The notes under the pieces: model-generated
What the model was told of the DNA's origin: nothing
Databases searched by the model: none
Seen by the model: the letters and a program-made list of their open reading frames with translations, nothing else
Position numbers and translations under genes: made by a program
Part shown: positions 1 to 64,000 of the stretch, in pieces
Layout: every line of letters begins with the position of its first letter
How positions within the stretch are numbered: the stretch's first letter is position 1
Source of the DNA: a virus
Lineage: Duplodnaviria > Heunggongvirae > Uroviricota > Caudoviricetes
Direction: 5' to 3' (one strand)
DNA: 64,000 nt
Virus record (IMG/VR): IMGVR_UViG_3300023171_000010
Location: 1-64,000 of that record

Positions 1-30
1 GAAACTAAATATTTATAAATAAGGAGTTGT

Positions 31-2253
31 ATGAATACCGCTGGCAAAAATATGATGAGTCAATCAAAGTTTTACATGGGTTACTCTCGTTGGGATGAAG
101 TTAAGGGTGGATATGAAACTTGGGATCAATCAGTTTCTCGTGTAATGAATATGCATCGTCAGAAGTATGCCTCTGTTATGACACCAGAACTTGAAGAATA
201 TATCTCTTTTGCAGAACAAGCTTATAAAGATAAAGCTGTATTGGGGGCACAACGAGCACTTCAATTTGGTGGTGAACAACTGTTTAAACACGAAGCTCGT
301 ATGTACAATTGCTCTGTATCTCATTGTGATCGTGCAGCATTCTTTCAAGAGTGTATGTATCTTCTGTTGTGTGGTTGTGGTGTTGGCTTCTCAGTTCAAT
401 CACATCACATCGCTAAACTACCAAAAGTACATAAGCGTTACGAAAAGAAAGTAAAAGTGTTTCAAGTTCCAGATACAATTGAGGGGTGGGCAGATGCGTT
501 TGGTGTATTGTTCAGTAGCTACTTTGTAGATGGTGGAACGTTCCCTGATTATAAAGGCTGTCAAGTACACTTTGACTTCAACAAGATTCGACCTAAAGGA
601 GCTTTAATTAGTGGTGGGTTTAAAGCTCCAGGCCCTGATGGTTTGCGTAGTGCGTTGGTTAAGTGTGAAGCGTTGCTAGAAGCATTAGTTGAGGGTAAAA
701 CAGAAGGTGTTAGCGTTCCTACCATCACAGCCTATGACTTTGTTATGCACATGTCTGACGCAGTTTTGAGTGGTGGTGTTCGCCGGTCTGCAACCATTTG
801 TATGTTTGATAAAGATGATGAGTTGATGTTGAAGGCTAAGACTGGTGACTGGTTTGTTGATAACCCTCAACGTGGTCGTAGTAACAACTCTGTAATGCTT
901 GTTCGTGATGAATTAAGTCGTGAAGAGTGGGCAAACATTATGAAGTCTGTTAAAGACTTTGGTGAACCCGGTTTTATCTTTACAGAGAATAAAGAGTTCT
1001 GTTTCAACCCTTGCGTAGAAATTGGTATGTTGCCAGTTGCTGAGAATGGAGAATCAGGCTTTCAATTCTGTAATTTGACGGAAATTAATGGAGGGCAGTG
1101 TGTAGATAAGGAATCGTTCTTCCGAGCTTGTAAAGCTGGGGCAATCCTTGGCACTCTTCAGGCTGGCTACTCTAACTTCAAATATCTGTCTGATGCTACA
1201 CGTCGAATCACAGAGAAAGAAGCGCTGCTTGGGGTGAGTATTACAGGTTGGATGAATAATCCTGATGTCTTGTTTGATCCCCAGAACATGATTGATGGTG
1301 CAACAGTTGTTAAAGATATTAATTCTGTTGTTGCTATTCTTCTTGGGATTAATCAAGCAGCACGAACTACAGCAGTAAAACCCAGTGGTAACGCTTCTGT
1401 TGTTCTTGGTACAGCTTCAGGTATTCACGGAGAACATAGTCCTAAATACCTTCGTAATGTACAGATGAACGTAGGAGATGAAGTTACTAGGATCATTACT
1501 AAGACTAACCCTAAAATGGTTGAGCCTAGTGTTTGGAGTAGTAATGGGACAGATGTTGTAGTTAGCTTCCCTGTTGAAAGTAAAGAAGGTAGTATTTACA
1601 AATCTGATTTGATGGGCGTGAAACAGCTTGACTATGTTAAGACTGCTCAGCAATATTGGATTGAACATGGTACGAATTACGAGTTGTGTGTTGACCCCGA
1701 TCTTCGTCATAATGTAAGCAACACTATTACAGTTGATGATTGGGATGAAGTTGAGGAATACATTTACAACAACCGTAAATGGTTTGCTGGTATTTCCCTT
1801 CTCAGTTCTATGGGTGATCGTGCGTATGCTCAAGCTCCATTCACTGAAGTGTTTACAGCACAACAAATTCTTGATATGTATGGCGACAGCTCAATGTTTG
1901 CATCTGGCTTGATTGTTGGTGCATTGCAAGCATTTGGTAACAACTTGTGGATGGCATGTGATACAGCTCTCGGGTTCGGATTGAAGCTTGATCCAGAAGA
2001 CTCTAGTGATTTGCTGAAACGTGATTGGGTACGCCGTATTAAGAAGTTTGCAGAAAAGAACTTTGATGGAGATGTTATGAAACTTACTTTTATGTTGAAG
2101 GATTGTCATAACCTTCACAAATGGGTTAGTATTAATACAAATTTTGTTGACGTAGACTTCTCTAAAGACTTGTCTCAACAGAGCTACACAGATGTAGATA
2201 CTATGGGGGCTGTCGGCTGTAATGGCGGCGTGTGTGAGATTGTCTTCAACTGA
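31..2253 (+). CDS. ribonucleotide reductase large-subunit-like protein (class II/B12-type candidate)
   Basis: 740-aa ORF with AAGGAG RBS upstream; RNR-like thiyl-radical loop motifs FNPCVEI and CNLTEI plus conserved Cys pairs; class assignment uncertain. Confidence 0.55.
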   Translation: MNTAGKNMMSQSKFYMGYSRWDEVKGGYETWDQSVSRVMNMHRQKYASVMTPELEEYISFAEQAYKDKAVLGAQRALQFGGEQLFKHEARMYNCSVSHCDRAAFFQECMYLLLCGCGVGFSVQSHHIAKLPKVHKRYEKKVKVFQVPDTIEGWADAFGVLFSSYFVDGGTFPDYKGCQVHFDFNKIRPKGALISGGFKAPGPDGLRSALVKCEALLEALVEGKTEGVSVPTITAYDFVMHMSDAVLSGGVRRSATICMFDKDDELMLKAKTGDWFVDNPQRGRSNNSVMLVRDELSREEWANIMKSVKDFGEPGFIFTENKEFCFNPCVEIGMLPVAENGESGFQFCNLTEINGGQCVDKESFFRACKAGAILGTLQAGYSNFKYLSDATRRITEKEALLGVSITGWMNNPDVLFDPQNMIDGATVVKDINSVVAILLGINQAARTTAVKPSGNASVVLGTASGIHGEHSPKYLRNVQMNVGDEVTRIITKTNPKMVEPSVWSSNGTDVVVSFPVESKEGSIYKSDLMGVKQLDYVKTAQQYWIEHGTNYELCVDPDLRHNVSNTITVDDWDEVEEYIYNNRKWFAGISLLSSMGDRAYAQAPFTEVFTAQQILDMYGDSSMFASGLIVGALQAFGNNLWMACDTALGFGLKLDPEDSSDLLKRDWVRRIKKFAEKNFDGDVMKLTFMLKDCHNLHKWVSINTNFVDVDFSKDLSQQSYTDVDTMGAVGCNGGVCEIVFN

Positions 2254-2261
2254 GGTATAAC

Positions 2262-2453
2262 ATGGACTACGTAGAGCTAATGGAAAAGGTTTGTACACAA
2301 TCCAACGTGACTCACTCTTGCCCTCAATGTGAAATGCCAGTTCGATGCGACATTATGCTAGGTAAGAACGTGTGCTGGTGTTTCAGCGTACAGAGCAAAG
2401 GGTTAGAGATGAATGACGTTTGTATGTGTAAAAACTGCCTCAGTAAATCCTAA
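2262..2453 (+). CDS. Cys-rich small protein (possible zinc-ribbon)
   Basis: 63 aa, CPQC...C..C..C pattern, tightly packed after RNR gene. Confidence 0.35.
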   Translation: MDYVELMEKVCTQSNVTHSCPQCEMPVRCDIMLGKNVCWCFSVQSKGLEMNDVCMCKNCLSKS

Positions 2454-2462
2454 AAATATTGT

Positions 2463-2490
2463 TTGACAGGCACTCTCAATGTGCTATCCT
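2463..2490 (+). promoter_or_regulatory. sigma70-like promoter candidate (TTGACA-16bp-TATCCT)
   Basis: TTGACA at 2463-2468, 16-nt spacer, TATCCT at 2485-2490, followed by GGAG RBS and ATG at 2550. Confidence 0.3.
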
Positions 2491-2549
2491 TAGCCTCATC
2501 GGAGCAGAAATGTTCCATGAGGCTTTTCTTTCATCTGGAGATTGACAAA

Positions 2550-2711
2550 ATGAGTGAAGACGATGTAATTCCATATATTGGTAAGAAAGAAAACAGTCAG
2601 ATTATGCTTTTGGCTGAAGAAGCTGGCGGTGCAAGAGTAGCTGAAAATATTATTCAAATGACAGAACAAGACCTTGAAAGGTTTATCTATTTTGTTAACG
2701 AGGGTTATTGA
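2550..2711 (+). CDS. hypothetical small acidic protein
   Basis: GGAG RBS then ATG (MSEDDVIPY...); the track ORF starting at 2463 is probably a 5' over-extension. Confidence 0.3.
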   Translation: MSEDDVIPYIGKKENSQIMLLAEEAGGARVAENIIQMTEQDLERFIYFVNEGY

Positions 2712-2992
2712 TAATGAATAAAGAAAGCCTAATTCCTTGGGATGTTATTATTGAAATCCTAAACAAATACCAATCCTACAATCCGGGACATGCATCAGAA
2801 CGTGTTAACAAGTTTGTCAATGATGAGATTTATGAGTGGGTTAATAGCCAACCAACTGCTGTAGATGAGAAAGGACAAATGCTGGAAGTCCTTGATGACC
2901 TTAGGTATAATGTGAACTCTAGGCATACAGATGTAAATGAGGCGCTTGGGAATATCTATAAACTGCTCGACTATTTGGTTAGGAAGGAATAA
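2708..2992 (+). CDS. hypothetical protein
   Basis: 94-aa ORF, ATGA overlap with upstream gene. Confidence 0.4.
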   Translation: MIMNKESLIPWDVIIEILNKYQSYNPGHASERVNKFVNDEIYEWVNSQPTAVDEKGQMLEVLDDLRYNVNSRHTDVNEALGNIYKLLDYLVRKE

Positions 2993-2994
2993 GT

Positions 2995-3159
2995 ATGTCT
3001 CATAATGCAGAGAAAAGAAGTCAAGCTTTAGCAATTAGGTGCTATAAACTTCGTGAAGAGGGGCTGACAATATCTGAGATTGCTGATTTAGTAGGGATAG
3101 ACAGAGCTAAAGTATTTACACGTATTATTCTTGGTAAACGGTTGAAGAGTTTGAAATGA
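2995..3159 (+). CDS. small HTH-type DNA-binding protein
   Basis: 54 aa, LTISEIADLVGIDRAKV resembles a helix-turn-helix; AGGAAGGAAT RBS. Confidence 0.35.
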   Translation: MSHNAEKRSQALAIRCYKLREEGLTISEIADLVGIDRAKVFTRIILGKRLKSLK

Positions 3160-3389
3160 AACCTTTACCACCTAAAGCTCCATCAATGCGGACTTACAAG
3201 TCATCATCCCGGAGACTTAGCCTAATTGCTTTTATTGCCTTTGTATTGGCTTTTGGTATAGGCATTGGCATGCACATACATTAATAGAACTAGACTATAG
3301 AACCTGCCATTCCGATAGAATAAAATCTATTGCACAAGCTCTTTCTTTTGGTTAAAATAAAGCATGAAGTTAAACAAAGGAGTATAAAA

Positions 3390-3572
3390 ATGAATTGCCC
3401 AGACTACAGAGCTGATCTACGAGTACGTTGTCTAATCCCAACTGACTCTAATTTTACAAAGCATGAGATTTATGAATGCTTTAGTATCAGCAGCAGAGGT
3501 ACTGCAAAAGTTATAGATGATGAAAGGGATGAAAACTACCTTTTAATTGATGAATATGAAATTGTGGAGTAA
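3390..3572 (+). CDS. hypothetical protein
   Basis: AAGGAG RBS at 3375-3380, ATG 3390. Confidence 0.35.
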   Translation: MNCPDYRADLRVRCLIPTDSNFTKHEIYECFSISSRGTAKVIDDERDENYLLIDEYEIVE

Positions 3573-3577
3573 GGCTT

Positions 3578-3757
3578 ATGTATGATTTTTATGATTTTGA
3601 CATTGATTGTGAGATAAGCGGTTGCTCAGAATACAATAAAGAGCTTAATAACTACATCGTTCGGTTGAACTTTCGAGAGACCGTGTCTTTTGCTGAACTC
3701 ACAAAGCAAGATTTGATCTACTTAATTAAACAAATTGAAGAGGCAGAGGATCGATGA
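3578..3757 (+). CDS. hypothetical acidic protein
   Basis: 59-aa ORF read directly from the sequence (below the track cutoff), RBS AAGG. Confidence 0.3.
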   Translation: MYDFYDFDIDCEISGCSEYNKELNNYIVRLNFRETVSFAELTKQDLIYLIKQIEEAEDR

Positions 3758-3894
3758 TTACAGACAACGGGACAGATTGGAGTATTCAAGGTAATGCAGT
3801 TATTATCTATCATCAACAAGAGGAAGCCCCTCTGTGGCTGAGTAAGGAAGATCTTGAAGAAATGTTGAGGAAGGTAGAAGGAGAGATTAAGTGA
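3754..3894 (+). CDS. hypothetical protein
   Basis: 46-aa ORF, ATGA overlaps on both sides. Confidence 0.3.
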   Translation: MITDNGTDWSIQGNAVIIYHQQEEAPLWLSKEDLEEMLRKVEGEIK

Positions 3895-4100
3895 TTAACT
3901 GGACTAATGTAAATGATCAACTGCCTCTAAGTGATGGTCACTATCTGATTATTACAATTGTAGGTTTTGTTGATATCCAGGCAGCGACATACTATTCAGC
4001 GTGCCATTATGGCTCAGGTCATTTTGTAGTCGATGGTATGATTGTTGATGCTACTTATTGGTCTGAAGCTAATTTTCCAGAGGAGTATGTAAATGATTAG
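3891..4100 (+). CDS. DUF551-like phage protein (paralog 1)
   Basis: MINWTNVNDQLP...GHYLI pattern (W..P..G.YL) recalled for DUF551; tandem with the next ORF. Confidence 0.4.
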   Translation: MINWTNVNDQLPLSDGHYLIITIVGFVDIQAATYYSACHYGSGHFVVDGMIVDATYWSEANFPEEYVND

Positions 4101-4296
4101 TTGGAGCAGCTGTGCAGAAGAAATGCCATCCACTGTAGGAGACTACTTGATTTGCTATGAAGTCTTTGGTTATCAACATGTTGATATTGGATATATCACT
4201 GACGATGAATTTATGATTAAGTTTGATGATGGTTATCTAGAAGTAAACGCCACCCATTGGGCAGAACTTAACAAACCGAGCCCAACTAATGACTAA
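4093..4296 (+). CDS. DUF551-like phage protein (paralog 2)
   Basis: MISWSSCAEEMP..GDYLI, same architecture as the upstream ORF. Confidence 0.4.
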   Translation: MISWSSCAEEMPSTVGDYLICYEVFGYQHVDIGYITDDEFMIKFDDGYLEVNATHWAELNKPSPTND

Positions 4297-4489
4297 CTTG
4301 CATAAGCAATATACAATGGAAGACGTAGAAAGGTTACAGTGGGTTGTTCAGGCCGCTCATGTCTACGTGGTGAAAGTAGATGGTCTATCCTATGAGGCTG
4401 CACAAGACTTTGCAGAAAGTATTTTTGACATCTATTCTGACTGGACTCCCACGGATGCAGTTGAAGAAGATTTGAGTTATTGGGTTTAG
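4289..4489 (+). CDS. hypothetical protein
   Basis: 66-aa ORF in the operon series. Confidence 0.4.
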   Translation: MTNLHKQYTMEDVERLQWVVQAAHVYVVKVDGLSYEAAQDFAESIFDIYSDWTPTDAVEEDLSYWV

Positions 4490-4502
4490 AGGGGATAAAA
4501 AT

Positions 4503-4775
4503 ATGAAAATACATTATGAGATAGTATTCTCAGAGCCTGATGAATCTGATCCCGAAGGGTGGTCTGAGGTGGCATGCAGAATGCATGGAGTTGATAAGCT
4601 AACTAAATATGAAGATCAAGTTACTTGTAAGAATTGTCTGAAAGTTATTCAAAAGAGATTTATTAGTAGTCTTGTAGAAGTTGGTAACAGTGTTGGCGGA
4701 ATAAAAATGACTGGCAACAAAACAGAGAATCAAAAACTAATCCTTGAACTATTGGAAGAGACTAAAGTTAAATGA
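4503..4775 (+). CDS. hypothetical protein (CxxC-containing)
   Basis: 90 aa, CKNC motif, GGGG RBS. Confidence 0.4.
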   Translation: MKIHYEIVFSEPDESDPEGWSEVACRMHGVDKLTKYEDQVTCKNCLKVIQKRFISSLVEVGNSVGGIKMTGNKTENQKLILELLEETKVK

Positions 4776-5110
4776 ACATAACACAAATGGGTTTCCTACA
4801 AAAACTGATCAATATTCTTCAGGAGTGTGAAGAGAACGGTCTTACATTTTCCCATACACACCTTCGCTTAGATATTGAAGATGATGAGAGTCATTATCTA
4901 GAAAATCTTTCTTCTGATAAACTCTCAAATCTACTAAACTTCATTGATGGGTGTGGAGTTTTTAAATCTGATGAACCACCTCCTGAGCTAGAAAATCTAC
5001 CAACATCAGGAGCACATATTGATTATGACGACGGAAGTAGTGTTGGTGATCATAGCTGCACAATTGAAATTAAAGACGGTGTAGTAACGAAGTGGGAGGT
5101 TACCAAATGA
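4772..5110 (+). CDS. hypothetical acidic protein
   Basis: 112-aa ORF, ATGA overlap. Confidence 0.4.
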   Translation: MNITQMGFLQKLINILQECEENGLTFSHTHLRLDIEDDESHYLENLSSDKLSNLLNFIDGCGVFKSDEPPPELENLPTSGAHIDYDDGSSVGDHSCTIEIKDGVVTKWEVTK

Positions 5111-5328
5111 ACACCACAGGCCCGATGATAGACATCGCTGCCACACTCTTCCTCTTAGCCACAGTAATGCTAGGTGGCTATCTCTGGCTTGATTGGAAGA
5201 AGTCTCAGATTGAAGGTGGTGTGAGTGTAATTGAACAGAAGCAACAAGTGATTATTAAGAGTCTGAAGGATTTGGAAAAGTCTTTCGAGGTCAGTGTTAA
5301 GACAACTAATTTGGAGGAAACGAAATGA
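5092..5328 (+). CDS. small membrane protein
   Basis: 78 aa with one hydrophobic helix (IAATLFLLATVMLGGYLWL). Confidence 0.4.
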   Translation: MGGYQMNTTGPMIDIAATLFLLATVMLGGYLWLDWKKSQIEGGVSVIEQKQQVIIKSLKDLEKSFEVSVKTTNLEETK

Positions 5329-5498
5329 TAATCTGGGCAGTTTTACTTCTTGCAATTGGTGGAGTATGTGTGTATAAATCTAAACAGGCTCCTATGACTA
5401 AAGAAGAACAGGAGTATGAGCTAGAGGTTGTGAGTAAACGAGGAAACAGCTTTTTGACCAACACAACTAAACATAAACCTTACAACGGAGTAGAATGA
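5325..5498 (+). CDS. small membrane protein
   Basis: 57-aa ORF read directly from the sequence (MIIWAVLLLAIGGVCVY...), ATGA overlap. Confidence 0.3.
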   Translation: MIIWAVLLLAIGGVCVYKSKQAPMTKEEQEYELEVVSKRGNSFLTNTTKHKPYNGVE

Positions 5499-5499
5499 T

Positions 5500-5820
5500 A
5501 TGAGTATCTATTTAGCATGGAGTGTTTACAAACTTATTGGTGTTTGTGCATTTATTGTAGCTATTACAGGTATTTTGCTTTATACTGGTAAGTACCAAGA
5601 CAGCATTAAAAATTACAAAAAGGTTAGCTTAATTATTGGTGTTGTTTTACTCTTTATTACTCTTCTATCAGCATTCAACATTGGGGAGCGCCAACAAGAG
5701 CTTGGTCGGTCTAGTTTTAATGCTTCTGCACCAGAAAGTGTTGACAAGATCGGATCACAACGTCAAGATATCCAATCTGTAAAGGATTCATTTGAAAAAG
5801 CTGTAAAACGTACAAACTAA
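5500..5820 (+). CDS. membrane protein, two predicted TM helices
   Basis: 106 aa with two hydrophobic segments. Confidence 0.4.
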   Translation: MSIYLAWSVYKLIGVCAFIVAITGILLYTGKYQDSIKNYKKVSLIIGVVLLFITLLSAFNIGERQQELGRSSFNASAPESVDKIGSQRQDIQSVKDSFEKAVKRTN

Positions 5821-5842
5821 TTTTAAACCAAGGAGATACACA

Positions 5843-6688
5843 ATGAAGAAGATGTTCGCTGTTGTTGCAATTGCTTTATCCATGACTGGCTGTGGTTATT
5901 ACACAGTTCCCCCAGCAGCAAAGGGTAAGATTCTAAGCACCACTGGATATTCACCAGATGTAAAAGAAACCGGTAAGTATCTGTTGTGGGGTCGTGATGA
6001 AATGGTTGTTCTTGACACCAGCACTCAGACTTACGGGGAGGCTATTTCTGTCAAGATGCAAGACAATCTTGACTTAAAGTTTGTTGTCAAGTTCCGTACT
6101 CGTATTGCTGGCGATGATAAAGTAATCAATGCTATGTTCAACGACATCAAGCATGAGGCTTACCAAGTAACCCTTCCAATGGTGTATAAAGTATACGGTC
6201 AAGACGTTGTACAATCTGTAGCTCGTAGTGTCGTAGGTAAGTATTCTACTGAGGAAGTAGCTGCAAATTTTGATAAGATTACAGCAGACCTATACTCTCA
6301 ACTGACTGCTAAAATGAAAGGTAGTCCTCTTGAGATGTCCAATATTACATTGGCTAATCTTGACTACCCTGATACTGTAGATCAAGCATATAATGCTCAA
6401 GCTGAACGTAAGCTTCAGATTGAAACAGAGGCTAACCAACAAGCTGTAGCAATGGTTAAGAAGACAAACGAACTCAAACTTGCTGAGGCTAACTATGCAA
6501 TTGAAATGAAGAAAGCTGAAACTCTTCGTGACACTAACGCAACTACCAGTGCTGGCTTAAGTGATAAGTTGCTGGCTTACCGGGCTCTAGAAGTACAAGA
6601 GAAGATGGCTGAGAATAAAGCCGCTATCTTTGTACCTTATGAGTCGCTAAGTAATACTGGCCTGAGTAATCGGATGTTCAATAAGTAA
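5843..6688 (+). CDS. SPFH/band-7 (prohibitin-like) domain lipoprotein
   Basis: Signal peptide with lipobox LSMTGC; SPFH-like core followed by a coiled coil; AAGGAG RBS. Confidence 0.5.
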   Translation: MKKMFAVVAIALSMTGCGYYTVPPAAKGKILSTTGYSPDVKETGKYLLWGRDEMVVLDTSTQTYGEAISVKMQDNLDLKFVVKFRTRIAGDDKVINAMFNDIKHEAYQVTLPMVYKVYGQDVVQSVARSVVGKYSTEEVAANFDKITADLYSQLTAKMKGSPLEMSNITLANLDYPDTVDQAYNAQAERKLQIETEANQQAVAMVKKTNELKLAEANYAIEMKKAETLRDTNATTSAGLSDKLLAYRALEVQEKMAENKAAIFVPYESLSNTGLSNRMFNK

Positions 6689-6702
6689 ATTTGAGATAAA
6701 AG

Positions 6703-6737
6703 AAAGCCCAGCAATCCATTTAGGAGGCTGGGCTTTG
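6703..6737. terminator. bidirectional intrinsic terminator between convergent units
   Basis: 9-bp stem AAAGCCCAGC...GCTGGGCTTT flanked by T-rich DNA on the - side. Confidence 0.4.
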
Positions 6738-6809
6738 AAGTATCTAAGATAAGGTTAATGGCGTAACCTCAAATGTCTGCTAGGGCAGTACTTATTTTTA
6801 TTCTTTCTC

Positions 6810-7163
6810 TCAAGGCAGAAGAGTATTAATCACTGCATTAGAGTTATTATTGTTGATGATCTTAGGTGCCAGTTTATTCTGCTGTTCAAGTTTATCCATA
6901 CGTTTCTCAAGGATATACATTTTATTACTTGTACTTACCTGATAACTGTCTTGAATTTCAGCTAGAGTATTAATCCTACCTTCAATGTAAGTTACATTAC
7001 TTGCTGTAACCTTCTTACTTTCTTGCCTGAACTCTTCCAGTTTCAAACTAAAAGTATTCCTTTCATCCCCAGTTTTATTATTATTGAAGATGATACTAAT
7101 CATCAATATCAAAAGAACCAAGGTCATGAGATGAACAAACCTTTCTATAATCACCCAGACCAT
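6810..7163 (-). CDS. type II membrane coiled-coil protein (lysis-associated?)
   Basis: N-terminal TM helix then coiled coil; sits at the end of the lysis cassette. Confidence 0.4.
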   Translation of the reverse strand: MVWVIIERFVHLMTLVLLILMISIIFNNNKTGDERNTFSLKLEEFRQESKKVTASNVTYIEGRINTLAEIQDSYQVSTSNKMYILEKRMDKLEQQNKLAPKIINNNNSNAVINTLLP

Positions 7164-7175
7164 GTACCAATCTCC

Positions 7176-7493
7176 CTATCGACCACTCTTAGCTTTATCA
7201 AAGTAAAACTGGAATTGTCTGAGAATATCTTGCTGATTACTATCAACTCTCTGTGCTAAACTTGAGAAACCCGCATCCATACGAGAGTTAGTTCTAACCT
7301 CAAATTCACGCATGTCAGACTTACCGACCTTGTCCATTTGTAGGAGAATGATTTTATCATTAGCATCCTTTACGTCTTTGCTCACACTTTGATAGCTCAT
7401 GAACATCACTGACACACAAATACCTAGCAGAGCAATACATGCCCGCTCAATAAGGTTGTTCATCCTTGTATTAGCATCACTTGGGCTTGACAT
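7176..7493 (-). CDS. membrane protein (lysis-associated; antiholin/spanin-like?)
   Basis: AGGAGG RBS 9 nt upstream of ATG at 7493 (MSSPSD...); one TM helix. Confidence 0.4.
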   Translation of the reverse strand: MSSPSDANTRMNNLIERACIALLGICVSVMFMSYQSVSKDVKDANDKIILLQMDKVGKSDMREFEVRTNSRMDAGFSSLAQRVDSNQQDILRQFQFYFDKAKSGR

Positions 7494-7764
7494 TATAAAG
7501 AGCCTCCTGCGCTTTCTTGTTCTGTTTAATCTTATCCATTTGCTTTTGCCACATAGCAATGCAGCCTGTATTCTTGCTGTATGCTACAGCCAAATCCATC
7601 ACGCTCTCACCTGACGGGCTTGCCTTGCAGGGGTACACTAGGAGGCTGTCCGGTGGTCCCACATATACTGTCTTCGGGGCTTGCAATGCAGTAGGCTGAG
7701 TCGAGCAAGAGACGCAAATCAAGAGAAAGCAACTCAGAACCATAAATTGTAGTAGTTTTCGCAT
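7477..7764 (-). CDS. o-spanin-like outer-membrane lipoprotein
   Basis: Signal peptide with Cys cluster (LLICVSCS), Pro-rich mature part; overlaps the i-spanin 3' end out of frame, as Rz/Rz1 pairs do. Confidence 0.45.
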   Translation of the reverse strand: MRKLLQFMVLSCFLLICVSCSTQPTALQAPKTVYVGPPDSLLVYPCKASPSGESVMDLAVAYSKNTGCIAMWQKQMDKIKQNKKAQEALYNVKPK

Positions 7765-8092
7765 TTTTATTTGTCTCTGTTTCGGAGGGTGCTATTGCAA
7801 CTCCTGTCTTGAGTTTATTTATTTTAACAACTAGGTTATCAATCTTGTCTCTAACCTCTTGTTTCTCAGCTAAGGATTCAACCACTGAGGTGTCATCAAT
7901 CTTACAAGAAGAATCCTTAAGTTCGGCGTCCTTTTGATACCCTAGAATCGCGTTATTAGCATCTTTAAGCTGAGATACTGCTACAGCCTTATCGTTGCTC
8001 AAACTATACGAAAGATAGCCAAAGCCTACTGTTGAAGCTAACAAGGCTAGGATGATGTAGAGGGTGGCACCAGAGAATAGGTTACTGAACAT
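7607..8092 (-). CDS. i-spanin-like protein (N-terminal TM + coiled coil)
   Basis: 161 aa, TM helix at residues 10-30 then helical periplasmic domain; adjacent to holin and endolysin. Confidence 0.5.
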   Translation of the reverse strand: MFSNLFSGATLYIILALLASTVGFGYLSYSLSNDKAVAVSQLKDANNAILGYQKDAELKDSSCKIDDTSVVESLAEKQEVRDKIDNLVVKINKLKTGVAIAPSETETNKNAKTTTIYGSELLSLDLRLLLDSAYCIASPEDSICGTTGQPPSVPLQGKPVR

Positions 8093-8426
8093 TTTCCTTA
8101 TCCTCTTCTGGCTGCCACAACTTATGTTGTTTAATCATCCTGAAGACAGCAGCTGAGACGTTGAGCACGAACATACATGTCCCATATGCAGCTACAGACA
8201 TTGTAGGTTCAAGGAGAGAAAAGAATGGAAGAATGATTTCAACCAGCGACAACAAGGCAGACAATACAGTAGTCCAAAAGGAATAGGTCTTGAGAACCTT
8301 CTTCCAGTTGGGCACTAAAGCCAGTTTAGTAGGAGTAGACGACAGGGTAGAAGTGATAGTTGCTTCAACAGATGTATCTTTTGTGATAGGTATTACAGGA
8401 TCTTCAACTTTTACTGAATCGTTCAT
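8082..8426 (-). CDS. holin candidate
   Basis: 114 aa with 2-3 TM helices and a charged C-terminus; between endolysin and spanins. Confidence 0.45.
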   Translation of the reverse strand: MNDSVKVEDPVIPITKDTSVEATITSTLSSTPTKLALVPNWKKVLKTYSFWTTVLSALLSLVEIILPFFSLLEPTMSVAAYGTCMFVLNVSAAVFRMIKQHKLWQPEEDKENVQ

Positions 8427-9012
8427 AAGCTTCTTTCATCTTAATGTCGTATTTATTAGCAGCATAGCCCGGACCATTGTAGGCACGAGCTACACCAACC
8501 CAGTCTTTAGCTTTCAAAGCCCTCAAGACATTTGGGCTTGCTTTAACAAAACGAACAAAAAGATCGAGTTGACCTTCTTCTGTATAAGCCTTGTTCACAA
8601 ATTCTTGAACAGAATTAAAACCTAGAGCCTTCCAGTGCAGGCCAAGAATTTGAAACGATCCCCAAGAAGCACTTTCCAATGCTGATACACGATCAATCTT
8701 GATAGCCTTATCAAGACGTTCCCACTCAGCCAAACCCCCTTTGTAACCACCAGGAGATTCATTGACAATATCAGGATATTTAGCAGCCATATCTTTAGAT
8801 TTGATTGGAGTGAAATCTCTAAGCCTCTTAAACATGATATGACGTTCAAAGAGAATCTTAGGGACATTAGCACCTTTAGCGTCCTTGATGAAACCATATC
8901 CCTGACTCTCGATAGAAGCGACAGCCTTTACGGCTGCCTCCTCTACACCCAAGAGCTTTGCAGCTTCTGAATAGTTTGTCATATTATCCTTGGAATCCGT
9001 TATGTGCCACAT
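8404..9012 (-). CDS. endolysin, N-acetylmuramidase (DUF3380/PF11860-like)
   Basis: Motifs ILFERHIMFKRL and ASWGSFQILG recalled as typical of the muramidase family. Confidence 0.7.
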   Translation of the reverse strand: MWHITDSKDNMTNYSEAAKLLGVEEAAVKAVASIESQGYGFIKDAKGANVPKILFERHIMFKRLRDFTPIKSKDMAAKYPDIVNESPGGYKGGLAEWERLDKAIKIDRVSALESASWGSFQILGLHWKALGFNSVQEFVNKAYTEEGQLDLFVRFVKASPNVLRALKAKDWVGVARAYNGPGYAANKYDIKMKEAYERFSKS

Positions 9013-11098
9013 AACTCATACCCGTAGGTACAACACTTCCTGTAAGAGTTAGAGTATCTAGTGGTGCCATAAGATGAGCTGTTGGAGACGTGAAAGGTTT
9101 AGCCCAAGTACTGTCTCCCGGACGCCCAGCAGTGATACCCGTAAGCGTACCGCCTATAACAATAACCTCGATATATTGGCCTGTGTTATTGGTATAAGTA
9201 AATGGCAGAGAAGCTACAGCAATTGTTGTACGCCCTTTTAGTGGGTACTTGTATGCCAAAGAATCTTCATCATATAGGTTTTTCCATTCGGTTGCTGTGC
9301 CACTGTCAAAATATCCGCCAGCACCACTTGTCCAATGGTTGTATGTGACGTTTTCAATACAGTTTTTAACAGCCCCACCTTGAATTTCTATGCGTTCAAA
9401 GAAGCCGCCAGATACCTTGGAATTTCTTCCTTGTAAAATAATACTCTTAGAGGAATAGCAATTTATAAATTGAGTATGTTGACCAGCATCTGAAATATCT
9501 GCAGTTGCAGATATGTTTTCAAACCCTGTGCCAATAAAGGTATTATATCTACTTCCAGTTCCTACTACCAAGCCATAAACGCTACAACTTTCAGGGCTAC
9601 CACCAATAAAAGTGTTTTGGTCGCCCAATAGCATCCTTATGCCAATAGACAAGCCCTCAAAATAACAAGCTGTAAATACGTTGTTACTACAGTTACCAAT
9701 TGATACACCAGCTCTACGCCCCTCATCTAGCTTCAAACCCTCATAAGGCTTAGTGCTCATTGTTGAGTAGTCAGTGGAACACATTAACTTTTCAAATTTA
9801 CTGAGCATGAAACCTTTAAACGAAAATCCAATACCAGCTGTGGGCTCGGCCACACGAGCAGTAACGTTAGTCCAAGAACATCTGGCCAACCCCTGTACCT
9901 GAAAAATATTTGTTGTGGTTGAGTTACCTTCTACAGTGATATTGGTCAAGTTGCAAGCTTGTACAAAAGGATCAGAACCAGAGCCCGAAGAAAATGCATC
10001 TGCGAGGAAGGCAACACCGGAACCTGTAACTTTCAAAACAGACTGCCTATCGCTTTCTCCAATAAGACTCAGTCCACTATAGGCCATATTACCTAATGTA
10101 CTGCAAACATACACGCCTTTTGGAATATAGAGGGTGGTAGGTAGATTACTAGAAGCCCATGCCTTGGCAGCAGCAAAGCTTATGGTGTCATTTGTAGTAC
10201 CGTCCCCTTTCGCACCAAACTGTTTTAGGCTCACACCACCTCTTGTCACCAACTTCCATCTTCCTCCATCAGATGAAACAATAATTGTACCCATATTATC
10301 TACAGATGTGGTATCGCTAGGGTCCAAGAAGTACGTACCACCCCCGCCATCTCCTGCTATATAGTAACCCGAAACAAAAACTTTTGTGTGTACAAGCTTA
10401 TTAACGAGTTTAAGTTCAGAGATGCTACCTACAACATATTCTGCATGACCTTTAAAATATTGAGTGAGCGAAGTTCCGTCAAAACCAATCAGTGCTGCAC
10501 CTTTGTCTAGGTCTGAGCTATTTGAAAGGTCAGAAATCGCAGCACCTAATGTTCCAACAGAATAGACTGAAGCGGGATTATAACCTATTCTGTTTGCCCC
10601 CGGTGTACCAAGAGCCGAGGAAGAAAGATCATTTCTAAGGGTGTCTGTATAAGATTCAGAAGTTGATTGTGCAACATCCAAGTCCGATTGAGAAGCAAAG
10701 TAATCAATATTTTCATACGCTGCTGTGCCCAAGGAAGCTAATTCTAATTCTAAGGCTGTTACTCTATTATCTAATTGGGAGACATTATTAACTACTTGGG
10801 CAGACGTACCATTGAACTGATAAGCTTGACCTGTAGTCTTAATATTGAATATCAGCCATAAAGGTGTAGGTGTTGAATAATAGCTTGTGCCTACACAAAA
10901 GTACAGCCTATTATCAGTTGTAAGAAAGTAAGCCTTACCATTTGAAGCAGGGGGCAGGGCACTTACAAGACCGTCTATATTGTTATCAAACATGAAAGAA
11001 AACTTTAAAAGGTTCTCATCCATACCCGTATTCCAGCCACTCTCTCCGTAGGCCCAACCATACTTTGCTTCGAGGAAGGGAGAAGTTTTCTGTGTCAT
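8984..11098 (-). CDS. tailspike protein with pectate-lyase-like beta-helix (depolymerase candidate)
   Basis: 704 aa; QFGAKGDGTTNDT motif of Pectate_lyase_3-type beta-helix; Gly/Ser/Thr-rich repeats. Confidence 0.6.
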   Translation of the reverse strand: MTQKTSPFLEAKYGWAYGESGWNTGMDENLLKFSFMFDNNIDGLVSALPPASNGKAYFLTTDNRLYFCVGTSYYSTPTPLWLIFNIKTTGQAYQFNGTSAQVVNNVSQLDNRVTALELELASLGTAAYENIDYFASQSDLDVAQSTSESYTDTLRNDLSSSALGTPGANRIGYNPASVYSVGTLGAAISDLSNSSDLDKGAALIGFDGTSLTQYFKGHAEYVVGSISELKLVNKLVHTKVFVSGYYIAGDGGGGTYFLDPSDTTSVDNMGTIIVSSDGGRWKLVTRGGVSLKQFGAKGDGTTNDTISFAAAKAWASSNLPTTLYIPKGVYVCSTLGNMAYSGLSLIGESDRQSVLKVTGSGVAFLADAFSSGSGSDPFVQACNLTNITVEGNSTTTNIFQVQGLARCSWTNVTARVAEPTAGIGFSFKGFMLSKFEKLMCSTDYSTMSTKPYEGLKLDEGRRAGVSIGNCSNNVFTACYFEGLSIGIRMLLGDQNTFIGGSPESCSVYGLVVGTGSRYNTFIGTGFENISATADISDAGQHTQFINCYSSKSIILQGRNSKVSGGFFERIEIQGGAVKNCIENVTYNHWTSGAGGYFDSGTATEWKNLYDEDSLAYKYPLKGRTTIAVASLPFTYTNNTGQYIEVIVIGGTLTGITAGRPGDSTWAKPFTSPTAHLMAPLDTLTLTGSVVPTGMSYVAHNGFQG

Positions 11099-11198
11099 TT
11101 GACCACCTATGGGGTAACGATAAGTTTATTTGTATACGGAAGGCCGAATTTATATGAGTGCAAAATATCATAGCCAAGGTTATAATAAACTTTAATAA

Positions 11199-12068
11199 TT
11201 AATTACCTATGGAGATAATGAAGAACCCTGTGGTGCCGGTCCCACTTGATCTATAAGCCCTAAATTGAGTAGTACTAAAAGATTCTACTGAAATCATCTC
11301 TCCAGCAGGCACAGCCCCCACACCATCTGAACCAATAGTCAGAAAACTGTTGTTAGGGAATGCTGTTGGGAAACTGTAGAATTGAGCAGAAGAAGTTACA
11401 CTGATGGTATAAAACCCCCACTGTATGATTAAACCTCCAGGAATTTTTTGGTAACCATTTGCTGCAAGGGATTGATTAGTACCTTGAAAGGCTTCTGCCA
11501 GTTTTAACGCAGAAATTAGGGTTGTATTACTTGTTTGTTGTTGGGCTTGGAGTGTAGTTGCCACAGCCGTTTTAGCATCAACCTCTGTTTTAGTATATGT
11601 CTGAGCTTGGGAATATACAGATAAATTTGAACGAGCTGTTGCAGGGTTAGTAAGATCAGAAAGGTTTGCAGATTTCTGAAGATATCTTGCATCACTTTGT
11701 GTTTGAGTATAGAAATCACTTACGTTAGCAAAAGCAATTTCCCAGTAAGTGTCAGTGGTATCTGTCACTGGATTTTGGTTAATACTTACTTGCTTTGCCC
11801 GATAAATAGTGCCATCAGAACCCATGCAGATTGACTTGGTGCCACTCACACTATATTGATATTCTGTAGTATTGTCCCACACAGCAATGCCGTGTTGGTT
11901 AATATGGGCAATAGCTTGGTCTTGTTTATTATCAATGTAATTAAACCACTGACGGGGCGGAATCTCAACGGCCCAGCCGGTACTGATTTTACTGTCAGAT
12001 GGGGCCAAGACATCTCCAGCTGAAGCCCAAATTTTGTTAATGTCAGAAGGCTTGTTAATCTCGGCCAT
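11199..12068 (-). CDS. tail fiber protein
   Basis: 289 aa, Ser/Thr/Gln-rich fibrous composition, adjacent to tailspike and baseplate genes. Confidence 0.5.
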   Translation of the reverse strand: MAEINKPSDINKIWASAGDVLAPSDSKISTGWAVEIPPRQWFNYIDNKQDQAIAHINQHGIAVWDNTTEYQYSVSGTKSICMGSDGTIYRAKQVSINQNPVTDTTDTYWEIAFANVSDFYTQTQSDARYLQKSANLSDLTNPATARSNLSVYSQAQTYTKTEVDAKTAVATTLQAQQQTSNTTLISALKLAEAFQGTNQSLAANGYQKIPGGLIIQWGFYTISVTSSAQFYSFPTAFPNNSFLTIGSDGVGAVPAGEMISVESFSTTQFRAYRSSGTGTTGFFIISIGN

Positions 12069-12145
12069 GTCTATATTTTCCTTTACAAGAATTGATGAGT
12101 ATATTATAGTTCCTTCTGTACCTAAATTTTAATCGAGGATATACA

Positions 12146-12760
12146 GTGAAACTTAGAAAAAGAAACAGATTGGTTGCAGGTGTGGGTGTCAATGATGCAG
12201 ACTACAACGTGTATGAGTACGGAATAGTAAATGGTAAAAAGAAAGCAATATGGTCGTGCCCATTTTACGTAACTTGGAAAAGTATGCTAGTAAGATGCTA
12301 TTATGGTAAATACCAAGACATGTTTCCAACTTATATTGGATGTTCAGTCATATCGGAGTGGCACTTATTTTCAACCTTCAAAACTTGGATGCAGACTCAA
12401 GATTGGGAATCAAAACATCTTGACAAGGATATTCTAGTTAAAGCTAACAAATTATACAGCCCTGAAACTTGTGTTTTCGTTGATGCAAGAGTTAATACTT
12501 TTCTTGCGGAAAACAATGCTGTTCGTGGTCAGCAGCCTATCGGAGTATCTTTTCACAAGAGAGACAAAAAATATGTGGCTAAATGTTGTCCTATTGAAAA
12601 AGGAAAACCTAGGCATTTGGGCTATTTTGACACAGCCGAAGAAACCCATGCAGCATGGTTAGCATTCAAACTAGAGCAAGCTAAGATATTGGCATCTGAG
12701 CAACCAGATCAAAGAGTTGCTAAAGCTTTGATTGAACGCTATGAGAACTACACTTACTAA
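12146..12760 (+). CDS. freestanding homing-endonuclease-like protein (AP2-type C-terminal domain)
   Basis: Opposite strand inside the tail operon; homologous to ORF 57262-57921; C-terminal HLGYFDTAEETHAAW resembles an AP2 domain. Confidence 0.4.
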   Translation: MKLRKRNRLVAGVGVNDADYNVYEYGIVNGKKKAIWSCPFYVTWKSMLVRCYYGKYQDMFPTYIGCSVISEWHLFSTFKTWMQTQDWESKHLDKDILVKANKLYSPETCVFVDARVNTFLAENNAVRGQQPIGVSFHKRDKKYVAKCCPIEKGKPRHLGYFDTAEETHAAWLAFKLEQAKILASEQPDQRVAKALIERYENYTY

Positions 12761-12783
12761 GCCCCGTTAGGGGCTTTTCTCTC

Positions 12784-13584
12784 TTAAATTTGGTAGAGGC
12801 TAGCGAAATATCCACCAGAAACTGTAGTGTAGTCACTCTCTCCGTAGTTTAAACCATAACCAAGTCCCCAGCCGTAGCTGCCTGTAAATTCCCCAAAACC
12901 CTTGGCGCCTGGTACTCCGTCAAAACCAAAGAAATTATCTCCATTATATTCTCCAAAGTTTATTCTCACACCCACTGTCTTTGGAATAAGTCTTGATGGA
13001 TAACCCGGTTCATTACTGATATAGAAGAGGAGCGCTCTTTCAAAGTCAGTCAAGGCTCTGGATAACAATACAGTAATAGAGGCGTCTCCCTCTTCTGTTA
13101 ATACTGTCGTATCAGTCCCAAAAACAAGGTTAAGTACTGCAAGGAATTCTTCTGGTGTAGATGACGTGGTGTTTTTAAAGATCTTAGCTTTAATGAAGAG
13201 TCTGTAGGTAGCGTCATCTAGTTCGATATTACCCCCAAGGGGTTTACCAAAATCGTAAAACATCCCACCTACAGATGGGTTGCCAACTTCACCAAAACTT
13301 GATGCTTTGGTTGCACCTTGAAATCCAAAGAAGTCGTAGAAGTCAGCATTCAGCAAGATACGTTCTTGACCAACAATCCTACCAATCACATCGAGTTGAG
13401 CACCAGTAGCAGTATCAAGGCTTCTAAGCTGCATCAAATCTTTGAATACTTTTTGTATTTCTACTTGAGCGTTGATAAGGAGTTGAAGATATTTATCAAA
13501 AACTTCCTTTCCTACGAACTGCTCCGTCACTCGTTCACGAGCTTCAGAAAGATAGTCGATTTCTTCAAAAGGCGTGATAGCCAT
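12784..13584 (-). CDS. baseplate protein (DUF2612 / XkdU-like)
   Basis: Follows baseplate J-like gene in PBSX-like order; MAITPFEEIDYLSEARE N-terminus recalled for the family. Confidence 0.45.
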   Translation of the reverse strand: MAITPFEEIDYLSEARERVTEQFVGKEVFDKYLQLLINAQVEIQKVFKDLMQLRSLDTATGAQLDVIGRIVGQERILLNADFYDFFGFQGATKASSFGEVGNPSVGGMFYDFGKPLGGNIELDDATYRLFIKAKIFKNTTSSTPEEFLAVLNLVFGTDTTVLTEEGDASITVLLSRALTDFERALLFYISNEPGYPSRLIPKTVGVRINFGEYNGDNFFGFDGVPGAKGFGEFTGSYGWGLGYGLNYGESDYTTVSGGYFASLYQI

Positions 13585-13594
13585 ATATCACTCC

Positions 13595-15037
13595 TTATGT
13601 ATTGATAATAATGTTGTCTGAAGACAGTGAAGCAATCATATCGAAAGCTACCGGAATACTGTCAGTACTTGTAGGGCTTGCGGATGTACCAATAAACAAG
13701 CTATCAATTTCATGACCTTTTACAGTATTGATTGGGGTAAATAATCTACTCCAAATAACATCATCACCAATACCAAGATTACTATCAAAGTATGCAATTA
13801 ATGCTGATTTGATATCGTCAACACCCGTACCTGGGAATTCACTATCAGTAGTGAGGTTGATCGTAATATAAACAGGTAGTGGATCAGGTCTTTCAAAACC
13901 AATATTATGAGAAAACCCTTGAGTATCGAAGATAACTACAACTGTATCACCGTAGCTTCTGATGCCCATTGGTTTATTTTCCCAAATGGTATTTGCAATA
14001 TCAATACTTACACCACCAAGAACAATCGGCATAAAGCTGTGTGCAGGAACACCAAACGCATCTACAACATCTGTATCATTCTCGTAGATTCTTACTTCCT
14101 CAACACCTTCAAGATTAATCAATGCCGAGTATAAAGCTTCAAGAATATTAGAGGCCCGTTCAAACTTAGTCTCTCTAAACCTTAAGCGAAGTTCCTCATC
14201 TGTTTCGAGATTTCTGCCGGGACTTGCAGCTTGGGGGTTTGTAACGCTGTCCCAACCAAGCTGGGGGGTAAGAATAACATTCAGTGTATTAGCTTCGGCG
14301 TTAACTTCGCCCACTGCACTACTCTGAACTTCACCAAGCTTTTGTACTTTAGTGATTCCAATATTAGGGGTAACAGTGAAAGTTACAGCAGAGAATTCAT
14401 CAACACGACTAATTTTAAGAGACGTACCCTCAATGCTGCTAACAAGACTAGGGTGGCTTGCAATAATTACAGCATTCAATCCAGCAACAATCTCAGCAGC
14501 TGTAGCAGAGGAGTCACTGGTAAAATTGATTGTGTTAGATGTAGTAATAGATGTATAAGTTATGCTATAAACTGTGGTGTTAGAGACCGTTACAGGAGTA
14601 ACCGTAACACCGACAGCTTGAGAAGGAGAAAGCGCTACAGGAGAGAGAATAGTCCACTGACTACTGTCAATTGAGCTGCCTACAGTGGGCCCTGATGACA
14701 CCAGAGTACCATTATCCCCTGAGATGATCACTTGTGCTGTTGAATAGGTCTGTTCTTGTCTGGTGATGCCACCAAGGGCTACAAGGTTATCCAGAGCAAT
14801 ACCCGTTGCAGAATTAGGATCAAATGCCTGATAATCCGCTTGTGCTACTTCCCACAAATCTGCTAAACTCGGACTCACAAGCGCTACAAGCCTACCCAGA
14901 GCTGAGCTATTGGATGTGTCGACCTGATCACCGGGTTCAACTAAATCTTGAAATAAAGAGGTAGCTTCAGCTCGTAAGTCTGAAAGTATCTCTGTCATTC
15001 TTTTAATTGTAAAGCCTTGGTCAGAAATACCCGCCAT
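13595..15037 (-). CDS. baseplate J-like protein (gp47/XkdT-like) with inserted Ig-like domain
   Basis: 480 aa at the baseplate J position; carries a ~60-aa module shared with the sheath protein. Confidence 0.55.
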   Translation of the reverse strand: MAGISDQGFTIKRMTEILSDLRAEATSLFQDLVEPGDQVDTSNSSALGRLVALVSPSLADLWEVAQADYQAFDPNSATGIALDNLVALGGITRQEQTYSTAQVIISGDNGTLVSSGPTVGSSIDSSQWTILSPVALSPSQAVGVTVTPVTVSNTTVYSITYTSITTSNTINFTSDSSATAAEIVAGLNAVIIASHPSLVSSIEGTSLKISRVDEFSAVTFTVTPNIGITKVQKLGEVQSSAVGEVNAEANTLNVILTPQLGWDSVTNPQAASPGRNLETDEELRLRFRETKFERASNILEALYSALINLEGVEEVRIYENDTDVVDAFGVPAHSFMPIVLGGVSIDIANTIWENKPMGIRSYGDTVVVIFDTQGFSHNIGFERPDPLPVYITINLTTDSEFPGTGVDDIKSALIAYFDSNLGIGDDVIWSRLFTPINTVKGHEIDSLFIGTSASPTSTDSIPVAFDMIASLSSDNIIINT

Positions 15038-15046
15038 TTTATTTCC

Positions 15047-15421
15047 TTAATTTACAGGGTTGACTATAATAGGAGATGTAATTTCTCCTGTAACAACCTT
15101 CACCTTAAAATTAAGTGAATATTGTCTGTTTTGAAAAGTGGAATCAAAGCTTACGATTTCTTTAACTCCGGGCTCTGCTAAGATTTGTTGTTGAAAGATA
15201 AGATCAATAGCAGACTTAGAGGTTTGCTTGATACCTAACAATCTTTGCCAATACGGAACGCCATATGTTGTATCAAGAAACCATTCACCCATGAATGTGA
15301 GAAGTCTAATCTTCAACCTTTGACCTACTGTTTGTGTATAAGGTTGAGTTGTGTAATCTTTGGTTAGAGGACCATTGTTCCAGAGAATGTCATGCTCAAG
15401 AGGGTCTAATTTGAAATCCAC
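15047..15421 (-). CDS. baseplate wedge protein (gp25/GPW/XkdS-like)
   Basis: 124 aa immediately upstream of baseplate J. Confidence 0.45.
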   Translation of the reverse strand: MDFKLDPLEHDILWNNGPLTKDYTTQPYTQTVGQRLKIRLLTFMGEWFLDTTYGVPYWQRLLGIKQTSKSAIDLIFQQQILAEPGVKEIVSFDSTFQNRQYSLNFKVKVVTGEITSPIIVNPVN

Positions 15422-15432
15422 TATTTATCACC

Positions 15433-16209
15433 TTAAGTTGTTGGAGTGCCTGAAGTACCACTTCCTGGGGTTACTCCCAGATGTTTGTGTGTCGAAAATG
15501 GAATTCCATTAAAGGTTGCAACACCGGTAATTGTATAGTTACCAATCTGTACAAGATTTCCTTGGAGATTGATGTTTCCTATCCATTGGGTACTTTGAGC
15601 ATCCACAACCATTGAAGGGGTGTTGAGATTAATGCTTTCAGAAGCATTAATAGTTGCTTGTGAACAATTAATAACCACGGGTTGATTCGATGTATTTATT
15701 TCAATACTACCATCAATTTTCAACCTAACTTCACTTTCAGCACCACCTAGATTAGCGAACATCACAGTGTCTTTAGTGTCGTGTGTTAGGACGTGCTTTG
15801 CTGGATTATTTACAGCCATTCCTGGGGGTTGGATTCCAGGGAGGAAAATAGCATCCCCTTTATCCATCTTAGCAAAGTTTGCCGGGGTGGACGGTCTACC
15901 ATTACCAGATTTCCAAGCATCCATATTTCTCATTGAGAATAAGGCTGTGCCTGTATCACCAACTTCAATAGGGAAAGTAAAACCAGATTTTTTAGATACT
16001 TGGAAAGCTACTGGTACACCCAAGATTGGGGGGCGTTCTTTTACAGTACCATCTTGGTACTTTTGATTAATGGTGGGTTGAATATCAACCATCTGCCCAT
16101 TCAGACCATCTCTTATACCAACAACAATACATGGGAGAATTGTATGTACATTCTGCATCTGGCTTTGGAAAGAAGATACTAGTACATCTTGAATAGCTTC
16201 TGCTGTCAC
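15433..16209 (-). CDS. baseplate spike/assembly protein (gpV/XkdR-like)
   Basis: 258 aa, position in baseplate module. Confidence 0.4.
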   Translation of the reverse strand: MTAEAIQDVLVSSFQSQMQNVHTILPCIVVGIRDGLNGQMVDIQPTINQKYQDGTVKERPPILGVPVAFQVSKKSGFTFPIEVGDTGTALFSMRNMDAWKSGNGRPSTPANFAKMDKGDAIFLPGIQPPGMAVNNPAKHVLTHDTKDTVMFANLGGAESEVRLKIDGSIEINTSNQPVVINCSQATINASESINLNTPSMVVDAQSTQWIGNINLQGNLVQIGNYTITGVATFNGIPFSTHKHLGVTPGSGTSGTPTT

Positions 16210-16219
16210 TTTAAACTCC

Positions 16220-17116
16220 TCAAGATTTTATAACCTTCTCTAAGCTGGATGCTTTGATTTCAGTGTACCAGCCTGGACTTCTCCAACCACCTGTGTGTCT
16301 GAGCGAGTCAACCCTAAGCCACCCAGTAATTAAGGTGTCTTCAAGACGAATAATATCTCCAGCCTTAATATCAGGATTGAGCAAAATCTTCATCTGAATA
16401 CCGGGTTTTTTAGCTTTATCTTTTTTAGACCTTTGTCTGTCACCAGACACCCTATAGGCACTATCTACCAGGCCTGTATATTTAGATATTACATATGCTT
16501 CTTGGAAGTTTTCAGTTGTAGCTCTGTCATTGTTGTGCACATAGAGAGTATCATCATCAATTTGCCAATCTAAGGCATATTTATTCGATAGCTCGTCCAA
16601 CATTTCTTTAGGAGTACCCATCAGAGGGTATCCATAGAGAATTTCATTATTTAGGTTAGTGCCATTATAAACACCACGAGAGACACCCGGAAGTGCTTGT
16701 CTCAAGGTCTCAGCAACCTCTCTCACAGTTTGCCCCGGAGCAACAATACTAGACAAAACTTGGTGATTAATCTCAGTATAACCTGCTCCAAGAGTGATCT
16801 GGGTAACTCTATCAGTCCCAGATTTACGTGTACTTACGTGAGTAACTTGACCACCAAATAATCTCTTTGGCCCACCAGTGTCTAGGTATCCAGCAGAAAA
16901 CACAGCAGCTGGATAATCTGTATCCAAAACTTTAAGGTGTTCTATTGATAGGTTTGTAACTTCAATAGATGCCGAGTTAGTACGTTTCTTATTGTCTGTA
17001 CTTTTACTGATATCAAACTGAACCTGAAGATCTGTAATCCTAAGACCATCACCAGTTTGGTAGTCACCTATGATTAGCTCATATTGACGATTTGATTGTC
17101 TTAGATTTAGGTCCAT
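16220..17116 (-). CDS. baseplate hub protein (late control D / XkdQ-like)
   Basis: 298 aa, position between tape measure and spike. Confidence 0.4.
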   Translation of the reverse strand: MDLNLRQSNRQYELIIGDYQTGDGLRITDLQVQFDISKSTDNKKRTNSASIEVTNLSIEHLKVLDTDYPAAVFSAGYLDTGGPKRLFGGQVTHVSTRKSGTDRVTQITLGAGYTEINHQVLSSIVAPGQTVREVAETLRQALPGVSRGVYNGTNLNNEILYGYPLMGTPKEMLDELSNKYALDWQIDDDTLYVHNNDRATTENFQEAYVISKYTGLVDSAYRVSGDRQRSKKDKAKKPGIQMKILLNPDIKAGDIIRLEDTLITGWLRVDSLRHTGGWRSPGWYTEIKASSLEKVIKS

Positions 17117-17121
17117 TTAAT

Positions 17122-17451
17122 TTACTCTGAATACAGATAATAGAGATTGTAGTACTGATCTAAAGAATCTGGATAGGCTTTATAAGGTTCTGAAATAATA
17201 TCCGCCTTCTCCTCCATCCAAAAGAATCCTGTAAGAGGAAAGATAGCATAGTCTTTAAATATAGGATAGTTTGGAACTAAAGCCTCACCAACAACAATTG
17301 GATTACTCTCAGAATCAAAAAGGCTTAATGAATAGAGTTGAGTTCTCTCATTATAGATAAACTCCAGAATATAAGAGCTACCTTGCAAAGCAATTGGATA
17401 AGAGTAGTAAGGATCAGCAAACAAGGGCAATGAAATATATTTATCAACCAT
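17122..17451 (-). CDS. hypothetical tail protein
   Basis: 109-aa ORF in the tail operon. Confidence 0.3.
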   Translation of the reverse strand: MVDKYISLPLFADPYYSYPIALQGSSYILEFIYNERTQLYSLSLFDSESNPIVVGEALVPNYPIFKDYAIFPLTGFFWMEEKADIISEPYKAYPDSLDQYYNLYYLYSE

Positions 17452-18241
17452 TTTCTCTTGCCTGCCTTAATGGGTCTGTGTCTTTAGGGGCATTACTTCC
17501 TGCGTCAGCACCATCAACATTTTGTGGGGTGCTATCTTGTTTACCTTTAGAAGACTTATCTGAAGCTTTCTTTTTCAAAGAGTTTGTAATATCTTTAGGG
17601 ATCGTTGTCTTCTTCAAGAAAGCAAAAGTGATCTGCTCAAAAGTCATATCACAATACAAACCATAACCCGTATTAGGATCTTCCTTGAAGATAAGATTAG
17701 TCATCACTAAGTTATTAATAACTTTACGGAGTAATGTCTTATCGTATTCGAACAACCTTACAATTTGAATATTAGGGTCAAATTGTCCAGTCTTTTCATT
17801 AAATAGTACACCAGAAGTCAAGTCAACTAATGCTTGTCTAATTTGTTCAAGTAAGTCTGTACGTCTACTATCAACCACAACTTCTGGTGTACTATCGGAT
17901 AGAAATTGTCCGATGCTATCAGGGATAAACTTTTTAAGTACGCTTTGATCAGTGGAGTTAACTGAGACAGCAGTAGGAGCTTCCTGACTATTAAAAGGTG
18001 CATTGCCAACCAAATCTTGAATAAGGTAAGTTCCTGTAGAAATATCCACACCCGTAATAATAGCACTAATAGTAATCTTATTGTTATCTTTAACAAAGTG
18101 ATCAGAAATATTAGCACCACCATCTACAGGATGTGATGTAACTTTACCTGAATAATTTTGAGTGTAGGCGGTGACAGAGTCCATATAGATAAAGCCACCA
18201 CCTTCCTCATTATCATTCCCCCAACGTAGGGCTAAAGACAT
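17444..18241 (-). CDS. tail/baseplate protein (XkdP-position)
   Basis: 265 aa directly downstream of tape measure. Confidence 0.35.
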   Translation of the reverse strand: MSLALRWGNDNEEGGGFIYMDSVTAYTQNYSGKVTSHPVDGGANISDHFVKDNNKITISAIITGVDISTGTYLIQDLVGNAPFNSQEAPTAVSVNSTDQSVLKKFIPDSIGQFLSDSTPEVVVDSRRTDLLEQIRQALVDLTSGVLFNEKTGQFDPNIQIVRLFEYDKTLLRKVINNLVMTNLIFKEDPNTGYGLYCDMTFEQITFAFLKKTTIPKDITNSLKKKASDKSSKGKQDSTPQNVDGADAGSNAPKDTDPLRQARENG

Positions 18242-18242
18242 A

Positions 18243-20075
18243 TTATTCTCCTACTGGGAAATTTACGTTAACCTGTTCAAACATGGTTACAAGCCTATTA
18301 CCAAGGTCTTCAGCTTGAGCTGCAACATCCATATTTGCCATAGTGATAGGGTCAATACTAATCTGCAAACTTACTGAAGTAGTTAAAGGCTGAGATTTTT
18401 GTTGGTTTGCAAGATCTGCCAACATGTTTTTCAGGTTGTCATCATAATCTGAAGGATTTTTATAGAAAGCAGAGTCAGGATTATCGTAAACGGCGTTCCC
18501 TCTCTCTGTAGCTCTTCCAAAAGCATCACTAGCACCACCAAAGAATTTTCCAAGAGTTTGGTAAGTTGCTGTAATAGGTCTGTCAATGAAACTTACATCT
18601 TGCTCTTGATTTGGTGAGGCAATTAAATTATTCTTCCACTTCTGAAACTCTGCAATCTGATTCATAATCATCGCAATTTCACGAGCTGTAGCTTCTAGTG
18701 TGGGTAAGAAGTCGAACTTAATTGTACCTATACTTGTAAAAATGCTTTGAATTGTTTTCCAATCAGAAATTAGTTGTGATGTTTTATCAATACCCAGCCA
18801 ATCTGCTACAAGACTGTCTTTGCCTTCAAGAGCCCTGATGAAAGATTGAGGGAAAAGAAGTAAGTCATCAGCAAATTTGGTAGCCTCGTTGAAGCCTTCC
18901 GACAGAGTCCTTACCAAACCTCCACTCTCACTTAAACCTGCTGAAAGGGTTCTAAATATCCTAGCAAAACCCTCTTCAACGCCAGAACTTGAAGCAATTA
19001 CAGCAAGATCTGTAAGTCTATTCTGATATCTTGCTTGCTCTGCTTGAGATGCTTGAGATGCTGAAGCTAAACCCGGTGCTGCCCTTTGAGATGCTACATC
19101 TCCAGCATAAGTAAGGATATCCCCCTTGACTTTCCTGTCTTTCATAGCGGCTAACAGTTCAGTGATTGCAGCCTGACCTGTCTTACCACCGCCAGCACCT
19201 GTTGCCTTTAATTTATTTTGATAGGCTTCGGCGAAAATGCTTACAGCACCCGGCAGACTTTCTGCCAGCTGGCCTGTTAACTCTTCGCTCATCAACTGGT
19301 TCTTACCAGCAACTTGACTTAGTGCTCTATATACACGATTCTGGGCTGTTCTGTCTAATTTATTTACACGGGATAACTCAGAGAAACCTTTGAAAACTCC
19401 TTGACCTTGTTGTACGCTCATACCAGCGCCTGTGAGGCCTGACAAAAGTTTATTGTAGTCAGGAGAAGCGTCTAAGTAATTAAAGCCAATACGCTGACCT
19501 TCTTTACGGAGCCATTCGAATGATTGATTTCCCTGTTCAGCTGTACCACCGGCCTGCTGAACTACAGCCTGTGACTGAAGTTGCGCACTCACTACTTGTT
19601 GGTTTCTTTGATTCAGGGCACCGAGGCCATAACCGCCCAGACCTAGGGCCAGTGCTGGTCCATATAGTCTAGAAATCCCTCCCGCAATCCCTCCAGCAAC
19701 AGCAGCATGTCTTCCAGTGACACCAGCGCCTTGTGCGTGTACGTTAGGCCTAATTGTAGCTGATTGACTTGCTACACGACTGGCTTGTGTCGTTGCAGCA
19801 GTCATGGCCCTATTCAAATGGGCTTGGTCAACAACAAACCTTGAGATTTGGAAAGTAGTTCTAGCAGAGGCGATATCTAGTGCTGTACCAAGAGCTAAGT
19901 TTAAGCGTCTTTGGTCAACATCAAATTTACCCAATGAAAGAGTAATAGGTTTATTGGCAATATTACCAAAAGACTTAAGTCTTGCTTCAAGTCTGTTAAG
20001 TACCTTATCTACTCTTTTAACAGACGCTTTATCAATATCAAAACCTAGACTAGCGAAGTATTTACTAATTTGCAA
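18243..20075 (-). CDS. tail tape measure protein
   Basis: 610 aa, Ala/Gly/Gln-rich helical, downstream of chaperone pair; probable TTG start. Confidence 0.6.
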   Translation of the reverse strand: MQISKYFASLGFDIDKASVKRVDKVLNRLEARLKSFGNIANKPITLSLGKFDVDQRRLNLALGTALDIASARTTFQISRFVVDQAHLNRAMTAATTQASRVASQSATIRPNVHAQGAGVTGRHAAVAGGIAGGISRLYGPALALGLGGYGLGALNQRNQQVVSAQLQSQAVVQQAGGTAEQGNQSFEWLRKEGQRIGFNYLDASPDYNKLLSGLTGAGMSVQQGQGVFKGFSELSRVNKLDRTAQNRVYRALSQVAGKNQLMSEELTGQLAESLPGAVSIFAEAYQNKLKATGAGGGKTGQAAITELLAAMKDRKVKGDILTYAGDVASQRAAPGLASASQASQAEQARYQNRLTDLAVIASSSGVEEGFARIFRTLSAGLSESGGLVRTLSEGFNEATKFADDLLLFPQSFIRALEGKDSLVADWLGIDKTSQLISDWKTIQSIFTSIGTIKFDFLPTLEATAREIAMIMNQIAEFQKWKNNLIASPNQEQDVSFIDRPITATYQTLGKFFGGASDAFGRATERGNAVYDNPDSAFYKNPSDYDDNLKNMLADLANQQKSQPLTTSVSLQISIDPITMANMDVAAQAEDLGNRLVTMFEQVNVNFPVGE

Positions 20076-20089
20076 TGTTCATTACTCCG

Positions 20090-20340
20090 TTATTTATTTT
20101 TAGGTTTCTTTGCTTTTTGTTGTTCTGCAAATTGATCTTGAAGTGAATCATAAACATCGAGCAGTTCTAACATTTTATAAAGCTGCCTAGTAGAATACTT
20201 GCTATCCATCTGTGCGGCTATTTCAAGCCCGCCTTTTTCGTGCATCGCTATTCTATAAATCTGCCAGGACTGAGAGAATGTCTCATCGATATTCTTCTCT
20301 AAAGGTGTAGGGGGTTTTCTATCTCCCGATCCAGATCTTA
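20090..20340 (-). CDS. -1 frame extension of tail assembly chaperone (GT-like frameshift product, putative)
   Basis: Frame -1 relative to the chaperone is open from inside its 3' end to TAA at 20092-20090 (about 90 codons); GTTTTTC run near the junction. Confidence 0.35.
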
Positions 20341-20658
20341 CTCTTCTGAATCGGGCTGTTGAAAAACATCGGCAAAGTTATACATGAGAACTTCTTGATA
20401 GAGCTTTTGTAAATGTCCATATTTACGAGAAAAGGCAGAGTCAAAAGTCTCTGCTGTAATCGTACGATTATTCTTGGATACATATTTACAGATGATTTGT
20501 TTCATCTGACTCAAATCTGCTTTACCACTATCAATTGCTTCTTGGTGCTTCTCTAGGAATTTCAAACCTTCTGTGGCAGGCATTGCCTGCACAAGGTACT
20601 CAATGTCATCTAGAGTAATAGTAGTTTGTTCGGGTAGTTCAAATTGTGGAGCTGCCAT
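20338..20658 (-). CDS. tail assembly chaperone (G-like)
   Basis: 106-aa acidic protein between tube and tape measure. Confidence 0.5.
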   Translation of the reverse strand: MAAPQFELPEQTTITLDDIEYLVQAMPATEGLKFLEKHQEAIDSGKADLSQMKQIICKYVSKNNRTITAETFDSAFSRKYGHLQKLYQEVLMYNFADVFQQPDSEE

Positions 20659-20668
20659 TTATTTTATC

Positions 20669-21166
20669 TCAGATTAAATTGTTTACAAAATCACTAGCTT
20701 CATTAACAATACTGTCAAAGATGCTAGTAGATGGTCTTGTATTACCAGCAACTGTATAAGTATCGGTGGTTTGACAAAATATCTCCCAATTCCGATATTC
20801 AAACTGTCCAGAATACGTGGCTGTAGGGTATCCTACGATATAGGCTTCATTAGACGAATATACACTAGCACCTGATCTGTCTTTTAAAGTAAGAGAAATA
20901 CGTGCTGTACCTTCCTCTAAATCTAATTCATGAATATAAGATAGTACATCATTACTAGGGGAAAATTGAATAAGTGGTATTGTGATTGTGCAAGAGCTGT
21001 CCACATTAAGGACTCTTGTATGCTTACCCCGAATACCCCTTATTACTGTAAACCCTTTTGCGCTTCTAGAGATAGAAATACTTTCCCAGCCGACTACAGT
21101 ATATCCACCAATAATTAGCTGTACATCTTTTGGTGAGTAAGTTGTTACTGTAAAACTATTAGCCAT
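20669..21166 (-). CDS. tail tube protein paralog C
   Basis: 165 aa; shares GF.DGTFIS / SPSNDVL / KDRSG motifs with ORFs 22228-22731 and 22779-23312. Confidence 0.5.
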   Translation of the reverse strand: MANSFTVTTYSPKDVQLIIGGYTVVGWESISISRSAKGFTVIRGIRGKHTRVLNVDSSCTITIPLIQFSPSNDVLSYIHELDLEEGTARISLTLKDRSGASVYSSNEAYIVGYPTATYSGQFEYRNWEIFCQTTDTYTVAGNTRPSTSIFDSIVNEASDFVNNLI

Positions 21167-21178
21167 TACGGGGTTCCT

Positions 21179-22171
21179 TCATATTTGTAGCCCGCCGAAC
21201 TCTTCATAAATCGAAACAATTACATCTATATTACTGAAATAAGAAGTTTCGGTATAACCGTCCATGATTTCTTCCTTTGGTAATACTGAGCAGTCAATCC
21301 TATTTTTACATTCCCTTTCGGCCATCAAGCACATAGCCTCATTAGGAAATTCCCATATACCAAGTGTTCTTAACGTGTACACTGTTTTGGAACTCTGCTC
21401 TTTTAGTCTACGTACTGGACTTCTGGCAACGCCAAACTTAACAGCAATTATATTTAAAGAATCATAAATCCCTGTTATATACGCCTTATTAGAGTTTGTT
21501 TTCCTACAAGCGCAGGGCAGACAACCATTTTGTAAAGATCCTGTATAAGATTCTGCCTCTTCATTGCACACGGGGCAAAACATTTTCCAGTATGTTTTGT
21601 ATCCATAAGAGTTGAGTCTATCACTTCTCCAGAATTTAGTTTCTGGATGAAAAACTCCAAGTCTCATAAAAGATTTAATCATATCTATATCAGGCTTAGT
21701 TAACCGTTTTGAGGTCAGCTCGGATTTACAATCTGAACATCCTTTATAGTTACGATTAACTAAATAACTGATTTTGTTGACTTCGTATTGACCGTGTTCA
21801 GGACAACTTAGTAAGCACTTAGTTTTAGCACCTTTAAACTCACCAATAAAGCCAATAAAAACCACTCCAATTTCAGTAGCCTTTCTTGAACACAGGACAG
21901 AATGTTGGTCTTTTGACCACTTGGGGATTCTACTGCAACCACAAGGTAGTGTACCTTTGCTAATTTCAGACTTAATTATTCTAAAATAACCCTGCCCAAA
22001 TAATTCAGGATCTTTTGAGCAAATATGACATTTAGCTATGTAAAACTTTTTAGTACCTTGTTTACCAGTCCACCCTACAATCTCCAGTTGGTTATGTGGG
22101 CCAAAACAGTCGCCAACTAAAGAGTCTTTGCATAACTCAAAATTCGAGTCCAAAAGTTTTTCTAAGTCCAT
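21179..22171 (-). CDS. freestanding homing endonuclease candidate (Cys-rich Zn-finger region + GIY-YIG/T5orf172-like C-terminal domain)
   Basis: 330 aa inserted between tube paralogs; several CxxC pairs; C-terminal GIYDSLNIIAVKFGVARSPVRRLKEQ...GYTETSYF resembles a T5orf172/GIY-YIG core. Confidence 0.4.
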   Translation of the reverse strand: MDLEKLLDSNFELCKDSLVGDCFGPHNQLEIVGWTGKQGTKKFYIAKCHICSKDPELFGQGYFRIIKSEISKGTLPCGCSRIPKWSKDQHSVLCSRKATEIGVVFIGFIGEFKGAKTKCLLSCPEHGQYEVNKISYLVNRNYKGCSDCKSELTSKRLTKPDIDMIKSFMRLGVFHPETKFWRSDRLNSYGYKTYWKMFCPVCNEEAESYTGSLQNGCLPCACRKTNSNKAYITGIYDSLNIIAVKFGVARSPVRRLKEQSSKTVYTLRTLGIWEFPNEAMCLMAERECKNRIDCSVLPKEEIMDGYTETSYFSNIDVIVSIYEEFGGLQI

Positions 22172-22227
22172 GGATAATCCCTTTATTGTGATTTAGGGAT
22201 TTTACAAGAAAAACTTAAAAATGTCAA

Positions 22228-22731
22228 CTAAATTATTCCTTGCAGTGCCGGTAATGCTCCAATTGCCAAGTTTACAAGATCTTGAACAAGACTTTCTTCG
22301 CTAGAATTGCTACCATAGTTGATTATGGCTTGAGACGACCTTAGTACCCATGTCCTTGTATCTATGCCACTACTCTTACTCATCGTAGGTAATCCTTCGA
22401 TCCAAGTGTTGGTGGAGAATAATAAGTCAGAGCCAGATCTATCTTTCACAAATAAACTAAATTTCCCTTTTTGACTGATTTCGTCTAACTGCCAGAACTT
22501 AGTCAAAACATCATTGGAAGGAGAGCCACAATGTAGTGTCAATGTAATCGTATAAGTTTGGTCATTGTTGTAAATTCTTCCTACCATTCCATCAGCTGTC
22601 CTGCCTGATGAAAAGGGTACTAGGTCTTTTGTGACACTTATGAATGTCCCATCAATAAACCCGCTTACAGGGAGGATACCACCTATTAAGCAAGAAACTT
22701 CATCGGGACAGTAATTGAAGATATCTGCCAT
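22228..22731 (-). CDS. tail tube protein paralog B
   Basis: 167 aa; GFIDGTFISV, SPSNDVL and KDRSG motifs. Confidence 0.5.
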   Translation of the reverse strand: MADIFNYCPDEVSCLIGGILPVSGFIDGTFISVTKDLVPFSSGRTADGMVGRIYNNDQTYTITLTLHCGSPSNDVLTKFWQLDEISQKGKFSLFVKDRSGSDLLFSTNTWIEGLPTMSKSSGIDTRTWVLRSSQAIINYGSNSSEESLVQDLVNLAIGALPALQGII

Positions 22732-22778
22732 ACCCTTTCCTTAAAATAAGAAAGGGGGAGATTAATCCCCCATATCTA

Positions 22779-23312
22779 TTACTGATTACCCAGCTGCCAA
22801 CGAGCTTCTACAGTACCACCAACGGCGTTAACTGCTGCAACATCTGCTGCACTAAGAAGCATATTACCACCAATGAACAGGTCACTACCAAACATGTAGA
22901 TATTCCAATCACGAGTTTCTGTAGTCGAGCTAAAAGAAGCATTCGCAGGCGCTGCAATGATAGCATTGCTTGAAGATACTACAGTCTGCCCACTCAAATC
23001 TTTCATAGTGCAAGAGAACACCCAGTCATTGCCTGGGTTGTTTGCGTCAGCATTCTGAAGTGCTTGAAGGACAGTATTTGATGGTGAATACTGATGGAGT
23101 GTTACAGTAACATTCATCGCTGTAACACGACGCTTTACTCGACCAAAAGCATTATCACCTACACCTTGATAAGGCTCTGATGTTGGGACAATTCGATCCA
23201 TAGAGATGAAAGTGCCATCTGCAAAACCTGTTACTCGGTGAATAAAATCACCTTTACTTAGGATGATTGTAAAATCATCCGGCAAATAATTGCCAATTCC
23301 TGTGTCAGACAT
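22779..23312 (-). CDS. tail tube protein paralog A (probable major tube)
   Basis: 177 aa immediately after sheath gene; GFADGTFISM and SPSNTVL motifs. Confidence 0.5.
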   Translation of the reverse strand: MSDTGIGNYLPDDFTIILSKGDFIHRVTGFADGTFISMDRIVPTSEPYQGVGDNAFGRVKRRVTAMNVTVTLHQYSPSNTVLQALQNADANNPGNDWVFSCTMKDLSGQTVVSSSNAIIAAPANASFSSTTETRDWNIYMFGSDLFIGGNMLLSAADVAAVNAVGGTVEARWQLGNQ

Positions 23313-23327
23313 TTATAATTATCCTAT

Positions 23328-24620
23328 TTATACAGACAGGTAAAATTCAATATCCACAAAACGCACACTGCCTTGTAGGCGAGCACGGATTACGAAAACA
23401 CCCGCTGCACGTTGTGCACGTAGAGTAGGACTAATAGACAGGACAGGGGGTGTCTGAACAGTCCAACCACGATCAATGAGGCCATTGGCTTCCGCTTGTG
23501 AAAGAACAGCACGGATTTCATTCTCAACAACAATAAGACCTGGGTCTGTCATTGGAATTTTTAGGCTGTTAATAATACGGAAATAGATACCTTCTTGTAA
23601 ACGAGCTTTCAGCCAGTCTTTGCCAATTTGAACATCGATCGGTTTTCCGTCAAACATATCACCATTCATGAAAACATTTACACCACCTTTGGCAATGTAG
23701 TAGTTCCATGATTTATCTTTAAGATTGGTAATCTGAGTACCGGAAAGTTTGCTTACAGTTACACCATTAGCCCTTTTGAAATCCCAATCATTGGCACCTG
23801 GAGTAACAGCGAGTTGAGACCCAGCCCAAGCCGCTTCTGGAAATTCTGTAGCTGCTGTTGGTAAATACACACCAAAAGTACGACCAGCAGATTTAGCATT
23901 AAGTTTAGCACCGATATCAGTTGTTCCGGCTGTAGGGGCCACAACATCAGCTGAAGAAAGACCGTAGATCTTCTCACGAGCTTGAATTGCATCAGAAAGA
24001 GCTTCTTGCTCTGCTTCTACTTGCGTTTCTGAAAGGAGGAGATACCAAGTATCGTTATCTTGTTCCACGGCCTCAAGAGCTTCAACCCAATCTTCTGTAG
24101 GAGCAACATTTACCAAGGAAATATTAGGGGAAGATTTTACACTCCAAGCACTACCTGGTGTAGTTGGGGCTACAGTAAAAGTGCCATCCAAGTTGTCGGT
24201 AAAATTAATTCCAGTTGGAGTACCTACAGCGGTGTCTAAACCAGCAACGATTTCAATTGCTGTAGCCGAAGCGTCAGAAGTAAAACTGTGAGCTGTATCA
24301 TTAATCGTAATAGTATACACTGTATTATTTGTTACAGTAACACTACCATTAACAGTGTCAACTTGTCTACGACCAACAATTACTGCTGGAGGTGGAGCAC
24401 CTAGAACGCTAGTCTGCCCAAAAAGTTTTGCTGCCATACGGTAAGTATTGCTAGTTGATGCAAAATCTGCACCTACTGCTGCAATACTCGTGTATGTTCT
24501 AGACCTTTCAGAGAAATTTGTAAACGTATTTAGAATCAGGGGGTATTGAAAAGAAGCTGTACTGATAGCTGTGGATTCATCATAAATGACAACCCTGACT
24601 ACATCATCCAGTTCACTCAT
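23328..24620 (-). CDS. tail sheath protein
   Basis: 430 aa upstream of tube genes; contains an inserted Ig-like module shared with baseplate J. Confidence 0.6.
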   Translation of the reverse strand: MSELDDVVRVVIYDESTAISTASFQYPLILNTFTNFSERSRTYTSIAAVGADFASTSNTYRMAAKLFGQTSVLGAPPPAVIVGRRQVDTVNGSVTVTNNTVYTITINDTAHSFTSDASATAIEIVAGLDTAVGTPTGINFTDNLDGTFTVAPTTPGSAWSVKSSPNISLVNVAPTEDWVEALEAVEQDNDTWYLLLSETQVEAEQEALSDAIQAREKIYGLSSADVVAPTAGTTDIGAKLNAKSAGRTFGVYLPTAATEFPEAAWAGSQLAVTPGANDWDFKRANGVTVSKLSGTQITNLKDKSWNYYIAKGGVNVFMNGDMFDGKPIDVQIGKDWLKARLQEGIYFRIINSLKIPMTDPGLIVVENEIRAVLSQAEANGLIDRGWTVQTPPVLSISPTLRAQRAAGVFVIRARLQGSVRFVDIEFYLSV

Positions 24621-24652
24621 ATTTTATTCCTATAATTGGGGCAGTGTTTCCA

Positions 24653-25192
24653 CTACGGATAAATAATGCCAGGAGGCACTGAGAAGATAAGGGGTGGAAC
24701 AGATATGTTATCCCCAATTACTACTGCTTCTACTACATCAACCACTTGCTGTGTATTAACAACATAATTGAATGTTACGTCAATATTATGATATTCAACC
24801 CACTTAGTATCTCTTTTTTGTGGTGCTCTACGTATTTGACTTTTACGCATAACACCAAGATTATTCTTTTTAAGAGTTTCTAAAGCTAAAGGGTTTTGAT
24901 TAATCCTTTGAATAAAACTTTGAGCCATATCACCAGACTCAGAACCAATAAAACTAAATTGAACAAGGCATTCATAGAAAGCTTGTATAGTCAGCTGTTC
25001 ATTGGTGTTTGTAAGTACTGAGGTACTATGATGCCCTTGCTGTTCTATACTCAGTATGTTAATAGCACAATAACTTTTTGAAGGTTCTGTCCCATTTTGA
25101 TGAGAGAGTATCACAAGAGGGTTTGTAAATTCAGATAAGGCTGTAGTTGCAGCCTCAATAAGGCCGTCACTAACATCACTATAAATTGACAT
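24653..25192 (-). CDS. tail completion / neck protein
   Basis: 179 aa between connector genes and sheath. Confidence 0.35.
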   Translation of the reverse strand: MSIYSDVSDGLIEAATTALSEFTNPLVILSHQNGTEPSKSYCAINILSIEQQGHHSTSVLTNTNEQLTIQAFYECLVQFSFIGSESGDMAQSFIQRINQNPLALETLKKNNLGVMRKSQIRRAPQKRDTKWVEYHNIDVTFNYVVNTQQVVDVVEAVVIGDNISVPPLIFSVPPGIIYP

Positions 25193-25674
25193 TAGGGGGA
25201 AGTCCTTTTATCTACTTTAAAATCAATAGAGTCATACAGAAGTCCACTATCAATAAGTGGATTATCAAACCCTTTAAGTGCAACTGTAACAGGACTATTT
25301 CTAGGAGAATCCCACTTCTCTACGGCGTCTTTAAGGCCAACCTTAGCCACCATACCTAATCTTACATACTCTTGCTTAAAGGTGCTTTTTCCTTCGGCAA
25401 TTCTCTGTATACTCTCGATGAAATAATTATCATACGAGCCTTTTTTGATGGGCGCCATAAACCCAACACGAATAGCTGGGCGGGTGGGGATATTCTTAGC
25501 TGGTAATCCTTCTTCTTGCCACTGCCACACTTGTGCTACAGCTAAGTTGTCATTATCAGAACCATAATTTACAGGCTCTACAATTCCAACCTGAAGCTCT
25601 TGACCAGAAGCTTTGAGAAGATCCTTTTTCATCTTATCCCACACAGAAGTATCTACTTTTAATGTAAACGCCAT
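25192..25674 (-). CDS. tail terminator / neck protein
   Basis: 160 aa, position. Confidence 0.35.
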   Translation of the reverse strand: MAFTLKVDTSVWDKMKKDLLKASGQELQVGIVEPVNYGSDNDNLAVAQVWQWQEEGLPAKNIPTRPAIRVGFMAPIKKGSYDNYFIESIQRIAEGKSTFKQEYVRLGMVAKVGLKDAVEKWDSPRNSPVTVALKGFDNPLIDSGLLYDSIDFKVDKRTSP

Positions 25675-25683
25675 AGATACTCC

Positions 25684-26070
25684 TTATGTCGATGGTGCAT
25701 CTGGGGTAAGTTCTATCCTTGCAGCTTGAATTTTCACATGCTCCAAAATTCCCATTCCGTTGGTCCAATCATCAACCTTCATGATTTTATAACGGTCATT
25801 CTTCCAAATGAATTCATCTGCAGACCAGCCACCAGTCCCTTCCTTGAGAGTACGAGCGTAATCAGCAGAGTAGAATTTGACCCAAGCTCTTGTTCTATCA
25901 GCTTCTGGAAGCATTAGGATTTCATAAGGCTTAAGTGGCTGGATATTGACCTGCAAAACTATTTCAGAAGTAGATCCTTCTACCCACCTACCATTAACAT
26001 AAGAGCCTTCAGATTTACGAAAGATTGTTAATGGAATCTTGTGTGTCAAAAGGAATTGAGGTCTTAACAT
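25684..26070 (-). CDS. head-tail joining protein
   Basis: 128 aa, position. Confidence 0.35.
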   Translation of the reverse strand: MLRPQFLLTHKIPLTIFRKSEGSYVNGRWVEGSTSEIVLQVNIQPLKPYEILMLPEADRTRAWVKFYSADYARTLKEGTGGWSADEFIWKNDRYKIMKVDDWTNGMGILEHVKIQAARIELTPDAPST

Positions 26071-26079
26071 TTCAACTCC

Positions 26080-26541
26080 TTAAGGAATCACAATAAATTG
26101 AACACCAAAACTATCTCCACATCCGCAACCACATCTGTCATCACAATCACAAGTTTTAATTTGTGTAAGTTTAGGACGAACATTGTCCGAGTTATGGTTA
26201 TTGGCACAAACATCTGACCAACTAATCCCACCAGCCCAAGGCATCATTCCATTAGGCAGATTAACAATTGGGTTGTCAATTAGATTACCAAGAGCTTTTA
26301 AATATTGAGTAGAGAGAGATGACCACACTTCAATATCACCAGTACGCTCTCTTGTACTCCAACCAGCCAATTGAAAGCTTGCAGAAATTGCAGCCATCCT
26401 TGCAGCTAATTGAACATTTCCATTATTCTGATCTAGAAAGAATTGTATTTCATCGTCAGTGAACAGCTGATAGAAGGGCGATGTGGGGACATCACCGATC
26501 AAAATTCTAACTTGTTGAATGGGCGTTAAGGCCATAGCCAC
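26080..26541 (-). CDS. head-tail connector/adaptor protein with C-terminal Cys cluster
   Basis: 153 aa; C-terminal CDCDDRCGCGCGD motif; position downstream of capsid gene. Confidence 0.4.
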   Translation of the reverse strand: MAMALTPIQQVRILIGDVPTSPFYQLFTDDEIQFFLDQNNGNVQLAARMAAISASFQLAGWSTRERTGDIEVWSSLSTQYLKALGNLIDNPIVNLPNGMMPWAGGISWSDVCANNHNSDNVRPKLTQIKTCDCDDRCGCGCGDSFGVQFIVIP

Positions 26542-26558
26542 TCCTTTAAAAGTAAGGA

Positions 26559-26575
26559 GGGCAGACTAGCTGCCC
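26559..26575 (-). terminator. hairpin terminator/attenuator after small capsid-associated gene
   Basis: GGGCAG-ACTA-GCTGCCC stem followed on the - strand by a T-rich tract. Confidence 0.4.
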
Positions 26576-26580
26576 GGTTT

Positions 26581-26805
26581 TTAAGCGACAATACCAGCAG
26601 TCTTAAGTTTAGCTAGAAAAGCATTCAACTCCACAATAAGGGCTGCTGTATCAGCACCCGCGAAGTTAGCTTGAGTTGCAGCCTTCTTTACAGTGCCATT
26701 GACAGTAGTAGTTGCAACAGGAACACCAGCGCCAGAATTTACTTGAGCAGCAATAGAATTAACTGCCTCAATATAACCTGCACCAACTGTTGGGGTAACA
26801 GCCAT
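26581..26805 (-). CDS. small Ala/Val-rich virion protein (capsid-associated?)
   Basis: Start at internal Met (MAVTPTVG...) because the track's N-terminus runs into the capsid-gene terminator hairpin. Confidence 0.4.
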   Translation of the reverse strand: MAVTPTVGAGYIEAVNSIAAQVNSGAGVPVATTTVNGTVKKAATQANFAGADTAALIVELNAFLAKLKTAGIVA

Positions 26806-26823
26806 ATTTATATCTCCAAAGAA

Positions 26824-26839
26824 GGGGCTTTTCAGCCCC
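26824..26839 (-). terminator. intrinsic terminator after major capsid gene
   Basis: GGGGCT-GAAA-AGCCCC hairpin followed by TTCTTT on the - strand. Confidence 0.5.
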
Positions 26840-26847
26840 ATTCAGAT

Positions 26848-27936
26848 TTAGGCAGCGATACTTACGCGAACCAGGGCTTGAGGACGCAGTACAGCGTTCA
26901 TGAAGTTAGATTCAGACATGATTTCAATGAAATCGTCTTTCTCGTTCATGTATTCAAACCAGTAAGCTTCTTGGGCAGTTTGGTTAACAGTTGCAAAACG
27001 GTTTGCCGGGGCAAAATAAGTTTTGAACAGTGCAGCAGCAGCCACTTGTGGGAACACATACGCATCACCAGCTGGGATGTAAGGAACAGTTGCACCAGTT
27101 ACACGATCGGTGTAGCTACCACGATATTCGATCCACAGAATACCACCATAGCTAAAGGTGCGATAACGAGCATCCAGACCATACACGTTAGCAGTTAGAC
27201 GACCAGTCAGAACGTCAGCACCACGATCACGAGCGTAGTATTTGTAAGCATCTACTACGAAAGGATGGGTGATCAGTGCATTGAAGAAAGAAGGTGAGCA
27301 GACAGCAATCATACCTTCAACAACCTGACCAGACTGAATACCATCTTGAACACCAGCAATGATAGGCTCAACACTTTCCAGAGGATCGGTAGCGAGACTG
27401 TTCAAAGGCATGGTCAATTCAGTACGGGTAACACCAAACTCGTTGTACCAGTTAATGGTAGCACCGTAAGATTGACGCAGAGTACCACTTGGAGCATATA
27501 CGGAACCAGTGGTGATCAGTTGAGCACGAGCAGCCTCAAGAGTCACAGCGTGGTTCATACGCATTTGTTGCATTTTACGGGCACGAGTACCAGCAACAGT
27601 TTCAGTTTGGATACCAGCGAAAACGTTATCCCAAGCAACAACACCGTCAACATCATTTGGAGTAATTGCATCATCCAAAGGGAAGTGAGGAATAGAAGCA
27701 GTCAGATAGCTACGAGTTGGGCCACGGGAAGCGTTGTTACGTTCATCCCAGTTACGGTCTGGGATCAAACCTTCGTTCCAAGTGGTACGAGGAACCAGAA
27801 CAGTCTTTTGGGTTTTACGTTCAGTGTCGAAGATACCCAATTGGTTGAACAGACCCCAAGAGTTGGGGACGATCATGATATCTTCGGACAGGTCTACTAC
27901 GCGGTTGAAGTCCGTAGGATTATAAGAAAGTGGCAT
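26848..27936 (-). CDS. major capsid protein
   Basis: 362 aa between protease/scaffold gene and connector genes; GGAG RBS; followed by a strong terminator. Confidence 0.6.
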   Translation of the reverse strand: MPLSYNPTDFNRVVDLSEDIMIVPNSWGLFNQLGIFDTERKTQKTVLVPRTTWNEGLIPDRNWDERNNASRGPTRSYLTASIPHFPLDDAITPNDVDGVVAWDNVFAGIQTETVAGTRARKMQQMRMNHAVTLEAARAQLITTGSVYAPSGTLRQSYGATINWYNEFGVTRTELTMPLNSLATDPLESVEPIIAGVQDGIQSGQVVEGMIAVCSPSFFNALITHPFVVDAYKYYARDRGADVLTGRLTANVYGLDARYRTFSYGGILWIEYRGSYTDRVTGATVPYIPAGDAYVFPQVAAAALFKTYFAPANRFATVNQTAQEAYWFEYMNEKDDFIEIMSESNFMNAVLRPQALVRVSIAA

Positions 27937-27954
27937 AGTTATTTAAGCTCCAGA

Positions 27955-28389
27955 TTAAACAGTAAGTTCAAGAATGACGCCCTGCTCTTTGAGCAAGTGA
28001 CGCAGACCTTCGAATTGAGTGGTGTTCAGGAAACCAGAAGTGGCCTGACGTACTGGGTAATCTTTCAGGATTACGTTGTCACGGACATAACCAACAGCAT
28101 TGTCGGTAGTTTCAGCAGCCAGCAAAGTGAAGCCTTGTGGCTTAGCGCAATATTCGTCACCAAACAGAACGATGAATTCGTTAGTAGCAACAAGCTGTGC
28201 AGCAGCAGACAGAAGAGTGTAAGCAGTGTCAGTTGCAGCTTTTGCACGATAAGCAACCATACCCATTACAACAGGAGTATCAGCAGCTACGTCAACAAAG
28301 ACAACTTCACGGGCATAACCAACACTAGGATCACGTTCATGAACTACAAGGTCGGACAGTTGGGTAAAACCACGAACTACGATGGGCAT
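27955..28389 (-). CDS. capsid-associated/decoration protein
   Basis: 144 aa between scaffold-protease and capsid genes. Confidence 0.4.
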   Translation of the reverse strand: MPIVVRGFTQLSDLVVHERDPSVGYAREVVFVDVAADTPVVMGMVAYRAKAATDTAYTLLSAAAQLVATNEFIVLFGDEYCAKPQGFTLLAAETTDNAVGYVRDNVILKDYPVRQATSGFLNTTQFEGLRHLLKEQGVILELTV

Positions 28390-29729
28390 TATTTAGCACC
28401 TTTTTGGAATTGATTTTTCAAGAGTTGAGCGGTGAGGTTTTCACCTTGAGGTTTTTCTGGCACTACTTCTTTACCCTGACCACCAACTTCTGACATCAAA
28501 GCGGAGTGGTCGATTACTTCAGCTTGTGCTTTAAAGCCAGCTACAACAGCTTCAAATGATGCATCATCCAAAGCAGACAACGATGTCAGCAAAGCTTCTT
28601 GTTTAACAGCAGACAATTTTTCTTTCCGGGCTGACAGTTTAGCTTCAACTTTTTCAGATTCCATCTGAGCTACTTTTCCAAGAGCTTCGCTCAATTTTGT
28701 AGTCTGATCGGTGAAGTTAGTCTGCAACGTAGCGAGAGCTTGTTTTACAGAGGAGAACTCTGCAAGTTGCTCATTTGCAGCAGTGAGTTGCGATTGCAAT
28801 TCAGCAAGTTGGGTCATTTCAAGAGTTTCCTCAGTGTTGTTTTTACTAAATTTAAAGATACGATTACTCATCGAACTTCCTTCTTTATTATTTTGGGCTT
28901 GGCCCGACAGGTAAGAATAAAAATCTTCTTGAGTCATTACCTTATCAGCTAGGCCCAAAGCAATTGCATCTTCTGCAAGGAAGGTGTTTGCTTGAGTATT
29001 CCTAACTGCTTCCACTGTCATTTTGCGATGTTCTGCAACATATTCAGTGAAATCTTTGTAGAGAGCATCTACTTTGTATTGAAGATCATCCAAGAACTCT
29101 TTACGGAAAGATCCATCTTCTGCGAATGGAATCTTCTCAGTTCCTGCTGAGATAAATGAACGCTCGTAACCTTTCATCTCAAGAGCTTTAGAGTCATTCA
29201 TCAAACGAATCAAAACACCAATAGAGCCGATTTCAGAGTTCTTATTGGAGATGATTTCGTCAGAGATTGCGGTGAGGCCATAGGCGGCACTAGCGGACAG
29301 CCCGTCTACATATGAGATGATTTTTACACCGTTGTCATCTGCCAATTTACGCAGATAATTACCAGTATCCATCATACCGTAAGCTTCGCCACCACCAGAC
29401 TCGACCATAAAAGCTACAGTCTTAGTACCAGCCTCAAGCAGCGCCTCAAAGTCTTCCTTGATACTCTCGTATGAAGTGCCGCCACAAAAAGCTTCCCATC
29501 CAGTTGACTTATTAGTCAATGGGCCTGAAATGTGGATAACACCCAGGTTTGATTCGGCGTAGTGCAAAGTGCTATACATTGAAAATTCATTGTCAGCCTT
29601 TGGAGTAACGTCAACAGCCCCTTCACAACGTTTATCTACATAGTTAAGAATAGATTCAAAACTTTTAGAGTCCACTAGGAGAGGAGTGTCGAACAACTTA
29701 GACCGGAGTCTAATGAGTTCATGAGCCAT
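28389..29729 (-). CDS. prohead protease-scaffold fusion (S49/ClpP-fold peptidase + C-terminal coiled coil)
   Basis: SppA/S49-like segment VAFMVESGGGEAYG...VDGLSASAAYGL followed by a long coiled-coil tail. Confidence 0.6.
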   Translation of the reverse strand: MAHELIRLRSKLFDTPLLVDSKSFESILNYVDKRCEGAVDVTPKADNEFSMYSTLHYAESNLGVIHISGPLTNKSTGWEAFCGGTSYESIKEDFEALLEAGTKTVAFMVESGGGEAYGMMDTGNYLRKLADDNGVKIISYVDGLSASAAYGLTAISDEIISNKNSEIGSIGVLIRLMNDSKALEMKGYERSFISAGTEKIPFAEDGSFRKEFLDDLQYKVDALYKDFTEYVAEHRKMTVEAVRNTQANTFLAEDAIALGLADKVMTQEDFYSYLSGQAQNNKEGSSMSNRIFKFSKNNTEETLEMTQLAELQSQLTAANEQLAEFSSVKQALATLQTNFTDQTTKLSEALGKVAQMESEKVEAKLSARKEKLSAVKQEALLTSLSALDDASFEAVVAGFKAQAEVIDHSALMSEVGGQGKEVVPEKPQGENLTAQLLKNQFQKGAK

Positions 29730-29740
29730 TAATGGACTCC

Positions 29741-31225
29741 CTATGTATTTTCATTATTACCAACAGAGGCATCATCTCCTCCTATTGGGCTAGTTGATGT
29801 CCCTTCACCGGCTGTTGTCATTCCTTCTCCAGCACCAGAAGAATACGTTGTAAGTTTTTCTCTTACTTCTTCCATATCCTCTGTTCCATAGAATGGTGTT
29901 GGCATCCCAGCCTGATCAGCAATCCAGTTGATAGTGTCAGCGTCTTGAGACATTAGACCAACAGAGGCTACGCGTTGGATGAACTTGGAAAGAACGTCTA
30001 GATCTTGTTGAGCTAACTTACCAAAATCAAAGTATGGAGTAACTGTTGTGTCCCAGCCGTTTAAAGCAAACAACTGAGGAATTAGATCGTGGTTCAATTG
30101 ATCTTTAATCTCAATTAGCTTTGCTTCAATAGCCATCTCTGCAACAGAGACTTTGCTCTCTGCAAGAGAGAACGAACCAGACCCGTTATTACCTAGACTC
30201 AAGAAATCAGCAAACAAACATGTCAAAATCTCTTGCGCATACCGGGAAATGATTGCACTGGTATCAAAAGCTTTTTGTCCTGTAACAGATACAATATCAA
30301 ACGAAAACTCTTTATTTCCGTCTGCATTCTGTACCATTGGGAGAATAAAACCTGATTGCTCCGCTACAGCAGCATTTCGCATCATTTTCTTGTAGTATTC
30401 GTATACAGCCTTGTCTTCAGGAGAAGCGTTAGGGTCCATATAACGAGGAGGTAGGTATAATACCTTGAAACCTTGCATATCTTGTGATACACCAATCGCC
30501 TCAGACTCTTCAAAAGCCTTCTTATACTTCCAAGACTCCCATGCACCTACTAAGGGGCTTTGGCCTGTTGGATCATCTTTCTGACTGCCCGCACGAAACA
30601 ATAAAAACTTCTTGCGAGGAATTTTTACCTTGTCTCCATAAATAGAGTCTTGGCCAAAATAAGTTGATTGTTCAAGTCCTGTTGGTTTTACAACTGCTTG
30701 CCAGACAGCAGAAAGATCACGGCCATCATTTTCCCATTCCCATCCAACTACGGAATCTTGAGAACGTTGAGGAAGCTTTTTGATACCAATTAAACCATCA
30801 TCATACTTAGATCCGTTTGATTTAAATCTGCGGCGGTAGACTTTTTCTTGAATATCAAAACCATATCTATTAAAGCTTACAACTTCCTTTATAAACTGAT
30901 TCCAAGAATGGTCCATGTCCTCTTTACATTGGGAGAGGAAATTTGCTTTTGATTTTAATTCTTCCTCATAACCTTCGGGGATTTTTACAGTCCAAGGGAC
31001 ACGAGCAATCATCATCTCAACTAGATTTAATGCTGGAGAGATAGTGCCATCTTTTGACATTTTCTTAAACGTTTGTACGGCATGAGGCCAGCGTAGTTCC
31101 CATGCGCACTCTTCAAACAGGACGCCTCCGGCAACTTTGAGTGCGTTGTAACCTGTCTCCCCCAACTTCAATCTAATGGGTGTATTTTCACCCATACTAA
31201 GGGTTTCTGTATTTTCTTCAGCCAT
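29741..31225 (-). CDS. portal protein
   Basis: 494 aa between terminase and protease genes; acidic Gly-rich C-terminus. Confidence 0.6.
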   Translation of the reverse strand: MAEENTETLSMGENTPIRLKLGETGYNALKVAGGVLFEECAWELRWPHAVQTFKKMSKDGTISPALNLVEMMIARVPWTVKIPEGYEEELKSKANFLSQCKEDMDHSWNQFIKEVVSFNRYGFDIQEKVYRRRFKSNGSKYDDGLIGIKKLPQRSQDSVVGWEWENDGRDLSAVWQAVVKPTGLEQSTYFGQDSIYGDKVKIPRKKFLLFRAGSQKDDPTGQSPLVGAWESWKYKKAFEESEAIGVSQDMQGFKVLYLPPRYMDPNASPEDKAVYEYYKKMMRNAAVAEQSGFILPMVQNADGNKEFSFDIVSVTGQKAFDTSAIISRYAQEILTCLFADFLSLGNNGSGSFSLAESKVSVAEMAIEAKLIEIKDQLNHDLIPQLFALNGWDTTVTPYFDFGKLAQQDLDVLSKFIQRVASVGLMSQDADTINWIADQAGMPTPFYGTEDMEEVREKLTTYSSGAGEGMTTAGEGTSTSPIGGDDASVGNNENT

Positions 31226-31234
31226 GAAAGCTCC

Positions 31235-32626
31235 TTAGCGATTAAATGGATTTTTAGTTGAGAGGTCAGCAGTTACTAAACCACCAAGAAAATTACCAAT
31301 ATGGATTTTCTGTGCTAATGTAATGAATGAGTCACTAGTTGCATCAACTTGGTCATCCTTCACAGCGCGGGTTCCATCGAAGCCTTCCATCTCTGAGAAA
31401 TAAGCATCATTCCATGCACCGCGAACATAACGAACAAGACCCGCTTCCGATGCCGAAACTACTGGTTGAAACCGTACAACCTTAGACTTATTAGACGGGC
31501 GCATTCTTGCGAAAAGACCTTCAGAAATAAGTTCTTTAATCATCATTTGTCCAGCAGCTTTACCTGCCTGGCCCGGCTCTTGTGGAATAATGATTTGAGT
31601 ACCATCGGGGTCATCTAAGCCCGTCTCTACAATGCGCTGCATTACCTCTCCAAATCTTGCCCTAAATCGAACAACATCTAGAATGATATATAGACCTTCT
31701 TTTGTTTTACCCATTAAAACGCCAGCAGTCCAGTCAGGATTTGGCAACGCTTCACAAGGTAAACTTCCGGCAATATCCCATGCACGACAATATTGAACAA
31801 TATTTAAATCATATTCATTTACGGGCTCACCCAGCCACTCCGCTTTCCAAAATCCTGCGGCATCCTCACGAATATCCCAGTTCCCGTAAAGGTCGCGCTC
31901 CTTTTTTACGCGCTTGAGACCTTGAAGGTTTGCAAGATATCCGGGGTTGGATTTAATAAGTGGCGGATTATCGTAGATTGTGGCTGAAATAAACTGTAGG
32001 GACAGTGGACGACAATGTTGTTTTTCATCTGTGTCCGGTAAAATATTACCTTCACCGTCTCTGTTGCCATATATTTCCAGGAGTTCCTCTTTTGTGTCTG
32101 CCCAAATCATGTCACCAGCGATTCGAATAAACCAACGAACTTTACCATCCCGTTCGGGGTCGGGCCGACCTTCGTTTTCTTCTCCTTTTGGAATAATCCA
32201 CCAATCAATCCAACGTCTCAAAAAAGAATCAGGTGAAGGGTTACAAGTCAGGAAAAGATTGGGAACCATCTTTGCTTTAGAACGCAGCCGAGATAATACA
32301 ACCAGAGTATGGTCTTCGGTTATCTGAGTGGCTTCATCTATCATCGCCCCGGAAATTTGGAGGCCACGAAATTTCTCTGCATCTTCGTCAGTTTCCAAGT
32401 GAGACATGGCAATAATGGCACCACTTGGGAACGTAAAGGTCATAGCCTTTTTGTTAATTTTTACTTTAGGATCAAACGCTTTATATAAGCTGGTAGCTTC
32501 GTCAAACAAACCAGAAGCTTTCATCAAAGTTGTTTGGTTTTTACGGATAATGAATCCACGATACTGAGGATCGTCAACCCAGCGGAGATGTCGTAGCAAA
32601 CCACAATAGGACTTGCCACCACCCAT
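31235..32626 (-). CDS. terL: terminase large subunit
   Basis: N-terminal GGGKS Walker A-like motif, AMIDEAT Walker B, C-terminal nuclease-like region. Confidence 0.65.
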   Translation of the reverse strand: MGGGKSYCGLLRHLRWVDDPQYRGFIIRKNQTTLMKASGLFDEATSLYKAFDPKVKINKKAMTFTFPSGAIIAMSHLETDEDAEKFRGLQISGAMIDEATQITEDHTLVVLSRLRSKAKMVPNLFLTCNPSPDSFLRRWIDWWIIPKGEENEGRPDPERDGKVRWFIRIAGDMIWADTKEELLEIYGNRDGEGNILPDTDEKQHCRPLSLQFISATIYDNPPLIKSNPGYLANLQGLKRVKKERDLYGNWDIREDAAGFWKAEWLGEPVNEYDLNIVQYCRAWDIAGSLPCEALPNPDWTAGVLMGKTKEGLYIILDVVRFRARFGEVMQRIVETGLDDPDGTQIIIPQEPGQAGKAAGQMMIKELISEGLFARMRPSNKSKVVRFQPVVSASEAGLVRYVRGAWNDAYFSEMEGFDGTRAVKDDQVDATSDSFITLAQKIHIGNFLGGLVTADLSTKNPFNR

Positions 32627-32943
32627 AGCCTTTTAGTTATAGAGTTCGTTAAACTCTCTTCGCTTTCGCAAAGGATCGGACTATATCTTCTACTTTCGTA
32701 GCCCCCCGTTTCGATTGCACTTGCAACCTACTCGCTTACATTCATCAGCGTTAGTCTCTACACGTTACTTATAAATAAGTCTTCGCTCGGTATTACCCAC
32801 GTCTTTACGTTTGGGTTTCACCGAATTAGAGGGGTTTTAAATGGAGGCGCTAAGTTCACCACCATATACAATGATATTACTATTGCTAGCCAAGAACCAG
32901 CTTTGCTTTCGCGAAGCTGGCTGGAAACTATAATCCATATCTG

Positions 32944-33531
32944 TCATCTGGAAATTTCTTTACCATGATTTTCAGAATATCCGTACGCGACTTCCCAATC
33001 TCTTCGAGCATTTGCTGCATCTTCTAGATTTTTAAATAGACCTAAATAGTGTCTGACTCTCTTACCGTCAACAATTTCTTGACCTTCAGCTTGCCATTTA
33101 CCAGTCTTTTTATGGAAAGATACACCAACAACTCCAGAAGAATTATTACTGTATTTGGAACGGTTTCTGTGGTTAAGTTTATCAATACTAAGTTGTAAAT
33201 TAGATATTGCGTTATTTTGAGTATTTAAATCAATATGATCAATATCTTCGGACGGCCATTCACCGTTTACATAAAACCAGGCAAGGCGGTGGGCTTTATA
33301 AAGCTTTCCACAAAGGCCGATTACAATATATGGTGAAGGATTTCTCTTGGTCACTCTTGATACTGATCCCGCCTCTAAGGAAGGACTAATATTACTATAG
33401 AAGCCATTCTTACCTCTCCAATCTTTGAAGTGTGAATCTGGTCTATCCAACCTCCAAGTAAACTTTCCAGTTTCTGGATTATAAGTTAAAGCTTCTTTTA
33501 AATACTCGTGGGTAAGTAATACTTCATTCAT
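32944..33531 (-). CDS. HNH homing endonuclease with AP2 DNA-binding domain
   Basis: HRLAW...DIDHIDLNTQNNAISNLQL (HNH_3-like) plus C-terminal GVSFHKKTGKWQA...LGLFKNLEDAANARRDWE (AP2-like). Confidence 0.65.
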   Translation of the reverse strand: MNEVLLTHEYLKEALTYNPETGKFTWRLDRPDSHFKDWRGKNGFYSNISPSLEAGSVSRVTKRNPSPYIVIGLCGKLYKAHRLAWFYVNGEWPSEDIDHIDLNTQNNAISNLQLSIDKLNHRNRSKYSNNSSGVVGVSFHKKTGKWQAEGQEIVDGKRVRHYLGLFKNLEDAANARRDWEVAYGYSENHGKEISR

Positions 33532-33667
33532 GTATTAGCCTCTTATCAAACTAAGATAACTGTGTGCCTCTCGGCAAGACATGAGTATAGGAGCGTTTCA
33601 CAACGTGTCCTGAATAGGTGAGGGCGTCATCCCGACGGGCCTCATGTTGCTGCAAACAGCAAACTCT

Positions 33668-34051
33668 TTATTCGTCTTCTCCCGAAGACTCGTCAACATT
33701 CTTACCACTTTCTACAGCAGAAAGATATTGCTTAATCATTTTACCCTTATCCCTGCCCTTAACACCTCGACTAGCTACAATAGGGCGCATATCCTCGATA
33801 GGCATAGCTTCAAGCTGCTCTTTAGTGTAAACCTTCTCACTAAGCGCTACAGGGATAGCATTCACACCAGGGCTAGTCTTCAACTCTTCTGTACCACTAA
33901 GTTCAAAAGTAAACTCAGCAATAAAAGGAAGTGTACGAAGTCGAGGACAAGTATTATCTTTAAGGACAGCACCTTGTTTACTAAGCTCAACGACACGCTT
34001 AATAAAGTCTACAGGATTTGCTGAACTCACTACAATTTGTTGAGTTGCCAT
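33668..34051 (-). CDS. hypothetical protein (possible terminase small subunit by position)
   Basis: 127 aa upstream of terL, separated from it by the HNH gene. Confidence 0.3.
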   Translation of the reverse strand: MATQQIVVSSANPVDFIKRVVELSKQGAVLKDNTCPRLRTLPFIAEFTFELSGTEELKTSPGVNAIPVALSEKVYTKEQLEAMPIEDMRPIVASRGVKGRDKGKMIKQYLSAVESGKNVDESSGEDE

Positions 34052-34192
34052 TTAGTCTCTCCGTTAATATTCAATTCATAAAAGAGATACTACGCGAAAG
34101 TTTCTCAGAAGTCAAGCTTTTGGAATATTTATTTTAACTATTTTACAGTTTTATTGAATGACCCTATATTTCAAAGGTCATTTGTAAAACTA

Positions 34193-35584
34193 TTAAGCCC
34201 TTGGTGTAACCTGAACAGTCACAGAAGCACCTACAAGGTTAACTGTAGCTCCTAACAAAACTTCTACAGAAAGTAATGTTACCAAGTTTCTTTGTGCTGC
34301 TTGTACTACGCAACCAGTATTACTTACTGATACAACTCTTACAGATTGATTGAACGTACCACCAATTATCTGTGGTTGTACATCTGGAGGCGTTGTGTAA
34401 GTATTTGCAAAGGTAATGGTAAAATTCCCACTGGTGTCTGTCGTGCCAAGGAAAGTTTCTACTTTACGTAAGCCTGTGGTTGCTGTAGCTAAAGCGCCTG
34501 TAGTGGCATATCCTGATAGAGCGGCTGTACTAGCTTTACTGTCAAGAGAACTTTGTAAGCCAGTAACGTCACTGATTGTATGAGTGTGAACAGAAGCTGC
34601 TGCTCCAACATCGGTGTTAGTTAATACTACTGCACCAGTCTTAGTATTTACCGACGTAACTGGGTAATTGACCGAAGGTATTGTAGGCTTATTCGTTAGA
34701 TCAGCATAACTGCCACTGGTAGCCACGGTTGCTAGATTAGGCTTGTTTAAGACCTGAGAAACACCGCTAACTGCTGTCCAATCACTATTGACTTGAGCGG
34801 CAGGTATACTAGGAGCACCTGTCAAACTGCTGTAGGGAATACTAGCACCAACACCAAGCTTTGAGTCAAGACTTGTTTGCAAACCTGTCACGTCAGTTAT
34901 ACTATGTGTGTGAGCTGCTGGTGTGAATGTTGTAGGCTTACCTGTAAGTGATACGTAGGTGCCATCAAACAAAACAGGTTTGTTTGTAAGGTCAAAGTAA
35001 CTACCACTAAATAATACAGGTTTTCCTGTCAAATCAGCATAAGAGCCCGAAAACAAAATAGGCTTATTGAGAATTTGACTCTTCCCCGATGTACTGTTCC
35101 AATCAGAGTTAACTTGGGAAGGGATGGCACCAGCAGTGATAAATCCACTGTCATTAGTAAGATCACTGGTCTTAGTAGGCACACTAATTGATGCAGGTTT
35201 GTTGATTAAATCGTTATAGTCTCCAGAGCTTGCTACTTCAGCTAATGCCAAATGATCTTTTTGCTGATCTACAGTAGTATAGGATAACCAAGCAAGACCT
35301 GCTGGCATACATAGAGAGGGAGTAAAATTACCTGATCCATCTGTATGTAAAAAGCTGTTATCGGGCATTGTTATAGAAGCAATATCCGTTAGCACTGTAG
35401 ATACTGGCTGGGCATTCAAATCTTGAGCAGTGATTATCACGTCACCTTGCTCACCATTCACAGAATTTACAGCACCTGTTTCGCTACCTTCTCCGGGGAA
35501 AACTGGACGTACTGGCATATCAAGCCACCTGTACGCAAAGACGGCCTGTGCCCTTTGCCCAAATGATTGATTCACCCTGGTCAA
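34193..35584 (-). CDS. tail fiber protein with Phage_fiber_2-type repeats
   Basis: Repeated (S/G)YxDL(T/I)(N/G)KP units, for example SYADLTGKP, SYFDLTNKP, GDYNDLINKP; start may be the internal Met at 35518. Confidence 0.55.
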   Translation of the reverse strand: MTRVNQSFGQRAQAVFAYRWLDMPVRPVFPGEGSETGAVNSVNGEQGDVIITAQDLNAQPVSTVLTDIASITMPDNSFLHTDGSGNFTPSLCMPAGLAWLSYTTVDQQKDHLALAEVASSGDYNDLINKPASISVPTKTSDLTNDSGFITAGAIPSQVNSDWNSTSGKSQILNKPILFSGSYADLTGKPVLFSGSYFDLTNKPVLFDGTYVSLTGKPTTFTPAAHTHSITDVTGLQTSLDSKLGVGASIPYSSLTGAPSIPAAQVNSDWTAVSGVSQVLNKPNLATVATSGSYADLTNKPTIPSVNYPVTSVNTKTGAVVLTNTDVGAAASVHTHTISDVTGLQSSLDSKASTAALSGYATTGALATATTGLRKVETFLGTTDTSGNFTITFANTYTTPPDVQPQIIGGTFNQSVRVVSVSNTGCVVQAAQRNLVTLLSVEVLLGATVNLVGASVTVQVTPRA

Positions 35585-35783
35585 TCATGTACATCTCAAA
35601 CGAGATTAACTGAAGACCATCGGCAGAAGAGCTTGCTGGCTGAAAAGGTTTGAGCTGTACCCTTACGTTACCGCTACCCTTGAACTGAAGAAGAACTTTA
35701 CTTCCTACAGGGATTCCTGAAAGGACATTAACATTCTGATAATTAACGTTATCTAAGATAACATCTGCAATCGTATCTGACAT
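35520..35783 (-). CDS. small protein preceding tail fiber
   Basis: 87 aa, AAGGTG RBS. Confidence 0.35.
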   Translation of the reverse strand: MSDTIADVILDNVNYQNVNVLSGIPVGSKVLLQFKGSGNVRVQLKPFQPASSSADGLQLISFEMYMIDQGESIIWAKGTGRLCVQVA

Positions 35784-35825
35784 TGCAACACCTTATATTG
35801 TATTTATTTTAGGTGTCTTGTTCTG

Positions 35826-35862
35826 AGGGATTATAGCCTGTAGACAGACAACACAGGCTTTT
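35826..35862 (-). promoter_or_regulatory. promoter candidate for tail-fiber/late operon (TATAAT -10)
   Basis: Read on the - strand: GGCTATAATCCC with a weak -35; about 45 nt upstream of the RBS of gene 35783. Confidence 0.3.
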
Positions 35863-36146
35863 AGTGGGGCAGCCTCGTCTGCTTTCAAATGAATCAATTA
35901 TACTAAAGAATATAATTGACTATAATAACTGGTACACCCCACAGGGAATGATCCTGAGTCATCCAGATTATGAGTCCGGCTGCTTTACCTTAAGCTAGAG
36001 GTGTTTAGAATAGGTGGAACCCCGCCAGAGGTTCCGGGTGTGGACTAGGCAGTCCGATACCAAGCCGAAGCTTAGTTAGGTTTGTAGCTGGGAGTACTCG
36101 CTCCATTTAAAGCCTACCGTTTCACACTGGCTCACTACAAATTCTT

Positions 36147-36548
36147 TTAATCTCCGTCTTGATCAGGTTCTGTATACACCAGACTCAAACGAGGCTTTAA
36201 TTCTGCTTTGATTTCAGATGGAGTCTGTTCACCAGCTTCCAGAGAATCCTTAACTTCAAACTTGAGCTTATTGTAAGAGATTTCTTCAGCATTAGCAGAT
36301 TTACTCACTGTCACAATACTATTGACAAGCCACTTACTTGAGCCAAGCTGTTCAGTGTCAATCTGTTCACCATTGATACTCTTCTTGATATTCTCAAGAG
36401 CTTTATCTTTCATTTCAAGCAACTGTTCTTCTAGGATGCGAAGCTTGCTTTTAGTGATTCGTTTGCTGTTTCCGCCAGTGGTCTTACGATTCGACTTTGG
36501 ACCGTCGAATCTTGTCGCTGGGCTAGGATTTTTATTCTTGGTAGCCAT
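36147..36548 (-). CDS. basic N-terminus / acidic C-terminus hypothetical protein
   Basis: 133 aa, Lys/Arg-rich N-terminal 40 aa. Confidence 0.4.
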   Translation of the reverse strand: MATKNKNPSPATRFDGPKSNRKTTGGNSKRITKSKLRILEEQLLEMKDKALENIKKSINGEQIDTEQLGSSKWLVNSIVTVSKSANAEEISYNKLKFEVKDSLEAGEQTPSEIKAELKPRLSLVYTEPDQDGD

Positions 36549-36805
36549 AATATTTATTCCTATGAATAAGTGATTTCTTAAGCGAACTTACCGGCTATGC
36601 CCTGTAGTATTCATAATGAAGAAGAACGCTTAAGAAAGAACACTCACTAAGCGAAGGAGAGAACGCCGCAAGTGTTCGAAAGACCTATTGGAGGAGAGAG
36701 GGACAATAGGTCTTTAAGTGCTGTCTTAGGAGAGGAAATGACAGCGTGAATACCACAATCTTTTTAGACTTACTCTTAGTGATTGTGGGTGAAACTTTTA
36801 CAATG

Positions 36806-36877
36806 TATTCGCAACAGGGGTCGAACCTGTAACCAGAAATTTAGAAGATTTCTACTCTACCATTGAGCTATGCGAAT
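36806..36877 (-). tRNA. tRNA-Arg (anticodon TCT)
   Basis: Hand-folded cloverleaf: perfect 7-bp acceptor ATTCGCA/TGCGAAT, D-arm GCTC-AATGGTA-GAGT, anticodon loop CTTCTAA, T-loop TTCGACC; no encoded CCA. Confidence 0.75.
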
Positions 36878-36880
36878 ATA

Positions 36881-36954
36881 TGGTGCCCCAGTAAAGAATC
36901 AAACTTCACTCTATTGCTTACAAGGCAATTGCATCATCACAATGCTTCAAGGGC
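36881..36954 (-). tRNA. tRNA-Thr-like (anticodon TGT), non-canonical
   Basis: 74 nt with correct arm spacing, anticodon loop CTTGTAA, encoded CCA; acceptor has one T-T mismatch and the D-loop lacks GG. Confidence 0.4.
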
Positions 36955-36959
36955 TTAAT

Positions 36960-37037
36960 TGGCTGATCCTCAGCGATTCGAACGCTGCTTCATCTTGATT
37001 AACAGTCAAGTGCCCTCACCTAGATGGCTCAGGATCA
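36960..37037 (-). tRNA. tRNA-Asn (anticodon GTT)
   Basis: 7-bp acceptor TGATCCT/AGGATCA, anticodon stem CTTGA/TCAAG with loop CTGTTAA, T-arm CAGCG-TTCGAAT-CGCTG, encoded CCA. Confidence 0.6.
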
Positions 37038-37100
37038 ATAATTGGTCTCTAACCGGTGAATTGAACACCGTCCACATCGTCCCAAACGATGCATGCTACC

Positions 37101-37188
37101 GTAACACTTGTCAGAGAATATGGCAGTGGATGTGTGATTCGAACACACGGAGCTTTTACACTCTAAGGTTTAGCAAACCTTTGCAATC
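37101..37188 (-). tRNA. tRNA-Ser (anticodon GCT), type II
   Basis: 88 nt; acceptor AGTGGAT/ATCCACT, 3-bp D-stem, anticodon loop TTGCTAA, 16-nt variable arm, T-arm GTGTG-TTCGAAT-CACAC, discriminator G, encoded CCA. Confidence 0.8.
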
Positions 37189-37216
37189 GGCCTCTCTGCC
37201 AATCCACTGCACTTGT

Positions 37217-38614
37217 TTAAAACTTATAACGGTCTTTCATTACAGCATCCATCATGACAGACTCTGGGGTCATAGACCCACTCAACAAGCTCTTCATAAT
37301 AGTTGGACTAAAGCCACTAACCAATACCGTTCCCTCAGTTCCTTTCGTTACTGGAACTGTACCAGATGAGCAGTTTACATTCCAGAATACAATCTGTGGA
37401 AGTTGATATCCTGATTCTTCATAAGCTTGTTTGAATGCCTGATAGGCTGTTACTTGATTCCCATCACGAATGCAGCTATTAAACTGCATATCTGAAACAA
37501 TCAGAAGCTTTGTGGGCATTTCATCTGCTGGAACACTATACTGTTTAGCTACACCAAGAAGGGTCGTAAAAACTGCTTGAATGTTTGTACTCATTCCCCA
37601 AGGCGCTTTCTTCAAAGCTGCAACTCGTTGTTGCAATGTACCCTCAGACCGGATTAACTGAGGTTGTTCTGAGAAAGTCATAAAGACGTTCTTAAGAACA
37701 CCAATGTTTCGTTCTGACAAATACAACCCCAATGAAACAGCGACATCCATGCAAGTAGTTTCTGACTTACTTGAAGCTCCACCTGCTTTACAACTCATAG
37801 AGCCAGATACGTCCACAATTGGGAGGAAACGTTCTGTACTGTCCTCCAAATAGTTAGGAAGGGCGTTCCACTGAGCCGAAGCAACAACTCCATCTCCATA
37901 CGCCACAGACTTAACTACATCGTAAGGATAAACAACAGAAGCATTAATCTTAGCTTCACCTGTTTCAAGTTTAGCTTTATATTCTTCGTATTCTTTCTTA
38001 GCGTTGCGACCAAATGCTTTTTGATAACGGGCGGCAGCTACAGACGGAATCTTTTCAAAATCAATTTGATCCCATTGCTTTGCACACATCTGTGTTTCAA
38101 CAACACTCGTCAACTCCACCAACATCTTACGATATTCTTTAGGTGTTTTGATTTTCATGTGTTTGCGCAAAGCAGATGCTGTGTTACCTTGACGTGGAAG
38201 CCATTTAGCACAGAGGCCGTTGTTATCAGCCAAACCTGTAGAAATTAAATCAAAGGCTTGTAGTTGGAACTTAGTTCCTTCAAATATAAGCAAATCATCC
38301 CAACGTCCAATTTCAGGAATCAACGGAATAATTTGTTCCAATACTTTATCTTGATGTTCAACAAGAACACTCAATAAGTCTTTAAACTGTTGACGCTCAC
38401 CAGCACCTTCTCGTGCATCGCGAAGCCATAGAAGTGTGCGAATAGCTACGTCTTTGTTTTCAGCCAGAGCTTTCACAAAGTCTGATTTGATATCTTTACC
38501 ACGGCTTGCCCCAGAAACATAGAAGAAATCTAGGCAAGATGACAAGCTGCTATGATGGGTAATAGCGCCATTCTCAGTTAATGCTGTGTTATTAAAAGCT
38601 TCGTACAAGTTCAT
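37217..38614 (-). CDS. vWA (MIDAS DxSxS) domain protein with helical N-terminal domain; Ro60/TROVE-like or DUF2828-like candidate
   Basis: GGAG RBS then ATG at 38614 (MNLYEAF...); C-terminal IVDVSGSMS MIDAS motif; N-terminal TENGAITHHSS..LDFFYVSGASRG loosely resembles the Ro60 N-terminal motif; the track's N-terminal extension runs into a tRNA-like element. Confidence 0.5.
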   Translation of the reverse strand: MNLYEAFNNTALTENGAITHHSSLSSCLDFFYVSGASRGKDIKSDFVKALAENKDVAIRTLLWLRDAREGAGERQQFKDLLSVLVEHQDKVLEQIIPLIPEIGRWDDLLIFEGTKFQLQAFDLISTGLADNNGLCAKWLPRQGNTASALRKHMKIKTPKEYRKMLVELTSVVETQMCAKQWDQIDFEKIPSVAAARYQKAFGRNAKKEYEEYKAKLETGEAKINASVVYPYDVVKSVAYGDGVVASAQWNALPNYLEDSTERFLPIVDVSGSMSCKAGGASSKSETTCMDVAVSLGLYLSERNIGVLKNVFMTFSEQPQLIRSEGTLQQRVAALKKAPWGMSTNIQAVFTTLLGVAKQYSVPADEMPTKLLIVSDMQFNSCIRDGNQVTAYQAFKQAYEESGYQLPQIVFWNVNCSSGTVPVTKGTEGTVLVSGFSPTIMKSLLSGSMTPESVMMDAVMKDRYKF

Positions 38615-38652
38615 AATTTTCTCCTTAAGATTAATATCAGAATCACATTTAC

Positions 38653-38711
38653 GTGCTCTACCAACTGAGCTACATGAGCCTAAACCCATGACAGGACTTG
38701 AACCTGTGACC
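38653..38711 (-). ncRNA. tRNA-like element (T-arm module followed by acceptor/D-arm module, permuted order)
   Basis: - strand reads GGTCACAGGTTCAAGTCCTGT (variable + T-arm) then a CATGGG/CTCATG hairpin then GGCTCATGTAGCTCAGTTGGTAGAGCAC (acceptor 5' + D-arm); no canonical cloverleaf can be closed. Confidence 0.35.
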
Positions 38712-38792
38712 ACGACTTTATCATAGTAGGTTTTATTGCGGTAGTGATTCTTCGTTTTGCCTATTCAGAATGTACATATCTATATGCGAGAG

Positions 38793-38920
38793 TGGATTGC
38801 TGTAGACATTCTTTGGGGCTTATCAGGCTCTACTTTACTTTTCCAATAGTTTGAGATTGCTGTAGAGAGCCTTTAAATTTCTTTCTTAGGAGTAGTATAC
38901 ACTATAAATCTTGGATTGCA
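38793..38920. repeat. three GATTGC-core repeats phased at about 60 bp
   Basis: TGGATTGCTGTAGA at 38793, GATTGCTGTAGA at 38855, TGGATTGCAAGC at 38912; spacings 60 and 59 bp. Confidence 0.4.
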
Positions 38921-38940
38921 AGCTTTTAATAAAATATATT

Positions 38941-39015
38941 TGGAGCGGATAGGGAATTTCGAAATCCCGACGAACAGCTTGGAAGGCTGACACTCTGCCT
39001 CTGAGTTATACCCGC
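38941..39015 (-). tRNA. tRNA-Gly-like (anticodon TCC), non-canonical T-stem
   Basis: 75 nt; acceptor GCGGGTA/TATCCGC, D-arm ACTC-AGAGGCA-GAGT, anticodon loop CTTCCAA, canonical T-loop TTCGAAA but T-T at 53:61, encoded CCA. Confidence 0.4.
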
Positions 39016-39492
39016 TTTAATTCATTGCTCCCCGTCACACAAAGGGAAGACTTTAAACTCTCGTCAGAGTTCTTCAAGCCCCTTAAAGGGAATTAGACAA
39101 TCTTCGTCAAGATTGAATGTGTTCGCAAATAAATTAAAGACAATTAAAACCCTTTATCCGCCACAGGCTGGACCTTGTTACAGGTAGGGAAGACAACCTT
39201 AAAACTATAAGGGATCAGAAGTCTTTTTACTTCAACCTCACATTACCCAATCTTAATTTAATAAGAACAGGGTAGGTCAATGTGAAGGTGCTCCGCGATT
39301 GCCTCAATGACAACTCTCCCGAAGGCTTTAGTGATATCAACGCTCTAAAGCATTTGATATATTAGCTGAATAATACCACCTTCTGTCAGCGTCACACTAC
39401 TCAGCCGAAGCATCTTTTCTAATATGTGAACCACGTTGCCCTTTTACAGTACCTATTATACACTATTTTTGATAAATAGCAAGCATTATTTA

Positions 39493-39669
39493 CTAATTAT
39501 CACTATCAGATAGGATCTTTTTAAACACTGTCCCATAATATGAGATTGACTCGTGTTGGTATTCCCAGCGGAAAGCACCATCTAAGTATTCATCCAAACT
39601 TCCATCGACATCACATCTGCATTCTAAATCTTCGGCCCCACAATCTGGGCAGTAATTAACTTCTCCCAT
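39493..39669 (-). CDS. small Cys-rich protein (CPDCG...CRC zinc-ribbon-like)
   Basis: 58-aa ORF read directly from the sequence, AAAGAGG RBS about 11 nt upstream of ATG. Confidence 0.3.
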   Translation of the reverse strand: MGEVNYCPDCGAEDLECRCDVDGSLDEYLDGAFRWEYQHESISYYGTVFKKILSDSDN

Positions 39670-39750
39670 AATGTGGGAACCTCTTTGTTTTCTAGATAAA
39701 TCAATTAAATCACAAGTGTCTTAGGTTTGTCAAGCTTTTGCATAAAATAA

Positions 39751-40191
39751 TTAAATTTTTCTATCAAATGCATAATACCTATCTGTAGCAACAGTTGAAG
39801 ATACCTCTTTTGCAGCTCTACGATAGTAGCTCTTAAAGAATAGCTTAGCCCGTTTCTTATCAAACCTCTCTTTCAAGAACCTCTTAGAATACTTCCAAGC
39901 AATGTATTCTTCTTTTAGGATGCAATCTGTTTGGTTATCAAATAACATCCTACGAGTGTTTGGCCCACCAAATGTCTTTTTGTAAATTTTATCCCAACGT
40001 CTCAAGTGACCAACCTCATGCATAAAGCTATTAATGAATTTGGGGTAGAATGGATTTATCATAACTTGCATCTTTCCAAATTCAAAATTATATAAGCACT
40101 CAGCATTTCTCATCGAATGAAATGGATTCCACTTGATATTGTATTTACGGCAAACACTTAAGGCTAACATCCAGTCTTTTATTAGTTTCAT
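39751..40191 (-). CDS. HExxH zinc-metallopeptidase-like small protein
   Basis: 146 aa with FMHEVGHLRRWD. Confidence 0.45.
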   Translation of the reverse strand: MKLIKDWMLALSVCRKYNIKWNPFHSMRNAECLYNFEFGKMQVMINPFYPKFINSFMHEVGHLRRWDKIYKKTFGGPNTRRMLFDNQTDCILKEEYIAWKYSKRFLKERFDKKRAKLFFKSYYRRAAKEVSSTVATDRYYAFDRKI

Positions 40192-41426
40192 ACCACTACA
40201 CTCTTCTTGTAAATTTCACCTTCGTCTTTCCAGCTGATAGTCACTGGAACCCATTCCTCTACCCCAAACTGTTCACGGAAACTGTCGCCCATTGCTTTAG
40301 TAAGCAAATCAATATCACTTCGCTTTACAATAAAGCTATCATGCACTGGCAGACATGGTTTACCTTGATCTACAAAATGCTTCAATACTTTATGGGCTAA
40401 CCAACTATCATCATTCTGTAAACGAAGACCATAACTATCATCGCGGCAGAAATACTTTGAGAACTTAGGAAATGCTTCCATGATAAGGAAATGAACATAA
40501 GTACCTTTTGTGAAAGTCATATCGGGATCATCTTTGTATTTGTTAACTTCCTCCTGAATGGCCTTCTGTGCAGACTTCTTGTCTTTTGCGTTAAACATAA
40601 TATTAACTGCAAGCTTTACGATGAGACGATTCATATCTGTCTTTTCATCATCTGGTAAGATATCCATATACACGTCTTTAGGTAGACTGAATGTGTCAAT
40701 ACCTTCCTTTGCTGCACAGATACGGAAATGCAGTGAATTATAATCAACTTCAACAATCTCTTCACCATCAATAGTAATATCTAGACGAGTGGAGGTCTTT
40801 TTATTTTTAATGCGTAGTACGTCAGACTTATAGAACCTACCACCATGATCCATATCGGTGTTAAAGATACGGCAGTAGAAGTTAGTTAGAGGTTTAGTAT
40901 CTCCAACACGAATAATACAGGCTTCATTGATCTTGTTTAGATTCTGTACAAGCTCTGAAGCCTCTTTAAGCCTTTGTGTATTAAAGAAATTAGTATCTAA
41001 CCCTTTCTCATCACGTAGCTGAATTGTTTGATACGCGGACATGTAGCTATTATAAGCTATTTCTGCTTGTTCTTCGTCTGTGCAGAACTCTTTAATAAAT
41101 TCATCAGTAGGTACAATGTAGCTCATTGTTCTGTTCTCCTTGTTGCTATGTGCATTACCAATAACGTTGATAGCATAACCTAATTCTACAAGAATATCAA
41201 CACATTTAATTACTTGTGTTGGATTTATGTTCTTCTTGTTTGAATTGACATTAGGTTTGTACTGCTTACGTCTTGAGTACATCAATCTATCTTGTTTCTT
41301 AAGGCAAGCTAACATATTGGTTATGATTACACCCATTACAGAAGGATATTTAACCTCCATAGCTCTTACCCTGTTACTCACTACTACTCCAACCTTAATA
41401 TTGTATGTTAGCAATCTCGTACTCAT
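40188..41426 (-). CDS. large hypothetical protein (possible nucleic-acid enzyme)
   Basis: Start at second ATG after the GGAGGAGGAAGAGGAG RBS (MSTRLL...); Lys-rich; motifs LDITIDG and LPVHDSFIV hint weakly at a polymerase or primase-type fold. Confidence 0.4.
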   Translation of the reverse strand: MSTRLLTYNIKVGVVVSNRVRAMEVKYPSVMGVIITNMLACLKKQDRLMYSRRKQYKPNVNSNKKNINPTQVIKCVDILVELGYAINVIGNAHSNKENRTMSYIVPTDEFIKEFCTDEEQAEIAYNSYMSAYQTIQLRDEKGLDTNFFNTQRLKEASELVQNLNKINEACIIRVGDTKPLTNFYCRIFNTDMDHGGRFYKSDVLRIKNKKTSTRLDITIDGEEIVEVDYNSLHFRICAAKEGIDTFSLPKDVYMDILPDDEKTDMNRLIVKLAVNIMFNAKDKKSAQKAIQEEVNKYKDDPDMTFTKGTYVHFLIMEAFPKFSKYFCRDDSYGLRLQNDDSWLAHKVLKHFVDQGKPCLPVHDSFIVKRSDIDLLTKAMGDSFREQFGVEEWVPVTISWKDEGEIYKKSVVV

Positions 41427-41651
41427 ATTCTCCTCTTCCTCCTCCACCTATATCTCCTTTCTACCATATGGGGGTCTAATTTAGCTACAAGCTAGACAGG
41501 ACGTGGCCTACAGCCAGATCCCAGCTATCATAGTTTGATTTATGTGCCTTCTCTGAAGCACAATGTCTAGCCATACTGGCATATAAAATGTTCTATGTCA
41601 ACCACCTATTCCAATAAAATCTCACCCCACATAAATTACTCAAAAATACCC

Positions 41652-41680
41652 TTGCAATCCATGGATCACTATGCTATGCT
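41652..41680 (+). promoter_or_regulatory. sigma70-like early promoter candidate (TTGCAA-17-TATGCT)
   Basis: In the divergent intergenic region, 30 nt upstream of the RBS of gene 41711. Confidence 0.3.
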
Positions 41681-41710
41681 TCTTCTATCAAATAAAGAAG
41701 GAGAGAACAG

Positions 41711-41917
41711 ATGAACAAATATCAGAAGCAATTGCTAGTAGCTTCACCAACAGCAATTATCAGCTTTTTAACTCTTTATCTTACATATCCATTGATGTGG
41801 GTTGGCCTAGTTATGATTGTACCCTTCATGCTTAGTTTCTGTTGGGTTTTAGGTATAATCGCTTGTATGGGGATTGAAAGCAGATTTGGAAAATGGATTT
41901 TGAGGGATGATAAATGA
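41711..41917 (+). CDS. small membrane protein (two TM)
   Basis: 68 aa, AAGGAGAG RBS. Confidence 0.4.
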   Translation: MNKYQKQLLVASPTAIISFLTLYLTYPLMWVGLVMIVPFMLSFCWVLGIIACMGIESRFGKWILRDDK

Positions 41918-42078
41918 CCAAACTAAAGCTAATAGAAAAACCCTATGGCAAGAAACGCTTTGCAATATTCTACAAACGTGAGAAGCTAGCTGAGTTCTCC
42001 ACAAGAGAATCTGCGAACGCATTTGCTGAAATTTACCTTGTACCGCCTTACAATATGAATAGCTGCTGGAGGGTTTGA
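41914..42078 (+). CDS. hypothetical small protein
   Basis: 54-aa ORF read directly from the sequence, ATGA overlaps at both ends. Confidence 0.3.
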   Translation: MTKLKLIEKPYGKKRFAIFYKREKLAEFSTRESANAFAEIYLVPPYNMNSCWRV

Positions 42079-42079
42079 A

Positions 42080-42409
42080 ATGAATCTAGATTTTAATGTT
42101 ACGTTGCAAGATACAACTGAAAACTTTAATAAGTTGCTTGCTGATTTCCCTAACTTAAAAATGAAGTTGGGGGATTTGGAGTATCAAGTAGCAATCCACG
42201 AAGTGAATAATACAGTTGATATTCGTTATCAAGATGTAAATGGCTTCATTGATAGGTATAGCCCAAGAGTAATCAGCGTGAAAGGTTTTGGTTTAAACTC
42301 CAAACAAAAAGAATTGGATGAAGCTGTAGCTCTTGTAAATAAGACCAAGAAAGAGTACAAAGAAGCTCAACGTAAGCTGTCTGAGTTGAATGGACCTAAA
42401 GCACAGTGA
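42080..42409 (+). CDS. hypothetical protein
   Basis: 109 aa. Confidence 0.45.
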   Translation: MNLDFNVTLQDTTENFNKLLADFPNLKMKLGDLEYQVAIHEVNNTVDIRYQDVNGFIDRYSPRVISVKGFGLNSKQKELDEAVALVNKTKKEYKEAQRKLSELNGPKAQ

Positions 42410-42437
42410 ATAAGTGCAGAGTTACCGAGGAAAACAC

Positions 42438-42686
42438 ATGAAAGAAAACGAGATACGATTCCTTGTAAGCTTGGATATGGATAGGACAAATGGAACGATT
42501 CAAGAGCTTCTTATGCGCCCAAATATCCTGAACATGCCCTACCACAGAGCATTGGAGTATCTGGTTAAACAGACCTTGGAGGAAAAGAAAGCTTTGACAG
42601 AAGAGAATCGTGTGCTAAGCTCATGTCTAAAGAAGCATAATTTGTACCACAGGGATAATGTCCTACCAAATCATGAGGGGAGGTAA
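42438..42686 (+). CDS. hypothetical protein
   Basis: GAGGAAAA RBS then ATG at 42438 (MKENEIRF...). Confidence 0.4.
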   Translation: MKENEIRFLVSLDMDRTNGTIQELLMRPNILNMPYHRALEYLVKQTLEEKKALTEENRVLSSCLKKHNLYHRDNVLPNHEGR

Positions 42687-42689
42687 TTA

Positions 42690-42857
42690 ATGAAAACAGT
42701 TCAGCCTTCTCCTTCATCTTGGCAATTTTATACTAATTCTGTAAAAGAATCCCTTGGACGACCATTGACTGATAAAGAATGTTCACTGTGTATGCAACGC
42801 TATATACACAGCATACCTTGGCAAGATGTTATTAAAGAACTACAGGAGAAACAATGA
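42690..42857 (+). CDS. hypothetical small protein
   Basis: GGAGG RBS; 55-aa ORF read directly from the sequence. Confidence 0.3.
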   Translation: MKTVQPSPSSWQFYTNSVKESLGRPLTDKECSLCMQRYIHSIPWQDVIKELQEKQ

Positions 42858-43189
42858 CAGATTTCAAAGAACTTAAACGAGAAACACTAGACAGCCTAAT
42901 CATCAACGATGAACGTACATCACTTGTCTTTAGGACTGTTTCAGGCTACTTGTATTTCTACGAAGGCAATATTCGAAGCGTATCTGGCATGATAGCCTTT
43001 GATGCAAAGTATGGGAATACTGAAGGGTTGCCTTTGAAGAAACTTAAATACACGGATAACTGTTTGCAAGTGCCATTTGAAAAAGAATTCTTAGTGATTA
43101 TTCACAATGGCTTGACTTATCAAGGAAAAGTGCTAGAATCTGTGTTGAAGAACGCTGCTAGTTACAGTCAAGTGGTAGAAGACTTTTAA
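42854..43189 (+). CDS. hypothetical protein
   Basis: 111 aa, ATGA overlap. Confidence 0.45.
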   Translation: MTDFKELKRETLDSLIINDERTSLVFRTVSGYLYFYEGNIRSVSGMIAFDAKYGNTEGLPLKKLKYTDNCLQVPFEKEFLVIIHNGLTYQGKVLESVLKNAASYSQVVEDF

Positions 43190-43200
43190 GGAGAAATAGA

Positions 43201-43413
43201 ATGAAATTTAGGGTTTTAGAAGACGGTGGGCTATATTATCCACAATATAAAAAGTTTTTGTTTTGGTTCGGTATACCTGTAAGAGAACATACTTGGGAGT
43301 ATAGATATGTAAACTATGCTTCAAATGAACAACAAGCCCTAGATTCTATTGAACGGTTTAAAACCTTGGGGGATATTTCTAAACCTAAAATTATTTTTGA
43401 GGAGAACAAATAA
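43201..43413 (+). CDS. hypothetical protein
   Basis: 70 aa, AAGGAG RBS. Confidence 0.4.
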   Translation: MKFRVLEDGGLYYPQYKKFLFWFGIPVREHTWEYRYVNYASNEQQALDSIERFKTLGDISKPKIIFEENK

Positions 43414-43637
43414 TGGACACAACACGAGGAACCCTATCAAACGGAATATATACATCAGAATCTGGTTTAGTGTATTATGTTGGTGATGATAAAGAATATC
43501 TCTTGAATATAATTGCAACAGTTGCTACACTAGTGGAAGGTGATGTCTCTTTTGAGAAGGCTATTGCGACGATTGAGACAGATATGCGGTGGATGGAGAA
43601 GCTTAGGGAAAGGCAGAGTTGGCGAGAGATAGTGTAG
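43413..43637 (+). CDS. hypothetical protein
   Basis: 74 aa. Confidence 0.4.
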   Translation: MDTTRGTLSNGIYTSESGLVYYVGDDKEYLLNIIATVATLVEGDVSFEKAIATIETDMRWMEKLRERQSWREIV

Positions 43638-43705
43638 AAGAAGGTGGTGAGGTTGTGTTTGTGGTAGGGTAGTTTTGAAACTTAACTAGAGAAAGGAAAT
43701 ATACT

Positions 43706-44491
43706 ATGGGTGCGAAAGAGCGCAACTTTTTAACTGTTGTGGATGGTCAAGAGATTGCCGTCCCAAGAAAAAGAACCAAAAGCACTAGGAACGGAGGAGT
43801 GAAGCCAGAAGTTAAAGAGAAGTTCGTAGCATTCGCATCAAAACGTGACCCACTTGTTGCAATGAATGGTCGTCAACAAGAATATATTAATGCTGTACAG
43901 AATACCAGTTTTGTGATCTGTATTGGAGTTTGGGGTTCAAGTAAATCTTTTATCCCTTCCACAATTGCTGCTGATATGTTAATGGATAAAAAAGTTGATC
44001 GTATCATAATTGCACGGCCTGCTGAGGGTAAAGGTAAGTCTATCGGATTTCTTAAAGGGGGTAAGGATGAGAAACTTCAGCCTTGGTGCGCGCCGATCAC
44101 AGATACTATTAAAGCTCGTGTAGGTCAAGGCAACTATGAAGCTTTTCTTGCTAACGGTAAAATTGAAATGTTGGCCTTGGAGCACGTAAAAGGCCGTAGT
44201 TGGGATAATGCATTCATCATTGTAGATGAAGCTGAAGACCTTGAACCAGAAGTTGCTAAGAGCTTGGTTGGGCGGCAAGGGGTTAACAGTAAATGCATCG
44301 TTACGGGTGATATTGCACAACAGGATTTGAAAAAGAACTCTGGTCTACAATATATTCTTGATGTTGCAAGATTTTCTAATCTTCCAGTGGAATTGATTGA
44401 TTTTGATTCTTGGGATTACTGTGTACGATCTGAAGAGGCTAAAATGTGGGGGATGGCTTTTGACGCATTTGACAAAAAGGAGAGTAAATAA
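43706..44491 (+). CDS. phoH: PhoH-like ATPase
   Basis: GVWGSSKS P-loop variant, IIVDEAEDL Walker B, PhoH-like C-terminal region. Confidence 0.6.
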   Translation: MGAKERNFLTVVDGQEIAVPRKRTKSTRNGGVKPEVKEKFVAFASKRDPLVAMNGRQQEYINAVQNTSFVICIGVWGSSKSFIPSTIAADMLMDKKVDRIIIARPAEGKGKSIGFLKGGKDEKLQPWCAPITDTIKARVGQGNYEAFLANGKIEMLALEHVKGRSWDNAFIIVDEAEDLEPEVAKSLVGRQGVNSKCIVTGDIAQQDLKKNSGLQYILDVARFSNLPVELIDFDSWDYCVRSEEAKMWGMAFDAFDKKESK

Positions 44492-44492
44492 T

Positions 44493-45278
44493 ATGAGTGA
44501 AGAAAGTTTTATCCCAATGTTCCCACCACAGAATGTCTTTACAACAGAAGTACGTGGTCAACAGCATACTTACTATCTTACTGGTCCTATTACAGAGCCG
44601 GAAAATTACGTAAGCCTATGCAACACTCTTCGCACCAGTGGCCCACAGGACGAGGTGATTATTCGTATCAATAGTAGAGGTGGTGCAGTATCATCTGAAC
44701 GAATGATCATCAATGCAATTCAAGAATCTCAAGCTAACGTAGTTGGATTTATTGAATACGACTGTATGAGCGCTGCAACAGGGGTATTTTTGGCGTGTAA
44801 ACAACATGATTGGGCAGATCATATCCAGTTTATGGCCCATTGTGCGTTTTGGGGATCTATCGGTAAGAATCCTGATGTGAAATCCCAGACTGAATTTGGT
44901 ATTAAACAACTGGAGGAGGAAATCACCTCAACATATAAGGGCCTGTTAAATGATGATGAAATCCTCTTGTGTAATGATGGTAAGGAATTCTGGTTTGGTG
45001 CAAAAGAGCTTGAACGGCGCATGGAAGGTTTCTATGAATATCGGAACTCACAGCCTTGCAATTGTGGCGACGAAAGCTGTCCTCGCAATCAGAGCTTGAC
45101 TCTAGAAGAAAACGAAGAAGATTTCCCAGAGTTCAATCTAGAAGAAATCATTGAGAAAGCTGTAGAAGCTGGTGTGAAGAAGGCTCTTGCTGCACGGGAT
45201 GCTAAGGAGAAGAAGTTGTCCAAAGCTAAATCTCCACAACCAGCTATGCAACCCGAAGGTTTTGACATTATTAATTAA
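44493..45278 (+). CDS. ClpP-like (S14-fold) protease homolog
   Basis: AAGGAGAG RBS; ClpP-like core NSRGGAVSSERMIINAIQ...DCMSAATGVFLAC...HIQFMAH; acidic C-terminal tail. Confidence 0.5.
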   Translation: MSEESFIPMFPPQNVFTTEVRGQQHTYYLTGPITEPENYVSLCNTLRTSGPQDEVIIRINSRGGAVSSERMIINAIQESQANVVGFIEYDCMSAATGVFLACKQHDWADHIQFMAHCAFWGSIGKNPDVKSQTEFGIKQLEEEITSTYKGLLNDDEILLCNDGKEFWFGAKELERRMEGFYEYRNSQPCNCGDESCPRNQSLTLEENEEDFPEFNLEEIIEKAVEAGVKKALAARDAKEKKLSKAKSPQPAMQPEGFDIIN

Positions 45279-45289
45279 AGGAGATTGAA

Positions 45290-45505
45290 ATGGATATTGA
45301 AGAGCAAGTAAACAAAGTTTTATTTGAAATAATCAAAGAGAATAAGATCCCATATACGCAGGAAGGTATTGATAATCTACTAGAACTGACGTATGAAAAA
45401 CTTGGTCCTGTCTCTTACGAAATAAAGATTCACCCATTGACAGAAATCTCTCCTGATGATATTGCACAACGTAGATTGCCCAAGATTGAAGTAATTGTAA
45501 AATAA
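45290..45505 (+). CDS. hypothetical protein
   Basis: 71 aa, AAGGAG RBS. Confidence 0.4.
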   Translation: MDIEEQVNKVLFEIIKENKIPYTQEGIDNLLELTYEKLGPVSYEIKIHPLTEISPDDIAQRRLPKIEVIVK

Positions 45506-45566
45506 TTGTTGACTGAAACAATCTGTCGGCTTACAATAGCGACAGATTAACTAAAGGAGATTAAAT

Positions 45567-45761
45567 ATGGAATGGTTAATTGGTTTTGCTATGGGTATAG
45601 CTATTACACTGACATCGATGTATATAACGCTTGATCAAAATACTGTTGCAGTGTTGACTGATACCTGCGTATCCAATAAAGGTTTAGAGACGGCTGTTGT
45701 AGACACAGACTCATACAAGATTACTTGTAAAGATTCTGCTGTATTTAAAGTTAAAAAGTGA
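45567..45761 (+). CDS. small membrane protein
   Basis: 64 aa, one TM helix, AAGGAG RBS. Confidence 0.35.
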   Translation: MEWLIGFAMGIAITLTSMYITLDQNTVAVLTDTCVSNKGLETAVVDTDSYKITCKDSAVFKVKK

Positions 45762-45905
45762 GGAGACTAAAATGACCCTAAATGATATGGCAACAGAGCT
45801 TGGTGATGAAATGGAGGATTACTTGGTTTTGAACGATCATGACTTCGAAACAGACTCATCTTGGAGGATGGAACTCGATCTAGAATATGCTCAAGGGGAT
45901 TTTCA

Positions 45906-46199
45906 ATGACCGAAAAGAAACCTAAAGATATCGAAGTGGTGGTTGTCTCATTCACCGACTACACCTCATACGACTTCGTTGAACCTGGAAGTTTCTTTTC
46001 AATGAGTGCTATGCAAGACTATTATTTCTATAAGACAAGTGATAGGAAGTTGGCTCAGGATAAGTGTGATGAAATCTTTGGACCAAACCGTTATGTTGTG
46101 AAGACATCTAAGAACATTGTAAGCAAGTCGAAGCTGGAATCTGGAGGTCTATCAGCAACAGGCACTTCTTGTCGAAAAGGGCAGAAGGCCCCAAATTAA
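45906..46199 (+). CDS. hypothetical protein
   Basis: Start at internal ATG (MTEKKPKD...) after GGGG. Confidence 0.35.
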   Translation: MTEKKPKDIEVVVVSFTDYTSYDFVEPGSFFSMSAMQDYYFYKTSDRKLAQDKCDEIFGPNRYVVKTSKNIVSKSKLESGGLSATGTSCRKGQKAPN

Positions 46200-46211
46200 G
46201 AGGAAGAATAT

Positions 46212-46559
46212 ATGAATGACTTCAGTAGTATGGACTTAGCAGTTGATAAGTTATGTCAAAGTATGAAAAACACACCTGAACAGTGGACAATATCAACATA
46301 CCATGTTGATCACAAAATCTCAGGTATAAAATACTGGTTTGGTCTTACAGACACGATTACAGAGATTTGGAATGGTGACTCACGGGAAGAAGTCTTCAGT
46401 AGAGAGCAAGGCGATAAACTTTATTCAGCTATGATAGCAATGAAACAGAAGAATGGAAGTGAAGATCAGAAGAAAATTATTAACTCCATCTGCGTTGTAG
46501 ATATTTTAGAGGATAAAGTTGAAGCTAAAGAGAGTTGGTGGAGAAATATTTTCAATTAG
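46212..46559 (+). CDS. hypothetical protein
   Basis: 115 aa. Confidence 0.45.
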   Translation: MNDFSSMDLAVDKLCQSMKNTPEQWTISTYHVDHKISGIKYWFGLTDTITEIWNGDSREEVFSREQGDKLYSAMIAMKQKNGSEDQKKIINSICVVDILEDKVEAKESWWRNIFN

Positions 46560-46606
46560 CATTTTCAACAGATTATTTATTAAATTATCGTTTTAAAGGA
46601 GAGATT

Positions 46607-46825
46607 ATGATTTACGATATTGTTTACAAAGAGCAAGATCAGATGTTTCACATGGATGGTAAGGCTGAAACCTTCATTGGTAATCATCTAGAAAATATTT
46701 CTCGTGAACTTCGTATTAAAGAAGTGGATGATTGCTTGTCAGAGAGCCATATGCTGGCTGTACTGGAATCTAAAGGTATTATTGTGAATCTTCTTGAGGA
46801 AGATGGTTCTCGGATGGATTGGTAA
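46607..46825 (+). CDS. hypothetical protein
   Basis: AAGGAGAG RBS then ATG at 46607 (MIYDIVYKE...). Confidence 0.4.
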   Translation: MIYDIVYKEQDQMFHMDGKAETFIGNHLENISRELRIKEVDDCLSESHMLAVLESKGIIVNLLEEDGSRMDW

Positions 46826-46963
46826 ATGAAGGAGAAGTATGCTTTAGCACTAATGGATATGACCTGTAGATTTGGAGAAACCTCAGAGGCACAAAGATTA
46901 AAAGTTGGTGCAATGATCTATAAGAATGACTCTTGTATAAGCCTTGAGTTAAATCAAATATAA
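46826..46963 (+). pseudogene. 5' remnant of dCMP deaminase gene (duplicated N-terminus)
   Basis: 45 aa MKEKYALALMDMTCRFGETSEAQRLKVGAMIYKND... parallels the N-terminus of the intact deaminase at 47469 (AERLKVGAIAYKNG) and stops before the active-site motifs. Confidence 0.4.
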
Positions 46964-46975
46964 TCAGGAGAAAGC

Positions 46976-47479
46976 ATGACAGTTACACACAGAATGTCAG
47001 AAACAAAAGTTTATTTTGTTTGGTGGGATATGAAACGTAGATGTAATGCAGAGGACAGACCAACTTATGAAAACTACGGAGGTCGGGGTATTAGTTATCA
47101 AGATTCTTGGGATAAGTTTGAAGGCTTTTGGTCAGATATGGGGGACTCTTTCAAAGAAGGTTTGACTCTAGAAAGAAAAGATGTCAATGGAAACTATTGC
47201 AAAGAAAACTGTGAGTGGATACCTTTAGCGGAACAAGCTAAAAATAAAAGGGCTTACAAAAATAATAGTGTTGGGTTAGGGGGCTGCTGTTTGTTTCCAA
47301 GCCGAGGAAGACTTTATCTAAGGGCAAGGATTCAAGATTCTGAAACAAAGAAGAGAGTTAATAAACTTTTTAATTTAGCAAAAATTGATATTTCCGAGGC
47401 ATTAGTTCTTGCTGAAGAATGGTTGAAAGTTACTCGCCTGAAAATGGGCTACAAAGAGGGACACGGAAGTGAAGGATAA
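46976..47479 (+). CDS. freestanding homing-endonuclease-like protein (WxxMxxRC...YENYGGRGI family)
   Basis: 167 aa; this motif is recalled from phage proteins annotated as HNH/AP2 homing endonucleases; lies between the deaminase remnant and the intact deaminase. Confidence 0.45.
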   Translation: MTVTHRMSETKVYFVWWDMKRRCNAEDRPTYENYGGRGISYQDSWDKFEGFWSDMGDSFKEGLTLERKDVNGNYCKENCEWIPLAEQAKNKRAYKNNSVGLGGCCLFPSRGRLYLRARIQDSETKKRVNKLFNLAKIDISEALVLAEEWLKVTRLKMGYKEGHGSEG

Positions 47480-47873
47480 ACATATCCAGGCATGTATGAA
47501 ATGTGCCGAAGCTTGGGCTGATTGTTCTTCAGCAGAACGTCTTAAGGTGGGGGCGATTGCTTACAAGAATGGGCACATTATCGCAGAGGGTTATAATGGA
47601 CTACCAGTAGGAATGCGGGGGTCTTGTGAGGATGCCCATGGTAATACTAAAACTGAAGTTACTCATGCCGAAGATAATTTGCTGAGGAAGTTGACTCGGA
47701 GCACAGAAAGTAGTGTTGGAGCTTTTATCTTCATAACCCATGCCGCATGTAAAAGTTGCTCAATTAAAATTGTTGACGCAGGAATCACTAAAGTTTATTA
47801 TCGTAATGAATATCGTAGCACAGAGGGGCTTGACTACCTTCGTGCAAACAATATAGAAGTAATCAAAATTTAA
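47469..47873 (+). CDS. dCMP deaminase (CDA fold)
   Basis: HAEDN and PCKSC zinc-binding motifs; GTG start overlapping the upstream gene. Confidence 0.6.
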   Translation: MKDKHIQACMKCAEAWADCSSAERLKVGAIAYKNGHIIAEGYNGLPVGMRGSCEDAHGNTKTEVTHAEDNLLRKLTRSTESSVGAFIFITHAACKSCSIKIVDAGITKVYYRNEYRSTEGLDYLRANNIEVIKI

Positions 47874-47885
47874 AGGAGAACCTAG

Positions 47886-48296
47886 ATGACAGCTACAGAA
47901 AATATCCTTCTACCAGAAGAAATCATTGACACATATAAGCTTCAATTTAAATCCTTAACAGAGTTCATGCGTGGACTTAATTATGAATATGAAGGTCGTC
48001 TATTCGGTTCACCACACTTCGTAAGCTATGATTACGAGAATAAGGCTCGTAAGAGTATTTCTGTGCACACAGCTTGTCTTTTGCACAATGGCGCCTATAC
48101 CGACTGGCATGGTAAAGGCTTCAAAGCACCTTTTGACTTCAGCCACTATAAAATCCGTAAAGCTAAAGCTGCCAAGATTGTAAATATTGTGAACATCCAA
48201 TTGAACAAGAAAACTGGACACATCCGCACTACAAGCAATCTTGTAAACTTTGTAGACAAGGCTTATGAATACATGCTTTATTCTAAATATCTGTAA
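47886..48296 (+). CDS. hypothetical protein
   Basis: 136 aa, AAGGAGAA RBS. Confidence 0.45.
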   Translation: MTATENILLPEEIIDTYKLQFKSLTEFMRGLNYEYEGRLFGSPHFVSYDYENKARKSISVHTACLLHNGAYTDWHGKGFKAPFDFSHYKIRKAKAAKIVNIVNIQLNKKTGHIRTTSNLVNFVDKAYEYMLYSKYL

Positions 48297-48305
48297 GGAG
48301 TATTT

Positions 48306-48503
48306 ATGTCTAGGGATCGTATCTACGTGTTTCAAAATGCATGGTGCTGGGCCTGTGAGTACAGTGTTGCCACTCACAGTAAATTTGGAAAGTATCAGGA
48401 AGTAGTATTAGGCTTCGGATGGAATGACCGTGAAGTAAGTGAGATGGTTTGTAGCTTACTTGAGGAAAATAGTCTTGAACTATTCTGTGAGACAAATCAA
48501 TAG
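48306..48503 (+). CDS. hypothetical protein
   Basis: 65 aa, AAGGAG RBS. Confidence 0.35.
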   Translation: MSRDRIYVFQNAWCWACEYSVATHSKFGKYQEVVLGFGWNDREVSEMVCSLLEENSLELFCETNQ

Positions 48504-48512
48504 AAATTTATA

Positions 48513-48547
48513 GAGCAGCTAGTCCTTGAGATTGGCTGCTCTTTTTG
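48513..48547 (+). terminator. rho-independent terminator
   Basis: GAGCAGC...GCTGCTC 7-bp stem followed by TTTTTGTT. Confidence 0.5.
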
Positions 48548-48584
48548 TTAATATGGATTTATAAATTAAATGGGAGGCTTTTGA

Positions 48585-48776
48585 GTGAACAAACAACAGC
48601 TAGAGAAACAAATGAAATTACTTCATAAAGAACTTTGCTCTGTAGACAAACGTTGCAAGCGCATAGCCAAAGCTTGTGACATTCCACCAAATGATATTAT
48701 TTCATGGGCTGTACAACAGACAGAGGAAGTATTACAGTACATTGAAGCGCTGAAGGAGAAAGATAATGTTTCTTAA
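48585..48776 (+). CDS. hypothetical protein
   Basis: 63 aa, GGGAGG RBS. Confidence 0.4.
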   Translation: MNKQQLEKQMKLLHKELCSVDKRCKRIAKACDIPPNDIISWAVQQTEEVLQYIEALKEKDNVS

Positions 48777-49431
48777 GAAGTTTGAACAGAACACACAAGG
48801 TAAGGACTATGTTGTTGGGGACATTCACGGCTGTTTTACTAAGCTTAAACTAGCTTTAGAACAAATAGGATTTGATGAGAAAGTTGACCGACTATTCAGC
48901 GTAGGTGATTTAGTTGACCGTGGACCTGAATCAGAAGAGTTTTGGGATTGGCTGCGCAAGTCTTGGTTTCACTCTGTGCGGGGTAATCACGAGCAAATGG
49001 TTATTGACTCTGTAGAGGCAGGTAATGAGAGTAATGCTTGCGGAAATCATGCAATCAACGGTGGACTATGGCTTTACGGGCTACCTCTTGTAGAGCAACA
49101 GTGCTATACTCTTGAGATGAAAGAGCTTCCTATTGCTATTGAGGTTGAAACCAAGGATGGTTTAATTGGTATCATTCATGCAGAATGTCCTCTTGGTGAT
49201 TGGGATCTTTTTAAGTCGATGTACGAGGCAAATAAGGACAGATTCGAAGCTGTAAGCATGTGGGCACGTACAAAGATTGAACACAAAGATAAAAGTCTTG
49301 TAAAAGGTCTTCATAAGCTGTATGTTGGTCATACTCCGATGAATGAGAGTGAAGAATTAGGGAATGTTGTTTATACTGACACGGGAGCTTGTTTCAGAGG
49401 TGGTAAGTTTACAATTCTACAAATTAACTAA
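48766..49431 (+). CDS. Ser/Thr protein phosphatase (lambda PPase-like metallophosphoesterase)
   Basis: GDIHG, GDLVDRG and GNHE motifs. Confidence 0.65.
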   Translation: MFLKKFEQNTQGKDYVVGDIHGCFTKLKLALEQIGFDEKVDRLFSVGDLVDRGPESEEFWDWLRKSWFHSVRGNHEQMVIDSVEAGNESNACGNHAINGGLWLYGLPLVEQQCYTLEMKELPIAIEVETKDGLIGIIHAECPLGDWDLFKSMYEANKDRFEAVSMWARTKIEHKDKSLVKGLHKLYVGHTPMNESEELGNVVYTDTGACFRGGKFTILQIN

Positions 49432-49465
49432 GTCTCGCTGAGGAAGCCCCTCAAGGACAAACCAA

Positions 49466-49750
49466 ATGAACAATTCTTCTGTAAAGCTTATCCTGACAAT
49501 ATCTTTGACTGTTGTGATAACAGGCTGTACAATTGCCCCGCCAAAGCAGAATGTTATCATCACATCGCCAATGTATAACAAATGGCATGATGCTGTGTTC
49601 AAGGAATGTCAATCTAAAGCTTGGGATGTTACACGAGAGCTTGTGATTGAGAAGTCTAAGGAAGGGTATAGCTTTACAGAAGAAACAGTTAGGGATATTC
49701 ATAGCTATCTTGTTAAGAAATGTTCTATGAATAGCGGTATCACCATATAA
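49466..49750 (+). CDS. small lipoprotein
   Basis: Signal peptide with lipobox VITGC. Confidence 0.45.
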   Translation: MNNSSVKLILTISLTVVITGCTIAPPKQNVIITSPMYNKWHDAVFKECQSKAWDVTRELVIEKSKEGYSFTEETVRDIHSYLVKKCSMNSGITI

Positions 49751-49953
49751 GGATTAGAAATGAAAAACACTACAGATTTATACTTTTTTAGAAATTGCAG
49801 AAAGTACCTAGAGCTGTCCCTTGCTAATTTAAAAGCTACTGGCAAGCTTAGTAAAATTGAACAGCAGCTAGAGTTTATGATTGATGGATTAGATGAATAT
49901 ATTAGTCTAAAAATCGATGAAGATGAATTACAGAGTCGATATGGAGATTTGAA

Positions 49954-50298
49954 ATGACACACCTAGTGCCAATAACTGAACAACAAAGGGAAGAAATTAA
50001 ACAGAAGCGTATAGAGGCTCAAGAATATGCCAAGGCTAATCTGAAGCTAGATTACGCTGACTCTGGATACTGGTCCGAAATTGCTTCAAAATATAAGCTA
50101 ACCATGCCGCATTGGTACATCCCAGCATCAGCTACAAAGTACATGCGTCGAGCTTGCAAGAAGACTGGAGTAGATATGGAGGCGTTTATCGAGTCAACGG
50201 GTTTTACTAATCTAAATCAGCTTGTAAATGCTAATCCTACATGGACTGCGGCAGCTATGGTGGGGTTAGTGCTTGAATTTTCGCAGCAAAATGCATAG
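49954..50298 (+). CDS. hypothetical protein
   Basis: 114 aa. Confidence 0.45.
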   Translation: MTHLVPITEQQREEIKQKRIEAQEYAKANLKLDYADSGYWSEIASKYKLTMPHWYIPASATKYMRRACKKTGVDMEAFIESTGFTNLNQLVNANPTWTAAAMVGLVLEFSQQNA

Positions 50299-50416
50299 TT
50301 ATGCGGAGTTTTAGTATGTTGCAGACGTTTTAACAGCAAAGTGGTTGCATTCTATAGGTTCGTATGATACACTATGTTTTTTATATGAATTTTACCGATT
50401 GTTTTAGGAGAGAAAT

Positions 50417-50608
50417 ATGTTATTTATAATCTATGTTGTAGGATTTACCCTCACGCTCTACACAGACGCTCTGTGTTGTGTCTCTGTAGGACATAAATTC
50501 AACTTGAAAGCAAGCTGTGTAGCTGCTATCTTTTGGGTTGTCACTGTCCCGCTGATTATTTATGCTGCATACAAGCATGGTGCTGAGAATGTCAAGGACA
50601 AGCCATAA
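50417..50608 (+). CDS. small membrane protein
   Basis: 63 aa, two hydrophobic helices, AGGAGAG RBS. Confidence 0.4.
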   Translation: MLFIIYVVGFTLTLYTDALCCVSVGHKFNLKASCVAAIFWVVTVPLIIYAAYKHGAENVKDKP

Positions 50609-50817
50609 TGATCAAATCACACGAAGAGCAATTCCAGACATTCCTATCCCTTGCACAGTCTTGGGGGATGGATGTGGAGCTACACCCTACATTGGATAAA
50701 TACTTCCAGCATCCTGGGACACAAGATTGTTGGATGATGTTCACCAATGGTTATTGGAAGGGTGTATTTGATGCTGACACTGAACGACGAGAGAAGGGGA
50801 TTTATTATGCTAACTAA
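50608..50817 (+). CDS. hypothetical protein
   Basis: 69 aa, ATGA overlap. Confidence 0.4.
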   Translation: MIKSHEEQFQTFLSLAQSWGMDVELHPTLDKYFQHPGTQDCWMMFTNGYWKGVFDADTERREKGIYYAN

Positions 50818-50959
50818 ATATAACCTACTTTGTTGTGTAGCTTTTCTGTTTGCAGGATTTGCAGATTTTCCTGGGAACTGGAGTATTATTTATATGTGGA
50901 TCGGTGCTGTGGGGATTCTTGCATATTACGAACAAACTAAAAGGGAAGAACTAAAATGA
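50807..50959 (+). CDS. small membrane protein
   Basis: Internal start (MLTKYNLL...) chosen; the track's 5' extension overlaps the upstream gene. Confidence 0.3.
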   Translation: MLTKYNLLCCVAFLFAGFADFPGNWSIIYMWIGAVGILAYYEQTKREELK

Positions 50960-51192
50960 GCAACCATATCAAAGTACGTACAATTAACGGAGTGGTATCA
51001 TTCTACACAGCAAAAGATGGAGTTGTGTTGAAATCAATCTCATCTATTCGCTTTGCAGATGTTGAGAATGCTGTATTTAGTATTGTTAAGAAAGATGGAG
51101 AGTATTATACATACCTTCCACAGCGAGATATGCAGCTTGTGAAGCTTGTTGACGCTATCGAGAAGGGCTATATTTTGTTTAAGGTTAGTTGA
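50956..51192 (+). CDS. hypothetical protein
   Basis: 78 aa, ATGA overlap. Confidence 0.4.
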   Translation: MSNHIKVRTINGVVSFYTAKDGVVLKSISSIRFADVENAVFSIVKKDGEYYTYLPQRDMQLVKLVDAIEKGYILFKVS

Positions 51193-51199
51193 TAATAAC

Positions 51200-51388
51200 A
51201 TGACAAGAGAAGAATTTATTATAAACTTCCTAAGTGCTGAAGGCATTATTGTACCATCAGAAAGCGCAGATGTCAGAGTTGTGCTAACACTAATCGGAAG
51301 TATTTATGATCAACAACAGATGATTGAATATCTGGATAACAGAGTGATAGATCTTGAGCGTATATTATATAGTACACACAACGATTGA
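51200..51388 (+). CDS. hypothetical protein
   Basis: Start at MTREEF... after the stop of the upstream gene. Confidence 0.35.
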   Translation: MTREEFIINFLSAEGIIVPSESADVRVVLTLIGSIYDQQQMIEYLDNRVIDLERILYSTHND

Positions 51389-51457
51389 ATCTAATACAAT
51401 GCATTTCTACACAAATACTAGGTTTTGCATTGTATACCAAACAATTTAGGAGAGAAA

Positions 51458-51757
51458 ATGTTAGTTAAAATGACTGCTGGTCAGATTCGTGAGATAAAGC
51501 CTTACAGATACTTCTTTCTTGGTACAGAAGATATGCCCAATTTAGAAGATTTTGAATTTGTCTTTTCAAACAGGAACGCATACAAGATAAATATCTATAC
51601 TGGTGAAACAGTTAAATATTACTATGATGGGGTGTTTCATAACTATGCTGAGTCTGTCAAGGGCTTAGAGGATGACATGGAAGTGTTAGTTGATCCTAAA
51701 GTGTACACCACTTGGAAGGATACAAAAGACAAGGAGAATTACTCTGTCAAAGCGTGA
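51458..51757 (+). CDS. hypothetical protein
   Basis: AGGAGAGAAA RBS then ATG at 51458. Confidence 0.4.
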   Translation: MLVKMTAGQIREIKPYRYFFLGTEDMPNLEDFEFVFSNRNAYKINIYTGETVKYYYDGVFHNYAESVKGLEDDMEVLVDPKVYTTWKDTKDKENYSVKA

Positions 51758-51944
51758 CCTACCACAACCGAGTGTTCCAGCCTACTACAGAAAGCTAGCA
51801 GCTTCACTTAAACCTAACTGTCCAGATACACCCCTTCTAGCAAGTCAATATTTAAAATATGCTGATGATTATCAGAAAGAAGAGGAAAGATTGCTGTACA
51901 AATGGAAGAAGGCTAGCTATAATCGTGGGAAGAAATTTAAATAG
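51690..51944 (+). CDS. hypothetical basic protein (start uncertain)
   Basis: 84-aa ORF overlapping the upstream gene by 68 nt; true start unclear. Confidence 0.25.
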   Translation: MILKCTPLGRIQKTRRITLSKRDLPQPSVPAYYRKLAASLKPNCPDTPLLASQYLKYADDYQKEEERLLYKWKKASYNRGKKFK

Positions 51945-51953
51945 GAGAATATC

Positions 51954-52343
51954 TTGATAATTGAATACCATAAAATCCTATCCTCCCCAACGTGCAGACG
52001 TTATCCAGAGAAGATATTTATATTTGGTGATAACCTAAAAGCATTTGGTAAGGGCGGGCAAGCTGTCATCAGAGATGAGCCTAATGCATTTGGTATTCCA
52101 ACTAAACGATATCCGTCTTGGGATGATTGGGCATTCTTTAGTGATCAGCCTGAAGAGATTGAGGCTGTAAAGGAATCGTTACGTAAACTATATAAGATCG
52201 CACAATGTAAAGTAATTGTATTCCCTGAAGATGGTATTGGGACTGGTAGGGCTATGATGAAAGAAAAGAGTCCTGTTGCTTATCAAGTGATGTGTGATAT
52301 ACTTCAGGAGCATTTTGGTATTGTTAATGGGAGAGAATTATGA
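51954..52343 (+). CDS. hypothetical protein (conserved GDN...GKGGQA...GIPTK motif)
   Basis: 129 aa; the motif suggests a small hydrolase or nucleotide-binding fold; not assigned. Confidence 0.4.
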   Translation: MIIEYHKILSSPTCRRYPEKIFIFGDNLKAFGKGGQAVIRDEPNAFGIPTKRYPSWDDWAFFSDQPEEIEAVKESLRKLYKIAQCKVIVFPEDGIGTGRAMMKEKSPVAYQVMCDILQEHFGIVNGREL

Positions 52344-52510
52344 AGCCAGAACCACCTAACCCACCACTAATGCGTGTAGGGTGTAATCGACATGCATGTC
52401 CAATGTGTGGGAGTGGTATGAAACCTTACTTGGGAATGTTAGGCAGTCTATTCAATGTTTCCAAAGGTTGCTATCAATCTGAGTGTGAGAATTATTGGAG
52501 GAGTAAATGA
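52340..52510 (+). CDS. zinc-ribbon small protein
   Basis: 56-aa ORF read directly from the sequence, CNRHACPMCG...C...C. Confidence 0.3.
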   Translation: MKPEPPNPPLMRVGCNRHACPMCGSGMKPYLGMLGSLFNVSKGCYQSECENYWRSK

Positions 52511-52637
52511 GCAATGTCGACAAAGAACTTAGGAAACTACGAGAAGAGTTACGTGTAGAACTTCTTCCTAAATACTTGACACCAGAACAGCAGAAAAGGC
52601 TGTTGAAAGCTTACATGGAAGACTTGAAGGACGAAGA

Positions 52638-52943
52638 ATGACTATGACACACTCAGAGCTTTGCCTTATTGCAGAGAAATTCTTAGTTAAAAACGGATTT
52701 GGTGTTGTCTTTCATGATAAATTCAAAGCATCAACAACATCTGGAGAACAACCAGACTGTTTAGGGTTTCGTAATAGAGTGTCGTGTCTAATTGAGTGTA
52801 AAACATCCAGAAGTGACTTCCTCGTAGATCGTAGAAAGAAGTTTAGGCTTGATCCAAGTATTGGACTAGGCGATTGGAGGTTCTTTCTAATACCTATCGG
52901 ATTGATCACACAAGATGAGCTGCCTACCGGTTGGGGCTACTAG
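52638..52943 (+). CDS. PD-(D/E)XK-family nuclease-like protein
   Basis: QPDCLGF ... LIECKTS matches a PD...(D/E)xK core. Confidence 0.45.
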   Translation: MTMTHSELCLIAEKFLVKNGFGVVFHDKFKASTTSGEQPDCLGFRNRVSCLIECKTSRSDFLVDRRKKFRLDPSIGLGDWRFFLIPIGLITQDELPTGWGY

Positions 52944-53128
52944 AGACTGATGGTAAGCGTGTCAAGAAAGTGGTAGGGTGGCCTACAAACACAGACTGGA
53001 TAGGTGGTAAACCATTCACAGGTGATAAACAAGGTGAATGTGATTACATGTACAGTGCTTTACGTAGGATGGTGATACGTGGACACTTTAAAGAAGTTTA
53101 TGAGGGACTACCGAAGGAGTTGAAATGA
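52931..53128 (+). CDS. hypothetical protein
   Basis: 65 aa. Confidence 0.35.
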   Translation: MGLLETDGKRVKKVVGWPTNTDWIGGKPFTGDKQGECDYMYSALRRMVIRGHFKEVYEGLPKELK

Positions 53129-53361
53129 ATATCACACTAGAACATCGTATGCAAAACGTAGAAGATGAACTAAAACAACTTCGCAAAGAAATGGAAGAGA
53201 GTGTTGCGCGGTATAAAAGACTTGGATGGTTGAGTCAAGAAAAACCTAAGTATGATATTACTCGTGAAACGAAGTGTCTGTGGGATAGCATTCCTGTAGA
53301 AGATCGTATGAAGCCTATGGGTTTGAGTTGTTCGTGTCGCAAGTGTTCGGCTTATTGTTGA
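53125..53361 (+). CDS. hypothetical protein (coiled coil + C-terminal CxC..C)
   Basis: 78 aa, ATGA overlap. Confidence 0.4.
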   Translation: MNITLEHRMQNVEDELKQLRKEMEESVARYKRLGWLSQEKPKYDITRETKCLWDSIPVEDRMKPMGLSCSCRKCSAYC

Positions 53362-53375
53362 GGAAGGGCTTATTA

Positions 53376-53567
53376 ATGAGTAAAGAAGATTTGATAATGT
53401 TGTCTGAAATCGGATCTATGTCTGAGTGTCTACGTTGGGCACTGCATTCAACATCCTATGCACAGACACAAAGTAGTGAAGGATTTGATAAGGTTGACAG
53501 ACTACAAGATGCTTATGTTATTCTCCATGAAGTGTATTTAGAGGCTAAAGCATATGAAGCTGACTGA
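53376..53567 (+). CDS. hypothetical protein
   Basis: Internal ATG chosen (MSKEDLIM...). Confidence 0.35.
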   Translation: MSKEDLIMLSEIGSMSECLRWALHSTSYAQTQSSEGFDKVDRLQDAYVILHEVYLEAKAYEAD

Positions 53568-53787
53568 AACGGACTATGAAGACCTTGAGGATGTAGAATA
53601 CTTCAGGCTTCTGTATAAAAGCTTAGATGAGCAATCAAAGATTGACGTGCTAATGATCCTTGAAGATAGGAGTGGATTACGAGGCTGGCAATTGAATATT
53701 GTTGCTGATTACTGCAAGATAGAAAGAGATGTAGAGGTAGATGATATGTGGTGGATCGCTCACGGTCTACCAATACCAAAGGAGTAG
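53554..53787 (+). CDS. hypothetical acidic protein
   Basis: 77 aa. Confidence 0.4.
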   Translation: MKLTETDYEDLEDVEYFRLLYKSLDEQSKIDVLMILEDRSGLRGWQLNIVADYCKIERDVEVDDMWWIAHGLPIPKE

Positions 53788-53789
53788 AT

Positions 53790-54041
53790 ATGAAAATTGC
53801 AAGTATTGATGAATGGGGTGAACATGAGTCTGAAGCTTCTTTGTTCTACTATGATTATCGGATTCCTTTTGAAGAGTTTATGAGATGGGAGTGGTCAAAA
53901 CCCGATTTAGAGTGGGATGAAGTATCTAAGATGTATATGAGCCTAGATACTAATATAAAATTTAACTCATTTATGATTGGCTGTATGTTTGCTGAGCATC
54001 GAGTTGATATGTGGCACAAGGATAAAAACAAACATGAGTGA
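53790..54041 (+). CDS. hypothetical protein
   Basis: AAGGAG RBS then ATG at 53790 (MKIASIDEW...). Confidence 0.4.
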   Translation: MKIASIDEWGEHESEASLFYYDYRIPFEEFMRWEWSKPDLEWDEVSKMYMSLDTNIKFNSFMIGCMFAEHRVDMWHKDKNKHE

Positions 54042-54157
54042 AGACTGCCAGAACTGCGGAACAATGATGTGGCTATTAGATTCTGAAGGCTTGTGTCCAG
54101 CCTGTAATGGTCTTGGCTTTGATGAAGATGGTGAACCTGTGTATGAGGAAGAATGAA
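54038..54157 (+). CDS. mini zinc-ribbon protein
   Basis: 39 aa, CQNCG...CPAC; read directly from the sequence. Confidence 0.3.
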
Positions 54158-54278
54158 AGAACTTACATGCTTCAAATGCTACCACAAAGGAATTCCTAAA
54201 CCTTATTGGAAAGGAGGTAATTACATGGTTTGGTACAAGGGTTGTGAGAAGTGTTCTAGTGGGGTGTTTATTGAATGA
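54153..54278 (+). CDS. mini zinc-ribbon protein
   Basis: 41 aa, CFKC...CEKC; read directly from the sequence. Confidence 0.3.
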   Translation: MKELTCFKCYHKGIPKPYWKGGNYMVWYKGCEKCSSGVFIE

Positions 54279-54436
54279 GAATTTATATCGTTGTAGAAGT
54301 AGAAAGGGACTCAATGTCTCGCACTAACTGTGGAGTGTACCTCACAGAGAAAGAAGCTGAAGATCACCTAGAGGAAGTGGATGAGTGTGCAGGAGGATCT
54401 ACTTTAGATTGGGAAATTGAGGAGTGGGATGTATGA
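54275..54436 (+). CDS. small acidic protein
   Basis: 53-aa ORF read directly from the sequence, ATGA overlap. Confidence 0.3.
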   Translation: MRIYIVVEVERDSMSRTNCGVYLTEKEAEDHLEEVDECAGGSTLDWEIEEWDV

Positions 54437-54993
54437 AGTACTACACAGGCATTGGCAGCCGACAAACCCCGAAAAATATCCTCAAGCTTATGGAAGACAT
54501 TGCTTTCAAGCTTGCACAGAAAGGCTACATCCTACGTTCAGGTGCTGCTGGAGGGGCTGACAGTGCCTTTGAACTTGGTGCTAAGGCTTATGCTGAACAG
54601 GTTGATGAGCGTGTCACACTAGCTCAGTTGTATATTCCATGGGCTAGCTTTGTAATTTACGACGAGTTCTACAAAGATTGGTACAAAGTCTTGGATAGAA
54701 TGCCTAAGAAAGCCGAGGCTTATCACCTAGCCTCTGAGACACATCCAGCATGGGATAAGTGTTCAAAGGGAGCCAAGGCTCTCCATGCACGTAATACATT
54801 TCAAATCCTAGGTAGTGGTTTGAATAATCCAAGTAGCTTTATTATTTGCTGGGCACAAGTGGATAAGCATGGTAAAATCAAAGGTGGTACTGCAACAGCT
54901 TGGAATCTAGCTAAGGCTCATGGTGTTCCTTGTTTTAATTTGTATAACGAAGAAGATAAACAACGATTGATTAAGTTTGTGGAGGCTGAATGA
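54433..54993 (+). CDS. DprA/Smf-like Rossmann-fold (SLOG-type) standalone domain protein
   Basis: YTGIGSRQTP ... LRSGAAGGADSAFELGA matches the DprA-core GSR...SGxAxGxD pattern; GGAG RBS before ATG at 54433. Confidence 0.5.
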   Translation: MKYYTGIGSRQTPKNILKLMEDIAFKLAQKGYILRSGAAGGADSAFELGAKAYAEQVDERVTLAQLYIPWASFVIYDEFYKDWYKVLDRMPKKAEAYHLASETHPAWDKCSKGAKALHARNTFQILGSGLNNPSSFIICWAQVDKHGKIKGGTATAWNLAKAHGVPCFNLYNEEDKQRLIKFVEAE

Positions 54994-55439
54994 GTAAATA
55001 TGTTTATCTCTTGTATAGTGAGTCTGGGCTATACAAGATTGGTGTCAGTAATGACGTAGAAAAGAGAATGAATTCTTTAAGGACAGCTTCTGGCTATCCA
55101 CTTATTTGTCTAGCCTATTACAAAACAAAGACTAAGGCCACAACAGTAGAAAGAAATCTGCATAAATTGTTTGATGAATTTAGGGTACAAGGTGAGTGGT
55201 TTGATTTTCCTAAAGACAGATTTACATTAGAGAAGTTTGAGTCTATACTTGGTCGTTACGGAATGGAGAAGATGGAGTTTGATTTAAATGGGAAGTGTTT
55301 TCCTTATGTAAAAGAAATAGTACTCCCAAGTAAATTTGGCAGAGTACCACCATCAATTAAAACTGAATATGTAAAGGAGAAATCTCAGGAGTACTGGAGA
55401 AAGAAATATGGAATCAAAACAAAAGGCAATAGACCTTAG
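54990..55439 (+). CDS. T5orf172/GIY-YIG-superfamily nuclease (homing-endonuclease-like)
   Basis: VYLLYSESGLYKIGVSNDVEKRMNSL ... LHKLFDEFRVQGEWFDF matches the T5orf172 pattern. Confidence 0.55.
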   Translation: MSKYVYLLYSESGLYKIGVSNDVEKRMNSLRTASGYPLICLAYYKTKTKATTVERNLHKLFDEFRVQGEWFDFPKDRFTLEKFESILGRYGMEKMEFDLNGKCFPYVKEIVLPSKFGRVPPSIKTEYVKEKSQEYWRKKYGIKTKGNRP

Positions 55440-55965
55440 AAAACAAGGTTTAACATACGCACAAATCTCAAGCTCCTTAAATGGGGCATTATCTGTTGAT
55501 CAACTTAAAAGATTGCTCAAGGGTATTGTAAAGCCTAAATTGGTTGACAAGAGTGTAGAAGAAATCATAACTCTTGGATCAAGGCCACAAGGGGTTACAG
55601 ACTATGAGGCAACAGGTATTATCTACAAATATCACAAGAACGCCAGTAAGGATAAGGTGAGGTATCTTAAAGATAAAGCAAAGGAGAATAAGGATTGCAT
55701 TATACACAGCGGCTGGATTGACACCATGCACCCAAATGAAAGTCATAAATCTATGAATGCTATTGTACTTCATCTGATGGATCAAGTAGACTTGCTTGTA
55801 GAAGATTACACAGAGATGTACCCAACCACTAATAGATGGTCTGTACGGCATGAGGTGATCAAGCTTGCCTTTGCTAACAAAATATCAGGAGAGCCCTATA
55901 CATCGAGGATATACAAGAATGAGTTATTAGCTGAGTTAATGGAGGAAAGGAATACCGCACCTTAA
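55408..55965 (+). CDS. HTH-containing protein overlapping the nuclease gene (possible DNA-binding partner)
   Basis: N-terminal resolvase-type HTH (KQGLTYAQISSSL); overlaps the T5orf172 ORF 3' end by 32 nt in another frame. Confidence 0.4.
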   Translation: MESKQKAIDLRKQGLTYAQISSSLNGALSVDQLKRLLKGIVKPKLVDKSVEEIITLGSRPQGVTDYEATGIIYKYHKNASKDKVRYLKDKAKENKDCIIHSGWIDTMHPNESHKSMNAIVLHLMDQVDLLVEDYTEMYPTTNRWSVRHEVIKLAFANKISGEPYTSRIYKNELLAELMEERNTAP

Positions 55966-56078
55966 TTACACCGAGTGTTTAGAAAGTGCAATCACCAAAA
56001 CACCCTCTGCACTTTTTACCCCACTATACTTATGGGAAGTGCGGAGTGCATTTGACAGAGATTAACTAGGAGAGAAAT

Positions 56079-56240
56079 ATGAACATTAAAGAGTTGAAAG
56101 AGCTTATCAATGATCTTCCAGATGAGATGGAAGTGTGCAGTAAAGAAACTCGATGGGACAGATTTGACAGTAGGGCTTATACATACAATATTTTTGAAGA
56201 CGATGATGGTGGAGAACAAGTTATATTTGTTGTTGAGTAA
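56079..56240 (+). CDS. small acidic protein
   Basis: 53-aa ORF read directly from the sequence, AGGAGAGAAA RBS. Confidence 0.3.
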   Translation: MNIKELKELINDLPDEMEVCSKETRWDRFDSRAYTYNIFEDDDGGEQVIFVVE

Positions 56241-56258
56241 TTCCAAAACCCCTCAGAA

Positions 56259-56295
56259 AGACACTTAGCTTGTATTAGTAAGTGTCTATTTTTAT
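56259..56295 (+). terminator. rho-independent terminator ending the + strand early block
   Basis: AGACACTTA...TAAGTGTCT 9-bp stem followed by ATTTTTAT. Confidence 0.5.
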
Positions 56296-57261
56296 GTCTG
56301 GAAATATGTAAAATCCTTTATATGTAAGAGTTGTAGGTGAGGACTATCCTGAAATTACTGTCTCGGTATCAGGATCGTTTAACGGTACTTAGATTTTAAA
56401 CTGCATACATCATGCCAAAAGTAGAAATATCCAGAAGAATTCATCAAGTCTCCCTATCCAATAGTCTCTCCTAATTATTAACACAAACTATCACCTAAGC
56501 TATCTTGATAGATACTGACCAGGACACACCTATGCACACTAATGTCTTGCACAAAGGTTATTAATCTATTAATAGTTAGTGCACAAGATACTTAAATAAC
56601 AGGCATAAGAAAGCCCCACTTAAGGGGCTCTATTGATCAAGCTAACACTGTGTACCACTAGACAGCTAACGTTGCTAGAAGGGGTTGATACTAGCCTAAG
56701 AGTTAGCATCTACTAGTACTTTGTCTGCAATGTCGTATTCAACATCATAGTCAGACGTCTGGAAATAATAAATTTGATAGGTCTTCATGTCTGTATTCCT
56801 AAGTGGTGTTTCTCTGTCTGTGTGGTTAGTATAACACTCTGAGTATAGCTGTCTACATTTATTTCCAACAACCTCTAACAAAGATTTCTATCACACTCTT
56901 GGCTAACAGTAGAGAAAACCTATCGTGTTCAGATAACATTGTTTATAGGATTTGTACAGGATTATTTTTAGCTAGAGTGTAAAGAAGCTAATGTTTAGTG
57001 TGCTAAATGATTGTGTGAGGAGATTGGGGTGGAGGAATTGAGAGGGAAACGAACATAGGCTTAGCCATAACAGATAATTTGACAACCAATTCAGTCAGGT
57101 TATTAAGGCTAAGATTTATACTTAAGGCTATCTTTCAGCCCTTGTATGATAAGGTTTAGAGATAAATTACTACTAGCTATAGAATAGATATTAAAGTTAT
57201 AGGTCATAGATATTCTTGATATAACATAAGCCGTACAGTGTACGGCTATAATTGTCCTGCT

Positions 57262-57921
57262 TCAGATACTTTTACTCTCTAGCCCATTAATATTGTCTTC
57301 AAGTAATTTATAAGCTCTTTTGCGTAAGGCTTGATAGACATCCTCCCTGAAACAAGGTTCCTGTATGTATAGGTCAAGGTATTCATTTAGTTGAGTATAC
57401 TTAGCAATCTGGTATGCTTTGTGTGCATCTTCTGGATTGCTAAAGTAACCTACATGTTTGCTTTTATCGTTACTGTCAACCCGAGCACAACGAACTAAAT
57501 AAGGTTTCTTTAGCTCATTAATCATGTGATCAAACTTTTTGAAGTAGTTAACGCCTAAAGGTAGCTCTACGTTAAAAACCTTTTGTGAAGCTAAGATAAT
57601 ACACCCATTTAAATAGTAAGGGACGAATGCACATGTATTTGGCCCATATTCTTTGTTACCTTGTATGAGAATGTCTTTGTCTAATTGTAACCCTTTCCAA
57701 TGTTGGAGCTTCATCCAAGCCCTAAAGCAGTTAAAAGACAGCCAATCAGGGTGCACTGAACAATCCCGGTAAGATTTATATTTTTCCTTAGCGTCATAAC
57801 ATCTAACAATCATACCTCTCCAACGAGTATAGTAAGCACACCAAATCTTTTTACCATCTTTGTGCCAACTTACAGGTGTTTCTGAATCATTAATACCAAC
57901 ACCACAGATAATACTAACCAT
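57262..57921 (-). CDS. freestanding homing-endonuclease-like protein (paralog of 12146-12760)
   Basis: GGAGGAG RBS then ATG at 57921; shares WxxYYTRWRGMIVRCY and KDIL..GNKEYGPNTCAFV motifs and a C-terminal AP2-like HVGYFSNPEDAHKAY with the 12146 ORF. Confidence 0.45.
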   Translation of the reverse strand: MVSIICGVGINDSETPVSWHKDGKKIWCAYYTRWRGMIVRCYDAKEKYKSYRDCSVHPDWLSFNCFRAWMKLQHWKGLQLDKDILIQGNKEYGPNTCAFVPYYLNGCIILASQKVFNVELPLGVNYFKKFDHMINELKKPYLVRCARVDSNDKSKHVGYFSNPEDAHKAYQIAKYTQLNEYLDLYIQEPCFREDVYQALRKRAYKLLEDNINGLESKSI

Positions 57922-58378
57922 TATTTCTCCTCCAATAGATAAAAGCCACAATTAAGTGGCTTATTTTACAACCCTGTCAACTAGATATTTTCAATTATTT
58001 CATATGTCTTCAAAACAAGAAAACGAGAACACATCAGCTAAGACATGTTCTCGACACACTCATAACAGCACACACAAAGCAATAAAACCAATAATAAACA
58101 AGATACCCCAATCTGTAACATCTTCTCTATTGTGTGTCATGATTGTTCTCCAGACATTAAAGCAGAACCATACTCGTAGCCATTCAAGTAAAATTCATAA
58201 TCTTCTGCATCTCCGACATAAATACAAAAGTCTGTAAAAGAAGCTAACATACCATAATTGAGGGCTTCATCCATCCCTGTGTTGTAAGCACACTGTTGTT
58301 TAGCGTTCATGATCTTCCTCCATTGCTATTTGTTTTCTACAGAGTGATTATCTCAATCCTACAGTTACCTGTCAACAA

Positions 58379-58663
58379 CTATTTTGATTTATTTTTAACC
58401 GATCCAATAATCTGCTCTTGCACCACTCTAATCCGAGTCTTTGTGTTCAATGTCTCTACATCATAATACTTCTTCCCTTTCTTCACAACAACACATTTAA
58501 CACCATGATATTCAGAAAGGATGTCATTGATTCGTACAATGTCTTTTAGGGAGTACATGGGATTATTTCTCTGTATATGACATTTTGAACTCATTAAGAA
58601 GTCCGATAATTTCGTTATACTGCTCTTGTGTATCTGGTATAAATGTAAAGGGTTCGTTACCAT
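58379..58663 (-). CDS. hypothetical protein
   Basis: 94 aa. Confidence 0.35.
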   Translation of the reverse strand: MVTNPLHLYQIHKSSITKLSDFLMSSKCHIQRNNPMYSLKDIVRINDILSEYHGVKCVVVKKGKKYYDVETLNTKTRIRVVQEQIIGSVKNKSK

Positions 58664-59024
58664 GCTATGTCCAATGGCAAGCTGTTTGTTCAGAAATCAT
58701 CACAACAACGCCAGCAGAACCTTTCTGATTCCAGTTATACAAGTTTACAAGAATCTTTTTCATTATTGAATTCCTAAATTAATCAAAAACAACAGGATCA
58801 GTCGAAGACGACTGGACAATAAATCCCATAATCTTCACTATACATTAAGAACAGCTTATGTGTATAAGCATACCACGTTGACATGAACAGAACAACCTCT
58901 GAGCCATCAAGCATTGTAAACATTGGGGTTCTTAATTGCTTCATGGCCTTTATTCCTAGAGAATTTCGTTCTGTTAGGTAGATTCTATAGGGTTGACAGC
59001 TAGCTGTCAAGGGTTTATTTTGAT

Positions 59025-59336
59025 TCAATCCTGCCCAATCCCAGAATAATAATCAGAACCGTTGCCCATGCGTTTAGACCACAAATCCTCTACTGTCTGA
59101 AGAGACAGTGTATTCTCTATAGAGTCCCATGAAGCATATTTACTATTCCACTTATGTAGCTTCTTACTTTGGATATCGAGTCTATAATCAGAACCTAGTG
59201 ACTGATCGTCTGTGGATAGTTTGAAGTAGGCAGTGTTATATGTCACCCAAGTACACACTATTTTCACACTGTTGTAATAGTCAGTTTGTAGAGTGTATGT
59301 ATTGTTTTCAATGAATTTCATCATCTTACCCCACAA
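59025..59336 (-). CDS. hypothetical protein
   Basis: 103 aa. Confidence 0.35.
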   Translation of the reverse strand: MWGKMMKFIENNTYTLQTDYYNSVKIVCTWVTYNTAYFKLSTDDQSLGSDYRLDIQSKKLHKWNSKYASWDSIENTLSLQTVEDLWSKRMGNGSDYYSGIGQD

Positions 59337-59581
59337 AGATCTTTTACTTCTGAAATGTTGGAGTTAATCTTAGTCACATTCTCGATACACTTAAGTTTCA
59401 AAGATGTTTCATAGTTAAGACCAACAATCAGCATAGTATAAGTTAAGAGAATAAAAATAACAAATCCAAGAGCAACCTTATGGGTATCAGTCATTTTGAC
59501 TACTCCACATATCTCGTTTAAATTCTCGTTGCTTATTCCAGCTATTACGCTTACTACTCTTATCAGTATTGTATTCAACAT
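59321..59581 (-). CDS. small membrane protein
   Basis: 86 aa with TM helix (ALGFVIFILLTYTMLIVGL). Confidence 0.35.
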   Translation of the reverse strand: MLNTILIRVVSVIAGISNENLNEICGVVKMTDTHKVALGFVIFILLTYTMLIVGLNYETSLKLKCIENVTKINSNISEVKDLCGVR

Positions 59582-59935
59582 CTCGCTTAGATGTCTTAAC
59601 GAATTTCTGGAATGTTGTTTGTTCAGTGTTTTGAATGTGTTTCATTTGGTTTGTTCCTTGAGTTCATTAACAGCATAGAGGAGTGTGCTATAGAATTCTG
59701 CAAAATCCACTCCTTGCCAATACCATTCATTGTCCTCTGTATCTGTAATTTTGTTTGCATAATAGTCTACACAAAGAGTGTGTTCGACAATCAACCGCAT
59801 TGCATGCTCATAGCTATTCATTTCCCTTCTCCAATATAAATTCGTTCACAAGTCCAAACGCCATTATCGCGAGACAGTTTGCATTGTACACCATTCTTAA
59901 GGAAGTTATAAGCTGTTTCGAATGCTTTGTTCATT

Positions 59936-60136
59936 TTAGACATTCTCATCTTCAAGCTTAGGACATTTATCACAAAACCCACCAAGACCACAAGTGCCAC
60001 CATCACAAGGAGATTTCTTATCTTCTTTCTCAAGAGCAAAGTATTCTTTTCTCCATTCTTCAGAGGTACAAAGATTACCATCAGAAAACCAAGCTTTAGC
60101 AAGAAGTGTCATAGCCCTTTCAAATTTACTATCCAT
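59936..60136 (-). CDS. Cys-rich small protein
   Basis: 66 aa, C-terminal CDGGTCGLGGFCDKC. Confidence 0.35.
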   Translation of the reverse strand: MDSKFERAMTLLAKAWFSDGNLCTSEEWRKEYFALEKEDKKSPCDGGTCGLGGFCDKCPKLEDENV

Positions 60137-60530
60137 CTCACACCACCTTATTCAAATCGTTAATGTTCCAATAACGCTTACCATCGATTGGAGTCTTAAG
60201 GCAAGCTTGTGTCTTGTTATGCTTATTGTAGGGTGATGACTGCTTGATGTCAAGCCCATACGTACACAATACAATAGCAGTAGAGGATTTATTTGAGACG
60301 TATACAATGTCATTTGGGAGGATGTTCATTTCAGACCTACTCCACGCAAAAGAAAAGAAAGATAGCACTTGTTTTGGTAATCTGTATGAGTTTTATCTTC
60401 AATAATTTGTTCAATGTTTTTAACTAAGTCTCTGACTTCATTAAGTGGAACCAGCACAAGAGGATTCCCATCTTTACACATTTTAGGAAGCTCACCAACT
60501 ACTGTAGAGTATGCTGTAAGGTGCTTCATA

Positions 60531-61187
60531 TTAAACCTCTTTCAATTCATTCCAATAAGATTTTGCTTTATGTCCAAATTGTACAGCCAGCTTATATCCT
60601 TTGCAAGCCCTTTGTAAAAATACTTTCAGGCAATTTTCATCACTCAAATCGTCGATAATCTCTATTCCACACACGGAGTTAGCTGAATGACTATCGTTGA
60701 TTTCATAGGCGCATTCTATCGGTAATTCATCTTGTTCGATTGATTCTTGAGGCTGTGCAGGACGTACATTTACAGCTTTCTTGTAAAGCACCTCTGCACG
60801 ATTAATCTTGACCATCAAAATGTCACGAAGAGTGCTATATTCTTCTGTTGACATGTCTGTGGTTTTGTATTCTGTTTCCAGTTCGATGAGTTGGTCACGA
60901 AGTGTAGACAAACGTTTCTTCTGTGGGAGAATCCTATCAGACAAAGGGATAGAGGTTTTACGTTTGTTGTCTTGATCTTCGGCATACAAGGCAACGTTAG
61001 CCGAACCATCACGATTGAAGTGCAAGCCACGAGATTGAGCAAGACGATTCCCAATCTGCTCACCACTCGTCTCACTGGCATTGTTCCAGCTCTGAATGCA
61101 ATATAAACGACCTGCTGTCATGACACACCTCAAAGGCTTTATCTGTTTCGTTAGGATCATTCTACACAAACAAAAGAAGGGCCGCAA
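60531..61187 (-). CDS. hypothetical protein with coiled-coil segment
   Basis: 218 aa; true start may be an internal Met. Confidence 0.4.
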   Translation of the reverse strand: MRPFFCLCRMILTKQIKPLRCVMTAGRLYCIQSWNNASETSGEQIGNRLAQSRGLHFNRDGSANVALYAEDQDNKRKTSIPLSDRILPQKKRLSTLRDQLIELETEYKTTDMSTEEYSTLRDILMVKINRAEVLYKKAVNVRPAQPQESIEQDELPIECAYEINDSHSANSVCGIEIIDDLSDENCLKVFLQRACKGYKLAVQFGHKAKSYWNELKEV

Positions 61188-61577
61188 GGGCCCTTTGAAA
61201 GAAATTTCAGACTATTTTATAGTAGAATCAACGTAACAACAAAGCCAGCAAGAAAACCCATGAGCAATAGCCACATTGTGCGGAAAGGTTCTGCATGCAT
61301 ATTCTGTGCAAATCGTGTAAACCAATTCATTATTTCTTCTCCTTAACCAGTTGACGTAGCAAATCCATCTCTTCCTTACGCTTCCTGTTGCTTGCACTCA
61401 CTGCACAGCAGATCCAGACAAGGAGCCAAGGGAAGAAGATGAGAGTTAAAATCAAATGAAAACAATGCGCAATACCAGACACAAAAACCTCCTAAACCTA
61501 CGTTATCAACAGAGAAAGACTTATTTCCTTCTCTTTATGGGGTGTAGTATGGCATAGATTTAGGAGCTGTCAAGGGT

Positions 61578-62126
61578 TTATTTATACAAATCAGCTGTAC
61601 ATTTGATCTTGTTAGCGTACCCATTAGGTTCTCCCATACGATGTGTTCCATTGATTAGGGGAATACCAGCCTGGCAGCCATCACACTGGTTGAGCTGTCC
61701 CTCTGCTGGCTTGAGTGCGGCGTCGATCTGCGCATCACGCAACCTGCTCAGCTCGCACGACTGGCGAATCTCGCGCAACAACCCCTCCAGCACGTCCGCC
61801 CGATCATCCGCTGCGGTCAGGCGCTGCTGAGGTGCGTTCAACTTGGATTCAAAAGGATCTGATTGACGGGCGAGCAGAGATTTGATTGGCACCAACAGAT
61901 CAGACGACATGGCAACTACCAGTCTCGGATCATCCAGAATTAATCTCAACAACTGGCGCGCCTTAGTCAGCTCAGATAACCATTTTGTTGCTGCGGTGTT
62001 CGTTACATTCAGCGCGTTATCAAGCCGCTCGAGATCCTCCAGCGCCGCGTCACGCTCTTTCTGACACTCATAGTATAATCCACTCAATCTATTAAACTGA
62101 GATTGTAGCGTTTCATAGTCATTCAT
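61578..62126 (-). CDS. coiled-coil protein with C-terminal CxxC zinc knuckle, encoded in a GC-rich (foreign-looking) segment
   Basis: AAGGAG RBS then ATG at 62126 (MNDYETLQ...); local GC about 55-58% against about 40% background. Confidence 0.45.
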   Translation of the reverse strand: MNDYETLQSQFNRLSGLYYECQKERDAALEDLERLDNALNVTNTAATKWLSELTKARQLLRLILDDPRLVVAMSSDLLVPIKSLLARQSDPFESKLNAPQQRLTAADDRADVLEGLLREIRQSCELSRLRDAQIDAALKPAEGQLNQCDGCQAGIPLINGTHRMGEPNGYANKIKCTADLYK

Positions 62127-62379
62127 CTTCTTTCTCCTTAATAATATTCCACTGATCATGAACATAACAACATCCACGATAATAATCAATCTCTACAGGA
62201 CATGCAAGGATTTCTTCTGTTGGCATCATACACCAAGCCTGGAAGATTGTATTCAAAGCACTTTCTCCAAGCTCACATGCATATTGAGCATCAGAAATAC
62301 TCTCTTTGTATGCTTCGCTTTCTTGACACACTTCTAAATGTTCTTGGAGGATTTGTTTTAGGGATTGTAGGGGAGTCAT
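62119..62379 (-). CDS. Cys-rich small protein
   Basis: 86 aa with several Cys. Confidence 0.35.
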   Translation of the reverse strand: MTPLQSLKQILQEHLEVCQESEAYKESISDAQYACELGESALNTIFQAWCMMPTEEILACPVEIDYYRGCCYVHDQWNIIKEKEDE

Positions 62380-62660
62380 TTTGAGTCCTTAAACTTATTC
62401 CAAGAAAGATAATCGCCTTCAGGGAGTTCATTTGTTACGTCTTTGTCTGCCCATTCTAAAAACTTTTCAATAGTAATTTTAGGGTATTTTGCACCATTGT
62501 GAACGGACGGCCCATCATACTGAAGCTCTTCCAAGCCCATCCAGATAATTGTGCGGTCATTTACATAGCTATTCCAACCTGATGTAGCACGAGGCTTCTT
62601 AGCTCGGTAAGTTTTATAAACTTCTAGTTCCATTCTATCTCTCCTCAATCCCACATTCAA
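62376..62660 (-). CDS. hypothetical protein
   Basis: 94 aa. Confidence 0.4.
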   Translation of the reverse strand: MNVGLRRDRMELEVYKTYRAKKPRATSGWNSYVNDRTIIWMGLEELQYDGPSVHNGAKYPKITIEKFLEWADKDVTNELPEGDYLSWNKFKDSK

Positions 62661-63042
62661 TTGTACTAATAAAGCCTACATCCTTGATCAAACTCATACA
62701 ACTAGGACAAGGCCAGCTATCTAGTATTCTACCTGTTCTACTGATTCTTACAACAATTATTTTGCAATTCTTCTGGTTAAATTTAGCTGCTGAAACGATA
62801 GATAAAAGCTCACTGTGACCATAGCACCTCTGAGGACTAAAGCCGTTCTTAACAGAGTATTTCCTCTGCAAAGGGTGTGTTTTGACAAAGGAATTAGGGT
62901 AGGCTGACAGGAGTTTTCCTTTCTTGTTCACAACACAAGAAAACACACGTTCATTTCCCTTGACATAAGGAATCTTTTCTGCCTGTCCCCTACAAAATTC
63001 TATTGAAGTCATTTCACAGTCCCTATTTATATTCCCTAACAA
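62635..63042 (-). CDS. CDA-fold deaminase-like protein (HxE ... PCxxC)
   Basis: GHSELLSI and PCPSC spaced as in cytidine/dCMP deaminase zinc sites. Confidence 0.4.
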   Translation of the reverse strand: MLGNINRDCEMTSIEFCRGQAEKIPYVKGNERVFSCVVNKKGKLLSAYPNSFVKTHPLQRKYSVKNGFSPQRCYGHSELLSIVSAAKFNQKNCKIIVVRISRTGRILDSWPCPSCMSLIKDVGFISTIECGIEER

Positions 63043-63229
63043 TCAATCTTCCAAGAGAATACACCACACTTACCACCAACACAAGCACAATACACACAAA
63101 TAGATTAGCCATTGAACCAAAAATAGCCTTAAAGAGAACAACAATTGCTCCCAAGGCTATGATAGATGTGAAGAGAATAATGAATATTGTTGTTATATCT
63201 TTTAGGAGTTTCATGGTTGGGCTACTCAA
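63023..63229 (-). CDS. small membrane protein
   Basis: 68 aa, two TM helices. Confidence 0.35.
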   Translation of the reverse strand: MSSPTMKLLKDITTIFIILFTSIIALGAIVVLFKAIFGSMANLFVCIVLVLVVSVVYSLGRLIVREYK

Positions 63230-63437
63230 TTGAATTATATGTAGTATCTATATGATAAGGTCTAACAACCCATTTACTGATAAGGCTCTTATCAAAGCTA
63301 TAATTATACCCATTATTTACATGAATAAAACACTCATCTTCCTGAATATCAATAACAGGATCTACCCAATCACGAGTATTGTCTTTAAATTCAACTACAA
63401 ATTCATTATGCTCAGTCATTTCAACTCTCCTTACCAA
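63222..63437 (-). CDS. hypothetical protein
   Basis: 71 aa. Confidence 0.35.
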   Translation of the reverse strand: MVRRVEMTEHNEFVVEFKDNTRDWVDPVIDIQEDECFIHVNNGYNYSFDKSLISKWVVRPYHIDTTYNSIE

Positions 63438-63820
63438 TCAATGTCAATCGTGTATGTACCAGCTTCAATAAGACCTTTAGAGTGAAGGTCGTTTGCAATC
63501 ATCTGAACATCTGGATAAAAATTACGATCCCAGAACAGATCAATATAACGTTTATCTTCCTTTGTGCCGTTCCATTCTTTAGGGTCACGAGCAAGCCAAG
63601 CTGCAAAGCTCACACCCATATCTTCACCATTAATCTCTTCTGGAACTGACTCATTTTCATAGTCATAAGGTTCATCAGGAATTGTAATGCTAACACGTTG
63701 ACGTTCTTTACAACCATCTTGTTGCTGAAAGCTGTAAGGTTTGCCATATGTATCAATAACCAATTGATCCCAATCACCAACATCAATCACTTGTTCAGTT
63801 CGTGCTTTAACAATACTCAC
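63431..63820 (-). CDS. hypothetical acidic protein
   Basis: 129 aa, GTG start overlapping the upstream stop (GTGA). Confidence 0.4.
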   Translation of the reverse strand: MSIVKARTEQVIDVGDWDQLVIDTYGKPYSFQQQDGCKERQRVSITIPDEPYDYENESVPEEINGEDMGVSFAAWLARDPKEWNGTKEDKRYIDLFWDRNFYPDVQMIANDLHSKGLIEAGTYTIDIDW

Positions 63821-64000
63821 TTCAATTCTCCCATCATTATCATTTCCTCAACAAGATCCTGGCAAGCCTCTGCATAATCAAACCTTGCATCTTTCAAAGC
63901 TGATTTAGCATTAATCAGTTCTACACTCCCGTCCAAGCTAGTTTTAGCTTTAGTGTAAGCTTTCTCTGCTTGGCGAAGTGTTTCACGTAGTTGTATGATG
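63817..64000 (-). CDS. partial ORF (3' end; continues beyond window)
   Basis: Open - strand frame from the window edge to TGA at 63819-63817. Confidence 0.3.
   Translation of the reverse strand, partial: IIQLRETLRQAEKAYTKAKTSLDGSVELINAKSALKDARFDYAEACQDLVEEMIMMGELK

What the first reader, a model, noticed from the sequence alone, without database searches (positions are those of the whole stretch)
38653..38711. tRNA-like element with T-arm and D-arm modules in permuted order inside the 5' leader of the vWA gene
The - strand reads a textbook variable-loop + T-arm (GGTCACAGGTTCAAGTCCTGT), then a 6-bp CATGGG/CTCATG hairpin, then a textbook acceptor-5' + D-arm (GGCTCATGTAGCTCAGTTGGTAGAGCAC). No anticodon arm or 3' acceptor strand follows before the RBS of the vWA gene, so no cloverleaf closes. 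It could be a Y-RNA-like tRNA mimic, a permuted or split tRNA, an attP-like tRNA remnant, or a decayed tRNA used as a structured leader. The ORF track's N-terminal extension of the vWA protein (MVTGSSPVMGLGS...) is translation of this RNA element rather than protein.
Basis: seen in the sequence. Interest (0 to 1): 0.65.

Follow-up and report, generated by a model that had tools for sequence, protein, structure and literature searches.

The report
Phage Y RNA that mimics tRNA
The odd "scrambled tRNA" is the tRNA-like half of a small non-coding Y RNA encoded just upstream of a phage version of the Ro60 RNA-binding ring protein; the RNA kind is known from bacteria, but this divergent version, common in phages, appears undescribed.

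Summary
On the minus strand, 38714-38652 reads T-arm, closed 7-bp acceptor-like hairpin, then D-arm. ARAGORN calls no tRNA. The only notable Rfam match is the tRNA-like domain of YrlA (39.2 bits, E about 1e-7, below the gathering score of 69).

The element is larger than reported. An 8-bp stem (38751-38744 with 38646-38639) closes a 113-nt RNA, and a CCGCAA motif follows the 5' strand. Two shorter RNAs with the same stem-plus-motif "handle" lie in tandem upstream (38872-38825 and 38812-38767).

Handle RNAs lie on the gene's strand in 53 of 80 related metagenomic loci and 9 of 10 annotated phages. Covariation in the handle, T-arm and D-arm is strong. Close relatives keep all three RNAs through compensatory changes.

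Best reading: a YrlA-type Y RNA whose handle binds the Ro-like protein and whose tRNA mimic recruits a tRNA-recognising partner. Binding and function are inferred, not shown.

It is a new variant of a known kind: a different handle motif, a divergent partner protein, and below Rfam's threshold.

The parts
38894..38921 (-). Promoter-like site, TTGCAA-16 nt-TATACT, placed to start a transcript just before the first small RNA
   Evidence: Consensus scan only; 9 of 12 matches. No terminator-like site on this strand between here and the gene. Function is inferred.
38825..38872 (-). Short handle RNA 1: 7-bp stem AGGCTCT/AGAGCCT, then CAGCAA (38862-38857), a short variable interior, and a 3' G
   Evidence: Model R2 was built from 34 short elements of other loci and none from the window. 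It hits 38877-38820 at 35.5 bits, E 3.4e-6. A compensatory G-C to A-T change is seen in relative L092. The handle pattern scan also finds it.
38767..38812 (-). Short handle RNA 2: 7-bp stem AGAATGT/ACATTCT, then CAGCAA (38802-38797) and a variable interior
   Evidence: The R2 hit is weaker (17.7 bits, E 0.092). It sits in exact tandem register with the other two RNAs, is found by the handle pattern scan, is present in relatives L094 and L091, and has a compensatory A-T to G-C change in L092.
38639..38751 (-). Full YrlA-type RNA, 113 nt from first to last pair of the terminal stem; the reported finding is its central part
   Evidence: R1 hit 38756-38634 at 93.6 bits; the window sequence is one of the 11 seeds. 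The family alignment shows covariation. It is conserved in relatives whose protein is 92, 79 and 72% identical.
38744..38751 (-). Handle, 5' strand AGAATCAC, pairing with 38646-38639
   Evidence: In 31 full-size family members the 7 modelled pairs are 98.6% paired and all 7 show changes on both sides.
38736..38741 (-). Conserved unpaired motif CCGCAA (family consensus C-A/C-G-C-A-A), 2 nt after the handle's 5' strand
   Evidence: Nearly invariant in alignments A2 and A5. It sits where known YrlA RNAs carry GNCGAA(N)G, the putative Ro-binding motif.
38712..38714 (-). CGT, 5' strand of the 3-bp stem that stands in for the top of an anticodon stem; pairs with ACG at 38654-38652
   Evidence: Rfam YrlA alignment. 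The equivalent helix changes in a compensatory way in L092. It aligns poorly across the whole family (55% paired).
38691..38707 (-). T-arm ACAGG-TTCAAGT-CCTGT
   Evidence: In the family it is 96% paired, and 4 of 5 pairs covary.
38673..38690 (-). Closed acceptor-like hairpin CATGGGT-TTAG-GCTCATG (7 bp)
   Evidence: Four close relatives carry four different 7-bp sequences that all pair. Most family members have a 5-8 bp hairpin here; a few have none.
38655..38672 (-). TA (U8, A9) plus D-arm GCTC-AGTTGGTA-GAGC
   Evidence: In the family it is 98% paired, and 3 of 4 pairs covary.
38639..38646 (-). Handle, 3' strand GTGATTCT, followed by the conserved G at 38638
37217..38614 (-). Partner gene: 465-aa Ro60-fold protein (DUF2828 + DUF7788/vWA with a DxSxS MIDAS motif); RBS AAGGAG at 38626-38621
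36805..37208 (-). Context: five tRNA genes (Ser-GCU, Pro-UGG, Asn-GUU, Thr-UGU, Arg-UCU) starting 9 nt after the gene's stop codon, on the same strand
   Evidence: ARAGORN and Rfam. Co-transcription with the RNAs and the gene is inferred.

Best explanation
The finding is the tRNA-like effector domain of a roughly 113-nt YrlA-type Y RNA (38751-38639, minus strand). It is the third of three tandem small RNAs encoded between a promoter-like site and a gene for a Ro60-fold protein.

Each RNA carries the same terminal 'handle': a 7-8 bp stem, then an unpaired C(A/C)GCAA on the 5' side and a G after the 3' strand. The interior varies. In this RNA the interior is a circularly permuted tRNA top half (T-arm, closed acceptor hairpin, D-arm) with every elbow-forming nucleotide in place.

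Proposed mechanism:
1. The three RNAs, the Ro-like mRNA and the downstream tRNAs are made as one precursor and cut apart (inferred).
2. The ring-shaped Ro-like protein binds the shared handle (inferred from the Ro60/Y RNA precedent and from conserved same-strand adjacency).
3. The tRNA mimic brings a tRNA-recognising factor to the protein, or occupies that factor. Candidates are an exonuclease such as PNPase, RNase P, an RNA ligase, or a host tRNA-targeting defence nuclease (inferred; the partner is unknown).

Shown here: the RNA structure, its conservation, and the protein's predicted fold. Not shown: expression, processing, binding, or biological role.
For: **RNA identity**
- The Rfam YrlA model aligns to 38714-38652 across model positions 24-84, which are its tRNA-like domain, with the same order T, acceptor stem-loop, D. 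That order matches the crystal-structure description of Salmonella YrlA.

**Structure**
- In 31 full-size homologues 89% of cells are paired against 63% in shuffles. The covariation score is 0.707 against 0.207 in shuffles and at most 0.161 with slid partners.
- Handle, T-arm and D-arm are 96-99% paired.
- Four close relatives have four different acceptor hairpins that all pair, and each handle shows compensatory changes.

**Partner**

**Association**
- All 208 R1 hits (E <= 1) and all 108 R2 hits (E <= 0.01) are on the gene's strand.
- 53 of 80 gene-centred loci have an R2 hit, and 9 of 10 annotated phages have an R1 or R2 hit. In many loci the hit ends within about 150 nt of the start codon.
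- A simple handle pattern gives 167 matches on the gene strand and 9 on the other.
- Among 80 handle-centred stretches from a collection-wide scan, 25 hold the gene, and 34 of 34 elements there share its strand.
- The T4 tRNA region, a negative control without a Ro-like gene in the stretch examined, has no intact handle.

**Precedent**
- YrlA and YrlB lie upstream of rsr in M. smegmatis and are processed from one precursor.
- phiLo Ro60 binds two Y-like RNAs encoded upstream of its gene.
Against: - There are no expression, processing or binding data for any member of this family.
- The Rfam score is below the gathering threshold. The motif thought to bind Ro60 in known YrlA RNAs (GNCGAA) is absent at family level, so binding by the Ro-like protein rests on analogy.
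- The protein has no significant sequence match to TROVE or Ro60. Homology rests on a predicted structure.
- 27 of 80 gene-centred loci, and KVP40, show no element within 3 kb. 55 of 80 handle-centred stretches show no gene in the DNA held, so the link is strong but not one-to-one at this scale.
- In Bas63, gp130 alone, expressed from a plasmid or from T7, counters the Ppl defence. At least that activity does not need the phage RNA.
- The R1 seed includes the window sequence, and alignment A4 was fitted to the model.
Confidence: 0.75

Rival explanations
1. The elements act in cis as a structured 5' leader of the Ro-like mRNA, for example as an autoregulatory binding site or a stability element, and are never released as separate RNAs.
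For: In the window and in many related loci the elements end within about 20-150 nt of the start codon, with no terminator-like site in between.
Against: In LeBron, RSP15, VpaE1/Bas63 and L050 the full-size element lies downstream of the gene or among tRNA genes. Some loci scatter up to nine copies through the tRNA region. A leader role therefore cannot be the general function. The two roles are not mutually exclusive.
Confidence: 0.12
2. The handle is a feature of phage tRNA operons unrelated to the Ro-like protein, such as a processing signal or the binding site of another factor. The gene is nearby only because it also sits in the tRNA region.
For: Only 25 of 80 handle-centred stretches contain the gene. 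A metallophosphoesterase family is equally frequent there, at 26 of 80. Many elements sit between tRNA genes.
Against: The stretches are only 1-15 kb long, and genomes carry several copies per single gene, so about one third is what dispersal would give. The commonest position is directly upstream of the Ro-like start codon. The tRNA-like payload combined with a Ro60-fold neighbour repeats the known YrlA/Rsr pairing. T4's tRNA cluster has no handles.
Confidence: 0.1
3. It is a decayed tRNA or the scar of a dimeric tRNA junction, with no function of its own.
For: T-arm + acceptor followed by acceptor + D-arm is what the junction of two adjacent tRNA genes looks like. Such junctions do give weak model hits.
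Against: There is no CCA or spacer between the arms. The two acceptor strands pair with each other as one hairpin. The flanks form a covarying stem instead of the remaining tRNA halves. The architecture is kept across phages of distant hosts with compensatory changes.
Confidence: 0.02
4. It is a circularly permuted or split tRNA gene that is processed into a working tRNA, or an attP-like tRNA fragment used for integration.
For: The module order is that of a permuted tRNA (quotes the same comparison for YrlA). A 7-bp acceptor hairpin could be opened by RNase P, as reported for M. smegmatis YrlA.
Against: This element has no anticodon arm. An att site would be a fragment matching one host's tRNA. 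Here the same design recurs in phages annotated for proteobacterial, Bacillus, Enterococcus and Mycobacterium hosts.
Confidence: 0.02

Closest known systems
YrlA, the bacterial Y RNA-like tRNA mimic (Rfam RF02553; Chen et al. 2014, PMC4201824; structure preprint 10.1101/312249)
   Same: The domain order is the same: T stem-loop, closed acceptor-like stem-loop, D stem-loop, closed by pairing of the 5' and 3' segments. All elbow nucleotides are conserved. It is encoded beside, and on the strand of, a Ro60-type protein. It is accompanied by shorter Y-like RNAs, as YrlB accompanies YrlA.
   Different: It scores 39 bits against the gathering score of 69. None of 20 related loci that carry full-size elements reaches the threshold. 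The terminal module is a 7-8 bp stem plus unpaired C(A/C)GCAA, not the GNCGAA(N)G motif inside the basal helix. The partner protein is a DUF2828/DUF7788 protein with no significant TROVE sequence match.
Thermus phage phiLo Ro60 with Yrl1 and Yrl2 (PMC12135203), and YrlA RNAs of mycobacteriophages such as ET08
   Different: Those RNAs carry the CGAA motif and those proteins are annotated TROVE proteins. Here the motif and the protein family differ, and three RNAs share a modular handle. The mycobacteriophage records shown among the matches to this protein (71-76 kb genomes such as LeBron) are a different kind of phage from ET08.
Bas63 gp130, a Ro60-like protein that counters the Ppl defence system (preprint 10.1101/2024.10.10.617714)
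   Same: gp130 is 44% identical to the window protein and also sits next to a tRNA array. The authors guessed that some neighbouring 'tRNA genes' might be Y RNAs.
   Different: They identified no RNA. Here a full-size element is located at MZ501086 82776-82911 (56.2 bits), in a gap annotated as two small antisense ORFs and not as a tRNA. A short one lies at locus positions 20235-20302. gp130 works against Ppl without the phage RNA.
Circularly permuted tRNA genes of red algae and archaea
   Same: The acceptor stem is a closed loop and the ends of the transcript pair where the anticodon stem would be (comparison quoted).
   Different: Those genes contain a full anticodon arm and mature into working tRNAs. 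This element has no anticodon arm.

Membership tests
YrlA / Y RNA-like (Rfam RF02553; Chen et al. 2014) | tRNA-like domain in the order T-arm, closed acceptor-like stem-loop, D-arm, closed by a stem formed from 5' and 3' segments | tested here: met
   Direct reading. The Rfam alignment covers model positions 24-84. Covariation in 31 homologues. Acceptor hairpins compared.
YrlA / Y RNA-like (Rfam RF02553; Chen et al. 2014) | Score at or above the family's curated gathering threshold (69 bits) | tested here: not met
   39.2 bits in the window and 39.8 bits in LeBron. No YrlA hit at threshold in 20 loci that hold full-size elements.
YrlA / Y RNA-like (Rfam RF02553; Chen et al. 2014) | GNCGAA(N0-1)G motif near the 5' end, the putative Ro60/Rsr contact | tested here: not met
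   The family consensus is a stem, 0-5 nt, then C(A/C)GCAA. The window has AACGAAG at 38756-38750 at the stem's start. This is kept only in its closest relatives and is TTTAGGA or similar elsewhere.
YrlA / Y RNA-like (Rfam RF02553; Chen et al. 2014) | Encoded within a few kb of a Ro60 orthologue, on the same strand | tested here: met
   It lies 25 nt upstream of a Ro60-fold gene. All model hits in 90 loci are on the gene's strand. Caveat: the protein is Ro60-like by predicted fold only.
YrlA / Y RNA-like (Rfam RF02553; Chen et al. 2014) | Bound and stabilised by the Ro60 protein; carries tRNA-type modifications in the T and D loops | not testable with these tools
   Needs immunoprecipitation, gel shifts and modification mapping.
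Ro60 / TROVE proteins (partner gene) | HEAT-repeat ring followed by a vWA domain with a MIDAS motif | tested here: met
Ro60 / TROVE proteins (partner gene) | Significant sequence match to the Pfam TROVE domain or to solved Ro60 sequences | tested here: not met
   Pfam reports only DUF2828 and DUF7788; vWA_Ro60 reaches E 0.071. A profile search of PDB sequences finds phiLo Ro60 at E 0.18.
Canonical tRNA gene or tRNA pseudogene | Cloverleaf with an anticodon arm and an acceptor stem formed by the 5' and 3' ends | tested here: not met
   ARAGORN finds none here. The Rfam tRNA model scores 16.2 and 13.2 bits against a threshold of 29.
Circularly permuted tRNA gene | All tRNA parts, including the anticodon arm, present in permuted order | tested here: not met
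   There is no anticodon-type hairpin between the handle and the T-arm or after the D-arm. The A-rich 5' linker is not conserved as a hairpin in relatives.

The most novel reading that the evidence does not exclude
Phages encoding a DUF2828-type Ro60-like protein carry a modular set of small RNAs. One common protein-binding handle is fused to different pieces of tRNA.

Payloads seen:
- an elbow-plus-acceptor mimic, as in this window
- an anticodon arm alone, in 15 of 63 short elements (shuffles average 1.2); the commonest anticodons are UGU and UUU
- in L044, a whole tRNA-Lys(UUU) body whose acceptor stem is replaced by the handle

Together with the protein these would form particles that bait, block or help repair damage from host nucleases that cut tRNAs. 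That would make them a new kind of RNA-based anti-defence device.

Two observations are suggestive but are not evidence. Lys(UUU) and Thr(UGU) are the prime targets of the PARIS nuclease AriB (PMC12409363). The Bas63 homologue counters the Ppl system.
Probability: 0.3. Interest if true: 0.85.

Novelty: new variant of a known kind. Interest (0 to 1): 0.62.

Why it matters
Homologues of this protein occur in 711 deposited phage genomes, including Felix O1-like phages, Listeria A511, Vibrio KVP40, and many mycobacteriophages and Enterococcus phages. It is mostly annotated as hypothetical, or as an 'RNA-binding protein' with no RNA named.

Finding its likely RNA partners gives exact sequences to delete, tag or pull down in tractable phages such as Bas63, where the protein already has an anti-defence phenotype.

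It also shows that Y RNA/Ro60 particles are much more widespread in phages than annotation of TROVE-domain proteins suggested. Standard RNA annotation misses them, and some are currently annotated as small ORFs.

If the payloads prove to be decoys or scaffolds for tRNA-directed enzymes, this would connect Y RNAs with the contest between phages and hosts over tRNA cleavage.

Tried and rejected
- **DNA-level relatives.** A megablast search of the region against deposited phages found only tRNA-Gly matches. Relatives had to be found through the protein.
- **Sequence searches of the protein.** PDB sequences (single sequence and profile) and NCBIfam gave nothing significant. Only fold comparison showed the Ro60 relationship.
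- **My first strict regex and hairpin finders.** They mostly picked up junctions between adjacent tRNA genes and missed several true elements. Covariance models replaced them.
- **An 8-bp hairpin in the linker.** RNAfold predicts one between the motif and the T-arm of the window element. It is not kept in close relatives, so I dropped it.
- **A pseudoknot between CAGCAA and the 3' tail GUUG.** I considered and rejected this by reading the aligned tails. The tail varies (GATA in the window, GTTA, GTAA), so the pairing is not conserved.
- **Citrobacter phage Ci1.** Its R1 hit (45 bits) overlaps an annotated pseudo-tRNA and has an imperfect handle, so I do not count it as a firm member.
- **Literature.** A search on DUF2828 found nothing relevant. 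The 2020 review of bacterial Ro60 and the supplementary tables of Chen et al. 2014 were not available. I therefore could not check exactly which 22 phages that study covered.
- **A slip in my protein queries.** They began one codon too early (38617, ATT). This added one residue and does not affect any result.

Full report
**1. The observation**

On the minus strand the window reads as follows:
- GGTC, 38711-38708
- T-arm ACAGG-TTCAAGT-CCTGT, 38707-38691
- hairpin CATGGGT-TTAG-GCTCATG, 38690-38673
- TA, then D-arm GCTC-AGTTGGTA-GAGC, 38672-38655

Every nucleotide that builds the tRNA elbow is present. ARAGORN reports seven ordinary tRNAs on this strand (35930-37208 and 38941-39015) but nothing here. 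The Rfam tRNA model reaches only 16 bits. The description is accurate, apart from the hairpin having 7 pairs and not 6.

**2. What it matches**

Besides the tRNAs, the only Rfam family with a notable score is YrlA (RF02553): 39.2 bits, E 2.9e-6 to 1.3e-7, over model positions 24-84 of 114. Those positions are the tRNA-like domain of the bacterial Y RNA-like RNA. Its published anatomy is T stem-loop, closed acceptor-like stem-loop, D stem-loop, with the 5' and 3' segments pairing in place of the anticodon stem. The 'permuted order' is therefore the normal order for this class. The score is below Rfam's gathering value of 69, because the flanks of the model do not match.

**3. The real extent**

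Folding and comparison with homologues show an 8-bp terminal stem. AGAATCAC (38751-38744) pairs with GTGATTCT (38646-38639). A 3-bp stem (38714-38712 with 38654-38652) lies directly under the three-way junction. Two nucleotides after the 5' strand comes CCGCAA (38741-38736), and a G follows the 3' strand.

The same 'handle' occurs twice more immediately upstream, around short variable interiors: 38872-38825 and 38812-38767. I built model R2 from 34 short elements of other loci only. It finds the first at E 3.4e-6 and the second at E 0.092, and nothing else credible in the 64 kb.

A promoter-like site (38921-38894) precedes the trio, and no terminator-like site separates it from the gene.

The gene starts at ATG 38614, 6 nt after AAGGAG. 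The longer GTG-initiated ORF listed at 38713 runs through the RNA and is not supported by homologues, which are 465-469 aa among the closest ones.

**4. The neighbouring gene**

Pfam calls it DUF2828 + DUF7788, and PHROGs calls it 'RNA-binding protein'. It has no significant sequence match to TROVE or to solved Ro60 proteins.

An AlphaFold2 model from a 33-sequence alignment (pLDDT 81.9, pTM 0.80) matches solved structures as follows:

| Search | Target | Score |
|---|---|---|
| Foldseek | phiLo Ro60 | E 6e-8 |

The MIDAS D-x-S-x-S motif is invariant. The 'vWA gene' is therefore a divergent Ro60-type protein.

Homologues occur in 711 deposited phage genomes. Some mycobacteriophage records already label it 'Ro-like RNA binding protein'.

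**5. Conservation and covariation**

Model R1 was built from 11 full-size elements, one of them the window's. It was run on the window plus 80 gene-centred metagenomic viral loci and gave 208 hits at E <= 1, all on the gene's strand. R2 gave 108 hits at E <= 0.01 in 90 loci, again all on that strand. Hits fall in 53 of the 80 metagenomic loci. With R1 or R2, 9 of 10 annotated phages have a hit.

Full-size elements are present in:
- Enterococcus phage EfV12-phi1
- mycobacteriophage LeBron
- Ralstonia phage RSP15
- Escherichia phages VpaE1 and Bas63
- Bacillus phage Tsamsa

Covariation in 31 full-size elements:

| Helix | Cells paired | Pairs with change on both sides |
|---|---|---|
| Handle | 98.6% | 7 of 7 |
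| T-arm | 96% | 4 of 5 |
| D-arm | 98% | 3 of 4 |

The covariation score is 0.707, against 0.207 for shuffles and at most 0.161 for slid partners. This alignment was fitted to the model, which favours it. However, an independent MAFFT alignment of 34 short elements also shows the handle 100% paired, with 5 of 7 pairs covarying.

Three close relatives (protein 92, 79 and 72% identical) conserve this region. Two show all three RNAs by model hit, and the third aligns over all three. Across the window and these relatives there are four different acceptor hairpins that all pair, and compensatory changes in the handles of RNAs 1 and 2.

**6. How tight is the link to the gene?**

A pattern for the commonest handle variant was scanned over the whole viral collection. 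It returned at least 120 stretches, far above my rough back-of-envelope expectation of a few chance matches. Of the 80 fetched, 25 contain a DUF2828-family gene, and all 34 elements there are on its strand. The others are short stretches of larger contigs, so the gene may lie outside them.

Genomes carry several handle RNAs spread through tRNA regions, up to nine in one 7-kb locus. A fraction near one third is therefore compatible with a genome-level link, but it does not prove one.

T4's tRNA region, which has no Ro-like gene in the stretch examined, gives only weak hits at tRNA junctions with broken handles. Other gene families that recur near handles are a metallophosphoesterase, a dual-specificity-phosphatase-like protein and a P-loop kinase. 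Listeria phage A511 has an RtcB-type ligase 1.3 kb downstream. This is a setting that suggests RNA repair.

**7. Comparison with what is known**

Chen et al. 2014 found YrlA RNAs beside proteins annotated as TROVE in 254 bacteria and 22 phages. They defined a GNCGAA(N)G motif as the likely Ro contact. The phiLo study used the CGAA motif to find Yrl1 and Yrl2.

The RNAs described here share the tRNA-like domain and the genomic logic. They differ in three ways:
- The handle motif is C(A/C)GCAA after the stem.
- The partner protein family is different.
- None reaches Rfam's threshold.

The only hint I found in the literature is a sentence in the PhageMaP preprint. It says Bas63 gp130 looks like Ro60 and that some nearby tRNA genes might be Y RNAs. 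gp130 is 44% identical to the window protein. The actual candidate RNA lies at MZ501086 82776-82911, where two small antisense ORFs are annotated.

I could not read the supplementary phage list of Chen et al., so some overlap with earlier work cannot be excluded.

**8. Mechanism and rivals**

Most likely this is a Y RNA in the usual sense. The shared handle would dock on the Ro-like ring, and the tRNA mimic would engage a factor that recognises the tRNA elbow and acceptor. Expression, processing, binding and the partner's identity are all inferred.

- A purely cis-acting leader role is unlikely to be general, because in several phages the element lies downstream of the gene or among tRNAs.
- A handle unrelated to the protein cannot be excluded without a genome-wide census.
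- Decay scar, permuted tRNA gene and att remnant are contradicted by the missing anticodon arm and by covariation across distant phages.

**9. Beyond the window**

The handle carries different payloads in other loci:
- 15 of 63 short elements contain an anticodon-arm-like hairpin (shuffles 1.2 on average, maximum 6). The commonest loops are CUUGUAA and CUUUUAA.
- L044 2544-2640 is a tRNA-Lys(UUU) body in normal order, with the handle in place of its acceptor stem.
- A few elements have T- and D-arms but no acceptor hairpin.

PARIS AriB cleaves tRNA-Lys(UUU) and tRNA-Thr(UGU). That coincidence is a lead toward a decoy or repair role, not evidence for one.

**10. Verdict**

- The feature is a real, conserved RNA of a known kind in a new variant, with a testable and possibly important family-level story.

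Noticed in passing
L006 1018-1090, L013 451-522, L011 1077-1150, L024 2916-2986, L038 2817-2890, L043 1309-1373, L051 445-509, L055 461-530 and others: Many short handle RNAs carry an internal 4-5 bp stem with a 7-nt loop C-U-NNN-A-A that looks like an anticodon arm. The commonest are CUUGUAA (UGU) and CUUUUAA (UUU), with one CUUCUAA (UCU). This applies to 15 of 63 elements, against 1.2 on average in shuffles. The two short RNAs in the window do not show it.
   Followed up: partly
L044 2544-2640 (same element at L052 1431-1537): Handle + D-arm + anticodon arm (anticodon UUU) + variable loop + T-arm + handle. This is a tRNA-Lys-like body in normal order, with the Ro-type handle in place of its acceptor stem, so it could not be aminoacylated. 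The Rfam tRNA model matches positions 7-64 at 55.5 bits.
   Followed up: partly
window 36805-37208 (minus strand): The tRNA genes that begin 9 nt after the Ro-like gene's stop codon include Thr(UGU) and Asn(GUU). These are two of the three tRNAs reported as targets of the PARIS nuclease AriB and as phage-encoded bypass tRNAs. There is no tRNA-Lys(UUU) in the window.
   Followed up: no
L095 20749-21023 (MZ501086 82748-83022); L095 20235-20302: In Bas63 the full-size Y-like RNA (R1, 56.2 bits) lies where two small antisense hypothetical ORFs (bas63_0137 and bas63_0138) are annotated. These are probably not genes. A short handle RNA lies between tRNA-Met and tRNA-Asn.
   Followed up: partly
L042 849-1277; L083 1459-2010 (Listeria phage A511): Large structured RNAs sit in the same neighbourhoods. 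There is a GOLLD RNA (196.6 bits, above threshold) about 700 nt upstream of the Y-like RNA in L042. There is a ROOL-like match (87.5 bits, just below its 99.1 threshold) about 1 kb upstream of the Ro-like gene in A511.
   Followed up: no
L083 5803-7014 (A511); L096-L175: RNA-repair-type neighbours recur. An RtcB 'tRNA splicing ligase' lies 1.3 kb downstream of the Ro-like gene in A511. A metallophosphoesterase (26 of 80), a dual-specificity-phosphatase-like protein (16 of 80) and a P-loop kinase (13 of 80) recur in handle-containing stretches.
   Followed up: partly
L026 1083-1197; L010 917-1035: Some full-size elements have T-arm and D-arm but only 5-7 nt between them. They have no acceptor hairpin, so they mimic the elbow alone.
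   Followed up: no
L084 (Vibrio phage KVP40, NC_005083 165286-172692): KVP40 has the Ro-like gene but no detectable handle RNA within 3 kb on either side. The RNAs may lie elsewhere in the genome, for instance in its tRNA cluster, or may be too divergent for the models.
   Followed up: no
window 38941-39015 (minus strand): The tRNA-Gly(UCC) just upstream of the promoter-like site is 100% identical over 77-81 nt to a tRNA-Gly of Pseudomonas syringae phages KIL2, KIL4, KIL5 and PHB09. The surrounding DNA has no close relative among deposited phages.
   Followed up: no
window 39553-39712 (minus strand): There is a weak Rfam match to IS009 RNA (19.2 bits, E 0.2, far below threshold). It is probably chance.
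   Followed up: no

Follow-up and report, generated by a model that had tools for sequence, protein, structure and literature searches.

Gene order and deaminase alleles at the locus

In the 64,000-nt stretch of tailed-phage DNA analyzed here (the window), a truncated and a complete dCMP deaminase reading frame lie on either side of an endonuclease-like gene, all on the plus strand. The run begins with a 72-aa backbone gene of unknown function (46607-46825, plus strand), which in relatives lies directly 5' of the deaminase gene, and the TAA of this gene is followed immediately by the ATG of a 45-codon ORF (TAAATG; 46826-46963). The first part of this ORF, 46826-46946, reads as the 5' relic (about 40 codons) of a displaced resident deaminase allele of the B type defined below; the reading frame continues beyond the homology to a stop at 46961-46963, and the left junction or filler, 46947-46975, has no homology to any B-type allele. 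A free-standing homing-endonuclease-like gene encoding 167 aa follows at 46976-47479, its ATG 12 nt downstream of the stop of the 45-codon ORF, with an AGGAG (46966-46970) in between. The complete deaminase gene (47469-47873, 134 codons) starts with GTG, overlaps the stop of the endonuclease gene by 11 nt, and runs into a 26-nt block (47856-47881), common to A-type and B-type alleles, that forms the right recombination junction. Next comes a backbone gene for a DUF7390 protein (47886-48296; PF24116, E = 4e-22), which is also the 3' neighbor of the deaminase gene in the empty-site relative. All three ORFs listed in the initial annotation, that is, the 45-codon ORF, the endonuclease gene, and the deaminase gene, are thus present at these coordinates.

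At least four separate samples have yielded contigs with the identical arrangement (ENA ERZ27228644, Logan SRR7963979 and SRR7968057, and JGI 3300023096), which rules out an assembly artifact, and exact-sequence look-ups with the window's own proteins returned identical arrangements only. Among the phages in INPHARED, megablast with 45500-49500 gave no match, and blastn with the same region gave only short matches, in the endonuclease core and in a phosphoesterase gene. A promoter and terminator scan of 45700-48400 found nothing that exceeds shuffled expectation. For the 72-aa protein, 28 homologues were found, and an IMG/VR scan with it gave no match; the stop of its gene abuts the deaminase start in L015, L018-20, L023, and L088 (L numbers designate the related loci).

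The downstream deaminase gene had been described as intact, and its product does match PF00383 over the full-length domain (E = 1.3e-14; 54 bits versus a cut-off of 25; residues 6-111), as well as PHROG 174, annotated dCMP deaminase, at E = 9e-42. Of the two zinc motifs that had been read from it, HAEDN is present, but the supposed PCKSC reads ACKSC, with Ala replacing the usual Pro; with HAEDN and ACKSC together the protein belongs with the dCMP/cytidine deaminases. Relatives collected via the 72-aa neighbor and via IMG/VR place this gene in a locus that is hypervariable within a group of roughly 88-kb tailed phages, whose portal proteins share 45-53% identity with those of Pseudomonas phages. 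The locus is occupied by at least five deaminase allele types with a mutual identity of 25-50%: A-type alleles (the window's full gene, L001, L003, and L002), B-type (L021, L079-85, and L088), C-type (L018-20 and L022), D-type (L016 and L023), and E-type (L015). In L017, a dCTP deaminase stands in place of the dCMP deaminase, and variable small ORFs are also found at the locus. The A-type protein of the window is 92% identical to that of L001, 90% to that of L003, and 71% to that of L002, and the A-type gene has a dN/dS of 0.038.

Origin of the truncated deaminase and the empty site

The 45-codon ORF had been noticed for its resemblance to the N terminus of the downstream deaminase, and the resemblance is genuine: 18 of 45 residues are identical (BLASTP, pairwise E = 1e-8), and the product matches PHROG 174 at E = 2.7e-4, while a Pfam search with the stub gave no match and a search of a large database returned no candidate, a 45-aa query falling below what its word index can handle. 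The homology takes in residues 1-41 and includes neither HAE nor CxxC, so that the stub does not itself qualify as a dCMP/cytidine deaminase; it extends to about codon 40-41 (...SCISL) rather than to codon 35, where the initial annotation had ended it. That annotation also took the stub for a duplicated 5' fragment of the same downstream gene, such as insertion of the endonuclease gene might leave through target duplication or gene conversion. The similarity on which such a reading depends exists at the protein level, where the two N termini are clearly homologous, but the nucleotide alignment put forward as its check points elsewhere. The stub shares only 55 of 114 nt (48%) with the 5' end of the downstream gene, at about 45% amino acid identity, with a pS of 0.91 and synonymous sites saturated, whereas it shares 106 of 114 nt (93%) with L088:2720-2833, all eight differences being synonymous, and 41 of 41 residues, through ...SCISL, with L079. 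Nucleotide homology of the stub to L079 and L081 reaches 46946, the context of its start codon matches that of the intact L088 gene exactly, and the flanks of the window match an empty site that holds a B-type gene. The stub and the downstream gene are therefore different alleles, and a tandem duplication of the downstream 5' end, refuted by the nucleotide comparison, is very improbable. Judged from these alignments, the stub is a remnant of the resident B-type gene, the remainder of which has been replaced by a cassette of the endonuclease gene and the A-type deaminase gene. What stands of the footprint originally proposed is an endonuclease-associated recombination scar in the deaminase 5' region; the duplication does not.

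Two minor points concern the limits of the stub. An extension of its homology past 46946 by means of indels (AGTTAA... versus GGAGTTAAT...) was dropped as unparsimonious. In the window, though not in L086, one reading frame is shared by the stub and the endonuclease ORF, which we judged to be coincidental.

Phage endonuclease genes often lie inside introns or split genes (PMC2988022), and the stub could in principle be exon 1, or the N-terminal piece, of an intron- or intein-containing gene or a gene in pieces. An intron had already been discounted on the grounds that the downstream gene is complete, and the further evidence agrees: no Rfam match was found in 44000-50000 at E values up to 1, the downstream gene begins at a start codon of its own and encodes the whole N terminus, and the stub overlaps this N terminus instead of complementing it and ends in a stop. 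With the overlap and the Rfam result both against it, an intron or split gene is refuted, and we attach practically no probability to it.

The comparison with a relative that lacks the endonuclease gene, which had been suggested as a way to define the insertion boundaries, allowed them to be mapped. In L088, which represents the empty site, the 72-aa gene is followed by an intact 135-aa B-type deaminase gene, the DUF7390 gene, and p65, with the same TAA-ATG abutment as in the window. The window is colinear with L088, at 91% identity over 46586-46939 and 88% over 47856-48581, and L088:2834-3109 (B codons 39-130) has been exchanged for window positions 46940-47855 (about 910 nt). The boundaries of the imported block are 46947 on the left and 47856-47881 on the right. 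The right junction, GAAGTAATCAAAATTTAAAGGAGAAC, consists of the last five codons, the stop, and the ribosome-binding site of the next gene; homology to the B-type backbone (L088, L079, L021, and L081) restarts at its first position, 47856, and homology to the A-type loci L001 and L003 stops at its last, 47881. The DUF7390 protein encoded just beyond is 89-98% identical to those of L021, L081, L016, and L023, which have B or D backbones, but only about 35% identical to that of L001. At the left junction, homology to L086 and L087 begins at 46959. The filler, AAATATAATCAGGAGAAAGC, is similar to the end of the p106 gene of L001, AAGTATAACTAGGGTGGGATT, although at 29 nt it is too short for firm assignment, and when the 36-nt and 69-nt junction fillers were compared with all loci by blastn-short, only the L086 filler was assigned, to the tail of a p97-like gene. 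From its sequence, the window filler probably consists of the final ~25 nt of a p97-like gene that lay upstream in the donor and of the ribosome-binding site AGGAG of the endonuclease gene. The locus is a mosaic of segments of different origin, and the G+C content of the imported block (0.395) is no different from that of its flanks. The sampled relatives of this block are only about 80% identical to it in nucleotide sequence, and the true donor is for that reason unsampled.

The endonuclease family and its recurrence at deaminase genes

The annotation of 46976-47479 as an endonuclease gene is borne out by matches of the 167-aa protein to PHROG families annotated as HNH endonuclease, with E values of 1e-30 to 1e-33, and in the same range it also matches families annotated as restriction endonuclease; a Pfam search with the protein gave no match. 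In a large protein database, 215 homologues were found, many of which carry AP2 (PF00847), NUMOD1, or I-HmuI-type C-terminal modules, and the family has more than 530 relatives in IMG/VR and 825 records among the cultured phages of INPHARED, where most are annotated as hypothetical protein. In an AlphaFold model (pLDDT 88.8) with two domains, the N-terminal one is helical and includes a beta-hairpin and a helix, and the C-terminal one is a three-stranded sheet packed on a helix; the predicted architecture is an HNH-derived, beta-beta-alpha nuclease-like domain followed by an AP2-like DNA-binding domain. The N-terminal zinc-ribbon that some members of the clade possess, among them that of L024, is absent from the window's copy. 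The family profile matches the HNH motif of I-HmuI weakly (E = 0.32), with GLTLERKDVNGNYCKENCEW aligned with GLVVDHKDGNKDNNLSTNLRW. In HNH enzymes, the catalytic His is found at the end of the first strand. At the position of this residue in the D-H-K-D of I-HmuI, the family has Arg67, which is invariant in 58 homologues, while the Asn/His metal ligands of the HNH or His-Me finger type are accounted for by N78, which is invariant, and by N71 and N90, which are at least 90% conserved. The 167-aa protein thus appears to be HNH-derived and a putative nuclease, and nuclease activity is not to be assumed from homology because an Arg is invariant where the catalytic His would be. Whatever its activity, the endonuclease gene is under strong purifying selection, with a dN/dS of 0.046 and a dS above 1 in the comparison with L086. 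A literature search for the motif YGGRGI returned unrelated venom-peptide papers only.

The distribution of the gene is that of a mobile element. Its pairing with an A-type deaminase gene, including the identical 11-nt overlap, is also found in L001 and in L086/L087, so that the A-type deaminase accompanies the endonuclease in three backbones, as in co-conversion of a flank. In L001, the pair comes directly after a p97-like gene, and there is no stub; in L003, the A-type gene comes directly after the p97-like gene and the 167-aa ORF is missing, and the A-type gene of L002 likewise has no endonuclease gene. The presence/absence polymorphism typical of homing endonuclease genes is therefore seen twice, between L001 and L003 and between the window and L088. 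Where relatives of the endonuclease match over their full length, C-terminal domain included, the next gene downstream is a dCMP deaminase gene in six of six contexts (the window, L086/87, L001, L024/25, L090, and L091), whereas none of the remaining 135 loci screened (59 plus 76), nearly all of them matches to the N-terminal domain only, is near a deaminase gene. A different endonuclease gene (HNH_3, PF13392, 199 aa) lies between the 72-aa gene and the D-type deaminase gene in L016 and is absent in L023, a polymorphism from which it follows that the junction between the 72-aa gene and the deaminase gene has been invaded repeatedly.

Scars like that of the window recur. The endonuclease of L086/L087 is 92% identical to the window's, and upstream of its gene there is a B-type relic of a different subtype, MKDKYAQALMDMAIRFGETSTAERLKV, followed by V and a stop. 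Between this relic and the endonuclease gene, the sequence ...RGSNTRKCFSPRLKGLK, ending in a stop, is the 3' tail of a p97-like gene; for comparison, the upstream gene of L085 ends ...TGTNTRKCFSPRLKGLK and a stop. Because the filler is a p97-like tail, the genes of the donor of L086/L087 were ordered as in L001 (p97-like gene, endonuclease gene, A-type deaminase gene), and on this sequence match the left junction of L086 is codon 28 of the recipient deaminase joined to the donor's p97 tail. In L024 and L025, which are overlapping contigs, the endonuclease is 53% identical to the window's, and an E-type-like relic, MIDNKWHNRFMELAEHVAQWSRDPSTKVGAVIVRPDKSVASV (ending ...KSVASV), continues as NSLVAIF to a stop and is followed by the endonuclease gene and then by a full B-like deaminase gene. 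In a joint alignment, the relics of the window (...SCISL) and of L025 end in the same column, just before the G of a conserved GxNG, and the L086 relic ends 13 codons before it. Were breakpoints distributed uniformly, the probability of finding the same codon twice among three would be about 0.026, a value that rests on three events. No such scar was found at the deaminase genes without an endonuclease gene (L003, L015, L018-23, L079-85, and L088), and a relic is missing altogether from the clade members L001, L090, and L091.

These recurrences bear on whether the stub has been kept for a purpose, as a leader ORF that would provide a native promoter, a ribosome-binding site, translational coupling, and delivery of ribosomes to the endonuclease start. 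A start context like that of the intact L088 gene, an open frame with zero non-synonymous differences from L088, and a stop placed 12 nt before the endonuclease ATG with the AGGAG between them would all suit such a role. However, selection that acted before the event can account for the lack of non-synonymous differences, the three relics vary in sequence and are 28, 41, and 41 codons long, and three members of the clade do without any relic. The idea is about retention rather than origin and is compatible with the homing explanation developed below, but as an account of the stub we consider it improbable.

A more serious alternative is that no cleavage was involved and that ordinary illegitimate or short-homology recombination between co-infecting phages exchanged the alleles, with the endonuclease gene hitch-hiking alongside the A-type deaminase gene. 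The hypervariability of the locus, with its five deaminase allele types, the dCTP deaminase of L017, and its variable small ORFs, would be expected of such exchange, short conserved blocks like the right junction mediate module shuffling, and the missing catalytic His leaves nuclease activity putative. Against this, the three independent scars all lie directly 5' of endonuclease genes of a single clade, two of them end in the same codon column, the clade is linked to deaminase genes in all six of its contexts, and the deaminase genes that lack an endonuclease gene lack scars. On balance, recombination with a passive endonuclease gene appears unlikely, although it carries more weight than the other alternatives considered here.

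The proposed event and its relation to known systems

Our preferred explanation, which we hold to be probable, is that the stub is an inactive 5' relic of the original B-type gene, left behind by intronless homing in which a break was repaired in a one-sided, illegitimate manner. From the record described above, we infer the endonuclease as the maker of the break, the position of the cut, and the repair pathway. The cassette would have come from a co-infecting relative with the order p97-like gene, endonuclease gene, and A-type deaminase gene. The break made by the endonuclease in the resident B-type gene would have fallen on codon ~41 or just 3' of it, where the conserved GxNG is encoded, and the right end would have been resected to the sole usable homology, namely, the 26-nt 3' block and the downstream DUF7390 gene. 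This right end may then have invaded the donor and primed leftward synthesis, which would have copied the A-type gene and the endonuclease gene along with a few tens of nucleotides from the gene upstream of them in the donor, after which the copied strand would have been joined to the barely resected left end. The left joining would have been illegitimate because there is no homology on that side, where the recipient carries the 72-aa gene. The product of these steps would be the order 72-aa gene, B relic, donor tail, endonuclease gene, and complete A-type deaminase gene. Several observations count against homing: the alleles linked to the endonuclease gene also encode GxNG (GYNG in the carrier allele), the catalytic His is replaced by Arg, the zinc-ribbon is missing from the window's copy, and one of the three breaks lies 13 codons away from the other two.

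More tentatively, and with somewhat less than even confidence, we propose that the endonuclease clade is a dedicated dCMP deaminase homing system, which would cut at the GxNG codons and, through one-sided repair, swap whole alleles. If so, targeting of GxNG, which is universally conserved, would let the endonuclease attack deaminase alleles that are otherwise only 25-50% identical; recipients of this kind have no upstream homology to offer, so that repair would be one-sided. The ends of the 5' relics would then record the cut site, so that the sites of uncharacterized endonucleases could be read from scars in metagenomes. The cut site at the GxNG codons of dCMP deaminase genes is a testable prediction for a family that is widespread and biochemically uncharacterized and that lacks the canonical HNH histidine. 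On the preferred explanation, the locus, with its empty site, its two junctions, and two independent recurrences, is a clean natural record in which a selfish endonuclease gene has exchanged an entire, highly diverged metabolic allele instead of converting a few markers, and the one-sided illegitimate break repair familiar from T4 laboratory constructs also takes place in phage populations in the wild. For annotation, the implication is that short deaminase-like or thymidylate synthase ORFs beside endonuclease genes are best taken for relics of displaced alleles and not for genes.

The event itself adds one more free-standing homing-endonuclease cassette with co-converted cargo to those already known, and its record here is unusually complete. 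Free-standing endonucleases are well known to drag neighboring genes along (PMC2988022; for HEG islands, PMC10448857), and intronless homing has been described for the T4 enzymes SegF at gene 56, SegG at gene 32, and MobE at nrdB (Belle et al. 2002, as cited in the review PMC2988022). In common with SegF, SegG, and MobE, the element described here is an intergenic, promoter-less endonuclease cassette that overlaps its neighbor and is polymorphic in presence, and an adjacent nucleotide-metabolism gene is co-converted with it, as in localized marker exclusion. Unlike in the T4 cases, the alleles are only about 50% identical, a whole gene rather than a few markers has been swapped, and one junction is non-homologous and has left a relic; the putative endonuclease also belongs to another family. 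The closest mechanistic precedent is the one-sided homing of the T4 td intron (Parker, Belisle and Belfort 1999), for which illegitimate double-strand-break repair at microhomologies was demonstrated experimentally, as related in PMC2988022. In the td system, as at the left junctions of the window, L086, and L025, homology is confined to one side, and the other junction forms after limited degradation where microhomology is slight or absent. The td work, however, used an intron-encoded GIY-YIG enzyme in an engineered laboratory setting, whereas the events considered here are natural and are reconstructed from three scars in metagenomic phage genomes.

Three further systems are related through the position of the endonuclease gene or the protein itself. 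In the HEG islands described by Barth et al. 2023, nuclease genes lie at recombination boundaries in ICP1 and other phages (PMC10448857), and the window resembles them in having an endonuclease gene exactly at an ancestry boundary together with a neighboring cargo gene; the ICP1 study described no relics of displaced alleles, and its enzymes are of the T5orf172, GIY-YIG, and HNH types with CapR-type domains. In predicted architecture, the 167-aa protein is like the phage HNH-AP2 endonucleases of the PacI-like and I-HmuI-like groups (PF13392 plus PF00847; PDB 1u3e and 3m7k), in which a beta-beta-alpha core is followed by an AP2-type domain, and the family motif L-x-L-E-R-K-D-x-N-G-N-Y-x-x-x-N-C-x-W aligns with V-D-H-K-D-G-N-x-x-N-N-x-x-x-N-L-x-W of I-HmuI. 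A parallel in gene arrangement comes from a cultured phage, Acinetobacter phage Phab24 (MZ477002), where a member of the same endonuclease family (46% identical) stands beside a nucleotide-metabolism gene and, again with an 11-nt overlap, precedes a C-terminal remnant of 44 aa that carries the annotation thymidylate synthase. In contrast to the window, the target in Phab24 is ThyX, the remnant is a 3' piece, and the endonuclease is split into two ORFs annotated as hypothetical. The Phab24 scar suggests that relics of this sort are common and under-annotated.

Core and N-terminal segment of the endonuclease gene

At the nucleotide level, the core of the endonuclease gene (window 47134-47271) is 75.5% identical over 138 nt to genes annotated as 'hypothetical protein' in the Bacillus SPO1-like phages Goe9, Goe10, SPO1L3, and SPO1L5, and the rest of the 4-kb query gave no matches to these four phages. 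Three Pseudomonas phage records matched the same query over 110 nt of its phosphoesterase gene. The consensus of the endonuclease family (alignment A5) includes an N-terminal segment of ~60 aa with CxC...SCGC, a zinc-ribbon. This segment is absent from the copies in the window (46976-47479) and in the relatives L001 and L086, and it is kept in the clade members P0032, P0033, P0035, and L024.

The deaminase locus and its surroundings in relatives

All A-type deaminases, the allele type of the full gene in the window (47469-47873), carry A/C-C-x-x-C (residues 92-97 of the window's protein) where the canonical zinc motif reads P-C-x-x-C, in the variants HAACKSC, HAACKNC, and HACCFAC, whereas the B-type alleles retain SPCLNC. 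The locus also has other occupants among the relatives. At L017:3200-3721, the dCMP deaminase gene is swapped for a non-orthologous gene of the dCTP deaminase/dUTPase fold (PF22769 DCD), which stands in the same position. A 199-aa PF13392 endonuclease gene, different from that of the window, occupies L016:3219-3818 as a clean insertion between the 72-aa backbone gene and a D-type deaminase gene; no relic is present at this insertion, and the matching empty site is that of L023. In L020, two ORFs (705-1196 and 1534-2202) lie between a C-type deaminase gene and the DUF7390 gene, and the first of these, together with the second half of the other (match at 1750-2079), is 41-43% identical to the N-terminal domain of the window's endonuclease. 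These endonuclease-like ORFs are located 3' of the deaminase gene, whereas the endonuclease gene of the window is upstream of it.

On the other side of the 72-aa gene, between it and a p97-like gene, the window encodes a 115-aa ORF (46212-46559). This position is variable, being occupied by an unrelated 135-aa ORF in L021 and by no ORF in L088, L016, and L023.

Other features of the window

A second homing-endonuclease-like gene (32944-33531, minus strand, 195 aa), unrelated to that at 46976-47479, matches PF13392 HNH_3 and, weakly, PF00847 AP2, and has the gene for the large terminase (31235-32626) as its neighbour. The minus strand also carries a cluster of seven tRNA genes (Met, Arg, Thr, Asn, Pro, Ser, and Gly) at 35930-39015, and a 498-aa DUF7788/DUF2828 gene (37217-38713) lies within the cluster.

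A ThyX remnant in Acinetobacter phage Phab24

Acinetobacter phage Phab24 (MZ477002, 56376-57197; L169) encodes a copy of the endonuclease family that is 46% identical to that of the window and lies after ThyX as two separate ORFs, one for the zinc-ribbon and one for the core. Next after this copy, overlapping it by 11 nt, is a 44-aa remnant of the ThyX C-terminus that has been annotated as 'thymidylate synthase'. The ThyX remnant and the endonuclease copy together constitute a scar analogous to that in the window, in a cultured phage.

What the first reader, a model, noticed from the sequence alone, without database searches (positions are those of the whole stretch)
61578..62189. GC-rich (about 55-58%) gene embedded in an AT-rich early cluster; likely recent horizontal acquisition
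The segment from about 61680 to 62080 is markedly GC-rich compared with the roughly 40% GC of the rest of the window. The encoded coiled-coil protein (MNDYETLQSQFNRLSGLYYECQKERDAALEDL...) ends in a CDGCQAG...HRMG...C zinc-knuckle. Its composition suggests capture from a higher-GC host or prophage, as in enterobacterial cryptic-prophage genes. It could be an anti-defence or host-takeover factor.
Basis: seen in the sequence. Interest (0 to 1): 0.55.

Follow-up and report, generated by a model that had tools for sequence, protein, structure and literature searches.

The report
Mosaic phage gene with Pseudomonas-derived insert
A small early gene of an uncultivated AT-rich phage carries a roughly 400-base GC-rich stretch that was recombined in from Pseudomonas temperate phages, joined to a conserved native zinc-binding tail; this is a clear but ordinary case of phage gene mosaicism in a protein family of unknown function.

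Summary
The GC anomaly is real. Window 61660-62057 has 56.5% GC and GC3 of 0.62, against 39.7% GC and a mean GC3 of 0.34. It is the strongest compositional outlier in the 64 kb.

The anomaly lies inside one gene, 61578-62126 (-), 182 aa. The true start is ATG 62126, not the upstream TTG. Only the middle of the gene is foreign.
- Codons 24-118 are 83-85% identical at DNA level to genes in ~60%-GC Pseudomonas-type phage contigs.
- Positions 61729-61660 match a Pseudomonas gessardii prophage gene exactly over 70 nt.
- From 61691 onward (codons NQCDGC..., the stop, the downstream promoter and the next gene), the sequence is AT-rich. It is shared at 78-91% with four syntenic low-GC sister phages, whose N-terminal parts all differ.

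The crossover therefore lies in the conserved NQCDGCQAGIP codons (61691-61660).

The protein has long helices followed by a C-x2-C-x10-H-x13-C knuckle. The knuckle is a portable module with no Pfam, NCBIfam or PDB match. It is under strong purifying selection (dN/dS 0.01-0.08).

The source is Pseudomonas, not enterobacteria. The acquisition is partial, not the whole gene. The zinc knuckle is native. Function remains inferred.

The parts
61578..62126 (-). Complete CDS, 182 aa plus stop. The ATG is at 62126-62124 and overlaps the stop of the upstream 86-aa gene (ATGAATGA).
   Evidence: The identical gene was called in three independent assemblies; those contigs are 100% identical to the window over 3.7-11.5 kb.
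62134..62139 (-). Shine-Dalgarno sequence AAGGAG, 7 nt before the ATG.
   Evidence: Read from the sequence. The coupling junction is conserved in sister phage L012.
62058..62126 (-). 5' part, codons 1-23 (MNDYETLQSQFNRLSGLYYECQK). GC is 0.32. No homologue was found. Only the first ~10 nt are shared with sister phages.
61773..62057 (-). Foreign module A, codons 24-118 (ERDAAL...DPRLVVAMSS...QQRLTAADDRADVLEGLL). It aligns without gaps at 85% nt identity to L021 and 83% to L004, L014 and L023; L005 is 83% with 3 gaps (53-60%-GC contigs).
   Evidence: GC is 0.54 here and 0.55 in L004. Substitutions show no AT bias (window AT where L004 GC: 20; the reverse: 17).
61730..61772 (-). Foreign module B, about codons 119-132 (REIRQSCELSRLRDAQ). 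GC is 0.64-0.67 and GC3 0.8-0.9. It has no DNA match among the fetched loci. Protein-level likeness to P0078 (LLDIRQSCELSQKRDARIDAAL).
61660..61729 (-). 70-nt exact match to the Pseudomonas gessardii DSM 17152 prophage-region gene (P0064) and to three IMG/VR prophage records. It encodes (Q)IDAALKPAEGQLNQCDGCQAGI(P).
61660..61691 (-). Crossover zone. The Pseudomonas-type exact match ends at 61660 and homology to the low-GC sister phages begins at 61691. Both allele types are nearly identical here (NQCDGCQAGIP codons).
61581..61691 (-). CCHC knuckle, aa 146-182, with ligands C148, C151, H162 and C176. GC of 61578-61659 is 0.37. It is 86-89% nt identical to low-GC sister phages and under strong purifying selection.
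   Evidence: dN/dS 0.01-0.08; the four ligands are invariant in 74 diverse sequences; AF2 pLDDT 84.
61546..61573 (-). Sigma-70-like promoter (TTGACA, 16 nt, TG-n-CATACT) just after the stop codon. It would drive the next small membrane-protein gene (61330-61482). A 64-nt exact match with sister phage L013 covers 61566-61503.

Best explanation
The GC-rich patch is the scar of homologous recombination. The recipient is a low-GC (about 39%), roughly 88-kb uncultivated myovirus. The donors are genes of the same protein family carried by about 60%-GC Pseudomonas (fluorescens-group) temperate phages and prophages.

The phage lineage has long carried a small early gene ending in a conserved CCHC knuckle (NQCDGCxAGIP..NG.HRMG..GY......C....Y). 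In this phage, everything between codon ~24 and the first codons of the knuckle (window 62057-61660) has been replaced by Pseudomonas-type helical modules. The 3' crossover lies in the NQCDGCQAGIP codons, which are nearly identical in both allele types.

The inserted part is itself a patchwork of at least three pieces with different closest relatives. Sister phages carry other N-terminal modules at the same site, two of them also GC-rich. The locus is therefore a recurrent exchange point.

Shown: the composition, the breakpoints, the affinities to the donor pool, the synteny, and purifying selection on the knuckle.

Inferred (confidence about 0.3): the product is an early-expressed, probably oligomeric helical scaffold that presents a zinc-stabilised knuckle to a host target. 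It would play an accessory, host-modulating or restriction/defence-related role, analogous in architecture and genomic position to lambda Ea22 and its neighbours. The knuckle would be the constant working part and the helical modules interchangeable.
For: Composition: (GC 0.565 and GC3 0.62 for 61660-62057, against a window GC3 of 0.343; top outlier of 119 ORFs; the control peak in the tape-measure gene has GC3 of 0.33).

Donor affinity: 285 nt at 85%, 282 nt at 83%, ungapped, to 53-60%-GC contigs; 70-nt exact match to P. gessardii; 144 homologues, all named ones from Pseudomonas; the donor-like contig L004 shares 96-97% patches around its own family gene with P. fluorescens-group phages.

Native 3' end and synteny. 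Four low-GC contigs (three of 87-93 kb, one a 1.2-kb fragment) align from 61691-61693 through the stop, the promoter and the next gene. Upstream of that point there is no similarity.

Only exchange point. In 9-14 kb of each low-GC locus, the only DNA similarity to high-GC loci is inside this gene.

Not an assembly artefact: (three independent assemblies are identical; the reading frame is intact).

Timing: no AT-ward substitution bias; dS of 0.36-0.38 for module A against donors, less than the dS of 0.56-1.25 for the knuckle against sister phages.

Protein: helices 2-65 and 93-138 at pLDDT around 90; knuckle present in 172 clusters at 50% identity, found N-terminal, internal, C-terminal or alone; C, C, H, C invariant; pLDDT 84; dN/dS 0.01-0.08.

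Context in prophages. In L006 the gene lies between RecT/YqaJ and a DUF4942-type methyltransferase on one side and the integrase on the other. In L019 it directly follows the homologous 544-aa gene.
Against: No donor closer than 83-85% was found for the main module, so the actual donor is unsampled and 'recent' cannot be dated. In its high-GC contexts the module has 54-55% GC, below the 60% of its surroundings. It may therefore have its own compositional equilibrium or a third origin.

The host of the window phage is not established. Its large terminase is only 44% identical to those of Pseudomonas phages.

The 5' junction (codons 4-23) has no identifiable source.

Nothing bears directly on function. 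There are no Pfam, NCBIfam, PADLOC, PDB-sequence or fold matches. Zinc binding is inferred from the conserved C/C/H/C pattern only.
Confidence: 0.82

Rival explanations
1. The whole gene is a recently captured foreign cassette (a moron) from an enterobacterial-type cryptic prophage.
For: The gene as a whole is the GC outlier of the window. The family sits in prophage accessory regions.
Against: The 3' 114 nt and the downstream region are AT-rich and shared at 86-91% with low-GC sister phages at the same site. The first 69 nt are also AT-rich. All named homologues are from Pseudomonas. The only non-Pseudomonas record is Pectobacterium phage Bobbio, which matches the knuckle alone.
Confidence: 0.04
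2. The GC richness is a by-product of amino-acid composition (an Ala/Arg/Leu/Asp-rich helical protein) or of local selection, with no transfer.
For: GC1 of the segment is high (0.65). The module keeps about 54-55% GC even inside 60%-GC phages. A second GC peak in the tape-measure gene is indeed composition-driven.
Against: GC3 is 0.62 against 0.34 for the window. There is DNA-level identity of 83-100% to high-GC loci. Sister phages encode analogous helical modules (LKQLLRNVRATLHFSPEDVLAIDAALRED) at native GC of 0.40-0.47.
Confidence: 0.03
3. The transfer ran the other way: the low-GC phage lineage is the source, and Pseudomonas prophages acquired the modules from it.
For: The module's GC (0.54-0.55) is below that of its high-GC hosts (0.60). 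The knuckle is old in the low-GC lineage (dS up to 1.25).
Against: Of the five low-GC phage contigs sampled, only the window phage carries module A, whereas many high-GC contigs and genomes do. The module's GC3 of about 0.6 is far from the 0.34 of the phage and close to Pseudomonas values. The 70-nt exact patch continues into Pseudomonas-type sequence on its 5' side, not into phage-type sequence.
Confidence: 0.07
4. The patch is a metagenomic assembly chimera that joins reads of a Pseudomonas phage to the low-GC phage at the conserved NQCDGC stretch.
For: The window is a metagenome assembly. A 32-nt stretch shared by both allele types could mislead a k-mer assembler.
Against: Identical sequence appears in three assemblies from different samples (ERZ27228486, ERZ27228644, SRR7968057). 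A chimera would need two in-frame junctions. The foreign segment is not identical to any sampled high-GC contig.
Confidence: 0.03

Closest known systems
Lambda Ea22 and the 'ead/Ea22-like' proteins of the lambdoid exo-xis region
   Same: Same three-part build: a short variable N-terminus, a long helical or coiled-coil middle, and a small C-terminal domain (Ea22 described in PMC10834534; this protein). Ea22 is also 182 aa. Both are early accessory genes. In Pseudomonas prophages the homologues lie between the recombination genes and the integrase, the equivalent of the exo-xis region. According to PMC10834534, the C-terminal domain differs between lambda and Stx-phage Ea22 proteins.
   Different: No sequence similarity was detectable. 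Pfam and NCBIfam gave nothing, and a search of PDB sequences found no Ea22 chain. The lambda C-terminal domain is a dimeric alpha/beta fold without zinc (PMC10834534), whereas here it is a CCHC knuckle. The pro-lysogenic role of Ea22 cannot apply directly if this phage is obligately lytic (no integrase was searched for in the window).
Mosaic exchange between phage genomes at conserved boundary or linker sequences (the modular theory of phage evolution; recalled from the general literature, not checked here)
   Same: Sharp breakpoints lie at short, highly conserved stretches (NQCDGCQAGIP codons, AALKPAEG linkers, shared start regions). Different modules occupy the same site in sister phages.
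   Different: Here the exchange is inside a reading frame and crosses a gap of about 20 percentage points in GC, between a presumably lytic low-GC myovirus and temperate Pseudomonas phages. This makes the event unusually visible.
Lar family restriction-alleviation proteins (TIGR03655 / PF14354)
   Same: Both are small cysteine-based zinc modules of prophage early regions. Lar modules are fused to members of this family (P0048; 2 of 118 knuckle proteins). A Lar gene lies in the donor-like contig L004.
   Different: Neither the window protein nor its knuckle matches the Lar models. The ligand spacing and conserved residues differ.
phrog_6574 (unknown function), e.g. PM105_08 of the B3-like Pseudomonas phage vB_PaeS_PM105
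   Same: The knuckle matches the N-terminal positions 9-48 of this PHROG. tblastn finds it at 60-69% identity at the start of PM105_08 and its orthologues, in the early region downstream of the transposase genes.
   Different: There the knuckle is N-terminal and followed by an unrelated domain of about 160 aa. The E-value is only 1.3e-4 and covers 37 residues.

Membership tests
Horizontally acquired (recombinant) segment | Composition deviates from the genome at synonymous sites | tested here: met
   GC3 is 0.62 against a mean of 0.343 (sd 0.065). The 300-bp window has z = 4.7. The control peak in the tape-measure gene has GC3 of 0.33.
Horizontally acquired (recombinant) segment | Nucleotide-level similarity to a donor pool of matching composition | tested here: met
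   83-85% identity over 282-285 nt to 53-60%-GC contigs, and a 70-nt exact match to P. gessardii.
Horizontally acquired (recombinant) segment | Absent from the orthologous site in close relatives, with mapped breakpoints | tested here: met
   Four syntenic low-GC contigs share only 61691 and downstream, plus the start-codon region. Their N-terminal parts all differ.
Horizontally acquired (recombinant) segment | Not an assembly artefact | tested here: met
   Three independent assemblies are identical and the frame is intact. Read-level support could not be checked.
Lambda Ea22 / ead-Ea22-like family | Detectable sequence homology to Ea22 | tested here: not met
   No Pfam or NCBIfam hit, and no Ea22 chain among the PDB sequence hits.
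Lambda Ea22 / ead-Ea22-like family | Variable N-terminus, then a coiled-coil, then a small C-terminal domain | tested here: met
   AF2 gives helices 2-65 and 93-138 (pLDDT around 90) followed by a 37-aa knuckle. The oligomeric state was not tested.
Lambda Ea22 / ead-Ea22-like family | Location between recombination genes and int/xis in temperate phages | tested here: met
   This holds for a Pseudomonas prophage homologue. In L006 the order is RecT, YqaJ, DUF4942 methyltransferase, the gene, then the integrase. In L019 the gene follows the homologous 544-aa gene, and no integrase lies in the ORFs listed. The window gene itself sits in a cluster of small ORFs of a presumably lytic phage.
Lambda Ea22 / ead-Ea22-like family | Pro-lysogenic activity | not testable with these tools
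   This needs genetics.
Lar restriction-alleviation family (TIGR03655 / PF14354) | Match to the family model above its cut-off | tested here: not met
   The window protein and the knuckle have no hit. Only some homologues carry a separate Lar module.
Classical CCHC zinc knuckle (C-x2-C-x4-H-x4-C; spacing recalled from memory) | Ligand spacing and a match to a model | tested here: not met
   The spacing here is C-x2-C-x10-H-x13-C (C148, C151, H162, C176). No Pfam zinc-finger model was hit even at E up to 10.
Zinc-binding domain in general | Four invariant metal ligands and a compact fold | tested here: inconclusive
   C, C, H and C are invariant in 74 diverse sequences, and the AF2 model has pLDDT 84.

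The most novel reading that the evidence does not exclude
The NQCDGC knuckle is a previously undescribed zinc-binding effector module of Pseudomonas phages that acts on a conserved host or prophage target. One possibility is restriction or defence alleviation, suggested by its fusion to and proximity with Lar modules and phage methyltransferases. Lytic phages would repeatedly swap its helical scaffold for modules taken from the resident prophage's own homologue. This might let the protein co-assemble with, or compete against, the prophage-encoded version.
Probability: 0.15. Interest if true: 0.6.

Novelty: new member of a known kind. Interest (0 to 1): 0.33.

Why it matters
It is a textbook-clear, base-pair-resolved example of in-frame module exchange between a low-GC (presumably lytic) phage and high-GC temperate phages of Pseudomonas. 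It gives a host clue for an uncultivated phage lineage of about 88 kb. It shows that one small early gene is the only point of DNA exchange between the two gene pools in the regions examined.

It also delineates an unannotated, strongly conserved CCHC module. The module occurs in 172 clusters at 50% identity and has no Pfam, NCBIfam, PDB or fold match. It is a reasonable candidate for functional study among phage early proteins.

The phenomenon itself, mosaicism by recombination at conserved stretches, is well known.

Tried and rejected
- Megablast of 61000-62800 against cultured phages found nothing. 'Distant' blastn gave only patches of 44-149 nt at the QQRLTAADERADVLE/AALKPAEG motifs and at the knuckle.
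- Pfam, NCBIfam, PHROGs and PADLOC gave no meaningful family. The weak hits to a spectrin repeat, bicaudal-D and LmuB are coiled-coil noise.
- A profile search with the knuckle against PDB sequences found nothing. A Pfam scan of 118 knuckle-bearing proteins found almost no partner domains: 2 Lar, 1 DUF4406, 1 DUF551, 1 DUF6240.
- Scans of viral, genome and metagenome contigs for closer donors found nothing better than 83-85% for module A.
- A search for a source of codons 1-23 found no significant match.
- A profile search in the large protein database returned only short stand-alone knuckles and one further taxon name, a Pseudomonas sp..
- Rejected explanations: an amino-acid-composition cause, an assembly chimera, whole-gene capture, and an enterobacterial source (see the rival explanations).

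Full report
**The observation**

The gene is on the minus strand. The ORF lister gives 61578-62189 from a TTG. The sequence shows an ATG at 62126, preceded by AAGGAG (62134-62139), overlapping the stop of the upstream 86-aa gene as ATGAATGA. Gene callers on three public assemblies also report a 182-aa product.

The GC excess is real and is the strongest in the window.
- 200-bp windows peak at 0.565-0.595.
- The 300-bp window 61661-61960 has 0.57 GC, against a mean of 0.397 and sd of 0.037 (z = 4.7).
- The gene has the highest GC of 119 ORFs.
- The excess sits at synonymous sites: GC3 is 0.62 for 61660-62057, against a window mean of 0.343.

The second GC peak, in the tape-measure ORF (19531-19830), serves as an internal control. 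Its GC3 is 0.33 and it simply encodes a Gly/Ala-rich stretch.

The GC richness is not uniform along the gene. Codons 1-20 and 151-182 have native composition.

**What the window is**

The window encodes a ribonucleotide reductase, tail fibres, baseplate, tape measure, sheath, protease, portal and large terminase. It is part of an uncultivated myovirus of about 88 kb, found as 88,180-bp and 88,341-bp contigs.

Megablast of the 1.8 kb around the gene (61000-62800) finds no cultured phage. The large terminase is 44% identical to those of Pseudomonas phages such as PAK_P3, UAVern and M5.1.

The gene lies in a long run of small same-strand ORFs with sigma-70-like promoters. This fits an early cluster, although expression timing was not tested.

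**Homologues**

The large protein database holds 144 relatives. Every one that carries a name is a Pseudomonas chromosomal protein (fluorescens, veronii, lactis, brenneri) or belongs to a Pseudomonas phage. tblastn against cultured phages hits Pseudomonas temperate phages (HU1, phiAH14a, B3-like PM105/H71/Ps59/Ps60), Pseudomonas phage UNO-G1W1 (Otagovirus, 98.6 kb) and Pectobacterium phage Bobbio. Species-representative genomes give P. gessardii and Pseudomonas sp. SJZ074.

The family is strikingly modular. Recurrent blocks are:
- (D)FDRVTAERDAAL
- LQQRLTAADERADVLEGLL
- an AALKPAEG linker
- optional terminal cysteine modules

The commonest terminal module is NQCDGCQAGIP..NG.HRMG..GY......C....Y.

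**Anatomy at DNA level**

The gene was compared with the DNA of homologous loci.

1. *nt 1-69 (62126-62058).* GC is 0.32. There is no detectable homologue beyond the first ~10 nt, which belong to the conserved translational-coupling junction.
2. *nt 70-354 (62057-61773).* These align without gaps at 85% to L021 and at 83% to L004, L014 and L023; L005 is 83% with 3 gaps. These contigs have 53-60% GC. L004 and L005 encode a DUF2800 protein and a helicase; L004 also encodes a primase-polymerase and an Sf6-type terminase.
3. *nt 355-397.* This stretch is GC-rich with no DNA match, but resembles P0078 at protein level.
4. *61729-61660.* This is an exact 70-nt match to the P. gessardii DSM 17152 gene encoding P0064, and to three IMG/VR prophage records.
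5. *61691-61693 onward.* This covers the knuckle, the stop codon, a TTGACA-16-TGnCATACT promoter and the next small membrane-protein gene. It aligns at 78-91% with four contigs of about 38-39% GC (L007, L011, L012, L013; three of them from 87-93 kb contigs) that are syntenic with the window over many kilobases.

Upstream of 61691 these sister phages have no similarity to the window gene. Each has a different N-terminal part. Two are GC-rich (0.51 and 0.54 for the gene; segments up to 0.78). Two have native GC (0.41-0.43) and carry a low-GC version of the helical module, LKQLLRNVRATLHFSPEDVLAIDAALRED.

The Pseudomonas-type exact match and the phage-type homology overlap in 61691-61660, the NQCDGCQAGIP codons. 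Both allele types are nearly identical there, so that is where the crossover occurred.

In 9-14 kb of each low-GC locus, the only DNA similarity to any high-GC locus lies inside this gene. Conversely, the donor-like contig L004 shares its 96-97% megablast patches with P. fluorescens-group phages only in and just downstream of its own family gene (one further 90% patch lies about 2 kb upstream). The family is a recombination hot spot.

**Direction and timing**

Module A has 0.54 GC in the window and 0.55 in L004. The 47 differences show no AT-ward bias in the window lineage: 20 are AT in the window where L004 has GC, and 17 are the reverse. Amelioration is therefore undetectable.

dS between module A and its nearest high-GC relatives is 0.36-0.38. 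That is smaller than the dS of the knuckle between the window and its sister phages, 0.56-1.25. This fits acquisition after the sister lineages split.

The nearest sampled donors are still 15-17% divergent, and further scans found none closer.

The reverse direction is unlikely. Of the five low-GC phage contigs sampled, only the window phage carries module A, while many high-GC contigs and genomes do. The module's synonymous composition is also close to that of Pseudomonas.

An assembly chimera is unlikely, because three assemblies from different samples are identical.

**The protein**

AF2 with a 38-sequence alignment gives long helices 2-65 and 93-138 at pLDDT around 90, and an unresolved tail.

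A 43-residue query of the knuckle against 1.84 billion cluster representatives finds 172 clusters. The knuckle occurs at the N-terminus, internally, at the C-terminus, or alone in proteins of 44-90 aa. One example is an unannotated ORF of Pseudomonas phage UNO-G1W1 that begins MRNQCDGCQAGIP.

In 74 diverse copies, C148, C151, H162 and C176 (window numbering) and two glycines (G150, G160) are invariant. With that alignment AF2 reaches pLDDT 84, as a short helix, two short strands and a C-terminal helical turn.

The knuckle has no match in:
- PDB by sequence or profile
- BFVD at a significant level
- Pfam, even at E up to 10

Partner domains are almost all unannotated. Two Lar modules, one DUF4406, one DUF551 and one DUF6240 are the only Pfam hits among 118 proteins. 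PADLOC gives nothing.

The knuckle is under strong purifying selection, with dN/dS of 0.01-0.08 against sister phages. Module A is less constrained, at 0.26-0.39.

**Context of the homologues**

In a P. veronii prophage (L006) the gene follows RecT, YqaJ and a DUF4942-type methyltransferase and precedes the integrase. In the P. gessardii region (L019) it directly follows the homologous 544-aa gene. In B3-like transposable phages the knuckle heads gene 08, in the early region after the transposase genes.

This is the positional equivalent of the lambdoid exo-xis region. Its largest product, Ea22, is also 182 aa and has a variable N-terminus, a central coiled-coil and a separate C-terminal domain. 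Ea22 acts early and favours lysogeny (PMC10834534). The resemblance is architectural and positional only. No sequence relationship was detected, and the C-terminal domains differ.

**Interpretation**

The best-supported account, at about 0.8 for the origin, is in-frame homologous recombination in a Pseudomonas cell between the resident allele of the low-GC phage and alleles of co-resident temperate phages or prophages. The exchange would use the conserved knuckle codons, and probably the conserved linkers and start regions, as crossover points.

What the protein does is inferred, at about 0.3. It would be an early helical, probably oligomeric scaffold carrying a zinc-stabilised knuckle that engages a host or prophage factor. 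The only functional association is with restriction-alleviation (Lar) and methyltransferase genes.

**Verdict**

The horizontal-acquisition reading is right in kind, but needs three corrections: the donor pool is Pseudomonas, the acquisition is partial and mosaic, and the zinc knuckle is native.

This is a clear instance of a well-known process, in a protein family that is itself unannotated. Interest is modest.

Noticed in passing
window 19531-19830 (inside ORF 18243-20075, minus strand): This is the second-highest GC peak of the window (0.537). It lies in the tape-measure gene and encodes a Gly/Ala-rich stretch (AGVTGRHAAVAGGIAGGISRLYGPALALGLGGYGLGALN). GC3 is only 0.33, so the peak reflects amino-acid composition, not transfer.
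   Followed up: yes
L009 (Pseudomonas phage UNO-G1W1, PP551948.2) 3995-4252: There is an unannotated ORF beginning MRNQCDGCQAGIPLVNGTHRMGKPGGYPDLMGCTAKLYRE, directly after CDS0027. It looks like a stand-alone copy of the knuckle that the deposited annotation missed. The true stop and length were not checked, and it overlaps the annotated CDS0026.
   Followed up: partly
window 61503-61573 and 61330-61482 (minus strand): A sigma-70-like promoter lies right after the gene's stop codon. It is followed by a 50-aa single-pass membrane protein (MSGIAHCFHLILTLIFFPWLLVWICC...). The promoter and leader match sister phage L013 exactly over 64 nt, far better conserved than the flanking coding DNA.
   Followed up: partly
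window 61177-61195 (minus strand): A terminator-like hairpin (AAGGGCCCTTGCGGCCCTT plus a T-run) lies between the small membrane-protein genes and the 196-aa gene that starts at 61121. It may mark the end of a short transcription unit.
   Followed up: no
L019 7142-7624 and L006 8920-9366; L013 6001-6492; L007 413-754: The neighbouring gene in Pseudomonas prophages begins MTTNQTIGGVPRGEP and contains YAEHPAPVA and LDPVERLAVCRGE. It shares short modules, and 32-35-nt patches at 91-97% identity, with the N-terminal part of the L013 knuckle gene; the L007 gene shows only the peptide likeness. Several adjacent prophage genes therefore feed modules into this one phage locus.
   Followed up: partly
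window 62635-63042 (minus strand): A 135-aa ORF has a weak cytidine/deoxycytidylate deaminase zinc-binding match (PF00383, E = 0.004, below the cut-off). It is conserved upstream of the locus in sister phages L012 and L013, where it also gives a weak PF00383 hit.
   Followed up: no
L004 (SRR7963841) and L003 (SRR7968057): A donor-like 60%-GC phage contig and a contig of the window phage come from sequencing runs with neighbouring accession numbers. They may be from the same study and environment, which would fit co-occurrence of the two phages. Sample metadata could not be checked.
   Followed up: no
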